A model generated the notes under the pieces. The model did not search any database, had not been told where the DNA came from, and saw nothing but the letters and a program-made list of their open reading frames with translations. A DNA stretch of 64,000 nt from Octopus vulgaris (lineage: Eukaryota): assembly GCA_951406725.2 (NCBI GenBank), contig OX597819.1:38626001-38690000 (forward strand). Reading direction: 5' to 3'. This document shows, piece after piece, positions 1 through 64,000 of the stretch (within the stretch, counting starts at the first letter, position 1; every line of letters starts with the position of its first letter). A program made the position numbers and the translations under genes.

Positions 1-404
1 TACTTTCGTTGTTGTTGTCATCATTGTTGTTTAATGTCCGCTTTCCATGCTGGCATGGGTTGGACGGTTTGACTGAGAACTGGCAAGCTGGGAGGCTGCA
101 CCAGGCTCCAATCTGATTTGGTAAGGTTTCTACAGCTGGATGCCCTTCCTAATGCCAACCACTCCAAGAGTGTAGTAGGTACTTTTATGTGCAACTGGCA
201 TGGGAGCCAGTCAGACAGCACTGGCATCAGCCACACCCAAATTATGTGCCACTGGCACAGGTGCCAGTGGGGCAGCACTGGCATCAGTCACGCTTGAATG
301 GTGCTTTTTACATGCCAAAGATACTCAAGACAAGTCTGCAAAATTTTGTATCTACCAAATCCTAAAAAAACTCTGAAATTATGATAACAGGTTATGACAA
401 TAAG

Positions 405-700
405 TGTTCCAATTGGTCTCAACAGAACAGCCTACTTGTGAAATTAATATGCAAGTGGCTGAGCACTTCACAGACACACATGCCCTTAACGTAGTTCTCA
501 GGGAAATTCAATGTGACACAGAAGGTGAAAAGGATGACTCTTTGTACTACAAGTACAACTCATTTTTGCCAGCTGAGTAGACTAGTGCAATGTGAAATAA
601 AGTGTCTTACTCAAGGACAGAACATACCACTGGGAATTGAACTCATGACCTTATCATTGTGAACCGAATATCCCAACCATTAAGCTACCTGTCTTTACAA
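405..700 (-). mobile_element. tRNA-derived SINE (fourth family)
   Basis: Minus-strand head tagcttaatggttggg...gagttcaattcc. Related copy at about 8990-9200(+). Confidence 0.6.
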
Positions 701-1975
701 ATGTAAACTGGCACTCTGTCAGTTATGACAATGAGCGTTCCAGATGATCTGAGGTAGATACCCTAACCATTAAGCCATGCACTTTCATAGGTGTATATAA
801 CTGAGGTGTTGCTCGGGTATTAATTCACACTTTCCTTTCTACACACGTTCCACATTCATTCTGAGTCAGCAATAAGCATTTTCATAGTGACTCAACTATC
901 ATTGTTCAATGTTTTCCACTCAATGTTTATTCTGCCGCCCCGACTGGCCTCCGTGCCGGTGGCACGTAAAAAGCTCCATCCGATCGTCGCCATTTGCCAG
1001 CCTCATCTGGCACGTAAAAAGCACCCACTACACTCACGGAGTGGTTGGCGTTAGGAAGTGTATCCAGCTGTAGAAACATTGCCAGATCAGACTGAGCCTG
1101 GTGCAGCCTCCTGGCTTCCCAGACCCCAGTCAAACTGGCCAACCCATGCTAGCACAGAAAACGGACGTCAAACGATGATGATGATGATGATGAAAACCAG
1201 AATCTAAAGAAATTACTGATGATCTCTGTTGGCTTTTTATCTTTGTGATACATCTGAAGACATTATCAGTGATGTCTTTTTGGGGTCTGGTGTTTGAGAG
1301 GTCTTTCCACAATCAAACATCTTCACCCAGGTTGATTCAGCCATCTCAATGGGATCACGTTTTGCTCACCCTTCATTGTTTCAGTAAGAGCAAAGAATTA
1401 AAGATTTTGGGCCCTTTGAGAGTAAGGAAGAAAGAGTGAAAGCATGTGATAGACAGATAGAGTAAGTAAGTGATGTGCTTTTACTAACACGCAGCCAAAG
1501 TAATAATACCACTTATTCTATCATCCTCTCTCTTAGCAGAAATACATGGGCCCCAAATATTACATTCTTCACTCTTTATGCTAATTAAATATATTGAAAT
1601 CTACAACATAGCTGCATGGTTAAAAAGCTCACTTTACAACCATGTGACTTCAGGTTCAGTCCCATAGCATGGCACCTTGGGCAAGTGTCTTCTACTCTAG
1701 TCCTGAGCCACCCAATGTCTTGTGAGTTAATTTGGTAGGCAGAAACCGTGTGGAAGCCTGTCATATATGTGTGTGTGTGTATCGTTAGCACATTGGGTGA
1801 AATGCTTAGCAGTATTTCGTCTGTCTATGTTTTGGTTTCAAATTCTGCCAAGGTCATCTTTGCCTTTCATTCTTTTGAGGTTGATAAATTAAATACCAGT
1901 TGTGTACTGGGGTTGATCTAATTGGCTGGCCCCCTTTCACCAAATTTCAGGCCTTGTGCCTATAGCAGAAAGGAT

Positions 1976-2013
<38 letters not shown>

Positions 2014-3254
2014 AGTGTGCGTGTGTGCATGTGTGTGTGTGTGTGTATGTATGTGTATGTGTGTGTGACTTTGTGTTTGTTTCTATTCACCACTTGACAA
2101 AAGATGTTGGTTTGTTCACATCCCTGTTACATAGCAGTTTGACAAAGGTGACTGATAGAATAAGCGACCAAACTTAAAAATAAGTACTGGGATTGATTTG
2201 TTCAACTAAACCCTTTGAGGTAGTGCTCCAGCATGGTCACAGTCCATTGATTGAACAAGAAAAGAAAGAAAAATTGAAAATGATACTCTTATTTTATAAC
2301 TGGTGACATAATCTCTGATTGAATATATCATTGCCTTAATTCATGTACACTTATCAATAATTCAAATGAACTCTCCAAGGCATCCAAGACTTGTGGGAGA
2401 GAAGAAAGTCTCCTCAAACCAGAGACTTGGCTCAAATATTTACAACAGAATGAACTCCATTAAATATGCCCAAGGATCAGGTGGTATTAAAACAGTTGAT
2501 GGATTAAGTTTATCATCAGTGTATATCTTGGTAGAATTTGAACATGGAACTCCCTGAACTGGAACAATTACCACAAGGTATTATGTCTGACAGCCTGATG
2601 ATTGCATTAAGCCACCATTCTAGATAGATACTTTTATTTATCACTCCTGGAATGAAGGAATGAATGATGAAGCTGACCATAGTGGGGCTTGAACTCAGGA
2701 TGCAGAAAACCAGAATACACCAAGGCATTTGTGCAATGTCCTAATGCAGTGGTTCCCAAACCTTTTATTTAAATGAGTTATTCCATGGACCCCTTTTAAT
2801 ATACTTATCCTTATGTGTGTATATACATGTGGTAAGTAGCTTGCTAACCAATCACATGGTTCCGGGTTCAGTCCCACTGCGTGGCATCTTGGGCAAGTGT
2901 CTTCTGCTATAGCCCCGGGCCGACCAATGCCTTGTGAGTGGATTTGGTAGACGGAAACTGAAAGAAGCCTGTCGTATATATGTATATATATATGTGTGTG
3001 TATGTGTTTGTGTGTCTGTGTTTGTCCCCCTAGCATTGCTTGACAACCGATGCTGGTGTGTTTACGTCCCCGTTACTTAGCGGTTCGGCAAAAGAGACCG
3101 ATAAAATAAGTACTGGGCTTACAAAGAATAAGTCCTGGGGTCGATTTGCTCGACTAAAAGGCGGTGCTCCAGCATGGCCGCAGTCAAATGACTGAAACAA
3201 GTAAAAGAGTAAAGAGTAAAGAGTATATATATATATATACACATACATACATAC

Positions 3255-3309
<55 letters not shown>

Positions 3310-3917
3310 CATGTAAAAAGCACAACCTGAATCATGGTCGATGCCAGTGCCACCTCAACTGGCTTCCATGCCGGTGGCACGTAAAATGCACCAATCCGAC
3401 CGTGGCCGTTGCCAGCCTCGCCTGGCACCTGTGCAGGTGGCATGTAAAAAGCACCCACTACACTCATGGAGTGGTTGCGTTAGGAAGGGCATCCAGCAGT
3501 AGAAACATTGCCAGATAAGACTGGAGCCTGGTGCAGCCTTCTGGCTTCCCAGATCCCCGGTTGAACCGTCCAACCCATGCTAGCATGGAGAACGGACGTT
3601 AAACGATGATGATATATATATATGTATATATGTTCTTTTTTCTCATATTGTTTTGCTTCAGTCGTTTGAATATAGTAGAATGTTGACTCTGAAAGGATGA
3701 CAGACAAGGTTGATCTCAGTGGAATCTACACTCAGAATGTAAAGCTGGAAGAAATACTGCTTGGTGTGGCTGTGTGGTAAGAAGTTTGCTTCCTAACCAC
3801 ATGGTTCCCGGTTCAGTCCTAGAGTGTGGTACCTTGAGCAAGTGTTTTCTATTATAGTCATGAACTGACCAAAGCCTTGTGAGTGGATTTGGTGGAGAGA
3901 AACTGAAAGAAATCTGT

Positions 3918-3959
<42 letters not shown>

Positions 3960-4051
3960 ACATTAGCACATAAATACAAATATATATATACAGAACACAC
4001 GTTATACTTACATATCCGAACGTATATTTGTATTTATGTGCTAATGTGGTA

Positions 4052-4112
4052 GGTTCAACTGATGAAAGCAGAGCTTATTTGAAGCAAAGCTAGAAATCCA
4101 GGATCTTGAATT
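4052..4112 (+). ncRNA. Type-I hammerhead ribozyme-like motif in a small foldback element
   Basis: ttcaa-CTGATGA-a-agc...gct-a-GAAA-tccagga-TC-ttgaa: stem I, core, stem II, short stem III and cleavage triplet AUC in type-I order. Confidence 0.65.
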
Positions 4113-4119
4113 ATCCAGT

Positions 4120-4158
<39 letters not shown>

Positions 4159-4686
4159 TTGTGTTTGTCCCCTCACTTTCGCTTGACAATTGATGCTGGT
4201 GTGTTTACTCTAACCCTAACCCTGTAACTCAGCAGTTTGGCCAAAAAAAAAATACTTCAATAAAATAAGTACTAGGCTTACAAAAATAAGTCCTGGGGTC
4301 AATTTTTTTCATTAAAAATCCCTTTGAGGTGCTGCTCCAGCATGACTGCAGTCAAATGACTGAAACAATGAAACAAGAATAAAAGAATGCCATTATGTTT
4401 AGTGCAATTGTGATTCTGCCACCAGCTCGCTGCTTTTACACTAAGACTAATAACACTGGCCTGTTATTTACTCTGGTTAGTACAATATGTACAAACAATC
4501 TGGTATGATATGTGAACACAATATATTTGTGAGATAACAATATCAAAATATCATCACTGTTTCTAGTTGAGTTCATTACCAATTTAGAAGCCTCACTATT
4601 CCCATCTGGTACAGAATTGGTGCTTCCCATTGTAAGAAGCATGTCAAAACACAATAGATGCATAAGCTGAAGAACTTTTAACTTAC

Positions 4687-4789
4687 CTGACAACAGTGGG
4701 GAATAACTCTGAGGTGTAGACAAACAGGGTGCTCATTAGTCCTGCGTATGCACAGCGCCCAATTATGAAGAAGACGGAAGATAAAATGT
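4687..4789 (-). CDS. SLC22-like gene, coding exon 7 (TM10, ELFPT motif); gene continues in exons not located, probably beyond the window start
   Basis: tttacag|AC...AG|gtaagt. Encodes ILSSVFFIIGRCAYAGLMSTLFVYTSELFPTVV(R), the conserved SLC22 Y..ELFPT.VR motif. 103 nt, phase 1/2. Confidence 0.93.
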
Positions 4790-6331
4790 CTGTAAAAAGA
4801 GAAAAATAGTTATTTGTCTACTCAAGCATTTGGTGAAGGTGTTGGCTGCATGATTGTAGGTTGTGGCTTTGAGTCTCAAGTGTATTAGGCAAGATACTTC
4901 ATTTCATCTTGTCTTAGTCCACTCAGCCAGGGATGAACCTTATAATGGACTGATGGCACATTCAGTGGGGAGTCTTGTATTTTCAGTTGATTAAACAATT
5001 TAGAAATCTGAGTAAACTCTGTTTTCATGAGCCTATAGGCTACAGGGAGGCAGACTGTATGTATGTATTTCTGTTTACATGTATACATGAGACAGCAGAT
5101 AAATTGCCTTGTAAGATGAGGCATGGCTTACACTGGCCACAGTGGTTTATGCTTGTAAACATATTAATGTATAAAATATATTAATTTTGAGTAACATGGA
5201 TGAGAGGAAAAAAATTTTCTTTAAAACACAGAATTAAAGCATCTGAAATGTCAAGTGGAAGAATAATGGAAAGGTGTGACGACTTTCCTTTCCCCAGCAG
5301 ACTTAATAGAATTTACACAGACTTGGTTTGTTGGAACAGCAACAACAACAACAATAAAACACACACAAAGGATTTAAATGCTTGAAGACTAACAGCAGCA
5401 ACAGTTTCCTGGGTACATAAAAGACCGATTATAAAATGAAAGTCTGTTTTATGTCCTTGCTTAAATTACTTTAAGCATTGCCTAAGACAGTTCCCAGCTG
5501 GCCATCCTATCTAAAAGCAATCAGCAATGAAGTGTGTGGGAGTACGGAGGAGGGAGAATAGCCATCTTTCTGTGACTGAAGTAAAGAGAAATTTGTTTAA
5601 AACTACATTGTAATATCCAAAGCAGTTATTTAAATCAATTACACTGTGTAACATGATTTTTGTCCATGAGTAGCAAGTGTTATTTCCAATTTGCTTATCC
5701 CTAGAAAATATGAAAAATGGCTAATATTTTCTTCAAACTTTGCTTTTGTTACATTTATCCATAGGATCCCTCTCAACACATGTCTATGATACTCTCCTGC
5801 TCATGATCAGAGATGCACATATAGTTAGGCACTAAACGATATGCTCAAGTGGTTAAGGTCAAGCATTTGACAAACAGAATATTTGGTATTATGATGTTTC
5901 TGCCTCAGCAACACAGTGCTGAATCTGTTTGAATTGTAATGGAAAAAAGATCAGTTTCAAAACATTGATGTTCAGATCACAAAAGCAAAGTTTGAAGGGA
6001 ATAGTAGTAATTTCATTTGATTTATAGATAGTGGTTGGTGTTAGGAAGGGCATCCAGCTGTAGAAACATTGCCAGATAAGACCGGAGCCTGGTGCAGCCT
6101 TCTGGCTTCCCAGATCCCCGGTTGAACCGTCCAACCCATGCTAGCATGGAGAACGGATGTTAAACAATGATGATGATGATGATAGAAACAAATAGGAAAT
6201 AAAACTTACTGACCAAAGACAAAAAAAAAATGTTACACAGTGTTATTCAGTATCTTAAATCAGAACTTAATACATAAGCATATAAACTGGTTCATCAAAT
6301 TTAATGTAGCAATGGTTGCCTTCCTCTAGAG

Positions 6332-6761
6332 CAGTGGTTCTTAACCATTTTGTTTGTAGCCCCACCACCCACTCTTAAGTAGTAGTTATGCCTAGCACTT
6401 ACCAAAGTGGTGAGTGAGATATCATGAATAAATTAACTTAATATGGATGATAATTTATAAATCTTACTCTAAAATGTATTGTTTAAGCTTTTAACAGTGA
6501 ATTGATTTTAAAAATTAATAAAGACAAAAGCTGGAAATTGACCTCAAACATTGTAAGTTAATCACTTGCCTATACCTGATTAGGTCTCATTTTATTTTAA
6601 TAACCATCACTAGTTTTATCATGTATAATATAATTACTACTATAGGTAAAATATATTTATGCTAATTATGTTACCTCACCACCTCCCAAAGCTTAACACA
6701 CCTGCTTCTATATGTCCAGTATCCCTTTAATAGGTGGTACCACCTACATTGAGAACCTGGG
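6332..6761. mobile_element. hAT/Charlie-like MITE
   Basis: Ends cagtggttcttaa / ttgagaacctggg, with 8-bp flanks ctctagag and ttctagag (NTCTAGAN target). Confidence 0.65.
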
Positions 6762-7214
6762 TTCTAGAGCATCTTCTTTGCTCTTGTAGCAGCTGATCTC
6801 CTTTTATCTTTCAGTTGTTTCAGTCATTGGACTGTGGCCATACTGGAGCACTGCTTCAAAGGATTTTTTAATCAAATGAATTGATTCCAGCACTATTTTT
6901 TTCTTTAAAACCTGATACTTATTCTATCAGTTTCTTTTGCTGAACTGCTAAGTTATGTGGATGTAAACAAACCAACACTGGTTGCCAAGTGGTGGTGGCA
7001 ACAAACACATACACATACACACATGAAAAGCTTCTTTCAGTTTCCAAATACTCACAAGGCTTTGGTTGGCCTGGAGCTATTGCAGAAGCCACTTGTCCAA
7101 AGTGACACACAGTAGAACTGAACCCAGAACTTTTTGTGGTTGGCAAGTAAACACAGCCCCTCATCTGTGCCAATGATGATGACATTACTATGATAATCAT
7201 TTAATGGATTATTT

Positions 7215-7350
7215 CCCTATGCTACATGATTGATTGTGTGAGTGACTAGTGCACAATCTGCCTTATCAGATATTCTCAACATCTCAATGATTATACCAGA
7301 CAGCATAGCAGCTTTTCCTGGTTTTATATCCTTAATTGCACTAGCAATTA
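7215..7350 (-). mobile_element. RTE-like LINE fragment
   Basis: AIKDIKPGKAAMLSGIIIEMLRI matches the pre-RT K.GKA.G..G...E.L motif. Confidence 0.6.
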
Positions 7351-7460
7351 TATTACTGGGAACTCTAGGGGCTGGTTCCTCTAATGAACCAGCAACAAAC
7401 CACACAACCAGCAACCAAACATATCTACACAATTATTTACATATATATTATATATATGTA

Positions 7461-7500
<40 letters not shown>

Positions 7501-7506
<6 letters not shown>

Positions 7507-7688
7507 TAGTTATCGCCAAACTAATATGGCAGTCCATAAATATAAGACTAAAGCTGTCGCTGATTAGCTCCAAGAGGCCATCGCCTCTAGCTAGCTATAT
7601 GACACACGAACCTGCTTGAAGCTAATCAGTGACAGCTTTAGTCTTATATTTATGGACTGCCATATTAGTTTGGCGATAACTATTAATA
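7501..7688. repeat. 74-bp inverted repeat (72/74 paired), 40-nt spacer, inside a (TA)n-flanked insert
   Basis: 7501-7574 is the reverse complement of 7615-7688. Confidence 0.9.
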
Positions 7689-7736
7689 TCCAGTAACGCT
7701 GCCGTAATCTCCTTTAGAGAGACTTAGTAATTTTAA

Positions 7737-7781
<45 letters not shown>

Positions 7782-7894
7782 TATATAAATATATAATTAT
7801 ACATATACATATACATATAAATATATATACAGATAGATAGAAATACACAGTGTACATATATTTATGTATATTTTTAAGTTATAACTATAACAAA

Positions 7895-8390
7895 TCAAAA
7901 TAGATGAACATCAATGGAATTTGTATCTTTGTGGTACCAGTGCCGGTGGCACACAAGAAAACCATCCGAACGTGGCCGTAGCCAGTACCGCATCGACTGG
8001 CCTCCATGCTGCGGGCACGTAACAAACACCATCCGATCGTGGCCATTCGCCAGCCTCATCTGGCACCTGTGTCGGTGGCACATAAAAACACCATCCGAGC
8101 GTGGCCGTCTGCCAGCCTCGTCTGGCACCTGTGTCGGTGGCACATAAAAAAACACCATCCGAGCGTGGCCGTTCGCCAGTCTCGTCTGGCACCTGTGTCG
8201 GTGGCACATAAAATCACCCACTACACTCTCGGAGTGGTTGGCGTTAGGAAGGGCATCCAGCTGTAGAAACACTGCCAGATCTGACTGGCCTGGTGCAGCC
8301 TTCGGGCTCCCCAGACCCCAGTTGAACCGTTCAACCCATGCTAGCATGGAAAACGGACGCTAAATGAATGATGATGATGATGAATGATGA
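7895..8390 (+). mobile_element. SINE-like family A ((GAT)n tail, repeated GTGCCNGTGGCAC hairpin units), representative copy
   Basis: The conserved block gagtggttggcgttaggaagggcatccagctgtagaaac...aacccatgctagcatgg..(gat)n recurs at about 9-320(-), 940-1192, 3307-3612, 6030-6183, 13640-14007, 17405-17765(-), 20915-21393, 29926-30318(-), 33180-33550, 56875-57130, 57175-57600 and 63320-63445(-). Confidence 0.85.
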
Positions 8391-8434
8391 TATACTCACA
8401 CACATACATATCCATTTATTTATATATGTACGTA

Positions 8435-8473
<39 letters not shown>

Positions 8474-8566
8474 TCTTGTATACACACACACATTCTGATC
8501 CCATTTACATTGTTAAAGACGTATAAAATTAATGTCATACGAATGTGAAATCTAAATCCTACTTAC

Positions 8567-8652
8567 TTTGGATTGTTGGTATGAGTTGTGCAGTTATACA
8601 GCAGGCACCACCAATTATCAAACACCCTGTCACGATGAATTTCCGAGGTAAC
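8567..8652 (-). CDS. SLC22-like gene, coding exon 6 (TM9; not in the ORF track)
   Basis: ttgcag|G...A|gtaagt. Encodes LPRKFIVTGCLIIGGACCITAQLIPTIQ. 86 nt, phase 2/1, compatible with both neighbouring exons. Confidence 0.85.
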
Positions 8653-9384
8653 CTGCAATAGTTTAAATAAGAGGAACAATAATTACAACAAGAACAATGG
8701 TTTCTGAATTAAGTACAAGACCAACAATTTTTATGGGAGTGGGTATAGTTGATACTATTGATCCCTGTACTTGACAGGTACTTTATTTTATTGGCCACGT
8801 CCATTGTGAGGATGAAAGGCAAAGTTGACTGCAACAGGGTTTGATCTGAGAATGTAAAGTACCTGAAGAAATACTACAAAATACTTTTCCAGTGTTCTAA
8901 TGAGTCTGCCAGCTTGCTGCTTTTAATGGTTCCTGATTTAGAACAGTAGGCTTGATTTCTGATGGTGCATTTTGTCCCTGAGGAAGACAATTTCATGTAG
9001 CTCCAGTCCACTCAGCTGGCAAAAATGAGTAGTACCTGGATTTCAAAGGGCCAGCCTTGTTACATTATGTATTACGCTGAATCTTCCTGAGAACTACATT
9101 AGGGGTACATGTGTCTGTGGAGTACTCAGCCACTTGCATGTTAATTTTATGAGCAGGCTGTTCTGTAGATCAGATCAGATTAACTGGAGCTCTTGTAACT
9201 GATGGAGGGCCAGTTTTTTTTTCCGCATAATGCTAATAATTAAGGAGAAAGGATAAAAGGCAAAATCAACCTTGATGAAAATTGAACTGAGGATGTAAAA
9301 GTGGATGAAATACTGCTTAGTATTTGGCTTGGCATGCAAGCGATTCTTCCAGCTCACTGCAAAAGCAGCAGTAGCAGCAACAGT

Positions 9385-9595
9385 AGCCATTCAAGAATTT
9401 GAACCTGGAGATCTCCATTTCCAGCGACTTCGAGGGCCACCTCCCAGTGGTGTCGGGCATCAACGAAGAGCCCTTGACTACAACAAGATGACCAAAGTTT
9501 TTTTTTTCCAAGGTCTGCGGTCTCCCGCCCCCTAAGCCCTAGACCATTACCTAATCACCCTTACCCATCTTGTTGCTTAACAACGACAACAACAA
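9385..9595 (+). repeat. Dispersed ~210-bp repeat with (AAC)n tail
   Basis: Reverse-complement match to about 25795-26010. The ORF track shows the same spurious peptide at both sites. Confidence 0.8.
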
Positions 9596-10089
9596 TAATG
9601 GTTTCAAATTTTGGCACTAGGCCATCAATTCCAAGGGAAGATGTAGTGGAGAGGGTTAGTTGGGTACAGTGATCTCAATATTTGACTAGTACTTTATCTT
9701 GCTGACCCTGGAGATATGAAAGGCAAAGTTGACCTAAGTGAAATATGAACCCAGAATATAAACAGACGGACAGATGTAAATACATACATACATACATACA
9801 TACATGTAAAGGCATGTGGATGAGTGGTTAGGGTGCTGAGTTCATGATCATAAGGTCATGGATTTGAAATCCTGGGCAAAACAGCACATTGTCTTCTTGA
9901 GCAAGGCACTTCATTTATATTGCTGCTGTCCACTCATCTGAAAATGAGTACCAACTGAATGATACTTATTTATCCAGGAGCAATGCAAGGCAAGACCTAT
10001 TTCAGTGAGATTTGAACTTCAAGCATATAGGAGGACTATAGCTAAATTTCATGTTAAGTTACATGGTATCAGCAGAGAAAAAAATATGG

Positions 10090-10800
10090 AAAAGATGGGG
10101 GTGGTAGCAGAAAGAGAAGTGGTAGAAGATAAAAATGGAGGCAAAGGAGGAGGGGAATGAATATGATAATGATGTTGAAGATGAGGAGGAGGAGGAGGCA
10201 GAAGACAAGGATGAGGAGGACAAGGAAGATGAGGAAGGCGAGGAAGAGGAAGAAGGGGAAGTGGAAGAGAGGGAAGCAGAAGCAGGAGAGGAAGTGGAAG
10301 AGGCAGAAGACAAGGATGAGGAAAAGGCAGAAGAGTAGACAGAAGATGAGGCAGAAGAGGAGATAGATGAAATGGAAGAGGAGATAGATGAGGCAAAAAA
10401 GGAAGAAGATGAGGTGGAAGAGGAGGCAGAAGTGGAGATAGTGGAGGCAGAAGATGAGGCAGAAGAGGAGGCAGAAGAGGAGGAAGAAGATTAGGCAGAA
10501 GGGGAGGAACAAGAGGAGGAAGAGGAAAATGAGGCAGAAGGGGAGGAATAAGAGAAAAAAGAGGAAAATGAGACAGAAGAGAAGGAAGAGGAAAATGAGG
10601 CAGAAGGGGAGGAAGTGGTGGAGAAGAGAAAATGTGAGGGAGACCAAAAGAAAAAGAGCAGAAAATGAGGTGGAAATGCATGAGGATATGTAGAAGTAAA
10701 AGCTGAAGAAGACTTAAAAGTGGATGAAAAGGAAAACAAAAGAAGCAGAAAGAAAACATAAGAAAGAAGAATACTAACAAAACAAAACAAAAAAAGCAAG
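10090..10800. repeat. Purine-rich (GAG/GAA) low-complexity tract
   Basis: About 700 nt of degenerate GAGGAAGAAGAT units. Confidence 0.9.
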
Positions 10801-12437
10801 ATATTGTCATTCTTTGAGAGAGAAGTTGTATAATATCAACTGATTTTCATTTTAGATGATTTGAATAAGTAGAAAAATGGTGCAGATCAAACGGATTCAA
10901 CAATAAAAATAGTGTATGGTTTCAGAGAAGATATTGAGATAGATATTGGGATTGGAAAATGCTTTAATTCTGTCAATGATAAAAAAAAAAAAAAAAAAAA
11001 AAAAAAAACTGAAACAAAATAAAACAGAGTGAAAAGTAAAGGAATAAAATTACAAGAGAAAAGTTTATAAGAAAGGAAATTAAGGATAGTTCTAAGTACT
11101 TGGGGTAATTTGAATTTGGTGACTAGCACAAAAAATATGTAGAGAAATTGAAATACAAAGAGAAGAATAGTTTTAGTAAATTGAAACTACTATTAGAATA
11201 AAAGCTGCTTGTTAATGTTATTAGTAACTTTATATTACTGAAAACTGATTTTTTTTGATTTGTGTGTATGAATAGTCTCGGCAAATACCTTCTGTTATTA
11301 CTATACAAACCATCCCTAATTGCAGCTGAAGCTAATAGAAGACACTAATTTAAGATGCTGCACTGTGAAACTGAACCTGAAACCACATGGCTGTCTGGTT
11401 AAGAAGAAACCTTCTAAACCATACAAGCATGCTTGCACTATTATAACTTACCTATTTCTTTACTACTCACAAGGGGCTAAACACAGAGAAGACAAAAAAG
11501 GACAGACAAACGGATTAAGTCGATTATATCGACCCCAGTGCGTAATTGGTACTTATTTAATCGACCCCCAAAAGGATGAAAGGCAAAGTCGACCTTGGCA
11601 GAATTTGAACTCAGAATGTAGCGGCAGTCAAAATACTGCTAAGCATTTCACCCGGTGTGCTAACATTTCTGCCAGCTCGCCGCCTTATAACTTACCAAAT
11701 TCACTTAAGTGATTTCATATACAAGAACTGAATTTAAAAAGTTGATGGTTTGAAGCACCAAGTATGTTTTTCATTCTTGGCAAAAATCTTCAAATTCTCA
11801 CTGATCAAGTTTACCTAAGTTTGTAGGGCTTCCATCAGTTAATATTGACCATGCATCTGCAGGCAAGTGCAAGATTTTTTTGGGGAGGAAGACTAGTAGT
11901 TATCCATGCATGCAAGTCTCCATGCTCCACCTACCAATACTTATCCAAGGGAAAGGCTTCCAACTTGAACCTATACAGTTTGGCACCTGTGTTGCCACAG
12001 AGGTTTGCTGTCAAAATGTAATGAGCTCCTTGCCTAACCTGCTAATAGTTCCACCAATCCAACATCTTGGATTGGTGCTTTATTTTATTAACTCCAAAAG
12101 TATGAATGGCATAGTTGACTTCAGCAGGATTTAAATCTGGAGTGAAGACAGTTGGACAAAATACTGTGAGGTATTCTATCCAACACATTCACATGTCTAT
12201 ACTGTAAAGATTTTACAAACCCATGAATGTTTCTCATATATAGTTTGAATATGGGCACCCCTCACTACTTCTTGAAATATTTCTTTCAAGAGGTGATGTT
12301 TACAGAATATGGGAGGTAAATTTCTACCTTAATATAATCCTTTCTACTATTGGCACAAGGCCTGAAATTTGAGTGAGTGAACTAACTGATTACATCAACC
12401 CCAGTGTGCAAATGATACTTATTTTACTGATCCTGAT

Positions 12438-12671
12438 AAGGTGGCGGGCTGGCAGAAACGTTAGTATGCCGGGCGAAATGCGTAGCCGTATTTCATCTGC
12501 CTTTATGTTCTGAGTTCAAATTCCGCCGAGGTCGACTTTGCCTTTCATCTTTTCGGGGTCGATAAATTAAGTACCAGTTACGCACTGGGGTCGAAATAAT
12601 CGACTTAATCCGTTTGTCTGTCCTTGTTTGTCCCCTCTGTGTTTAGCCCCTTGTGGGTAGTAAAGAAATAG
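12438..12671 (+). mobile_element. tRNA-derived SINE family C, representative copy
   Basis: ggcgggctggcagaa head, gagttcaaatt B box and gtcgactttgcctttcatc core. Copies at 11450-11686(-) and 49490-49720(-), plus many decayed ones. Confidence 0.85.
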
Positions 12672-15039
12672 ATACATATTTTATTGATCCTGAAAGGAAG
12701 AAAGACAAAGTCGACCTCAGCAAGATTTGAATCCAGAATGTAAAGTTGAAGAAATGCACTATGAGTTTGCTGCTTTCTCTACCTGAATGTATTACCAGCT
12801 TACCTTATAATGTTATTTAGCCTCAGGTCAGCCCTGATTTGGCACCCAAACCCAAACAAACCAAAGCTGTCACTAACAAATGTGTATGACTTGGTAGCAT
12901 GCACTAAGCTTTTGCTAATTATTTTGAAGTGCTACTGTAGTTTCAAGCAGACACAAATACCCTTTCTACCCCATCCTCACCTTTAATCCAGTAGAACATC
13001 CAGGTTGATTGAGTAGACTTACGATTAAAAGTATTCCAGCTGTAACTATCTCAGCTTGGTTTTCAAGAATAGTGTATCTATGATTACATTTTTCAAAGTG
13101 TTATTTTTTTTAAAAGACAGAAGTATGTAATATTTGAGGGAGATCTCATTGCATTTTTTAGCAGGTTGAATAATCATATATTCTACATAACATAATTATT
13201 TCCAACAGCCATGTGATCTGAGCTATGCAAAATTAAGTATATTGCCCAAATATCTAAAAAAAAAAAGAAAAGAAAAAAAAAGAACAACAACTATGGTTGT
13301 TTTGCTTTTTAACTGAAAACCTTTGAGTGATAGACTCATCCTTTTTTCTTCTATGACTCAGACATATAGGCATAGCTGAAATATGTTCTAGAGTTTATCT
13401 CTGCAATCAAAGCTGAAGTATGCCTTACAGCTCATTCCTGCAGGAACAGTTCATACTGCTATGCACAAATGAAATATGTTTTAGAGCTCAGGCCTGATGA
13501 TGTAAAAAGTTTTACATCATCATCCTATGTGTTCTATAGATTTTCCTTGAAAACACAGTTGAATTAAGTTTCATTAATTTGTATTCAAAATCATAATTTC
13601 TCACAGGTAAAATGTAAAATATACAGACATATCAATTGAAGGAAAATGTTTGCTGGCGATGCCAGCGCCGCCATGACTGGCTTCCGTGCCGGTGGCACGT
13701 AAAAAGCACCATCCGAATCGTGGCTGATGCCAGCACCACCTTGACTGGCTTCCGTGCAGGTGGCATGTAAAATGCACCAATCTAATTTTGGCCGTTGCCA
13801 GCCTCGCCTGGCACCTGTGCAGGTGGCATGTAAAAAGCACCCACTACACTCACGGAGTGGTTGGTGTTAGGAAGGGCATCCAGCTGTAGAAACACTGCCA
13901 GATCAGATTGGAGCCTGATGCAGCCTTCTGGCTTCCCAGATCCCCGGTCGAACCATCCAACCCATGCTAGCATGGAGAATGGACATTAAACGATGATGAT
14001 GATGATGAAAGGCTTTGACACACTTGAGAACATTTCACTTAGTAAACAGGACACCCATAACAGGATAGGATGGGTTAGCTGCTTGTTGTAACATCTTGGG
14101 AAAGGGTTAGGGTTATTCTTCCTTTTTTTTAAGAAAGAAGAATGTGATTTGAGGGAGATTTTGTCTGCAGTTTCTAACAGGTTAGACAAGCACATAAAAG
14201 CTTTCTTATTGGTTGACCTCACTGAGGAAATGACAAGTGAGCAGGAGAAGAGGTGATTTGCTGTACTTGATAAGACACATCAAGCTAAGTAAAATCGCTG
14301 TGTTCCACACAGACAAGCTTGTCCTTTCAGGTGCTGATGGTGCTACATAAAAAGCACCTATACTGGTGCTGTGTATATGCACCCTAGCCAATGGTATGTA
14401 AAAAGCACCCAGCACACTCTGTAAAGTGGTTGGCATTATAGGAAGGGCATTCAGCCAGAGAAACCATGCCATAACAGACAATTGGAGTCTGGACAGCTCC
14501 CAGTTGGCCAGCTCCATGTCAAACTGTCCAACCCATGCCAGCATAAAAAGTGGACATTAAACGATGCTGCTGCTGATGATGATGTCAGTATAATTGGTAT
14601 TTTGAAGTTGGTGGAAGCAAGATAAAATAACTTTAAAAAAACAAACAAAACAAAACAAATAAATGAAATGTTTGAAGGAACAGAAACATTAAATGGAACA
14701 AATTTCAGAATAATATGCTTAGAGTTGTGTCTGGGGAGAGTCATTTTCTTTTTGTACCTTATAATTTAACACACTCACCGGTAAAATTATAATAATAATA
14801 AATATAATAATAAAATGATAATACTTAGAGTTGTTATCACATTTGCTAAAGTTCAGTGTCACTTCCCCTGTGTGTGCTTCCAGTCAATTTTTAATTACCA
14901 CATTTGCCAGCATATAAGATGTGCATGTTTTTAACTTTTAAATGTATCAAAAAATTATCCTATGCCTAATGTTGCTATATTATATATGGGAGATTGAGTG
15001 TTCTAAGCTAGGGAGTAACATGAGCATAAGTCAGCTAGG

Positions 15040-15587
15040 CACAGGCAGTGGCTCTGATGGCTTCTGATCATAACCGATTGGAAGTGTTATCATGTACATT
15101 GTTTTGTCTTGGTATAAAAGACGGGCTACAGCGAATATTCTGCTCAATACCACAGATTTGCTTGTCAGTTGCTTGAACCTTAGCCAGTTGAGCATGTCCC
15201 TTGGTGGCTGATGATATGTGCATTTCTAATCATGAACAGAAGTAGTGGGGGAGCACCATAGCCATGTATTGAGAGAAATTATTTGGAGTTTGAATAACTC
15301 ACCTCTGGAAACATGGGCGTTTCATTCAACATCCTTAAACAACCCTTGTTCAAGGACCATTTGAATGGACTGGGCTACTCGACCTGAAGAAAGTTCTAAC
15401 TGGGTCCCACCTGCAAAGTCATGTGCTATTTATCTTGATATGAGATCACTATGTCACACACATATGGTTGTGATGCATATGCCTGGCGTACCCTTATCAG
15501 ATGGGTAGTCATAACAGGTATACTGGGCTTTGTATATTTTACCGCAGTGTCACTTTGTTGGCATGCACTACTCTCTCACTTAATAAC

Positions 15588-15590
<3 letters not shown>
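15040..15590 (+). mobile_element. ~550-bp (TAA)n-tailed repeat copy
   Basis: Colinear with 39767-40325. Confidence 0.7.
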
Positions 15591-15634
<44 letters not shown>

Positions 15635-15850
15635 TAATCCTTTCTACTATAGGCACAATGCCTGAAATTTTTGGGGAAGGGACGAGTCAATTACATCAAC
15701 CCCAGTGTGTAACTGGTACTTAATTTATCAACTCCAAAAGGATGAAAGGCAAAGTCGAACCTGACAGCATTTGAACTCAGAACGTGAAGACAGACAAAAT
15801 ACCGTGTAGCATTTCGTCTGGCATGCTAATGATTCTACCAGCTCACCACC

Positions 15851-15890
<40 letters not shown>

Positions 15891-16883
15891 TAATAATAAT
15901 AATAATAATAATAATGGTTTCAAATTTTGGCACAAGGCCAGCAATTTCAAAGGAGGGGGCAAGTGGATTTCATTGACCCTGGTGCTCAACTGGTACTTAT
16001 TTTATCAACCCTGAGAGGATGAAAGACGAAGTCAACCTCAGCAGAATTTGAACTCAGGATATAAAGCTGGAAGAAATGCCACTAAACATTTTGTCCAGCA
16101 TGCTAACAATTCTGCCAGCTTGCCACTTTAAAACATGAAAAGCAAAGTTGACCATGCTGGAATTTGAACTCAGAATGTAAAGGCAGATGAAATGCTATTA
16201 AGCATTTCACCCAGTATGCTAACAATTCTGCCAGCTCACTGCCTTATTAATAATGATAATAATAATCTTTTCTATTGTAGGCACAAGGCCTGAAATTTGG
16301 AGGGCAGTGGGTAGTCAGTTACATTAACCACAATGCTTGGCTGGTACTTATTTTATTGGCCCTGAAAAGATAAAAGGCAGAGTTGACCACAGTGGTATTT
16401 GAACTTAGAATGTAAAGACTGATGACATGCTGCTAAGCAGTTTGTTCAGTGTACTAATGATTCTGCCAGCGCACTACTGTATTAACAACAACAACAACAA
16501 CAATAATAATAATAATAAAATATTGAAAGCAAGCCGAAATATAATAGGCTGTTAGCACAATCTTGCAGAGAATTGCTTATGGTACATCAGCAGTTATGTG
16601 GTGAAATCACATCACTGCATTCTCAGAATACATAGTCCACTCCTGGCATGTGTCTTACATTATTTAAGAAATCTGTTACCTTTAAGAAGCATTCCTTTAA
16701 TTACCTAAATGAAAAATTCTCCTAGAAAGATGAAAGTTATGTTAATAAACTTTTATCTGCCTGTCAGCTATTTGCAATCAGAAGATAACAAAACCATAGA
16801 GGCAGTGAGCTGTCTTGAAGGCTGATCACAGTAATAAAACATTGCAACCAGAAATAATGAAATTTACATCCTGAATGGCAAAA

Positions 16884-17160
16884 TTCTTGGTCAGAAGAGT
16901 TGCTGAAGTATGGAACAAACTACCGGCATCAGTTGTGTGTTGTCAAAGCACTGCATCCTTCAAAACTTCCATGTTTCCTGAGATTCGCCAACACTACACC
17001 TGATTTTCTCCCCTCCATACACACGAAAGCTTGTATCTGACTCATACACTGTTCACTTTCCAGACATTTGTACATTACTGCATATGCTTTATACGCACTT
17101 TTGACAAGTTGTGGTGCACCTGAGCACTGTATACAATAATTTCATTATTATTATTATTAT
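16884..17160 (+). mobile_element. CR1/L2-like LINE 3' end
   Basis: FLVRRVAEVWNKLPASVVCCQSTASFKTS...stop at 17003, then a 3'UTR and (ATT)n tail. The 3' terminus recurs inverted near 41537 and 44113. Confidence 0.75.
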
Positions 17161-19505
17161 AGAATATAAACAACCTCACAGCTGAACTGAAAAAGGATAA
17201 AATTAAAACATGATACTCCCATAATATAGTTTATTTATAGTTTCAAATTGTATTCCAGTATATTGTTAGAATAGTGTGTTTATATGTATAGAATTATATA
17301 TTTCTTCTCTACAAAACCACTTCTTTCAATAGCTGTATGATGAAATGCAATAAATTTCTTTTCCAACAAAATATCCCAGTGAAATTGATGTGTGTCTTAT
17401 ACGTCGTTGTCGTCATCCGCTTTCCATGCTAGCATGGGTTGGACGATTTTAACTGAGGGCTGGCAAGCCACATGGCTGCACCAGGCTCCAATCTTGATCT
17501 GGTAGGGTTTCTACAGCTGGATGCCCTTCCTAATGCCAACCACTCCGAGAGTGTAGTGGGTGCTTTTTACATGCCACCGGCACGGGGGCCAATCAGGCGG
17601 TACTGGCAATGACCTCGCTCGAATCTTTTTACACGTGCCACGGCACAGGTGCCAGTGAAGTGACGTTGGTAACGATCACGCTTGAATGGTGCCCTTTTAC
17701 GTGCCACAGGTACGGAAGCCAGTTGGTTGTTCTGGCAACGATCATGCTCGGATGGTGCTCTTGGCAAATTTCTTGCCTTTCTTGACCAAAATTAATCATC
17801 CCTAAATGTTAAATTTTTAATTAATTACAAACATAATTGGGCCAATGCATTAAGTATGAAGCCATCATTTAACTTAAATGTTATTCAAACACCATTCGAT
17901 GGAATCGCATACATTAAATGATTTTCACATAAAATCTCTTTCTATATATATATATATATATTCTCTTAAAGGTCTAGTAAGTACATGTTAAACTATATAC
18001 TAATTTCAAATTTTGGCACAAAGCCAGCAATTTCGTGGGTGGGAGGAAGTTGATTACAACAACCCCAATGTCCAACTGATACTTGTTTTATTGCGCCCCA
18101 CCAAAACAAAAAAAACATCAGAAGTAAGTTGTCCTTGGCAGAATTTGAACTCAGAATGTAAAGGCAGATGAAATGCTGTTAAGCATTTTGCCCACTCTGG
18201 TAAAGATTCTGCCAACTCAGCACCTTTGTTTGATTACATATTGCTAAGACCATAATCTGTTTGAAGCTGTCATTTTACTTTAAAAGGATCAGATGCAATC
18301 CCCATTGCATGCCTCCATTGAAGCTGTAATCAGTTTAAATTTTGGACATTCTCTACCTTACTTTCCTTAACAAAAAATGTTGATACTAAAATAGTAATAA
18401 TTTTTCTTATCCTTTGGAGTATAATTTCAATTGATTAAGCATTAAGCAAAGTAGCTAGTTAGACAATTTCTAGCTACTTTGCTTGTCACTTGGTTTTCTA
18501 TATATTGCAACCTGGAGTGAATTCCTGCTATTTCTAGCAGCTGAGTGCTCACCACTGATGATGGGCTTGATATAAAAGCAAGTAGTAATTGTCACAAACA
18601 GCCAAAACTGGTGATCCCATCACCTGCTTGAAGATTGAAGGGGTTTGCTCCTCTGCTCGCAATATGTATCATGCTCAGATTGCATCGATAACCAGCTGGA
18701 GGATGCTCTTCCTGGGGTTAAAAACTGTAGTAACGTCAAACAGTCACATTGATGTGGCGATAAACATTACTTCTTGGTTAAGCATTATTTTTCATTAATT
18801 ACATTAAGAAGTGAAGACACAAGGCCAACAGGTTAGGATATTGAACTAATGGTCATAAATTTGTGGTTTTGATTTTCAGACAAGGCAACAGGTTATATTG
18901 TTGAACAAAAATCTTCATTTCATATTACTGCAGTCTACTCACCTGAAAACAAGTATCCACAAAAAGCTAGGAGTTAATGCTACAATGGACTGATGTCTCA
19001 TTCAGGAGGAGTATTGCACTCTAGATCACTTATATGCCACAGGAAACAGGATAAGCTTTGGGCCAATGATACTAAGTATGTTAGCTCCCAGTTAACCACA
19101 TATAGCCTTAGGGCATTTTTCTAACACGCCAGCTCAAAGTTTACTCATCCTGTTGAAAGATGCCTGTTTGTGACGTCCTGTTTTTGTTATTATAATTATC
19201 ATTATTGTCTTTACGTATTATTATTATTGTTTTTACGTATTTTTGTATTCATATTCGTGTAACATCATCCGTTTTTCCGTCTTTGTTTTGTATACATTCA
19301 AGGCTTTCTTCCAAGGAATCTAATGCGCTTGGCTTAGATTTTCCTTGGGGCTGGCCAGATTGGAGCAATCTCAAAATTAATCAGCCGAAATTGCGAGGAT
19401 GATCCAGTTCTTGACTGAAGATTGAAGGCTTCGAATGTCCCATCTGTGTTTTTTGTATCGTCTTCTAAATGTTTTGCATTCTTGTCCCAGTTTGTATTTT
19501 TTTAC

Positions 19506-19557
<52 letters not shown>

Positions 19558-19635
19558 TGTTCTACCCCACCACACACAGACATACACTAAATAATTCATA
19601 ATAAAATGAATAAAAGCAGTTATCAATGAACTTAC

Positions 19636-19770
19636 CGCGCAATCATGCAAAACAAAACCAAGTAAACAATAAATTCCAACAGTCCACCAACAAATAAATT
19701 GAGGTATTTGTTTCCAACCAAGTTTGATATCTTTAGTGAAATACCGTAGTAACCAAGGGCTGCAGTAAAC
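19636..19770 (-). CDS. SLC22-like gene, coding exon 5 (TM7-TM8)
   Basis: ttctag|G...CG|gtaagt. Encodes FTAALGYYGISLKISNLVGNKYLNLFVGGLLEFIVYLVLFCMIA(R), with the typical YYG.S and L.GN.YLN...G..E motifs. 135 nt, phase 2/2. Confidence 0.94.
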
Positions 19771-20571
19771 CTAGAAAGTGAAAAGAAAGGGAATAAGATC
19801 AATCTCATTTGGAGATATGTCGTCATATATAACATGATTCAAAAGTTCCTTTAGCATTTAAGCGATGTATGAAGTTTTTATTTTATATTTTGTCCCAATT
19901 TATATTTTTATATATTCTTAATACTATCTTGGCTTCTTTGTTGTGAATATCAATCAGGTTATAGGCACCCATATCAATGACATGTAAAAGGGTGCCTGTG
20001 TCAGTGGCACATAAAAGTCACCCAGTACACTCTGTAAAGTGGCTGGCATTAGGAAGGGCATCCAGCCATAGAAACCAATCAAAAACAAGGGACTGGAGCC
20101 TGGTGCAGCTCTCCAGCTTACTAGCTCCAGTCAGACTGTCTAACTCATGCTGACATTAAATGATGAGGATGATAAACATACACACTCGCATGCACACACT
20201 AACACACACAGATTTGGTTTTATTTACATAAGAAAATTATCATTATTACCAAATGAGAAAATATTCATTGTTCTGAAAATTGGTGGAATATAATGGTAAT
20301 CCTGTTCAACTATTCAGGCATGCTTAGGTCAACTGCCTGGGGTGGTCTAGATTACTGCCAGTATAAGTAGCAAGACACCAGACTAGCTGTCTTGGAACCC
20401 ATGAGGCATAGTAATCAACAGGATGACTGGTGTTGGAGGTAGGTTTGGGGTGCAATGGGAAGTGTGGAGTAGAGAAAGAAACAGGGGTGGGGAGAGATAA
20501 GGTGCACATTAATTTCAACTGACCTTGGTTGTTAGTTGGTTTATATTACTATTAAATGGACTTTTGAAATC

Positions 20572-20636
<65 letters not shown>

Positions 20637-21859
20637 ATGTGTGATATTTCACAAGATAAAAGTGTGTTTTTATGCAAAATTTAGAGAGCTCAACACACAC
20701 ACACACATCATTACTTTACATCTATTTTCCATGCTGGACATGCCTTTCTGGGACTGGGCTATATTACCAGATGCCATCTCTAATACCAGCTCTTTTAGCC
20801 ACTCCTTATAACATATTGGTATATAGTGTACCTATTTTAGAATTAGGATGCACATGAATTGAAAAAACTTCCTATATTTTTTTTTTACTGGACACAACAA
20901 TCGTTTTGGTATACATGGCACGTAAAAAGCACCATCCAAACAAGGCCGATGCTGGCGCTGCCTTGACTGGTTTCTGTGCCGGTGGCACATGACCTGCTTG
21001 AGGAGACCTATTGAGTCAAGTACATCAACATCAAAATAAATATCAAATGGAAATTGTAGTTGTGATACCTGTGCCGGTGACACGTAAAAAGCACCATCCG
21101 AATGTGGCCAATGCCAGTGCCGCCTTGACTGTCTTCTGTGCCAGTGGCACGTAAAAAGCACCAACCAATCATGGCTGCTGCCAGCCTCCCCTGGCACCTG
21201 TGCTGGTGGCATGTAAAAAGCACCCGCTACACTCATGGAGTGGTTGGCGTTAGGAAGGGCATCCAGCTGTAGAAACACTGCCAGATCAGACTGGAGCCTG
21301 GTGCAGCCTCCTGGCTTCCCAGACCCTGGTCCAATCGTCCAACCCGTGCTCGCATGGAAAATGGACGTTAAACGATGATGATGATGTTGATGATATACAT
21401 TTTAAACAGGTAACAAAAATTTATAAGCATATTTTGAATGTGGTTAAGACTCGTAATCATGTAAATCTGAGTTCAATCCTATTCAATGACTTCTTGAACA
21501 AGTGTCTTCTATTATAGTCTCAGGTTGACAAATACACTTTTTGAGTAGAAATGTAGAGAAAAAAGTACATAAATCATTAGGTAAATATATTCAATAAGAA
21601 TATTATATACTGAATTTATATTAAGTGCTCCATTGTATAAAATAATATTAATACTATTTAAGTATTTATATATTTAATATGAGCGATATATACATATATT
21701 TTTAATAATATATTGTTATTATTAATATAAGGAAATCAATATTGAATTTTTCACAAAGATATACCCATATGAAAGACTATGTATTAAAAATGTATATAAA
21801 TAAATAAATATTAAAAATATAAATATGACGTATAAAGTAAATTTGAAAGTTTAAAAGTA

Positions 21860-22720
21860 TGTAGAAGTCCACAAGCTATTTGTTGATCCCTAGCTTCCTT
21901 AGAGACAACCATATCACAGAGCAAGGTACTCTGTTGAAGGCTTTCTCCAGATCAACAAATGTCATGTACAATGGCTTATTCTTAGCTAAATACTTTTTTT
22001 GTGCCTGACTATGAAAATAGTGTCAGTAGTGCTTCTTCCTGGTACAAAGCCAAACTGCATTTCATGTAATCTAATTGGGTCACAACTCCCCCCATAACTT
22101 TCATCATCTGGTCCAGCATCTGACGCCTCTGTATCTACCTCTATCTAAAGCATCTCCCTTATCCTTGTAGTAGCTGACTATAATGTTGTTACATTAGTCA
22201 ATGGGGATGACACCTTCCTGAATAACCTGATTAACTATATGGGTGACCAGACTTTATCGTAGCCCACCAGATATTTTAAGCATCTCAGCAGTAACTCCTG
22301 TGGAACCAGGAGCTCTGTTGAGTTCACATTGGGGAAATTCCCTTTCTCTCATTTATTCTTCGCATTTAACAGCCTTTTATAGTAGCACTTCCACACCTCT
22401 TCCATTTCAGAATCACTAAGTGCAAGCATACCATTATCCTTCAGTACAAACATCTCTCCCACAATATCTTGATTCTCTTTGATACACCGTCTGTCTAGCA
22501 ATCTGGAAACATCTCAAATCTCTGATCTTCCTTTCTGCTTCTCCTTTTGCTAGAGAAACATGTTGCCTAGCTTCCCTTTTAGCTACCTGATATGGCTCTT
22601 TGCTACCCCCACTTTTCCACTCTTACCAAACCTGTCTCTTCTCTTTTATGGGCCTGTCAACCTCATTGTTTCACAACCATGTCACCCTTGGTCTGGCAGA
22701 AGATTTGTTGCATCCACAGA
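21860..22720 (-). mobile_element. Decayed RTE-clade LINE ORF fragment (pre-RT and RT)
   Basis: Minus-strand translation gives MQFGFVPGRSTTDTIF and KYLAKNKPLYMTFVDLEKAFNRVPCSVIWLSLRKLGI, with stops and frameshifts. Confidence 0.85.
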
Positions 22721-22883
22721 TTTTATATGAGTGTGTGTGTGTGTATGCGTGTGTGTGTAGCTTGGTATCTTGACTAAGTGGTTTGAGGCACTGGTTTTAG
22801 GTACCAATCTCTCTGGAGGTATAGGTTCAAATCCCAGCAAAACAAGAAACAAGTAAAAGATGTATGTATGTATCTATCTATAT

Positions 22884-23222
22884 ATTGGGTCATTGCATAA
22901 ATAACGTGGTTTTTTTCAGTTGCATGCACTAAAAGTCAGAGAGGGATGGGATAAACTACCTGCATCAACTTGATATAATAGCAGGTAGTAATTTTACCTT
23001 GTTCTTTTTGTTAGTGCAAGTTTTGAAGAGTGCAGTTCGATTTTAACAGTTATTTTTACAAAGCTATAATGGAAATGACAAAGGAGCATATTCAGCATAT
23101 TTTACTTTATGAGTTCAATAAAGGCTACAATGCAATGGAAAGTGCGAGGAATATTAATGCAGTTTATGAGGATCAGACAATAAGAATAAACCAGTGTCAA
23201 CAGTGGTTCCAGAAATTCCGAT
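22884..23222 (+). mobile_element. Mariner transposon 5' fragment
   Basis: MEMTKEHIQHILLYEFNKGYNAMESARNINAVYEDQTIRINQCQQWFQKFR is a mariner N-terminal HTH (LYEF..G; WF.KFR). Truncated. Confidence 0.8.
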
Positions 23223-24015
23223 AAGAAATGGTCGAGAACCTCTGAACTACACCAACAAATTTTGTCCAATCCATGCAAACATTGATAAGTGAATGTTAAA
23301 CTAATGAAGATGATGACTATGAAGAAGAAGAAGAAGGTGGTGGTGGTGGTTGTGGTGATGATGATGGTGATGGTGATGATGATGATGATGATGATGATGA
23401 TCACAACAATGATGCATGGCACACACAAAAAGAGATATTAGTGCAGAAATCATCACTGCAATTCCATTTATATTTTCAGGCAGCAATAGATGGAAGTAAG
23501 TGATTCTCAGCATGTCTTTGAAAAGTAACAATTGTGCTTTGCTTATTTAGCTTTATTTCTTCTTCTCTATGGAAAACAAGAAAGCTTTTACTTAATTTTA
23601 TTCTGTAACTTTGCTCTTGCTTTTATTCTTAATCATAATAGAAAATGTTTCTCTCTTTTGTTTTTTAACGGAAGTATTCACACTTGAATTTCAATTATAC
23701 TCACTTTTACCTGTCAAAATAGTAATTTTATCTATTGGCATATCAACTTGTGCTTTTTATTCTTTCACTGGTTTTAGTCATTAGACTGTGTCCCTGCTGT
23801 GATACCAGTTATAAGAGCTTTTAGTCAATCATATGAAGTCCAGTATTGATTTCAGGCTGGTAGATAATTTTATCAATCTCTATTTATCAAACTGCTTAAT
23901 TCATAATTTATATCTTGTTTAGCCCCAGGTCAGCTCTGATTGAACAAATCTATGATCAAAGGCATTCCAGTCATGACCAGCTATCTTCCTACTACAATAT
24001 CCAATGTTTTTTTCT

Positions 24016-24249
24016 TTAACCCGTTAACATTTATACTGGCTGTATTCAGCCCAAATATTCTATTTGTTTTTTTTGTTTAAAGTGACCAGATCTGGCCTCA
24101 CACACCTATCCTACAATGTCATTTTAAAAATAAACAATCAATCACCAAAATCTCAAAGCTACAATACAAGATAATACATGATTAATTCAAAACAATATGA
24201 ATAAATAAGCATTACATTTGACAAAATAATCTGAGGGCTGAAGGGTTAA
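24016..24249. mobile_element. piggyBac-like MITE
   Basis: TTAA|CCC...GGG|TTAA termini. Second copy at 42272-42500. Confidence 0.6.
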
Positions 24250-25092
24250 AGACAACAGGATGAGGTTTGAAGTAGATTTGGGTACTATTTCTGTGGTGTT
24301 GAACGACCACATAGAGGGTCCTTCATTGATCTTATATGTTTTTAGCATTTGTAGAATTTAACAGTGACAATAACAATCTTCCTGTCATCTTTAATATCAC
24401 AATCCCTCCTTAATTGTCACACCTGCCTCTAGTTGGTGTAGATTACACAATCAAGTAAATGGATTTTAAATTACCTAATCTGGGATTTAATTTCTCTTAA
24501 AACCATTATTGTCATTCTATCCTTTCCACTTTCACTCTATTTGTTCAAAACTACATGATGGACTGTGCCTTCATTTCGGGTATAGTCATAAAGTACCAGC
24601 ACCCAAGTTTCTAGAATTCTAAGGCCATTTAAATATTTCAACATAGGCATGGCTGGGCTGGGTGATTAAGAAGCTCACTTTGCAACCATATGGTTTCAGG
24701 TTCAGTTCCACTGCATGACACTTTGAGTAAGTGTCTCCTACTATAGCTCCAGACTGACCAATGCCTTATGAATGAATTTGGTAGATGGAAACTGTATAGA
24801 AGCTCATAATATATGTGGTGGGAATGTAGGTATGAACGTATGTGAGTGTATGTGTGTTTTTGCTTGTCCCCTGCTCATCATCACTTGACAATTGGTGTTG
24901 GTTTGTTTATGTTCTCATAACTTAGTGGTTCAGCAAAAGAGGCTGACAGAGTAAGTACCAGACACCAGACTTTAAACAATAACTAAAGTGGATGATTTGT
25001 TTGGCTAAATTACCCCAGCATGGTCGCAGTCAAATGACTGAAACAAGTAAAAGCAAAAGAATGGAAGACAGTGAATAAGAGGACATACTTAC

Positions 25093-25329
25093 CAAAGCAA
25101 GAACATAATAATGCTAATTTTTCTAATGTTTGGCTTGGAGAAGATGTCCGTAAAGCCATACTGCCGTGTCATTTGGGCAGGATCGTCTGCTGACATCTCT
25201 TCTTTTACACGATCGAATAGTTCCTTCGGAAATTCTAAACTGTTTGCTATAGACATTCGTTTAGCAACAAGTTCTGCTTCTGGGAACCGTCCTCGTAGCA
25301 AAAGCCACCGCAGAGACTCTGGAATTATG
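25093..25329 (-). CDS. SLC22-like gene, coding exon 4 (PESxRWL motif, cytoplasmic loop)
   Basis: ttccag|C...TG|gtaagt. Encodes IIPESLRWLLLRGRFPEAELVAKRMS...TDIFSKPNIRKISIIMFLL(W). 237 nt, phase 2/2. Confidence 0.94.
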
Positions 25330-25794
25330 CTGGAAAGATTAAAATTTTAAGACTATGTAGATATTTAAACTAGACATAGATTTAAAAGCTTAAAAAAAGA
25401 CAAGAAGAATATTAAGAACTGAAAATGGAAACATAATAAACAATTTCTAAAAAAAATTAAATTGTCAATTAAATTAATTGACAATTAAACTAGGATTGGT
25501 TAAAGACTATTTTTGTATATTTACCAAAAACAAAATAAATACTTAGTCCTACCTAGAACATACATTTTTTATTTTTCTCATTTCTCATTATCTTCTACTG
25601 TTCATATATATCTATATCTACAGACAATTTAAATATAGAAATGTGTTTTTCTTATTCATTTATGTGGTATTTACTAATAGTTATGTTTAAAAATGCTAAA
25701 TGTACAATAATATATAAAGCTACTTTGAATGGCATTATATTTATATTGATCATCAACTTCTTCTACATCTAACAATGTTGGCTACAACTGTTGC

Positions 25795-26010
25795 TGCTGT
25801 TGTTGTTGTTAAGCAACAAGACGGGTAAGGGTGATTAGGCGATGGTCTAGGGCTTAGGGGTTCGAGACCCCAGACCTTGGAAAAAAAACAAAAAACTTTG
25901 GTCGTCTTGTTATAGTCGAGGACTCTTCGTTGACGCCTGACACCACTGGGAGGTGGCCCTCGAAGTCGCTGGAAATGGAGATCTCCGGGTCTAAATTCTT
26001 GGATGGCTGT
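25795..26010 (-). repeat. Dispersed ~210-bp repeat (second, inverted copy)
   Basis: Matches 9385-9595. Confidence 0.8.
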
Positions 26011-26176
26011 TGCTGCTGTTGGTGTCCTCACCTCTTCTCCCTTCTTTTAACACCCATCCCTCCATTTTTGATACAGTCTGCTGTCTCATTCAGCAATGTC
26101 CAAAGAGTTCTTAAGCGAATATATTGTTCGCCGTTTGCAACAAATGATTCTCATTGTACACACACACACACGTGTG

Positions 26177-26213
<37 letters not shown>

Positions 26214-26784
26214 GTGTGTTTGTGTGTGTGTGTGTATCACAACCACATTCTGTTTCTGCTATTTATATGGAGGAAAAAAATCTTGGAATCAGTTACAATA
26301 CTAATGCTTTATGAAATTCTGGTGACACTGGCTGCTGCATTCTTTTTATTTTCACAAGTGTCTTATCTATGATAGACTTTAACTTCTGTTAGTCACACAT
26401 TGTAGCATTTTTTTTTTCTGTGAGAATTACATTTAGCATCTAATTTGCTAATGCGGTTCACAATCTTAGTATTAGAATTACAGTCAAATGACAGGAATCT
26501 TACTGAACTCTAGTGCAACCAATGTTTACTTCTCAACACTGAAATCCCAACTGTTCTATGCTTATTTGAGATATTCTTTTATTGGGTTCAGTCATTTGAC
26601 TGAGACCATGCTGAAGCACTGCCTTTAGTCGAACAAATTGAACCCAGGACTTATTCTTTGTAAGCCTAGTACTTATTCTATCAGTCTCTTTTGCTGAACT
26701 GCTACATTACAGGGATGTAAACACACCAACATCGATTGTCAAATGGTGGTTGGGGGACAAACACTGACACACAAACATTAATAC

Positions 26785-26817
<33 letters not shown>

Positions 26818-28576
26818 CAACAAGTTTCTTTCAGTTTCCGTCTACCAAATCCATTCACAAGGCTTTGATCGACCCAAGGCTATAGTAGAAGACACTTGCC
26901 TAAGGTGTCACGCAGTAGGACTGAACCTGGAACTATGTGGTTGGAGGGCAAGCTTATCAAAGATTATTTTCTGTGGCTGTATTTGTTGTTTAAGTGTGTG
27001 TATCACATGTATTTGTGCATGTATATGTATTATCAAGTATTTTGACTAATAAGTAATAATTTATTCTGATTTTTGTTCTAGTTTTCAATTTCACTTCTGG
27101 AACCCTTTAGTTATGGAGTGTTTGTCTTGCAAGTTACTTGGTGATCCTGGTGGTAGTGATGCCATGAAAAAAGCACCCAGTACACTCTGTAAATTGACTG
27201 GCATTAGGAAGGGCATCCAGCTGTAGGAACCATGCTAAATCAGACAATAGAGCTTGACATAAGCCCCTGGCTTACTAGCTCCTGGCTTACTAGCTCCTGC
27301 CAAACTATCCAGCCCTTGCTAGCATGGATAAGGGATACTAAATGATGAAAAAAGCATTGGTGAAGGTACTAGTACCATGTAAAAAGCACTGGTACTGGTT
27401 CCACATAAAAAGCACCCAGTACACTCTGTGGAGAAGCTGGCATTAGGAAGGGCGGGCATCCTGCCATAGAAACCAAGCCAAGAAACACTATGAACATGAT
27501 GAGGGCCCTGGCCTTACCAGTTCCTGTCAAGCCATCCAACCCATGCCAGCATAGAAAACAGACATTAAACCTTGATGATGATAGTGAACCCAGCTGAATA
27601 ATTTAGTAATTAAACATACAATTGCTTGCATGGATAAATTTATTAAAGACATACTTCTCTACCCCAGTATGGTTCATGGTACTTTGCTATTAATTTATTG
27701 AAAAGAATAACATTCATACATATTTTAGTTAACATTGGTCAACAACAGTGGTGCCCCAGCATGGCTTTCAAGCTGAAAGCCATGCTTTCAAGCTTTCAAG
27801 CTGAAACATTTTTAAGGATTTAAGGATTGGTCTCAAATTTTGGTACAAAGCCAGTAATTTTGAGGTAGGAGGCAAGTCGATTACATCAACCACAGTGTTC
27901 AACTAGTACTTATTTTATTGACCCTGAAGGGATAAAAGGTGAAGTCGACCTCAGTGGAATTTGAACTTAGAACATAAAGATGGATGAAATGCTGCTAAGC
28001 ATTTTGCTTGGCACACTAACAATTCTGCCAGCTTGCTATCTTTATTTTAATTAATATTGATAGTTACTGAAGGTAAAAATACAAAAATATGAGCACCACT
28101 TCACATTACAATATAGTTTGTCTTAACTGATAACGCCATGAACAAATTTTCTGGGGCAAGGAATATGTATCTTAGGAGCAGTGAACTGTTTTGCATTTGA
28201 AGGCCCCAATAAATAAAATGTAAACTAATCAGGCTGCATCAAAGAAAATTAAAAACGAGACCTTTTTCTAATGACCTGTTTAGGATATTTTGTTTGTGTG
28301 ACAGCATTCTGAAGTTGGTACCAAAATGGCGGCCCACAATTTAAGATATTCTAAATACGTAATCATAAATATCTGTGTGTGCGTGTATGTGCGCGCACAT
28401 GTATTACTTGTTTGCTTACATTTATGTATGATCAAAGTTGTCATTCCTCAGTTAAAAAATCATTCACATACTTCGTGCTTTTGAAAGTGTGTGAAAACGA
28501 GAGATCCCTTATTCGAAAAAAGGGTAAGGATTAATTTCAAAAAAGGCATCTGGTAGTAAAAATAACACCACAATAA

Positions 28577-28915
28577 TACAGGGTGCATAAGGTATTTGAG
28601 GACATACCTTTTTGGGGTCATTGCTGCATTTTTTACTATCTCTGTATAACTTTTGTTTCAGAAGATAATAATGGCAGACCCTCATCTTACTCAAGAAATG
28701 AAGAGGCATGCTGTTATTATGGTTATATTTAGAAATATCTCGATTTTTAAAAGTTGCCAGATCTTTCTGTATACAAAGTTTGTAATGAGCTAGTGACTGA
28801 AAATGGAATCGTATCACCAGTATCAAAGTGTAAAAGCATTCTAAATGCTCTGAAATTATCAGAACACCTGAATTTATCCAACAAGTTCAACAGACCATTG
28901 ATTAAGGGCTCCCAA
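28577..28915 (+). mobile_element. Tc1/mariner-superfamily transposon 5' fragment
   Basis: TA|CAGGGTG terminus. ATG at 28671 gives MADPHLTQEMKRHAVI...EISRFLKVARSF/VYKV...IIRTPEFIQQVQ across frameshifts (HTH-like). Confidence 0.6.
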
Positions 28916-29235
28916 GTTGACTCATATAACTGTATATGTTACAATACAAAGTTTGAAATCCTTTCTGATAAGAGAATAAGTCATATAAAAACCAACATAG
29001 CGAATCAACCTCAATAAATACCTTATTGTTTTTAAAGGTTCTTCTAATTTGAAGTTTCTTCAATAAAATGTCTTCTAACAGCGACATACAATGTAATTCC
29101 AGTAAACAATTAGTGACCCATGCATACCAAAGTTTTGGTAGTTCACAACCACATTTTATGTCTAGCTGGGTAGCATGATGTAATTAAAAATATATTTGTC
29201 TAGTGATTCATATAGTTTCCTTTATGAATTTTGTT

Positions 29236-29630
29236 GATATCCTGGATTGCATCCAGAAAAGGGTCACCCAAATGGTTGGTGTAAGGTCATTCACAAATAT
29301 GCCCCAGCCTCTGGCTTACAGATCTGCTGTCTTTTCTCTCAGTCTTTTCTACTAATACTATAATGGCCTCTGCTCTTTGAAGCTGGCAGAACTCAAGTAT
29401 GCCTGTCCCACTTCTATCTCTTCCTCTCATCATTACTGTTGTTATGTCCAACACCTCCAGATCTTGCACTAACTACTATGCCCAGTCTTTATTTTCCAGA
29501 ATGTTGGCTCTTTGGAATTCCATTCCTGCTCATATCCCCTACTTCTCTTGTTGAACCATTGATTTACAAAGATTCAATAAGAACATTAACAGCATCAATC
29601 CCACTGGTCAAGGAGGGTCAGCAAAGACCA
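29236..29630 (+). mobile_element. LINE (CR1/Jockey-group-like) C-terminal fragment
   Basis: DILDCIQKRVTQMVG...QPLAYRSAVFSLSLFY*YYNGLCSLKLAEL resembles the post-RT LD.IQ.R...PL..R.....FY...G.CS..L pattern. Confidence 0.6.
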
Positions 29631-29881
29631 TGACACTGTCCCTTACCCCCACCCAATCCCATATATATATATTATAAGAATTTAGAAACTTTTTATGTTT
29701 ACAGAAGATTTGGGCTCAAGACCCATGGACAGCCATAGACTTTTTTCCATCCAAGGGCGATTTAACTCAATATAAACATCATCATTTCATAACTTTTACT
29801 TCAAGTTCCACCATTAAAGATAATCAATTATCAAACACACATACACAAGGTATGATATAAACTTGCATCAGGTCCTGTATG

Positions 29882-29928
<47 letters not shown>

Positions 29929-31709
29929 TCATCATCATCATCGTTTAACGTCCGCTTTCCATGCTAGCATGGGTTGGACGATTTTGACTAAGGGCTGGCA
30001 AGCCAGATGGCTGCACCAGACTCCAATCTTGATCTGGCAGAGTTTCTACAGCTGGATGCCCTTCTTAACGACAACCACTCTGAGAGTGTACTGGGTGCTT
30101 TTTACGTGCCACTGGCATGGGGGCCACTCAGGCGGCACTGGCATCGACCTCGCTCGAATCTTTTTACACGTTGTACCGGCACAGGTGCCAGTGAAGCGAG
30201 GTTGGTAACGATCACGCTCGAACGGTGCCCTTTTATGTGCCACGGGTACGGAAGCCAGTTGGCTGCTCTGGCAACAATCATGCTCAGATGGTGCTCTTGG
30301 CACCGTACTAGCACAGGCATATATATATATAAATATATGAAGGATTCTTTTGTCATGAATGAGAAATGAGGGTTCAGTAAAATAAGCGGTAATATACGTA
30401 TATATACATACCACTCATACGTATATATATGTATGACTCATACATATATATGTATACATATATATATAGGTGTATACATATACATATATAATAGGTGTAG
30501 GAGTGGCTGTGTGGTAAGTAGCTTGCATATGAACCACATGGTTCCGGGTTCAGACCCACTGCATGGCACCTTGGGCAAGTGTCTTCTACTACAGCCTTAG
30601 GCTGACGAAAGCTTTGAGTGGATTTGGTAGACGGAAACTGAAAGAAGCCCATCGAATATATGTATATATATATGTATATATATGTGTATGTGTGTCTGTG
30701 TTTGTCCTCCCAATTTCGCTTGACAACCGATGCTGGTCTGTTTACATCCCTGTAACTTAGCGGTTCGGCAAAAGAGACCGATAGAATAAGTACTACGCTT
30801 ACAAAGAAAAAATCCTGGAGTTGATTTGCTCGACTGAAGGTGGTGCTCCAGCATGGCCAGTCACATGACTGAAGCAAGTAAAAGAGTAAGAGCATATATA
30901 TATATATATATATATATATATGCTCTTACTCTTTTACACACACACATGCGCACACATTATATACATATTTCCTATATGTTGAACTTATGTTGCATAGTGA
31001 AAGCAGTACTCAAACGTGGCCTTGGATGTGATTGCTAAACTGAACTAAAGAACAATATAATCTGAATTGTAACCTCCTACTCTCTTGCCTCCTCTCTCTC
31101 CTCCCCCCTCTCTCTCAATCTCTTACTGTCTCCTTCCTTCACCATTCCATAAATAACATGACTTTTATTCTGTTTGAACCAGTTTGCTGGCAAAACTTGA
31201 TTCCATATAGCTTGAGAGTACATGGTAAGTAAAATAGTTTTAGGTTACCATAGTAACAAAGTGGACAGGAAAACACAAAAAATATGAAAAGAAATCCCCT
31301 TGCCACTCCTAATACCTTTATAGCATGCACTGTATCCCAATCCTTTGACATTACCAATTCTTCAAACAACATTAGCTTCCTGTATTACAATCGTTAGAAT
31401 ACGAAAAACAAAAAAGAAATAAATATTGTTATTACACAGTGTATATGAATAATCCAATTTTATTGTTAGAATATCCAGTGTGATATTATTGAGAGTCATG
31501 AAGTTTTGATATTACATAAAATCCTGTTGACTGGTCCAGCTTTAATGTGTATAATATGAAGTTATAGCACAGTGTATATGAAATTATAGTCCATATCAAA
31601 ATCAATAACTTTAGCTTTTCACTCTGATGCATGTTACTTAAATCTTATCATATAAGCTCTGTCCTAGATTTTCAGTGATAATAATAATGATGATGATGAC
31701 GATGATGAC

Positions 31710-31762
<53 letters not shown>

Positions 31763-31768
<6 letters not shown>

Positions 31769-32115
31769 TAATACCTGTTGTCATAGGTGCCCTGGGAATG
31801 ATAGCAAAAGGGGCTGATTGCTACCTCACTCAGATACCAGGAAACCCCAAAATGGCAGAAATTCAAAAGATAGTGCTCATGGGAACTGCTCATATCCTTC
31901 GCAAAATACTTTCTATGTAATCTCAAGTTTTAAAACAAACTTAATTTTCGTATGTTTTTTTAGACATTCACTAGTACAACACTAAGTACAAAACCAAATA
32001 TATGGCACACTAGGCATAACAACAATATGAACTTCCAACCTGTTGTCTCTTGAAGTCTCTGGGTGAGACTTGGAGCCAACTTGTACAAATGTAAAGCAAA
32101 AGTCAAACATAGAAT
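31763..32115 (+). mobile_element. R4/Dong-like non-LTR retrotransposon 3' fragment in (TAA)n
   Basis: TIIPVVIGALGMI...EIQKIVLMGTAHILRKILSM* is the typical C-terminus after the restriction-like endonuclease. Flanked by (TAA)n. Confidence 0.75.
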
Positions 32116-34020
32116 AATAGTAATAATAATAATAATGCACTGCTTGGAACCTCTTGAATACTCCGGATGGTGCTCAAAAAATAAGGGGTGTCACCTTAGT
32201 TCACTGGTAGTGAACAGCTGACACCGGAGTACATCTCCAGTGTTAGAAGCTGTGCAAAGACAATAAAATAATAATGATAATAATAATCCTTTGTACTATA
32301 GGCACAAGGCCTGGAATTTTGGGGGAGGGGGTTAGTTGATTACATTGCTCCCCAGTGCATAACTGGTACTTATTTCATTGACACCGAAAGGATGGAAGGT
32401 AAAATCGACCTCGGTGGAATTTAAACTCAGAACATAAAGACGGATGAAATGCCACTAAGTATTTTGCCCAGTGTGTTAGCGGTTCTGCCAGCTCGCTGCC
32501 GAATAATAATAATAATAATAATAATAAAAATGATGATGATGATGATGGTTTTTGAGATGGGCACAAAATCAGTACTTTCTAAGAGAAAAGCTAGTCTCTA
32601 CAACTGATCCCAGTATCTGATTGGTAATTTATTTTATTGATCCTGAAAAGATGACAGGTAAAGCTAACTTCAGCACAATTTGAACTCAGAATGTAAAGAT
32701 CTAGAGCATATGCGAAAAGCATTTTTTTTTTCTTGATGCTCTAATGACAATGGTCAATTTGCCATCCTTTTAAAATAAAAATGTTTGAGTTGAGGTGCAT
32801 TAGCCATTTACATTGACCTCAGTACTTAGGTGGTACTTTATTTCATCTATTTGGAGGGACCAGTGAGATTTGAACTTGGAGTCAATATAAACATTGTGAG
32901 GCATTTTCCCTGACACTTTAATGACTTAAAAACCAATTTGCCATAATTGTTACCGCTACCACCACCACCATTTGACATCCATTTTTTCCATGCTTGCATG
33001 GATCTGATGGAAATTGTTTTACAGCTGGATGCCTGCTCAGTTATAAGTCTATGCCAATATCAATGTAATTTATACAACATCTGTCATTTGAAGTGAACAG
33101 TAGGTATGTATTGGAAACATCAGTAAATTCTCTTGAGAACAATAGTTATATCAGACACTAAATTTTTATTGAGAAATCAATAAACATGAATATCAAAATA
33201 AAAATTCAAATGGAAATTGTAGTTAAGACACCCGTGCTGGTGACACGTAAAAAGCACCGTCCGAAAGTGGCAGATACTAGCGTCGCCTGACTGGCGTCCG
33301 TGTCGGTGACACGTAAAAGCGCCAACCAATTGTGGCCATTTGCAAGCCTGCTCTAGCCCCTGTGCCAGTGGCATGTAAAAAACACCCACTACACTCGCGG
33401 AGTGGTTGGTGTTAGGAAGGGCATCCAGCTGTAGAAACACTGCCAAATCAGACTAGAGCCCGGTGCAGCCTCCATGGCTTACCAGACCCCGGTCGAACCA
33501 TCCAACCCATGCTAGCATGGAAAACAGACGTTAAATGATGATGATGATGAAATCCAAAGTTTGGATTTATGATTAGCTGAACATGAGGAATGCAAGCTCA
33601 AGTACCTCAGTAAGTGTATTGGAGAAGTGTGTTTAATATAGAGCCTCATCCAAAAGGACAGGATAAAAGAAAATAACTCAAAATACTTAGGTGCTAATGG
33701 AAATATATATAACTTGACTGTGAGAGCACATGGTCTAGTAGTGGTTAGGGTGTTGCACTCATGTTCACAAGATCTTGGTTTCAATTCCAGGACTGGGTGG
33801 TGCATTGGGTTCTTGAGCAAAACACCATGTCTCACGTTGCTCTGTGATTACTTTGACATCTGATGTACGGTACACTGTATAGCACATACATTTGATCACT
33901 AGAAACATATTATTTGTGTAGGTTGTTCAGTAAAAAATTCCACAGCCATCTTTCTATGAGAGACTGCCATCATATAACTTCGCTAACCCCTCACTTTTAT
34001 AAATTTCTTTTTCTGAATCA

Positions 34021-34593
34021 TTAGCATGCCGGTTGGAATGCTTAGTGGTATTTTGGCTGCAGTTACGTTCTGAGTTCAAATTCCGCCGAGGTCAACTTTG
34101 CCTTTCATCTTTTCGGGGTTGATTAAATAAGTACCAGTTACGCACTGGGGTCAATATAATCAACTTAAACCGTTTGTCTGTCCTCGTTTGTCCTCTCTGT
34201 GTTTAGCCCCTTGTGGGTAGTAAAGAAATAGGTATTTCGGCTGCCGTTACGTTCTGAGTTCAAATTCCGCCGAGGTTGACTTTGCCTTTCATCTTTTCGG
34301 GGTCAATTAAATAAGTACCAGTTACACACTGGGGTCGATATAATCAACTTAATGCGTTTGTCTGTCCTTGTTTGACCTCTCTGTGTTTAGCCCCTTGTGG
34401 GTAGTAAAGAAATAGGTATTTCGTCTGCCGTTATGTTCTGAGTTCAAATTCCGCCGAGGTCGACTTTGCCTTTCATCTTTTCGAGGTCGATTAAATAAGT
34501 ACCAGTTACACACTGGGGTCGATATAATCGACTTAATCCATTTGTTTGTCCTTGTTTGTCCTCTCTGTGTTTAGCCCCTTGTGGGTAGTAAAG
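34021..34593 (+). repeat. Tandem trimer of SINE family C (unit about 184 bp)
   Basis: Three head-to-tail units joined at aaagaaataggtatttcg. Confidence 0.9.
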
Positions 34594-34809
34594 AATCAAA
34601 TATTTGTGAATAAAAATCTCATAAGGACTTGTTTTTTTTTACTGTATGTCTCTCAGTGTTTAGAATAGTTACACCATTTCCCTGCATTTCATAAGAGACA
34701 ACTACAGGTAACTGATGACAGGAAGGGTATCTAACTGTAAAATATCGCTTCAGGAAAACCACCCAACCCATGCCATCATGGAAAAGTAACAGTAAAATAA
34801 AAATGCTGC

Positions 34810-35110
34810 TGGTGATGGTGTTGTTATTGTTGATGATGTGATGATGATGATGAAGATGATGGTGATAATGATGATGGTGATGATGATGATGATGATGGTG
34901 ATAATGATGATGATGATGATGATGGTGATGATGATGGTGATGATGATGGTGATAATGATGATGGTGATGGTGATAATGATGATGGTGATGATGATGATGA
35001 TGATGATGATAATGATAATGATGATGATGATGATGATGGTGATGATAATGATGATGGTGATGATGATGATGATGATGATAGTAAAGAGGACAAGAATAAC
35101 GATGATGACA
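34810..35110. repeat. (GAT/GGT/AAT)n trinucleotide array
   Basis: About 300 nt compound microsatellite. Confidence 0.95.
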
Positions 35111-35434
35111 ATGACGAATCTTATTAAATGTTTTGAGAAATCCAAAAGAAATCTTTAAATTTTCAGCTACTCAAAAGGAAGCAGGTGGCAGAATGCTTTC
35201 ATCAACCGACTATTGAATGTTTGGATTCCATTGTTAAACAAGAGTCCTACTGTGGCTTCCAGGTTATTGCTGTACATTCTGATTGCTGAACACAGGAAAC
35301 TGCTATCAAGTGCAGTATGACTTTGGTTATCGGGGCATGGAGCTGCTGAATCTCCTGTATGTAATATTGTCCACCAAGCTGTAATGACAACATGGCTCTG
35401 ATGTGCAGCCATCAACTTTCCTCCTCCTCCTTGT

Positions 35435-35465
<31 letters not shown>

Positions 35466-36661
35466 ATCACCACCACCATTATTGTCATCAGTCTTCATCA
35501 TCATCATCATTGTCGTTATCACCACCACCACCGCCACCGCCACCACCACCACCACCACCACCACCATCATCATCACCAACACCATCATCATTTGTTGCTG
35601 ATTAATATTGTAGTAACCTAGGCTTCTTTATGCGTAACAATAGTGAGAGATTATTATCTCTAGATCTTTATTTATACACAAGTTTTAGATCAACAAATTG
35701 CCATGCATTTCAAGGTCTGAAATTTTCTAATAATCAACAACTGTGTTATGTATTCATGCATTTCAAAGTTGTGATGACGAATGCAACATATTATGGAAGG
35801 GCCAAGCAGAGAGAGTATGTAATAACCAAACAATGTTGCCAGCTCACATCACCATGGTTGAATTACAATGTGTCCACAGCCAAAACACTCAACCCTTTGC
35901 CTACTCTTTTACTTGTTTCAGTCATTTGACTGTGGTCATGCTGGAGCACCGCCTTTAGTCGAGCAAACCGACCCCAGGACTTATTCTTTGTAAGCCTAGT
36001 ACTTATTCTATCGGTCTCTTTTGCCAAACCGCTAAGTTACAGGAATGTAAACACACCATCATCGGTTGTCAAGCGATGTTGGAGGGACAAACACAAACAC
36101 ATACACACACATAAACACACACACACACACACACACTTACATATATATATATATATATATACATACACACACACATATATACGACGGGTTACTTTCAGTT
36201 TCCGTCTACCAAATCCACTCACAAGGCTTTGGTCGACCTGAGGCTATAGTAGAAGATACTTGCCCAAGGTGCCACACAGTGGGACTGAACCCGGAACCAT
36301 GTGGTTGGTAAACAAGCTACGTACCACACAGCCACTCCTACATCTGTTCAAAGCTTTTTATAAGTTTGTCTTAAACATCCATGCTTGCTTTTGGTTTTTT
36401 GGTTAGCTCTTATTTCATACATTCTTAGTGGTTCAAAGTTTTACTTTCATAAATTTCAAGTAATTCTGGTGGTTAAAAATATTGATTTGAATTTTGGCAC
36501 AAGGCCAGCAAATTCAAGAGTAGAGCTAAGTTGATTTAAATCAACCCCAATGCTCAACTGGCATTTATTTTATCCACCCCCAAAAGAATGAAAGGCAATG
36601 TTGACTCCAGAGGCATTTAAACCCAGAATGTAAAGACAGAAAATTCCACTAAGCATTTTTC

Positions 36662-37022
36662 GGATCTTTTCGTATACTGGTAGAATGTGTTTATAAAACA
36701 TCTTTTTCTCTTGGCTTTATTGAGAAAATTCTATAGTTTGTAACATATTTGTGGGTTTTTTTCTTCAATTTCTGCAATTTCAACCAATCAAATACATCCA
36801 TTGAGTTAAAAAACATTCTGTGCTGTATGAATATGTCCCTTGTTTAAGAAACAGATTGGGTTTATTTACATTTGTGAAGAAAAAAAGATACCCTTCCCCC
36901 GACTCCTAACCTTAACCCTAAAACAGATTGAAATGCAATAGATCGATACTAGGGTCATAATTATGAGTGACAATTTTATATGACACCGCTAGAAAAAACT
37001 GCCGTTCAAACTGAAAAGATCC
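36662..37022. mobile_element. Non-autonomous element with GGATCTTTTC/GAAAAGATCC termini and internal telomere-like CCCTAA motifs
   Basis: 10-bp terminal inverted repeat. Inverted paralogue at 46615-47016. Confidence 0.6.
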
Positions 37023-37655
37023 CATTTTTCTTGCCTGCCAATGATTCTGCCAGCCTGCTGCCTTCTGTGGTTAAAAAATTATTGGTAATATGTATCATAT
37101 ATGATGCCTGAAAGGCAGCGAGCTGGCACATTTGTTAGCAAGCTGGGCAAAATGCTTAGTGGTATTTTGTCTGTCTTTATGTTCTGGGTTCAAACTCCAC
37201 TAAGGCTGACTTTGTCTTACATCTTTCTGGGGTCAATAAAAATAAGTACAAGTTGAACACTGGGGCAATGTAATTAATTGGTTTAACTCTTCCCTCCAAA
37301 TTGCTGGCCTTGTGTCAAAATTTGAAACCAACATGTATAATGTATGATGTACGGACACCAGGGAAATATGTCCTATGTATTACACATGACATACACACTC
37401 AGAACAAGCGAAGGGTTAATATTTTGGTCAATTTTTAGCCAAGGTAGGTATCATAGATTCCATGCTGTCAGCAGAGGTAATATTGTGATGGAAAAATTGA
37501 TGATTAGTAATTGATTAGTATGTTTATAGTGTCAAGCTTAATTCTTCTCATTCTTCTCTATGGTAAACTAGTAACCTAGACAAAGGGAGATTTGTCCATT
37601 GTTTACTAAATACTAAGGAAACCAAAGATTAGATACTAATGTAAGGATCATCTTT

Positions 37656-38337
37656 ATATTATAAGGTTGTCCCAAAAGTTCGTAGAAAGTCTTGGAAAAT
37701 AATGGTCTTTATTTTGAGGACTAATTTTTGTTGTTTTTGTTAGTACTTGGCGAGTAAAAATTCAATTTTCGCAAGTGTTTACGAACTTTTGGGACAACAT
37801 AATATTTACATTCGACGGATATTTGTCCTCATCTTGTTTGTTGTTAACACCCTCCAGCCTTCTTCAGGTGTCTTGGGGGGAATTTCGAACCTGGGTTCTC
37901 ATTCCTAAGGTATTCTTCGATGTTATTATTATTATTATTGTTGTTCAGGTCACTGCTTGGAATTGAACTTGGAATCTTGGGGTTAGTAGCCCACACTCTT
38001 AACCACTACACCATATGCCCGTGGGCAATTATGGAGTGAGTTTTAGGGTTTATAAATCTAATATTTTTCTATCTTTCCTTAATACCAGTTCCCATATGCA
38101 GTTCACATCTGCACTTGGTCTGCTTAGGAGGTTGTTGTGTCCTAGCATATGTGCTGCTTCTTTTAGTTTTTGTATTTTCCAGTGGTGTTCTCTGTCTATT
38201 ATTTTAACTTCATCCCACAGAAGGGTATATCAGTCGAAACATTGTGTTAACAACAAACAAGATGAGGACAAATATCTGTCGAATGTAAATAATGTAAATA
38301 ATGTACATAATTCCTCATCTCTTAAATATAGAACTGT
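37656..38337. mobile_element. Composite insertion: mariner-like MITE plus Penelope-like foldback element, bounded by a 12-bp direct repeat
   Basis: aggatcatcttt at 37644-37655 and 38338-38349. MITE inverted repeats gttgtcccaaaagttcgta / tacgaacttttgggacaac within 37660-37804. 47-bp inverted arms at 37804-37850 and 38244-38290. Confidence 0.7.
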
Positions 38338-38499
38338 AGGATCATCTTTGTTCTACATTTTATCTTAGGATGACTGAAAAATCAGAGTCCATCACTTGCT
38401 TGAGAGCAACAGAAATCTTGAATATACAGCATTAACAATGACAAAATGAATATGACCAAGCTACTTCAAAATGATTAGAAAAAAATTTATGATACTTAC

Positions 38500-38696
38500 A
38501 AAATATATGGGATGGCTAAAAGACTTGGTAAACTGATAGCCATCTGAAGATGGCGCCAATTTCTCAGAAGGTAACCGAGGCCAGCCAAAGTCATAACAAC
38601 TGTTCCAATCACAACTGCAACAAAGATACCAGCTCGAGCTCTGTACTTTGTTAGATACAGTTCCATTGTCATCACGAATGTAGTTGTTTGAAGACC
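38500..38696 (-). CDS. SLC22-like gene, coding exon 3 (not in the ORF track)
   Basis: ctag|GGT...TT|gtaagt. Hand translation GLQTTTFVMTMELYLTKYRARAGIFVAVVIGTVVMTLAGLGYLLRNWRHLQMAISLPSLLAIPYI(F) contains the SLC22 R.WR.LQ motif. 197 nt, phase 0/2. Confidence 0.93.
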
Positions 38697-38812
38697 CTAG
38701 ACAAAGTAAAGAAAATCATTGTCCCATTACGACAGTATATATAAGTCATTTCAAAGTTTGATTTCACATTGCTTTATGTATTTTCCATTAATAATAATAA
38801 TAATAATAATAA

Positions 38813-39176
38813 CTAGCACTATGACCCGGCAACGCTGGGTCATAGTGCTAGTGCATGCATATACAGCTGTGAGCGTGCACACATACACGTGAGTACTGTC
38901 CAAATCTCCAACCAATCACATACAGCTAGCTGGCATTCAATTGGCGTATCAAGTTTTGGGCATTTTGATTGGATTTGGGATAGAAAATTCACAAAAAAGT
39001 CACTTCTATTGATTTTTTAATGGCTTTGTGGGGTGACTGGGGAAATGTAAAGATTCGCACAACCACCCTTGGACGGTTTTAAATGACCATAGAAAGTGTG
39101 AGCCTTCTAACTGAAAAATTATGGATTTGTATTAAGGACACACACACAGAAATTTTGCCATTTATATACAGAGAGA
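38813..39176 (-). mobile_element. Short non-autonomous Helitron-like element
   Basis: On the minus strand it starts A|TC and ends with a GC hairpin plus CTAG|T. Inserted in a (TAA)n tract. Confidence 0.65.
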
Positions 39177-39188
39177 TAATAGTAATAA

Positions 39189-40325
39189 AATGCCCTGGTG
39201 CAGTACAAGGCAGTGGCTTTTGTGGCTTCTGATCTTAACTGATTGGAAGTGTTATCATGCACATTGCTTTGTCTTGGTATAAAACACGGGCTACAGCAAA
39301 TATTCTGTTCAATACCACAGATTTGCTTGTCAGTGGTTTGACCTTAACCAGTTGCGCATGTCCCTTAGTGGCTGACGATATGTGCATCTCTGATCACAAG
39401 CAGAAGTAGTGGGAGAGCATCATAGCCATATGTTGAGAGAGATTCTTTGGGGTTTGAATAATTCACTTCTGGAAACATGGGTGTTTCAATCAACATCCTT
39501 AAACAACCCTTATTCAGGGACTTTTTGAGCGGGATGGGTTACTCGACCAGAAGAACATTCTAACTGGGCCCCACCTGCAAGCTCATGCACTGTTTATCTT
39601 GATATGAGATGCATGCGCCTAGTGTACCCTAATCAGACGGGTAGTCGTGATGGGTATACTGGGCTTCATATATTTTACCGCAGTGTCACTTTGATGGCAT
39701 GCACTGCTCTCTCGCTCAATGATAATAATAATAATAATAATAATAACAATAATAATCATAATAATAAATGCCCTGATGCAGTACCAGGCAGTGGCTCTCA
39801 TGGCTTCTGATCTTAACTGATTGGAAGTGTTATCATGTACATTGCTTTGTCTTGGTATAAAAGATGGGCTACAGCAAATATTCTGCTCAATACCACAGAT
39901 TTGCTTGTCAGTTGTTTGACCTTAACCAGTTGAGCATGTCCCTTAGTGGCTGACGACATGTGCGTCTCTGATCACGAGCAGAAGTAGTGGGGGAGCATCA
40001 TAGCCATGTGTTGAGAGGGATTCTTTGGGGTTTGAATAATTCACCTCTGGAAACATGGGTGGTTCTTTCAACATCCTTAAACAACCCTTATTCAGGGACC
40101 TTTTGAGTGGGATGGGCTACTCAACCTGAAGAAAATTCTAACTGGGCCCCACCTGCAAGGTCATGTGCTGTTTATCTTGATATGAGATCACCATGTCGTG
40201 CACATATGGTTGTGATGCATGTGCCTGGTGTACCCTTATCAGACGGATAGTCATGATGGGTATATTGGGCTTCGTATATTTTACCGCAGTGTCACTTTGA
40301 TGGCATGCACTGCTCTCTCGCTCAA
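39189..40325 (+). mobile_element. Head-to-tail dimer of a ~550-bp (TAA)n-associated retroposon-like repeat
   Basis: Units 39189-39720 and 39767-40325, separated and followed by (TAA)n. Other copies at about 15040-15590, 41303-41490 and 5780-5900 (inverted). Confidence 0.75.
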
Positions 40326-40364
40326 TGATAATAATACTAATAATAATAATAATAATACTAATAC

Positions 40365-40413
<49 letters not shown>

Positions 40414-41486
40414 CCTTTCTACTAAAGGCACAAGGACTGAAACTTTGGGGAGGGAATAGTTGATTACATCGACCCTAGTGTACAACTGGTACTCATTTTA
40501 TTGACCCTGAAATGATGAAAGGCAAAGTCAATCTCAGTGGAATTTGAACTTAGAAATAACAATGCAAATAATTCAGCCAGCTCATGGCCTTATCAATATT
40601 AATCATAATCATCATCATCATCATCATCTAGATCTACCTCAATGCCATAGCAACTGAGGTAGGTAGGTGTAGCCCATCCCAATCTTTGGGCGGGCTGGCT
40701 GGTGCTCATTCACCTTAGCTATCATGAGGCTTTTTAGGAGCTGGATTTTCTATGAGGAGCATGCCCTTGCTTATCCCCCAACCGCAATTTCTAGACATGA
40801 GTGGTCCTGAAACCAAGGCCTCAACCATGATTTTTAAAAAATGCAGTGGAAAACTAGTACTTATTTTATAGAACCTGAAATGATTAAAGGTAATATCAAC
40901 CTTGGTGGAATTTGAACTCAGAACGTAACAATGGACAAAATGTCACAAAGCATTTTGCCTGGTATACTAACAATTTTGCCAGCTCACAGCCTTATTAATA
41001 CTAATACTAATACTACTAATAATAATAATGATTTTTTTTTTTACTAAAGGCATAAGGCCTGAAACTTTGGGGGAGGGGATAACTGATTACATCGACCCTA
41101 GTGTACAACTAGTACTTATTTTATTGATTCCAAAAGTAAGAAAGGCAAAGTTGACTTTGGTGGAATTTGAACTCAGAACATAGTGATGGGTGAAATACTG
41201 CTAAGCATTTCATCTAGTGTACTAATGACTGCCAGCTCACAACCTTATTAACAAAAACAACAACAACACAACAATGATAATAGTAATTAAGTAGTGTTAA
41301 GAGGAATTCCTTGGGGTTTGAATAATTCACCTCTGGAAACATGGGTGTTTTGTTCAACATCTTTAAACAACCCTTAGTCAGGGACTTTTTGAGTGGAAGC
41401 GGCTACTTCAGAAGAAAATTCTAACAGGGCCCCACCTGCAAAGTCATGTGCTATTTATCTTGATATGAGATCACCATGTTGTGCAG

Positions 41487-41532
<46 letters not shown>

Positions 41533-41683
41533 CATGAAATTATTGCGTATAGTGCTAAGGTGCACTACATACATATATGTATTTATGTACGTCATACCTC
41601 CCTGCTTCCATTTCCTGAGCGCCTATTAATAATAATACTGTAATTGTTCCATTGTTGTTGTTTTTTTGTTTCCCGTTTGGATT

Positions 41684-41726
<43 letters not shown>

Positions 41727-41879
41727 TGATGGGCTTCTTTCAGTTTCTGTCTACCAAATCCAACAACAAGGCTCTGGTCAGCCTGAGGCTATAGTAGAAG
41801 ACACTTGCCCAAGGTGCCATTCAGTGGGACTGAACCCAGAACCACATAGTTCGGATGCAAGCTTCTTACCACACCCATG

Positions 41880-41934
<55 letters not shown>

Positions 41935-42271
41935 ATGTAAGATCCAGGGATTGAGGCCTAGGAAGAAGGTTATCTTCAAGCAATCCATAGTAATTATAAG
42001 AAAACATCTTTCAGGAACAATAGTGTTTACTGAGACAGAAGGTTGTGGATTTTTTTGTATCGAAGTATGATAAACTGAAAGAAGTTCTTTTTATATTTCA
42101 TGGTAGGCAACCCTGATTAAGTAAAATTCATGTCCATGACCCCTTCCCTCTTCCACAACCCAACCATACACACCACTGGCTGTTTCATTCCTCCTCTCCA
42201 TTCTCTCTATGTTCACTGATTCCTCAAAAGGCATGTTGGAATTTGAAATGGTTACAGCAAGATATGAAGCC

Positions 42272-42500
42272 TTAACCCTTTAGCATTTAAACCGGCCATA
42301 TCCGGCCAAAAGTATTCTGCCTGTTTCATGTTCAAACTGGCCAGATCTGGTCTCTCACACCAACCCTACAATATCGTTTTAAAAATTAACAGCTACCTCA
42401 TCAAAATCTCATAGCTACAAGATAATGCATGATTAATTCAAAACAATGTGGATAAAAAAGGGTTAATTTTGGCAGAATAATGTGAACACTAAATGGTTAG
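42272..42500. mobile_element. piggyBac-like MITE (second copy)
   Basis: ttaaccctttagc start. Colinear with 24016-24249. Confidence 0.6.
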
Positions 42501-43660
42501 ATTTAGCTAAATACAGTTTTTGTCTATTCAATGGGGTTAGGCAATCAAAAATACAATATTATATAAATACAGGGATATAAAATATAAAATGAAGTAAATA
42601 ACAAAATGAAAATCATCATCAGAATTATAACTGATTTAATTTTGTTTTTCTTTAGTTGAAATAAAATTTTATAGCTAGCATTATTTAATGAGAATAAACA
42701 AGATGTATTTCTACTGAATAGCAAAATGTCATTTCTGTCAGATATTAATCTTTCATACTGGTAATTATAATGGAATAATTTTAAATATAATGAATTACTT
42801 AATAAAATAAATAAAAACAAAAACAAACAAGCAGAGAAAAATTTAAGTAAAAAGCAAGCAAAAATAAAGACAAGGAATGAAAAAAAAGGAAAAGTAGAAA
42901 ATTGTAAAATATCAAGTGAAATCAACCAGTTTGGTAAAGTTCACCTAAATGTCACCATACAGTTTTGATTTGGTAACAATTAGAATCTCAAGTTTTTTTC
43001 ACTACAATCCATCAATTCATCTCATTGTCTGTGAAGCATGAACAAACAGTTTTGTATAACAAATGTTATCAGTCGATCTTTTGAAACAGCTGCACTTGAA
43101 AATGATTGGAATATATAGTGTTCAATAGGAATTAGCAGGAATACAGGATGTTCACAAAATTGCCAGTATATGAGCAGAAAATAGAGACACAAGTCTAAAT
43201 GTCCACTCTGCACTTGGCTGAATGAGAAAAGTTAGCTAAAGATTCAGACAAAAGGTGTTTTGTCTGAATCTTTTTGTTTCGATTTCCAGTTACTGAAGAC
43301 AACTTCATGAATCATGATGCAACTGTCACAAGCTGTGAGCCAATATACCAGCATTTTATACCAACTGACTGATTAATTTATTTTGTATCAGAATTGGTGA
43401 TCAATAATGTCATTGATTACAGGTTTCCAATGAGCTAGTCACTGGTTCACTGCATATCTGACAGTGAGAATGACAAGGAAATGATTGTAATTTGGTTCAC
43501 AACAAGCAGTGCAAGGGATTTCATTCATAAAGCCTTTTACCCTGTTTGTAGATTGCATGGCAATGTTTACATTCTTCGCCAATTCACATCAACAAAAGAT
43601 GTACACACACACACATATAGCCACTACACACATTTTTTTTCTCTCCTTGTTTTTTCTGTG

Positions 43661-43701
43661 TCCCTTTCTGTAGAAGAGCGTAGGCTCGAAACGTAAAATA
43701 C
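43661..43701 (+). ncRNA. Degenerate minimal hammerhead-like motif
   Basis: CTGTAGA-a-gagc(gtag)gctc-GAAAC-GTA. Core A6 is altered. Shares a downstream ttcctgagc motif with the 54.1 kb element. Confidence 0.42.
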
Positions 43702-44337
43702 TTTTTCTATTCCTGAGCATTATACTAATACATCTGTTTGTTTTCTACACCACCTGTCTTCGTCATTTGTTTTTTTCATAAACTCTCCCTATATATATAT
43801 ATATATACACATGTGTTATGTGATTCACAAAATAATCCCTGCACAACAACAACACACAGACTCACATACACAGAAGGTTCTTTGTTATGGCTGGTCAGAG
43901 AGTGACCGTTGGTTTTGCACCTATAAAGCACTCAGCTGACTTGTCAGACTCAAATGGCTTGTGGCATAAAAACCCCAGCAAGTTGCCTATGTGGTTGAGA
44001 GGCATGAAAGCAATGGCAGCTCATTGACTGTCCATAACAAACAATCTTCCAAATATTACTGCTGTAATGTTTTAGAACTACTAACTGATATATGTATATA
44101 TGAAAGAAACTGTTGTATACAGTGCTCAGGTGCACTACAACTAAGAAAAAAATTTATTTTGTCATTATATTCACTGCGGTGTTATTCTGACCATATCGCA
44201 CGAGGAGTTTTAAGGTGGGCAATTTAAACTGGTCATGTGCATACGTGCATATATATGTATGCATACGTTCATATATGTAGGTATATGGTATGTTGTGTAT
44301 ATATATATATATTTGTATTTATGTGCTATCTGAGTAT

Positions 44338-44396
44338 ATTCCACTGATGAAGGCAAAGTGTTTCTTATGCAAAGCCAGAAATCTGGGATCTGGAAT
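44338..44396 (+). ncRNA. Type-I hammerhead ribozyme-like motif (paralogue of the 4.06 kb motif)
   Basis: attcca-CTGATGA-a-ggc...gcc-a-GAAA-tctggga-TC-tggaat. Stems covary with the copy at 4052-4112. Confidence 0.68.
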
Positions 44397-44681
44397 TGTC
44401 CAGTAATTTTTTGCTAGTTTATTTTGTCTCTTTGTCTTCTCTCCTGGTGCTGTATGAACATTTAATGTGGTTTTAGAGTCAAGTTTTGACTGCTATTTCC
44501 AGTGTGGTGGTATCTCTTAGATACCCTAAATCATAATTTTAAATAATTATTACCTTTGAAAGGTTTTTATTCCCATGCTGGCCACCTGATAAGATTGGTA
44601 TTTAAATATCAATCGTATCTTTATTTATATGAAATATAATAGATACAAATGAAAATTTTAGAAAAGAAACAGAAATCTTAC

Positions 44682-44912
44682 CTGGATACAAATTCCTGTT
44701 AAAAAACGTAGAACTGAGAAGATTTCATAGTGTTGGACATGAGCTGCAATTGTTCCAAGAACAATGGGAATATAAAGGCAAATTAACATCACAGGCTTTC
44801 TACCAAATTTATCAGCCAAGAAACCAAAAAGGAGACCACCAACCATGACTCCAAGAAAATAAATGGTTACCACCAGTGAACTCATATAGGAACGGTTACA
44901 TATTAGATCCCA
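44682..44912 (-). CDS. SLC22-like gene, coding exon 2 (TM2-TM4)
   Basis: tttcag|TGG...CAG|gtaaga. Encodes WDLICNRSYMSSLVVTIYFLGVMVGGLLFGFLADKFGRKPVML...LRFLTGICIQ, with the SLC22 WDL(V/I)C motif and MFS motif A (G.LADKFGRK). 231 nt, phase 0/0. Confidence 0.95.
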
Positions 44913-45179
44913 CTGAAATAAAGACAAGAGAAAAGATAGATAATATTAGATTCATAAATGCATACAGAGATGCAAAAATGTAGATAAATTTACCATATTT
45001 ACTGATATGTATAATATCAGATATTTAATATAAGATATTAAAGTTAAGAATGGGTGTAGTTTTATAATTGAGTTTAAAGAAAACAAGAGGAAAATCCTCA
45101 CTACTGATTTTAAGAACAAAAATGGGTGCCAACTGATGCTTGAAATTTTCCTGTGCAATCTCAAATATAAATACAGTAT

Positions 45180-45343
45180 AGGCGCAGGAGTGGCTGTGTG
45201 GTAAGTAGCTTGCTAACCAACCACATGGTTCCGGGTTCAGTCCCACTGTGTGGCATCTTGGGCAAGTGTCTTCTGCTATAGCCCCGGGCCGACCAATGCC
45301 TTGTGAGTGGATTTGGTAAACGGAAACTGAAAGAAGCCTGTCG

Positions 45344-45376
<33 letters not shown>

Positions 45377-45585
45377 TTGTGTGTCTGTGTTTGTCCCCCT
45401 AGCATTGCTTGACAACCGATGCTGGTGTGTTTACGTCCCCATCACTTAGCGGTTCGGCAAAAGAGACCGATAGAATAAGTACTGGGCTTACAAAGAATAA
45501 GTTCTGGGGTCGATTTGCTCTACTAAAGGCGGTGCTCCAGCATGGCTGCAGTTAAATGACTGAAACAAGTAAAGAGTAAAGAGAG
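45180..45585 (+). mobile_element. tRNA-derived SINE family B with internal (TA)/(TG) microsatellite, representative copy
   Basis: A-box-like tggctgtgtgg and B-box-like ggttcagtcc. Copies at about 2827-3222, 3763-4388, 24645-25060, 26575-26950(-), 30493-30890, 35902-36340(-), 58815-59230 and 59670-60018(-). Confidence 0.85.
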
Positions 45586-45816
45586 TATATATGTATCTGT
45601 GTGCATAAATATATAATAAATACAGAATATGTGTGCTTGTGCATTTTATTCAAAAAGAAAAGTTGAATTACTAACTGCCTCCAATTTGATGTAGCATGTT
45701 TGAAGAAATTTCTACCTTTCTTTCTTTAAACTAAAACACTATCAAAGCAAGAATAAAGTAATCTACAGGGACCTTTCAAAAGAATAAATATAAATATATC
45801 TCTAAATAAATATTTA

Positions 45817-46039
45817 ATATTCTGTTGTGTTTGGGGAGAGTCATTTTCTTTTTGTGCCTTATAATTTAACACACTCACCAGTAAAATTTTCGTTGCAACT
45901 TGCAACCTTTTCAATAGGTTGCAAGACGCAATGAAAATGTTAGGAAAATAAAAATAAGGAATAAGTGGAAATTTTACTGGTGAGTGTGTTAAATTATAAG
46001 GCACAAAAAGAAAATGACTGCCCAGACACAAGAGAATAT
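45817..46039. mobile_element. MITE-like foldback with ~70-bp inverted arms
   Basis: 45817-45890 pairs with 45968-46039. A solo arm lies at about 14724-14787. Confidence 0.7.
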
Positions 46040-46614
46040 GCTTCAACACACAAACTCACATAAAGAATCTTGCAAACCAAATCCAAAAATGAAATCTTTA
46101 ATACTTTGATAGTTATTAAACATTCAAATTAACTCTTTCCCTTCATTAACACACATCTGTCACAACACTATTGTGTTTAGGTTTATCAAAATAAACCACT
46201 GTGAAAGGTCTCACTGATGTGAAAAACTATAACTTAGCAGTTCAGTAAACAGAGTTTGATAAAATAAGCACCAGACTGAAGAAAGTTCTGAAATCAATAT
46301 GATTAACTTAAATACTTGAAGGTAGTGCCTCATCATGACCAAAGTCCAATAAGTGAACCATTAAAAGAAGAAAAAAATAATGCCGAAGACTGTACAAAAC
46401 GAATTATGCAAATCTCTAGGCTTCAAATGACAAATCAATGGCAAATAGATTGAAAATAATGAAAATAGATTACAGTCTACTTGTATTGGACTTGACAATA
46501 TGGAATTTGATGTTTGGTACCAGATGTTTCTTTCTAACATAAGTACAAGTCCTCAATTTTAGGGAGGAATATAGTTACTGAAATCATTATCATTTAGCTA
46601 TCAGAATAAATATG

Positions 46615-47016
46615 GGATCTGCTGTTTTTTCTAGCGGTGTCATATGAAATTGTCACCCACAATTATGACCCTAGTATCGAACTATTGCATTTCAATCTGT
46701 TTTAGGGTTAGGGTTGGGGGGGGGGGGGGAGGTATATTTTTTCTTCACAAATGTAAATAAACCCAATCTGTTTCTTAAACGAGGGACAAATTCATACGGC
46801 ACAGAATGTTTTCACCTCAATAGACATCATTGATTGGTTGAAATTGCCGAAATGCAAGAAATTAAAGACCAAATATCTTACAAACTATAGAATTTTCTCA
46901 ATAAAGCCAAGAGAAAGAGATGTTTTATAAACACATTCTACCAGTATACAAAGTTTAAAATATTTTAGTTACCTAGAAATTATGTTAAAAACTGCTATTC
47001 AAACCAAAAAGATCCT
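46615..47016. mobile_element. Inverted paralogue of 36662-37022
   Basis: Reverse-complement colinear over about 330 bp. Confidence 0.6.
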
Positions 47017-48205
47017 AAATATGTTCAAAATATATCTGTATCATCCACCACAAGGTCTGGTCCTTGTTGAGGTGAGGTGTCTTGAGTGCCTTAATGACCA
47101 TGAAAGCTATGCTAGGAGAGCACAAGGTCCTAGTAGGACCTCTCTTACTGCACAAGTCAAAGGATAAAGGCCAGACTATCATGCTTCCAAGGTCTTGTTG
47201 GTTTTGAATTGTCATTGATGACAATTCAAAACCAACAAGACCTGGGAGTGGAGGAAGGCCTTCACCCAGGGAAACACATGACACACAACAGCAAGATCCA
47301 AAAGGAAGCTACAAGGAAGAGCAGGGATTTAACTAAACAGAAGTAGAGTTGAGAACAGTGGAGAAAAGTCATTGATGATTTATGTTCCTTAGGGAGTGAA
47401 GGGCTTAAGAGAGAAAATATCTGAATCATATAAACTTTAAATGATGTATTTATAGAATATCTATTGTGCAATTATATTGTTGACATAATCATAACATATC
47501 TATTTTGATATTGGTTTCAAATTTTGGCACAAGGCCATCAAGTTTGGGAGAGAAGAGAAGCTGATTACATCGACCACAGTGTTTATCTGGTACTTATTTT
47601 ATCGCCCTTGAAAGGATGAAAGCAAAGTCAACCCCAGCAGTATTTGAACTCAGAATGTAAATTTCGACAAAATACTGCTAAGCCTTTTGCCCAGCATGTT
47701 AATGATTCTACCAGCTCACTATTTTATATTTATATTGATAACATCTCTCTCTCCATCCCCCTCACTCTCTCCCAGTATGAAATTCCTACAGGTGTCAATG
47801 ATCCTGGACCTTCATGTAAAAGTCTGAAGAGTTGTGATTTTCCTTGTGAAAAATACAGCAGTATTTTCCCATTACTTTCTGCTAGTCACTTGCTCTTCTG
47901 AATATTCACTTGAGGAAGATAGCTATTTGGCCTATAACTGGGCCCTTTGATAGATACTATCATCCTAGGCCAGAATAGACCTGGAAATGGCACAAGGTGT
48001 GATTGCATATTCACCAAAACTCCTCCTAAATGCCTAAACTGGATCCTTATTACTGGATGCAGTTTAATGTCTAATATAATAAATGTAAAAACTAATTTCT
48101 GTGTGTCAGTGTGTCACACTCTCTCACTATTCAACGACACTTCTACTATTGCTCATGTTGGGGTGAGAGTAATAGTAGGCATAGAGACGGTGAAGGTGGT
48201 GGCAA

Positions 48206-48266
<61 letters not shown>

Positions 48267-49144
48267 AAAAGAGAGACAAAGAAATTTAGGGAAAGTTGAT
48301 ATTTTATTAAAAGTAGTAATGTTGATGGTGGCAGTGGGAGTAATAATAAGAGAGAGAAAGATAAAGAGGGACTGAACACTGAATATAATGTACATTGAAT
48401 TCTTTTACACATACATTTAGCCTTTTTGTGACGGTAATGGGGTGATAGTAATAGAATGAGCTGTAGTTGTGATAGAGGCAGAGGCGGCGGAGATGTGGTG
48501 CTGGTGGTGGTAGCCAAGGCAGTTAGGGATGACAGTGAGAGTAAGCGACATGAAAGACAGTGGTGATGGTGGCAGAGGAGAAGGTGGCAAAGTCAAAAGT
48601 ATTGATAGTGGTGGCATCAGAAGTCTGAATGGTGTGTGTATGGCAGATGTGGTGGTACTGTTGTTTATCATGCAGCTTGCCAATAAGTTCCAAGTCAACA
48701 AATTATTTCATTGTTTTGATGAAAATTGTTCAATGCTTGAAAATAAATATTGTTGAAGTTTTATAAAATTTAATATGTACTCAATGCATGAGGTGTCATT
48801 GTTGGGCCCGAGGCCTAATGAAGAGCCCTCCACAGGAGGCCTCTTCATTAGCTTAGAAGCCACCCAATAAGGCTACTTTTAAGCTAACATAACATGTGTC
48901 CTTGAATTTTTGTCCTTTCGTCACTGCTTGACAACTGGTGTTGGTTTGTTTGTGTCTCTGTAACTTAGTGGTTCAACAAAAGAGACCAATAGAATAAGAA
49001 TCAGGCTTTAAAAACTAAGTAGTGGAGTTTGTTTGATTAAACCCCTCAAAGTAGTGCCTCAGCATGGATGCAGTCCAATGACTGAAACAAGCAAAGGATA
49101 TTAGATAAAAGAGTGTATTTTAGTAGAAATGGTATCATAAAAGG

Positions 49145-49175
<31 letters not shown>

Positions 49176-49950
49176 TAATATTATTAGTGTTCATCAACCT
49201 AATACAATGTACTTCCCTCTGTTTATTGGGAAATTTTATTACCTATCTTACAGAAGATATCTTACAGAAGTGTTCATGAAGTCATAAACAGCAATCAGTG
49301 AACTGAGTTTATCAAATGAAGCATAGAATAAGTGTGCCTTAGAGACACTGGAAAACCCGATAGTGAAGCGAGTATTTATGAACTCGAGACAGCTGAAATA
49401 TCAGTAGGTGGTCAGGATATTTTATGAACTCAACATATCACACCTAAAGAGAAATGAATAATATCTATATCATCACACCACCACCACCACCTATTTCTTT
49501 ACTACCCACAAGGGGCTAAACACAGAGGGGACAAACAAGGACAGACAAACGGATTAAGTCGATTATATCGATCCCAGTGCGTAACTGGTACTTAATTTAT
49601 CGACCCCGAAAGGATGAAAGGCAAAGTCGACCTCGGCGGGATTTGAACTCAGAACGTAGCGGCAGGCGAAATATTGCTTAGCATTTCACCCGGTGTGCTA
49701 ACGTTTCTGCCAGCTCGCCACCACCACCATCATCGGCCTTGCTACTGCTGCTGCCACCACCTATGACCATCATGACCACCACCACCATCATAATCTCCTA
49801 CCCAAGGGTTTCTTTTTTTTTTTCAGTTTTGAAATACTGTTTTGAAATACTTACAAAACTCCAGGCTGAACATCAATTACATTAATCCCAACAAACTGGG
49901 AAAGCCTGAAAATGTTGTGGATACTTTACACTCTTCTGATTAACCTACAT

Positions 49951-50254
49951 TAGTGATTCCCAAACTTTTTCAGGCCACCACCCACTTGGCACCCAGGCCA
50001 CATTCCTAACGCCCCCCTCACCCCATCCAGTCGCCACCACAAATGTAGACTACTTTCTGCAGCAAATTATAAACAACTGTATTTTTACAATTAAAACTTA
50101 ACCTAATTAATCCATTATTTTGTTTGCTTTTATACATCAATTGCCCCCTTTCAGCTACCCTCTTATTGCCCCACTTTTCTTCAACGCCCCCCCTCCTCCC
50201 GATGTTTCCACCAACTCCAGGGAGTGGGGCTGTACCACCACTTTGGAAACCACT
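49951..50254. mobile_element. hAT-like MITE
   Basis: Terminal inverted repeats tagtgattcccaaa / tttggaaaccactg. Confidence 0.5.
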
Positions 50255-50856
50255 GACTTGCATAATAGTTTCAAATTTTGGCACAAGGCCAGAAATTTTA
50301 GGGGTGTGAGGGGGCTATCAGTGCTTAACTGGTACTTATTTTTATTGGACCTGAAATGATGAAAGATAAAGTCGACTTTGGTGGCATTTGAACTCAGAAC
50401 ACAAAGTCAGCAGATATGCCGTTAGATATTTCGTCCAGTGTGTTGAAGATTCTACTAAATCACTGCCTTCACTTGCATGATAATTGTTTATAAAATAGGT
50501 GCAAGGCAATGCATTTGGGGGAGAGGGGTTTGTCAGTTAATTTGATCCCGGCCCCTGATTGATAATTTATTTTATTTACTCTGGAAGGAGGAAAAGCAAA
50601 GTTGACCTTGGTGAAATCTGAACTCTGAACATAAAATGCTAGAGCAAATGCTACCAAGTGTCACTTTGATGGCATGCCCTGTTCTCTCACTCAATAATAA
50701 TAATAATGATTTCAAATTTTGGTACAAGGCTAGGAATTTTAGGGGAGAGGTAAGTTGATTATATCGACTTCAGTGTTCAACTAGTAGTTATTTATATTGA
50801 CCTTGGAAGGATGAAAAGCAAAGCTGACCTTCGCAGAATTTGAACTGAGAACGTGA

Positions 50857-50938
<82 letters not shown>

Positions 50939-51023
50939 GGGTCGGGAAGACACTCGGCAAGAAATGGAAGCAAATTTGAAAGAAGAAAAAAAAAAAAGAA
51001 TAATAATAATAATAATGATAATA

Positions 51024-51240
51024 AATATTCAGACAAATACATAACAAAAACACCAGGACTTACAAACATATATAACATACAGAAAATTGCACTACTGGGC
51101 ACTGCACACATCCTACGCAAAACACTTTCAATATAGTAAGCATCAGAGCACCACAACAAATCACAACACATACCCAAGGCACACAGAGCTGCGCTCGGTA
51201 GTGAAGTGAAAGCACGCTATAAAAATAAAACTACTGAATA
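51024..51240 (+). mobile_element. R4/Dong-like 3' fragment in (TAA)n
   Basis: YSDKYITKTPGLTNIYNIQKIALLGTAHILRKTLSI* plus 3'UTR, flanked by (TAA)n. Confidence 0.7.
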
Positions 51241-51261
51241 ATAATAATAATAATAATAATG

Positions 51262-51305
<44 letters not shown>

Positions 51306-51309
51306 CATG

Positions 51310-51690
51310 AAGAAGGAAATGAAAGAACAGCAGAAGAAAGAATATTTCCAAAGACTAAGATTGATGGACGGAATAAAATCCAAGCAGTGAATACGTGGGT
51401 GATAGCATCACTTTGGTATGGAGCTGGAATCATAAACTGACAAAAGAATGAACTGATGAGTATGGATACCAAAACACAGAAACTATTGACGGTGCATGGA
51501 GCATTCCAGCCCAAGATTGACACTGATAGGTTGTATTTGTCCAGAAGAAAGGGTGGGAGAGGTCTGATCAGTTGTCACAATTGTGTTGAAGCAGAGGAAA
51601 GCAACTCAGGGTGGTATGTAAAAACTGCTTTGGAACCATTACTGATACACATGAAGAAGTCTGGCATGATCAAAGAAGCTCATTGTATAT
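51310..51690 (+). mobile_element. R4/Dong-like post-RT fragment
   Basis: GRNKIQAVNTWVIASLWYGAGIIN*...DTKTQKLLTVHGAFQPKIDTDRLYLSRRKGGRGL contains the RLY..R..GGRGL motif. Confidence 0.75.
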
Positions 51691-51899
51691 ATATCCAGGC
51701 AGCCCCCCCCTCTTTTCTGCTTTCCGGTTTTGGCTGATGGATCCTCGGTTCCCACGTAGCGGGGCGTTCGAGGGCCTTTGCGCTCACGCACCTTGGCGCG
51801 CGCTGGGGGCTCGGTCGGCCCCTTTGGGCTTGCGTTGTACTGCTTGTGCGGTGTGTGCGTGAGCGCGCTTCGTGTGTGTGGGCTTGCTTCGGATGTGCG

Positions 51900-53400
51900 C
51901 ATGCGTATGTTTGCATACATACCCACACACTCGCATGCATCCCTACCCACATACATACACGCACACCTACTCACACACACACATACACACACACACATAC
52001 CCGCACACACACACACATACATACATACACACACATACCCACTTCAGACATACACACACACAGACATACACCCATACACTCACACTCACATGCATACACA
52101 CACACACATACACACGCACACGTACACATACACACACACACACACCTACATACATACATTACACTTGTATACACACACACTTACATTCATACACACACAC
52201 ACCTACACAGCCATACCCTCACTCAGACACACACATCTACCTACACACACACACAAACACACATTGACTCACACCCATACATACATACATCTACACACTC
52301 ACGCCTACACACATACATACACACATACATAAACACACACACATACACATACACACACATGCATATACTTATACACATGCACACACACACACATACATAC
52401 ATACACCCATATACATACACACACACATACCTATACTCACATACATACACACAGACATACACACATACACACTCACACAAACATACACAACACATACTTA
52501 CACACACACTCACCTGCACGCGCACACACATGCATGACAAACACCCATACACTCACACTCACATACGCACACACCAACATAAACACGCACACGCACACAC
52601 ACACCTACACTCCCACACACATACACACGCACCTACATACACACACGCACGCATACACACGCATACACACATACATTACACACGTACACACACACCTACA
52701 TACACATGCATACACACACACACACAAACATGCACGGACACACCCAGACATACATACATACACCTATATACACACGCCCACACACCTACATACACACACA
52801 TATACACACGCCCACACAGCTACATACACACACATACATACACACATACACGGACACACCCATACATACTTACATACATACACCTATACACACACGCCCA
52901 CACACCTACACACACACATGCATACACACACACATGTACGCACATACACACACATATATGCACATACATATATACCCACACACATGCACACACACACACA
53001 TACGCACATGCATGCACGCATGCACACGCGCACACCTACACGCATACACACACACACGCACGTACACATACATACATACACACACGCATACATACACCCA
53101 TACACATACATGCATCCTACACACACATACATACACACTCACACATACATACACACACGCACTCACTCACACACCTGTATGTTCGCGCACACACATGCAC
53201 ATACACACACTTCCCCACACCCACACGTACATACATACACACTCATACACATACACACACACACACACACACGGACATACATCTATGCACACACATATAT
53301 ACACACATACTCACATACATTCATCGGACACACTGCCACCCAGACATACACACAGACACACTCACACATCCACACACACACATACGTACGCGCACACTCG
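51900..53400. repeat. Degenerate (CA)/(CATA) low-complexity array
   Basis: Source of the His/Thr-rich spurious ORFs. Confidence 0.95.
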
Positions 53401-54132
53401 CAGGCGCGCGCACACACGCGCTTGCGCCGGTTCGCGCACGCATGCGCGCCGCATGCACCTCGCCCTTGGACCCGACGAGACCTCCCGCCCGTTCCTGGGA
53501 TGTCGCTTGTCGTTGGGTTTTCCCACGCCCGTCTCCGCGGGACCACTCTTCCATCTTCCCCTCCGCTGGAGTCCTTTTCCTTAACCCCCCCTTTTTCGTT
53601 ACACACACGCGCACACATATACACACATTGCTTAAACATATACATTACTCTTACACACATTCAATCTACTCGCCATTAATACTACCACGACACTGGACAC
53701 ACACACACACTACTACTCAACACACGCTGGCACGCTACATACGCCCCCACCCCTTCCCCTCCCTCCCTTCCTCCTTCCTCCCTTTTCTTACTACTGACCT
53801 TTGTCTGCTATGCTGCTGCTATGCTGACCACCGTCTCGCCCTACCTCACACGCCTACACACAGACGCACACACTAACACATACATATATTTTTTGTTTTT
53901 TTATCTCGCCTCACACACACACATACACACACGCACACGCACACACTCACACATACACACACATCTGTTGCGTTACCAACCTTGTCTCCACTCTTTTGCC
54001 TTTAAAAACCCACTTTGCTCTTGTTATCGTAAACATCCGCCTTTCACCATGTGTAACTCCTAAACACCAGTCGTTTTTTTCTCTATCTCCGTTGCCCGCT
54101 CTGGGATCTTTCTTTCCTCTCTCTTCCTTCTT

Positions 54133-54170
54133 TATGTTTCCGACGAAGAGCTCCGCTCGAAACGTCATAC
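54133..54170 (+). ncRNA. Minimal hammerhead-like motif
   Basis: CCGACGA-a-gagc(tcc)gctc-GAAAC-GTC. Palindromic ACGT stem III as in dimer-type Penelope-like hammerheads. Stem I is weak. Confidence 0.5.
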
Positions 54171-54260
54171 CTCCCTGCTTCCATTTCCTGAGCGCCTATT
54201 AATAATAATACTGTAATTGTTCCATTGTTGTTGTTTTTTTGTTTCCCGTTTGGATTAAAA

Positions 54261-54300
<40 letters not shown>

Positions 54301-55066
54301 TTGTCTTTGTTTGTCCCCCACCTCCACCATCACTTGACAGCTGATATTGTAGTGTTTATGTCCCCGTAACTTAACTGTTTGGCAAAAGATACCAATAGAA
54401 TAAGTACTAAGCTTACAAAGCTTCAACTAAAAAATCATTTCAGGCAGTACTCCAGCATGGCCACAGTCAAATGACCGAAGCAAGTAAAAGAATAAAAGAA
54501 TGATTCTACCAGTTTAGCACCTTAGTAATAGGAATAAGGGTTTCAAACTTTTAGCACAGAGCAAGTTCTGAGGGGGAGGGACAACTCTATTACATTGACC
54601 CCAATAAGGCAGTGAGCTGGCAGAATCATTACATGCCAAGCAAAATGCTTAGCAGCATTTCGTCCGTCTTCACATTCTGAGTTCAAATTCCACCAATGTT
54701 GACTTTGCCTCTCATCCTTTTGGGGTGGGAAAATAAGTACCAGTTAAGCACTGGAGTTGATGTAACCAACTTAGCCCTTCCCATACTTGCTTGCCTTGTA
54801 CCAAAATTTGAAACTCAGAATGCAAAAAGCAAGAAATATTGCCAAGTATATTAACTAACTCAGTTACAATTCTGTCAGCTCACCCATATGTGTTTTCCGA
54901 TGCTAGCATAAAATGGATAGATTTGTAACACAGCATTCTTCAACCTTCATCATTTTTTAACCTCTACTCTTTTCTGCTGTTAATGCATGCTGTGTCAGAC
55001 AAACAAACACATATAGAGTACTTTGGAAGGGATATGTAAAAACAATTGTATAAAGAGCTCACTGAC

Positions 55067-55513
55067 CTCGGCTATTATTGTCCATTCATTGTCCACTGGT
55101 TCAAACTTCCACCCAACATCACAAGTAGTGCTGTAATTGGCTCCTGTTGACTCATTAATCACTTTCAGCAAACACTCATCTCCATACTCTTCACTGGGAG
55201 TGATCAGGTTCATATATTTGGTGCCAGTGCTGTTGAGAGTTAAACTGCCTCCTCCTCCTCCTCCCCCAGTTCCATCACCTCCTCCTCCATCGTCACTAAT
55301 ACTGGTACTGCTGTAGTTGGTGTTATAGGTCATAGCCATTTCAGCAGCAATGGTGGATTTGCACCGGTAAGGTGTCTGTAATAAGTAGAATGTATTCACA
55401 ATGTTGTTGAAAAAAATAGGGAACATGTTGAGCCCCAGAAACAGGCTAAGCAGCAGTTGGAATCGACCTGGGTCGCCGAGCCGTGCTATGAGGTGATCAA
55501 TTTTTGTAGTCAT
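55067..55513 (-). CDS. SLC22/organic cation transporter-like gene, first coding exon (N-terminus, TM1, large extracellular loop)
   Basis: ATG at 55513 gives MTTKIDHLIARLGDPGRFQLLL...CDVGWKFEPVDNEWTIIAE, matching the SLC22 start (LG.xGRFQ) and loop end (C..GW.F/Y....TI..E). Donor GAG|gtcagt at 55066. Upstream poly-T acceptor ttacag| puts the exon start at 55530 with 17 nt of 5'UTR. 447 nt, phase 0. Confidence 0.92.
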
Positions 55514-58500
55514 CTTTGTCACTTGCTTCTCTGTAACAAAAAAAAAAAAAAAAAAAATACAGGTTTCATTTTAAGATTATGCATTTTATGTTTTAAAATT
55601 AAAAAGCAAAATAAGTTTGGGGAAAGAAAAAAACAATCATTTCAATTTCTTTGAAATAAAATAATATATGGAAAAAAAAAGTTATAATATTCAAGACAAT
55701 TTACAGGGAGGAATCATTAATTACATTATGCTAAACTTCAAAGTAGCAGCTTACAAACGAGGGTGAGGTGGGGGGAGGGGAGTGCTAGATAACATGTCAG
55801 TGGGTGAGACATAGAGGGTAAGTATACACTTTATTAAAATCATTTTGGAAATTGAAATAAGCTAGCTCTTAAAAATAACTTTATTCTGTTAAGCACATCA
55901 AGGACTTTATTTAGATCTTTTCTGTTTAGTTGCACTTTTTAAAATTCTAAAATTAAGTGAAAATTTAAAAATTTGGTGCATTGATGTAATTTTTCAAGCT
56001 GAATCTCAGGGCCTAATTCATTTGTTCCAGTAAAATATTTAAAAGAAATTACAGAGGTTTAAAGTTTGATGATTTTTTAGCTAATCAGAAAACAGGATTT
56101 GGAAGTTATCATTTTGTGTGTGGCTGCAATCACAAGACAACAAAACAATGAAGTCAACAACATTGTGATGATAGCACCTGTTTTAAGCATTTAATAAGTG
56201 AAAAATGATCCTCAAATTAGTGAATAATACATATTTTGTAGTCTTAAGCATTCAAGATGTGGTTATCGAAAATGCAATGTAAAATATCAAAAAACAGCAA
56301 CAGATGGGTACAAACAGGAAAACAGTGTAAAATATCAGTTTGTAAACAATTGGGTTTTCACAAACAAGAGTTCCAATGCTTAGCTTGTTACTATGGAAAC
56401 GGGCACCTATATGTCTGTGGCTTTCAGTTGGCTAAAATTACCCCAAATTTGCAAACTTTAAAAGCTATTAACTGCTTATTTATTGATTTATGGTGAAAAA
56501 GAAATGTCATGTCAAAAATTAGCGTACAATACAACATCAATCTGAAATCAATTGGAACAAAATTGAAAATATTGAAAAGTGACAGCCAAATTGGGAAAGA
56601 TCCCTTTATTTTACTACAAATGCACATTTCACCCATAAACAGTTTATAATGGAGAATTGTGTCTGCATTTCATTTGCAATGACATACTTCGGTGAATCTG
56701 GATTCAGTTCACTTTTGTCACACATGACAAAATCTGGGAATCACTAGCATCCACAGACAGACCTGTGGATCACAATTGGTAAGATACTTTCATGTTCTGA
56801 CAAAGTTATGAATAAGAAGCAGGAATAAAGAAGCAATTGAATCTTATGTTCACCAATTGCAACTAATTTACTAATGTGCCGGTGGCATGTGTAAAAAGAT
56901 TCGAGCGAGGTCATTGCCAGTACTGCCTAACTGGCCCCCGTGCCAGTGACACGTAGAAAGCACCCACTACACTCTCGGAGTGGTTGGATTTAGGAAGGCC
57001 ATCCAGCTGTAGAAACTCTACCAGATCAAGACTGGAGCCTGGTGCAGCCATCTGGTTCGCCAGCTCTCAGTCAAAATCGTCCAACCCATGCTAGCATGGA
57101 AAGCAGACGTTAAAAGATGATGATGATGATGTGACTGATAACAGTTTTTTACTTGGTTTATATTTGCATTTATGTGTAAGTGCCATATAGAAAAGCACCC
57201 ATGTCGGTGCCATGCATAAGGCACCTGTGCTGGAGCCATGTATAAAGCACCCATGTTGGTGCCACATATAAAGCACCCATGTCAGTGACATGTATAAAGC
57301 ACTCATGCTGGTGTTACGTACAAAGTACCTGTATTGCTGTCATGTGGAAAACACCTGTGCTAGTGTCACATATAATGCACCCGTGCCAGTTCCATATATA
57401 AAGCACCTGTGCTGGCTCCACATATAAAGCATCCAGTACACTCTGTAAAGTGGTTGGCATTAGGAAGGGCATCTAGCTGTAGAAACCATGCCAAAATGGA
57501 CAATTGGAGCCTGAGCAGTGCTCCGGCTGGCCAGCTCCTATTAAACCATCCAAGCCATGCCAACATGGAAAGCAGATATTAAATGATAATGAAGATGATG
57601 GTTTTTAGGCACTGAGTCAAAAGTTTATTATATGAGTTGTTTGTTCACTCACATTACTGTACGTGATTCAATTAGAAAAAAAAAATTAATCATTAGAAAA
57701 CTGACCTTTTCTTCTTCAAATGTGACGTTAGTTTTGTAGGGGGGCATGAAAATTAATCAAATGTTTTCTAAGAGAGTGCAGCATGGGAAAGGTTGGGATA
57801 CACTGCTTTAAAAGAGAGAAGGTGAAGAGTTGTTGAGAGAAGCTCATAATTACATTGTGGAGAACAGGGGAAGAAAGGTCAGTAATTCTGCCTGAGGTGA
57901 AATGTCTAGAAAGATCAATAATTATAAATCGGATTGAGCCACAAAAGGAGGATCAATATACTGACTATGATTGATCAATGTATTGACAAATTGACTACAA
58001 ATCTTTTTTTCTTTCTATTATTGAGCTTGATTTTAGTCAAGAAAAATGATGTATAATGGAAGGTGAGATATGGAGATGAATCAATCATTTATATCGTTAA
58101 ATATTTCATAGGGAGGATTCAGTAATTATTTGGGTTGAATTCATTAATTTTGCGAAATCTAGTTTTAAAGGTTTGAATTCAAACGTAAAATGAAAATTTT
58201 CCAAAGTTATTCCTGCCTTTCTTGTGTTGGCCATTCTTCATGTGTGTTTCTATATTTCAAAGAGATGAGTAAGTTAAGAACTATAAGTAAATAAGCCTAT
58301 GATCAAAGATGCTCCAGTTGTGACCATCCCATCTTTTTTCCCACCAAAAGAGTATAATTAGAATGACATTTTCCAGTATATCTTACCATTTTTTAAAAAC
58401 AATATGACGACTCAAGAGAAATTTGGCTGCTTTTTCTAGCAAGCTGAATACGACAATGTACAAGTTTCTTCATTAGCTTGACTACATTGATGAAGGGTAA

Positions 58501-58978
58501 TGGAAATGATTAGAATTCCAGAATCTTTTACTCCCATTACCACCTCCCCACAACAATAATTCTGTTCCTCTCATCACCTTGCCAAGAATCATCACACACT
58601 CTCTCATGTCCTTCTTCCAACTATGGCTGTTTTTTAGTCTACCTGGTCACAAGGTAACCTTATGCTCTAAGGTGATTGGCAGTAGGATTGGTATCCAACC
58701 ATAGAAACTACACTAAAACAGTTGAAGCATGATGCTGTCCTCCAACTTGTTGTATTATGTCGAAAACCATCCAACCCATGCTAATATGAAGGTGGGTGTG
58801 AAATAATGTCAATGAGGCGCAGGAGTGGCTGTGTGGTAAGTAGCTTGCTTACCAACCACATGGTTCTGGGTTCATTCCCACTGCGTGACACCTTGGGCAA
58901 GTGTCTTCTACTATAGCCTCGGGCTGACCAAAGCCTTGTGAGTGGATTTGGTAGATGGAAACTGATAGAAGACAGTCG

Positions 58979-59028
<50 letters not shown>

Positions 59029-59357
59029 TTTGTGTGTCTGTGTTTGTCCGCCCAACATCGCTTGACAACCGATCTGGTGTGTTTACGTCCCCATAACTTA
59101 GCGGTTCAACAAAAGAGACCGATAGAATAAGTACTAGGCTTACAAAGAATAAGTTCTGGGGTCGATTCGTTCAACTAAAGGCGGTGCTCCAGCATGGCTG
59201 CAGTCAAATGACTGAAACAAGTAAAAGAGTAAAAAAGTATGTGTGTGTGTGTGTGTGTGTGTATGTATTTTGCTTAGCCATTGTGAGACAAAAAAAAACC
59301 CACTGTAGAACTCAAAATATGCTTGTTTCTGAACAAAGTGAGAAAGAAAACTGACAA

Positions 59358-59580
59358 AGGAATAAACGATCATCTTATTAACTTCGTTAGCGTTCAGGTG
59401 TTTCTGCAATACGATGCAGTGGATTCATAGTTGAGTGCCCGAGTAACACCTTATAGCTTATATTCAAGGCTCCGATGATGCTATAAGGGTGTTATTCAGG
59501 CACTCAACTATGAGTTCACTGCATTTTATAGCAGAAACAGCTGGAAGCTAATAAAATTCATAAGATAATCATTTATTCTT
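59358..59580. repeat. About 100-bp imperfect inverted repeat (foldback)
   Basis: 59358-59457 pairs with 59480-59580 around a 22-nt spacer. Confidence 0.85.
59466..59549 (+). ncRNA. Hammerhead-like motif with long stem II, mutated cleavage triplet
   Basis: ggct-CCGATGA-tgctataa[39 nt]ttatagca-GAAAC-agct-GGA-agct. Perfect 8-bp stem II. The triplet reads GGA rather than GUA. Confidence 0.5.
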
Positions 59581-60019
59581 TTCTCACCTCTATTTCATAA
59601 ATATATATATATCATCAACATCATCATCATCATACGTGTGTGTGTGTGTGTATGTATATATTTTTTACTTTTTTTTTTTACTTGTTTCAGTCATGTGACT
59701 GTGGCCATGCTGGAGCACCGCCTTTAGTCGAGCAAATTGACTAGTACTTATTCTATTGGTCTCTTTTGCTGAACCGTTAAGTTACGGGGACGTAAACACA
59801 CCAACATCGGTTGTCAAGTGATGTTGGGGTGACAAACACAGACACACAAACATATACATACACATACACATATATACATATATATATACGACGGGCTTCT
59901 TTCAGTTTCCGTCTACCAAATCCACTCACAAGGCTTTGGTCGGCCCAAGGCTATAGTAGAAGACACTTACCCAAGGTGCCACGCAGTGGGACTGAACCCG
60001 GAATCATGTGGTTGGTAGA

Positions 60020-60318
60020 CGGCGCAATAGCCCAGTGGCTGGGACAGCCGACTCACAGTCATAGGATCGCGGTTTCGAATCCCAGACCGGGCGTTATGAG
60101 TGTTTATTGAGTGAAAACACCTAAAGCTCCATGAGGCTCCGGCAGGGGGTGGTGGCAATCCCTGCTGTACTCTTTCGCCATACTTTCTCTCATTCTTTCT
60201 TCTCTTGGCCTGCTCGCTTAGCCAGTGGGGTGGCGTCATTTGAAGGCTAAAACAATGTGAAGCGCATTGTGACCAGCGATGTGTAGCAACATCTGATAGC
60301 CTGATTGGTCACGGTGAT
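60020..60318 (+). mobile_element. tRNA-headed SINE, distinct family, abutting a truncated family-B copy
   Basis: ggcgcaaTAGCCCAGTGG A box and GTTTCGAATCC B box, followed by a non-tRNA body ending at (TA)n. Confidence 0.7.
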
Positions 60319-60609
60319 CTATATATATATATTTTATAGTTGAGAAGACAGTTAACAGTATCACTTGTACCATTTTCAGAATATAACACTTAAGATATTC
60401 ATTATGAAAATATACTTCAATAATGATACTATACAAATAGGAAATGTAGAATTCTGTAACCCCATAAAAGTAGTAATTCCATTCTACAATGGTCACAGTT
60501 AAGAAAAGAAAGACACTTGCTTTGTGAAAGTTCTTTGTTTGATGACAAATAGCCATATAACTACTTGCTGGTAGAAGAAAAGGGAAAGTGTGTGTGTGTG
60601 TGTGTGATA

Positions 60610-61330
60610 TTCGTAATGATGCAGTTTCAGTTTATAAGAAGTAGTCTTCAGAAACAATATTTGTCCAAGCATTAGGAATATGAAAAACTGAAAGAGACTC
60701 TGCATTCAGATAAGGTTGCATTTTACAAGATTCTTTATACAAACAGTAATTTATTTTCTGAAGATATATCAATGAAAATACTTCTGTAATGCAAGCAAGT
60801 TTTGAAGTGTGTGAGATATTTGCAAAGTAAGTGGAAATGCACATGGAAGGTGAGTTTGTTGAAGAGTCTATAGTTGCTGTTGCATGAACTTTAACTCAAG
60901 AAGCTGTGAGATTGTTTGAGAATATTAGTTTATCACGGAGGACAGTTTCTGACCATACAAAAGACATGGCTAATGATATCCAAGTATCCTTGAAACAAGC
61001 AATATCATAATTTGTGTTTTATTCAATGGATGAGACAACAAATACTGAAAATACAGCACAGTTGCTTGTATTTTAAAATGGCATAACAGTAAACTTTATG
61101 ACACAAGATCTGCTTGCTTTAAAATCAATGCGTAGGACTATCAAAAGCAATCTTTTTCTTGAGGTGAAATCAATAATAAGTAATTTCAATTTATTCTACA
61201 ATAAACTTAGTTTGCCATGAATGGTGGAATATCAAAGTGGACTCATTGATTTAATCAAGAAAAATAAGAGAACAATCAGCTTGAATCTAATACCTTAATA
61301 GTGTATCACTGTCTTAACCACTGCCAGATT
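60610..61330 (+). mobile_element. Decayed hAT (SPIN/Buster/GTF2IRD2-like) transposase
   Basis: GEFVEESIVAVA*TL...FENISLSRRTVSDHTKDMANDI...FVFYSMDETTNTENTAQLLVF and a later VYHCL, with stops. Confidence 0.8.
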
Positions 61331-62439
61331 TATTGGACATCCTGCAGGATGAAAAACAAAATCCATCAAAGGGTAGAAGAACTTGAGAGAGTCAAAAGCC
61401 ACCCAATAATGTGTGAAGGCTTGTGGCTTAGTGGTTAGGGCGTTGCACGCATGATTGTGAGATCATGGTTTTGATTCCCAAACTGGCCATGCGTTTTGTT
61501 CTTGAGTAAAATGCTTCATGTTGCTATCGTCCACTCAGCTATAAATGGATAACCTTGAGAGGGATTGGCATACAAGAATGAGATAATTACTCAGGAAAAT
61601 CACATGAATTGAGGCCTCATGAGCTCCATGTCATATTCAGTAACTGTAAAGATGAATAGTACAACCTGTATTGTGAATTTCGTGGCTCACTGGTTACAGA
61701 ATAGGGTTCACAATCATGAGGTAGTGAGTTCGATTCCTAGACTTGGTTGTGTGTTCTGTTCTTGAGCAAGGCATTTTATTTTCACATTACTCCAGGTCAC
61801 TCAGCTGTAGAAATGAGTTGCAACATTACTGGTGCCAAGCTTTTCTCTTGAATAAGATTGGTGGGGTGGAAAGGGGAGACTGGTATGCATGGGTGACTGT
61901 TGGTGTTCTATAAGCAACCTTGCCTGGACTTATGTCTTGGAGGGGAACTTCCTAGGTGCAATCTCATGGTTATTCATTACTATGAATCCTGACTGGTTGG
62001 GATTGGTTGTTCAACCACATCAAAGGATGACCACTGGAATTTATATGTACATTCTTTAAGAGTGAGGAATATGATGAAAGTGGGAACTAAATGTATTAAC
62101 TTCATGAAAAAAGTAAGAAAATTTAAAGAAACTTTGAAAAATGTTGTAGTGGAAAATGGTGAATTACTATTGTACCATTATAAAGTTTATTGGCTGACAT
62201 GTGGTTAAATAGGTGTGTTGGTTGAATTGTTGATGCATACACCTGAGTGTGAGCATCTATTCACGTAAGAATCTCAGAGAATTTTTGGAATGAATAACAA
62301 ATCTTAACTGTGCCACTAATAGATTTCATTTGGAGAATCCTTGTCAGTTTCTTTTGCTCTATTTTTGTGAAACTGAGTATTTCTAGGTTTTTGTTAGTAC
62401 ATAATGATGATAGGTACAATATGTATGAGTGTGTGTACG

Positions 62440-62478
<39 letters not shown>

Positions 62479-62499
62479 ATGTATGTGTGTGAGTATGTG

Positions 62500-62530
<31 letters not shown>

Positions 62531-64000
62531 GCAAGCATGAATGCATGCATCCATGTATGTATATATTTACACATTCATGTATGTATAAACTATCTGAAAT
62601 ATATTTCAAAGCTTGAAAGAACAGATTCCAGAATAAATGCCGGATTGTTTCAAATTTTTTTCATCAATTTTTGAGATTTACAAATTCAAATCTCAAACTC
62701 TGAATATCCAAAATTCTTTTCGATAAAATGCCAGAGAAAATTCTTCATTATTTGGAACTGGAGTATTTCTTCATAGTCTGATAAGAATTTGAAATAGAAA
62801 TTTAATAGTCAATCTCTTTTGGAATTTCACAAATTCTATGTAGATATTGCAGTGTAGTTAAGAAGCTTACTTCCTAACTATGTGGTCTCAGATTAAATCC
62901 TACATGAAGCAAGTGCCTTCTGCTAACCAAAGCTTTGAGGATAGATTTGGTAGATGGAAAAATGTAAGAAATCTGTGTGTGTGTATATATATATACATAC
63001 ACACACAGGCTTCTTACTTTTTTTGCTGGATTGCATGTTAGTTTCTCTTTTTGCAATCTCTGATTTTATTTTTGAGCTTTATAAATGAAGATATTTCCTC
63101 TGTTTGGCTGCTTTTCTCTCTACAAAATGGAAAGTTACGTTGCAGAACAGTCATTTTAACAAGTTATATTTATTTATCACCTGACAAGATACATCTGCAC
63201 CACTGGATGCTCCTGAACCAGTTGTTGAGTGTCCCACAAAAGAGGAATTTATGCTAGATGTGTCAAAACAATTGTTGTGATTAACAATAAATATTCTCAT
63301 ATATTCCATCTTCTGTCTTTCATCATTATCATCATCGTTTAACGTCTGTTTTCCATGCTAGCATGGGTTGGACAAATGACTGAGGGCTGGCAAACCAGAT
63401 GGTTGCACTAGGCTTCAATCTTGATCAAGTAAAGTTTCTACAGCTGCGTGTTTCGAAGGTAAGGGCAGAACACGACTATGTTGAAAAAAAAAATTTTATT
63501 CAATTTGCTTTGCAGGAAGGACTGTTTCAATGTAGTCGTCTTCTGCCCTTACCTTCGAAACATACATTGAGTCGAAACAGGGGCAGCTGAAGAAGGGGAA
63601 TGTTCCTTGCATTGTATGTCTCGTACTCTGCTTTTACGTTGTTAAAAAAAAGTCCATTTCCTTGTTTTGTTTTTATGTTTTCATTTCTCGTTGTGTTCTA
63701 TGTTTTTTTGTGGTGTCCTGTACCCATGTATGCATGTATATATACATATAGATGTAGGTATGTACATATATGTATGTATGCATATGTTTTATTTATTAAA
63801 TTGTTATTATATATACACACATATACCTATACATTTATACATATACACATACATATACATGTATATATAGATGCATGCATTTGTATGTACCCTTGTCTTG
63901 ACACCATGTGATATTTGTAAATGAGCATCACTACCATACAAGCAATACTGTTCATCTCTAGTCTTCTGTGAAGATCATTTCTGGTGATGGGGAATATTAT

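Follow-up and report, generated by a model that had tools for sequence, protein, structure and literature searches.

The window (the whole 64-kb stretch of octopus DNA analysed here) was scanned on both strands for the hammerhead core together with its three helices, and the sole full matches have their C3 at 44344 and 4059, both on the plus strand. The 44 kb site lies in a complete monomer of a repeat that starts ~45 bp into the intron following an exon of a minus-strand MFS-family gene, and is antisense to that gene. The 4 kb site lies in a truncated copy. Features at both sites are listed below.

44152..44638, plus strand: complete circularly permuted monomer of the non-coding repeat, ~487 bp, clade A; flank 3.5% off the clade consensus
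44338..44343, plus strand: 5' strand of helix I, 6 nt; 44342 is paired to 44392, as C-G here and as A-U or U-A in other clades
44344..44350, plus strand: core C3-U4-G5-A6-N7-G8-A9; N7 is U, C or A across subfamilies
44351, plus strand: optional 5' A, readable as inserted after A9 or as the 10.1 partner in an A·A mismatch; missing in about half of the family
44352..44376, plus strand: helix II overall; inner 3 bp formed by 44352-54 with 44374-76
Within 44352..44376, plus strand: 3x3 purine internal loop of helix II, then a 4-bp outer helix (44358-61 with 44367-70) and a 5-nt loop
Within 44358-61/44367-70, plus strand: two private G·U pairs in outer helix II of the 44 kb copy
44377, plus strand: near-fixed extra A between C11.1 and G12
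44378..44390, plus strand: G12-A13-A14-A15.1, palindromic helix III (44381-44389, variable centre) and U16.1-C17
Between 44390 and 44391, plus strand: predicted cut of the 44 kb copy
44391..44396, plus strand: 3' strand of helix I, followed by a U that is the candidate loop-1 U
44552..44625, plus strand: 3'-terminal module with hairpin 44588-44619; common to two sister families and a preferred 3' end of insertions
4023..4123, plus strand: clade-B copy truncated just past the hammerhead, in (TA)n; its C3 is at 4059 and its predicted cut follows 4105
3952..4022, minus strand: inverted 5' arm of the 4 kb insertion, a Penelope-type inversion
44682..44912, minus strand: host exon of the MFS/sugar-transporter-family gene (Pfam MFS_1, E 2.5e-12)

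The type I hammerhead core (C3 U4 G5 A6 N7 G8 A9, G12 A13 A14 A15.1, U16.1 H17) is present in type I order, and the 10.1-11.1 Watson-Crick pair directly between A9 and G12 is absent. Judged from sequence, the motif is a predicted type I dimer hammerhead short of one consensus feature. A covariance model built from 91 copies gave strong matches in the window at the 44 kb and 4 kb sites only; a weak match at 19671-19744 (E 0.14) is not a family member. Searching the two sites against Rfam returned no hammerhead at the gathering score and none at E<=10, and minimum free energy folding of the two stretches in isolation was no better than shuffles (z 0.58 to -0.91).

Re-reading of the sequences together with the both-strand scan confirmed the description of the two copies given in the original prediction. 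Stem I is ttcca/tggaa in the 44 kb copy and ttcaa/ttgaa in the 4 kb copy, stem II is ggc/gcc versus agc/gct, and CTGATGA-A, A-GAAA and ATC are common to both. The two compensatory pairs reported there are borne out, with stem I being 6 bp long rather than 5, and a third double change was overlooked: the outer part of helix II shows A-U versus U-A, a change masked in the 44 kb copy by two private transitions. The shared 3' flank, tccagt, is the point at which the 4 kb copy is truncated. The differences between the copies are inherited clade characters, because the copies belong to two large clades. Also overlooked was that the motif is part of a mobile repeat of the retrozyme type and that its helix III is palindromic, as in dimer-type hammerheads.

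A first look in the same genome (2.8 Gb) yielded 1358 family candidates for the 44 kb site and 1115 for the 4 kb site, of which 40 were scored from each set. Copies matching the hammerhead pattern genome-wide number 494 with an A after A9 and 504 without, ~1,000 in total (controls 3 and 2); the A/A pattern is therefore not due to chance, with 494 matches versus 3 for the reversed control. The monomer is 476 nt in a real head-to-tail dimer (locus L016) with a recurrent junction, no ORF was found in the repeat unit, and local GC is 0.34. The repeat thus has several features of a non-LTR retrozyme, namely a small, non-coding, low-GC unit with a type I hammerhead, and copies arranged head to tail. 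On their 5' side, copies run into the preceding monomer and never into a reading frame.

Among 49 pattern-found loci (one non-family locus excluded, two overlapping locus pairs counted twice), an inverted piece occurs at 20 and more than one unit, as dimers or partial dimers, at nine; no long tandem arrays were seen among the loci examined. Measured from C3, the 3' ends of 159 copies fall near +200 (n = 50) or near +300 to +320 (n = 56), and 18 copies continue into the next unit. The insertion ends that were viewed adjoin AT-rich or (TA)n sequence. Partial tandems with inverted, 5'-truncated arms are the insertion pattern of Penelope-like elements (PLEs) (PMC8557442; PMC4209133), and the repeat has such insertions. 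At one locus (L145/L146, G000:C1:44683518-44684037), clade B and clade C2 hammerheads face each other 473 bp apart, which suggests insertion into or beside an older copy.

We collected 159 distinct copies and built a tree (FastTree) from the columns on the 3' side of the ribozyme alone, for the 143 copies whose flank was long enough. Clade A has 55 copies, including the 44 kb copy, clade B has 40 plus five basal copies, C1 has seven, and C2 has 36; the 4 kb copy, too short to be placed, has a B-type sequence. In helix I, clades A and C1 have C-G at the second pair, where clade B has A-U and C2 has U-A. In helix II, the first pair runs from G-C through G·U to A-U inside clade B, clade C has G·U at the second, and the outer helix II pair is A-U in A and C and U-A in B. 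Between clades the 12 core positions are constant; N7 and the middle of the helix III palindrome are variable. Between clades, 0 of 12 core columns and 27 of 209 flank columns differ, a contrast that alone is not significant (P about 0.19, by hand).

Pairing is kept in all seven clade-level changes over the 11 pairs of helices I-III (simulation P = 3.9e-4), and adding the outer helix gives nine changes over 15 pairs, again with pairing kept (simulation P = 4.9e-5). The simulation placed the same number of changes randomly at the flank transition rate; it is based on consensus sequences and a star tree, and the tested structure was drawn from these same sequences. In a separate pair count on 77 distinct rows, the covarying stem I pair was CG in 32, AU in 21, UA in 20, and another combination in four, and both sides had changed in one of nine pairs of helices I and III, to which the tool was limited because MAFFT misregistered helix II in clade C. 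Given the three consensus monomers, RNAalifold found helices I and II and the outer helix without prompting. The arms of helix III are invariant, and covariation support within the family is absent for this helix. G·U intermediates occur, as expected for an RNA on the plus strand, and unpaired intermediates were also amplified, such as C·A in stem I of several clade C copies and U·U in outer helix II. Outside the ribozyme, hairpins 44507-44526 and 44588-44619 have paired changes in clade B. The latter, terminal hairpin keeps its closing sequence in the sister families while its stem is different, and is a candidate signal for the copying enzyme.

Once inserted, copies decay. Two of 21 incidentally found copies could not be parsed owing to a damaged core, seven of the other 19 have a core change, and changes in these 19 affect nine of 228 core positions versus 126 of 2051 flank positions. 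Selection would therefore have acted on the source elements, and inserted copies, including the antisense intronic one at 44 kb, are probably inert. Within-clade decay among the top BLAST hits is biased and was excluded from the evidence. The patterns above support a hammerhead that was under structural selection in its source elements. The original prediction argued the same from two copies, which alone are insufficient; the flank-based tree and the simulation are what uphold the claim.

The A/A juxtaposition at the base of stem II had been proposed to define a variant hammerhead. Genome-wide counts separate it into two features. The A/A configuration (A after A9 and A before GAAA) has the 494 matches given above, and for the 504 matches that have A before GAAA and a different nucleotide following A9, 95 of the 100 rows listed have G there. 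A nucleotide other than A before GAAA was found 49 times (control 4), and by eye 19 of these are family members (14 with G, four with T, and one with a deletion). Helix III is specified slightly differently in each of the three patterns, and the A/A rows include a few from outside the family. The 3' A is thus present in ~98% of pattern matches, whereas the 5' A is missing from clade C, from 11 of 54 parsed clade A copies, and from one of 40 clade B copies. The part of the proposal that holds concerns the near-fixed 3' A; the 5' A corresponds to an optional nucleotide between 9 and 10.1 that is a published feature of PLE hammerheads (PMC4209133). Contigs from four runs with four organism labels gave no difference of at least 5% at the core or at 44377, by a method that favours similar copies. 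Loss of an ancestral C-G at 10.1-11.1 by CpG decay was considered and rejected; G precedes GAAA in only 14 pattern matches, scattered over the clades.

We compared this junction with published hammerheads. Active natural core variants in PMC3088659 have insertions 6a, 13a, and 2a/2b and also a U10.1·U11.1 mismatch; the text covered there has no 11.1/12 insertion and no A·A, and its filter rejected 10.1-11.1 mispairs. The consensus of PLE minimal hammerheads has C11.1 directly before GAAA (PMC4209133), whereas the octopus repeat has an A between them; AGAAA occurs in one of 56 GAAA cells of supplementary Fig. S3 of that paper, in a row that is not assignable. The text of the papers covered, to which the work of Lunse et al. 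on variant PLE hammerheads does not belong, describes neither a hammerhead family in which an A is fixed between 11.1 and 12 nor any cephalopod retrozymes.

Two sister families share the 3'-terminal module. The younger (L202:6560-7000; L209-L233) has 2283 candidates at ~96% identity, a unit of ~456-470 nt, a full 4-bp helix II that covaries, and a palindromic helix III; CCCC precedes GAAA in 20 of 23 copies, and in other rows the helix II base is G·U or A·C. The older (L260:1173-1560; L265-L288) has ~78-80% identity among copies and, in 27 of 28 copies, an A after A9 and an A before GAAA, mostly with U3; the covariance model gave weak matches to it (E 0.005-0.013). The flanks of the sister families are barely alignable, and the 6-bp helix I, the core, an interrupted helix II, and the palindromic helix III are kept. 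All three families have a U after the 6-bp helix I and four nucleotides between the loop A and G12, these being GCCA here and TCCA and CCCC in the sister families. A 5' U in loop 1 and a 3' A in loop 2 are the published signature of the loop 1-loop 2 contact (PMC2632901), which these U and A positions match at the level of sequence. A further short hammerhead family (L101:1480-1600; L186-L200; 319 candidates) has a palindromic helix III, inverted insertions, and C directly before GAAA.

Intact PLE frames of 781 aa with reverse transcriptase (RT) and GIY-YIG domains occur at many loci in the genome. At L201 and L202 (G000:C16), an apparently recent two-ORF PLE family has this frame and an upstream ORF of 330-360 aa, and carries near its 3' end a U3-A8 minimal hammerhead unrelated to the motif of the repeat. 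No autonomous PLE with the hammerhead or 3' module of the repeat was found in GIY-YIG loci, in eight 8-kb regions, or in a search with the 3' module, and the repeat lacks an RT + GIY-YIG ORF between pseudo-LTRs. Matches to PLE protein were found by tblastn at four of 180 loci, none collinear; L155, L066, and L149 were rejected as PLE-linked copies because they are not collinear. An apparent PLE link of the older sister family at L260 consists of two unrelated repeats joined by a chance insertion.

We propose that a tandem source RNA would fold two hammerheads through the palindromic helix III, and that cleavage after C17 would yield unit-length RNA, probably circular. A PLE reverse transcriptase/GIY-YIG protein would then copy this RNA in trans, through the rejoined cut, into AT-rich targets. 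Copying in trans would yield permuted, more-than-unit, and inverted inserts (after PMC7229834, PMC11167929, and the 2026 preprint, bioRxiv 10.64898/2026.07.22.740005). Helix III is an odd palindrome in which a forced 3-bp monomer hairpin is at +2.4 kcal/mol and the intermolecular duplex at -6.8 and -7.6, so that the duplex is favoured and cleavage would be expected as dimers in tandem transcripts. We infer that the extra A occupies position 11.1 and preserves the spacing from the loop A to G12. Opposite another A or nothing, it would likely hold the register of loop 1 and loop 2, since on the 3' side of helix II the distance from the loop-2 A to G12 stays at four nucleotides.

Three raw RNA runs from one study (~6% of each) had no pile-up of read beginnings or ends at 44390. 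Matching reads (200-283 per run) are mostly <95% alike and in both orientations, and represent relatives expressed at a low level; RNA ends are hidden by cDNA libraries and circles, and this type of library cannot show circles. Truncated copies do not begin at the cut more often than expected either (2 of 59 5' ends in a 5-nt bin, about 1.8 expected), and neither test lends support to cleavage. Circular-fold z scores of -6.3 and -6.9 were rejected as evidence for circular RNA; an alternating purine-pyrimidine tract inflates z, and the fold is branched.

On balance, the motif is probably a type I hammerhead within a ~476-nt repeat that is likely a PLE-copied non-LTR retrozyme, with sources likely needing the ribozyme fold. 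A competing account, which we regard as unlikely, is that the repeat is a PLE-mobilised non-autonomous element whose ribozyme was crippled by the extra A, with helices kept for protein binding or as ancestral features and cleavage dispensable. Published mutagenesis has the 10.1-11.1 pair as all but essential, U·U being the best of the mismatches (PMC3088659), insertion of a lizard PLE in vitro is independent of cleavage (PAc; PMC11167929), cut-site ends appear neither in RNA reads nor in truncated copies, and the invariance of the core is not significant alone. A crippled ribozyme does not, however, fit with compensatory changes that arose in lineages all having the extra A, with the same junction persisting in the older sister family, or with an N7 that varies while its neighbours do not.

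That the copies are 5'-truncated ends (pseudo-LTRs) of an unsampled full-length autonomous PLE, and not an independent retrozyme, seems improbable. Extension on the 5' side always enters the previous monomer and never an ORF, PLE protein is not collinear with the repeat at any of the 180 loci searched, the one apparent link, in a sister family, is a chance insertion, and the intact PLE bears its own, unrelated hammerhead. In favour of such an origin are the PLE-type inversions, the (TA)n neighbours, and the 5' insertion and palindromic helix III of PLE hammerheads (PMC4209133). We give very little credence to paired changes produced by DNA-level template switching in inverted repeats, or by chance, with no selection on RNA. 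Palindromes and inverted insertions abound in the element, and its terminal hairpin is also double-changed, but ~50 nt separate the arms of stem I, which lie on either side of the core, G·U is kept on the plus strand only, and one pair has three Watson-Crick states (simulated P about 4e-4).

The preferred reading, a PLE-copied retrozyme, places the repeat close to animal non-LTR retrozymes (PMC7229834; bioRxiv 10.64898/2026.07.22.740005), which likewise have a small, non-coding, AT-rich unit with a type I hammerhead, are dispersed as monomers and dimers, and coexist with PLEs. The ~476-nt unit is slightly above the 150-450 bp reported there, the octopus insertions are mostly truncated or inverted with no long arrays seen, and the octopus hammerhead has A·A or a lone 3' A in place of U·U and a two-tier helix II. 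Like the octopus motif, axolotl HHR_Amex2 is mismatched at the helix II base; its U·U motif cleaves, with 22% cleavage as a monomer and more as a dimer (PMC7229834). As in PLE minimal hammerheads (PMC4209133), there is a nucleotide between 9 and 10.1, a palindromic helix III, many consensus families with compensatory changes, and opposite-strand pairs 100-700 bp apart. Unlike them, the octopus repeat is without a linked RT/EN ORF, and in its 6-bp helix I and 9-nt palindrome it comes nearer to canonical motifs. The repeat defines no new element class.

More tentatively, and as a possibility we would not yet count on, this genome and its relatives may host a radiation of retrozymes with an active hammerhead that dispenses with the 10.1-11.1 pair, has a spacer A, and is invisible to Rfam. 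If the motif cleaves, the most conserved pair of helix II would be replaceable by an unpaired A in a natural family of ~1,000 copies, and hammerhead searches and descriptors requiring the 10.1-11.1 pair would miss whole retrozyme families. The natural variants at 10.1-11.1 (G-C, G·U, A·C, A·A, and a lone A) would amount to a ready mutational scan of that position, and the sister families would provide a natural series for dimer versus monomer cleavage too.

Elsewhere in the window, positions 10001-12000 and 52001-54000 have strong GC skew (+0.36 and -0.67, respectively) and are probably simple-repeat tracts.
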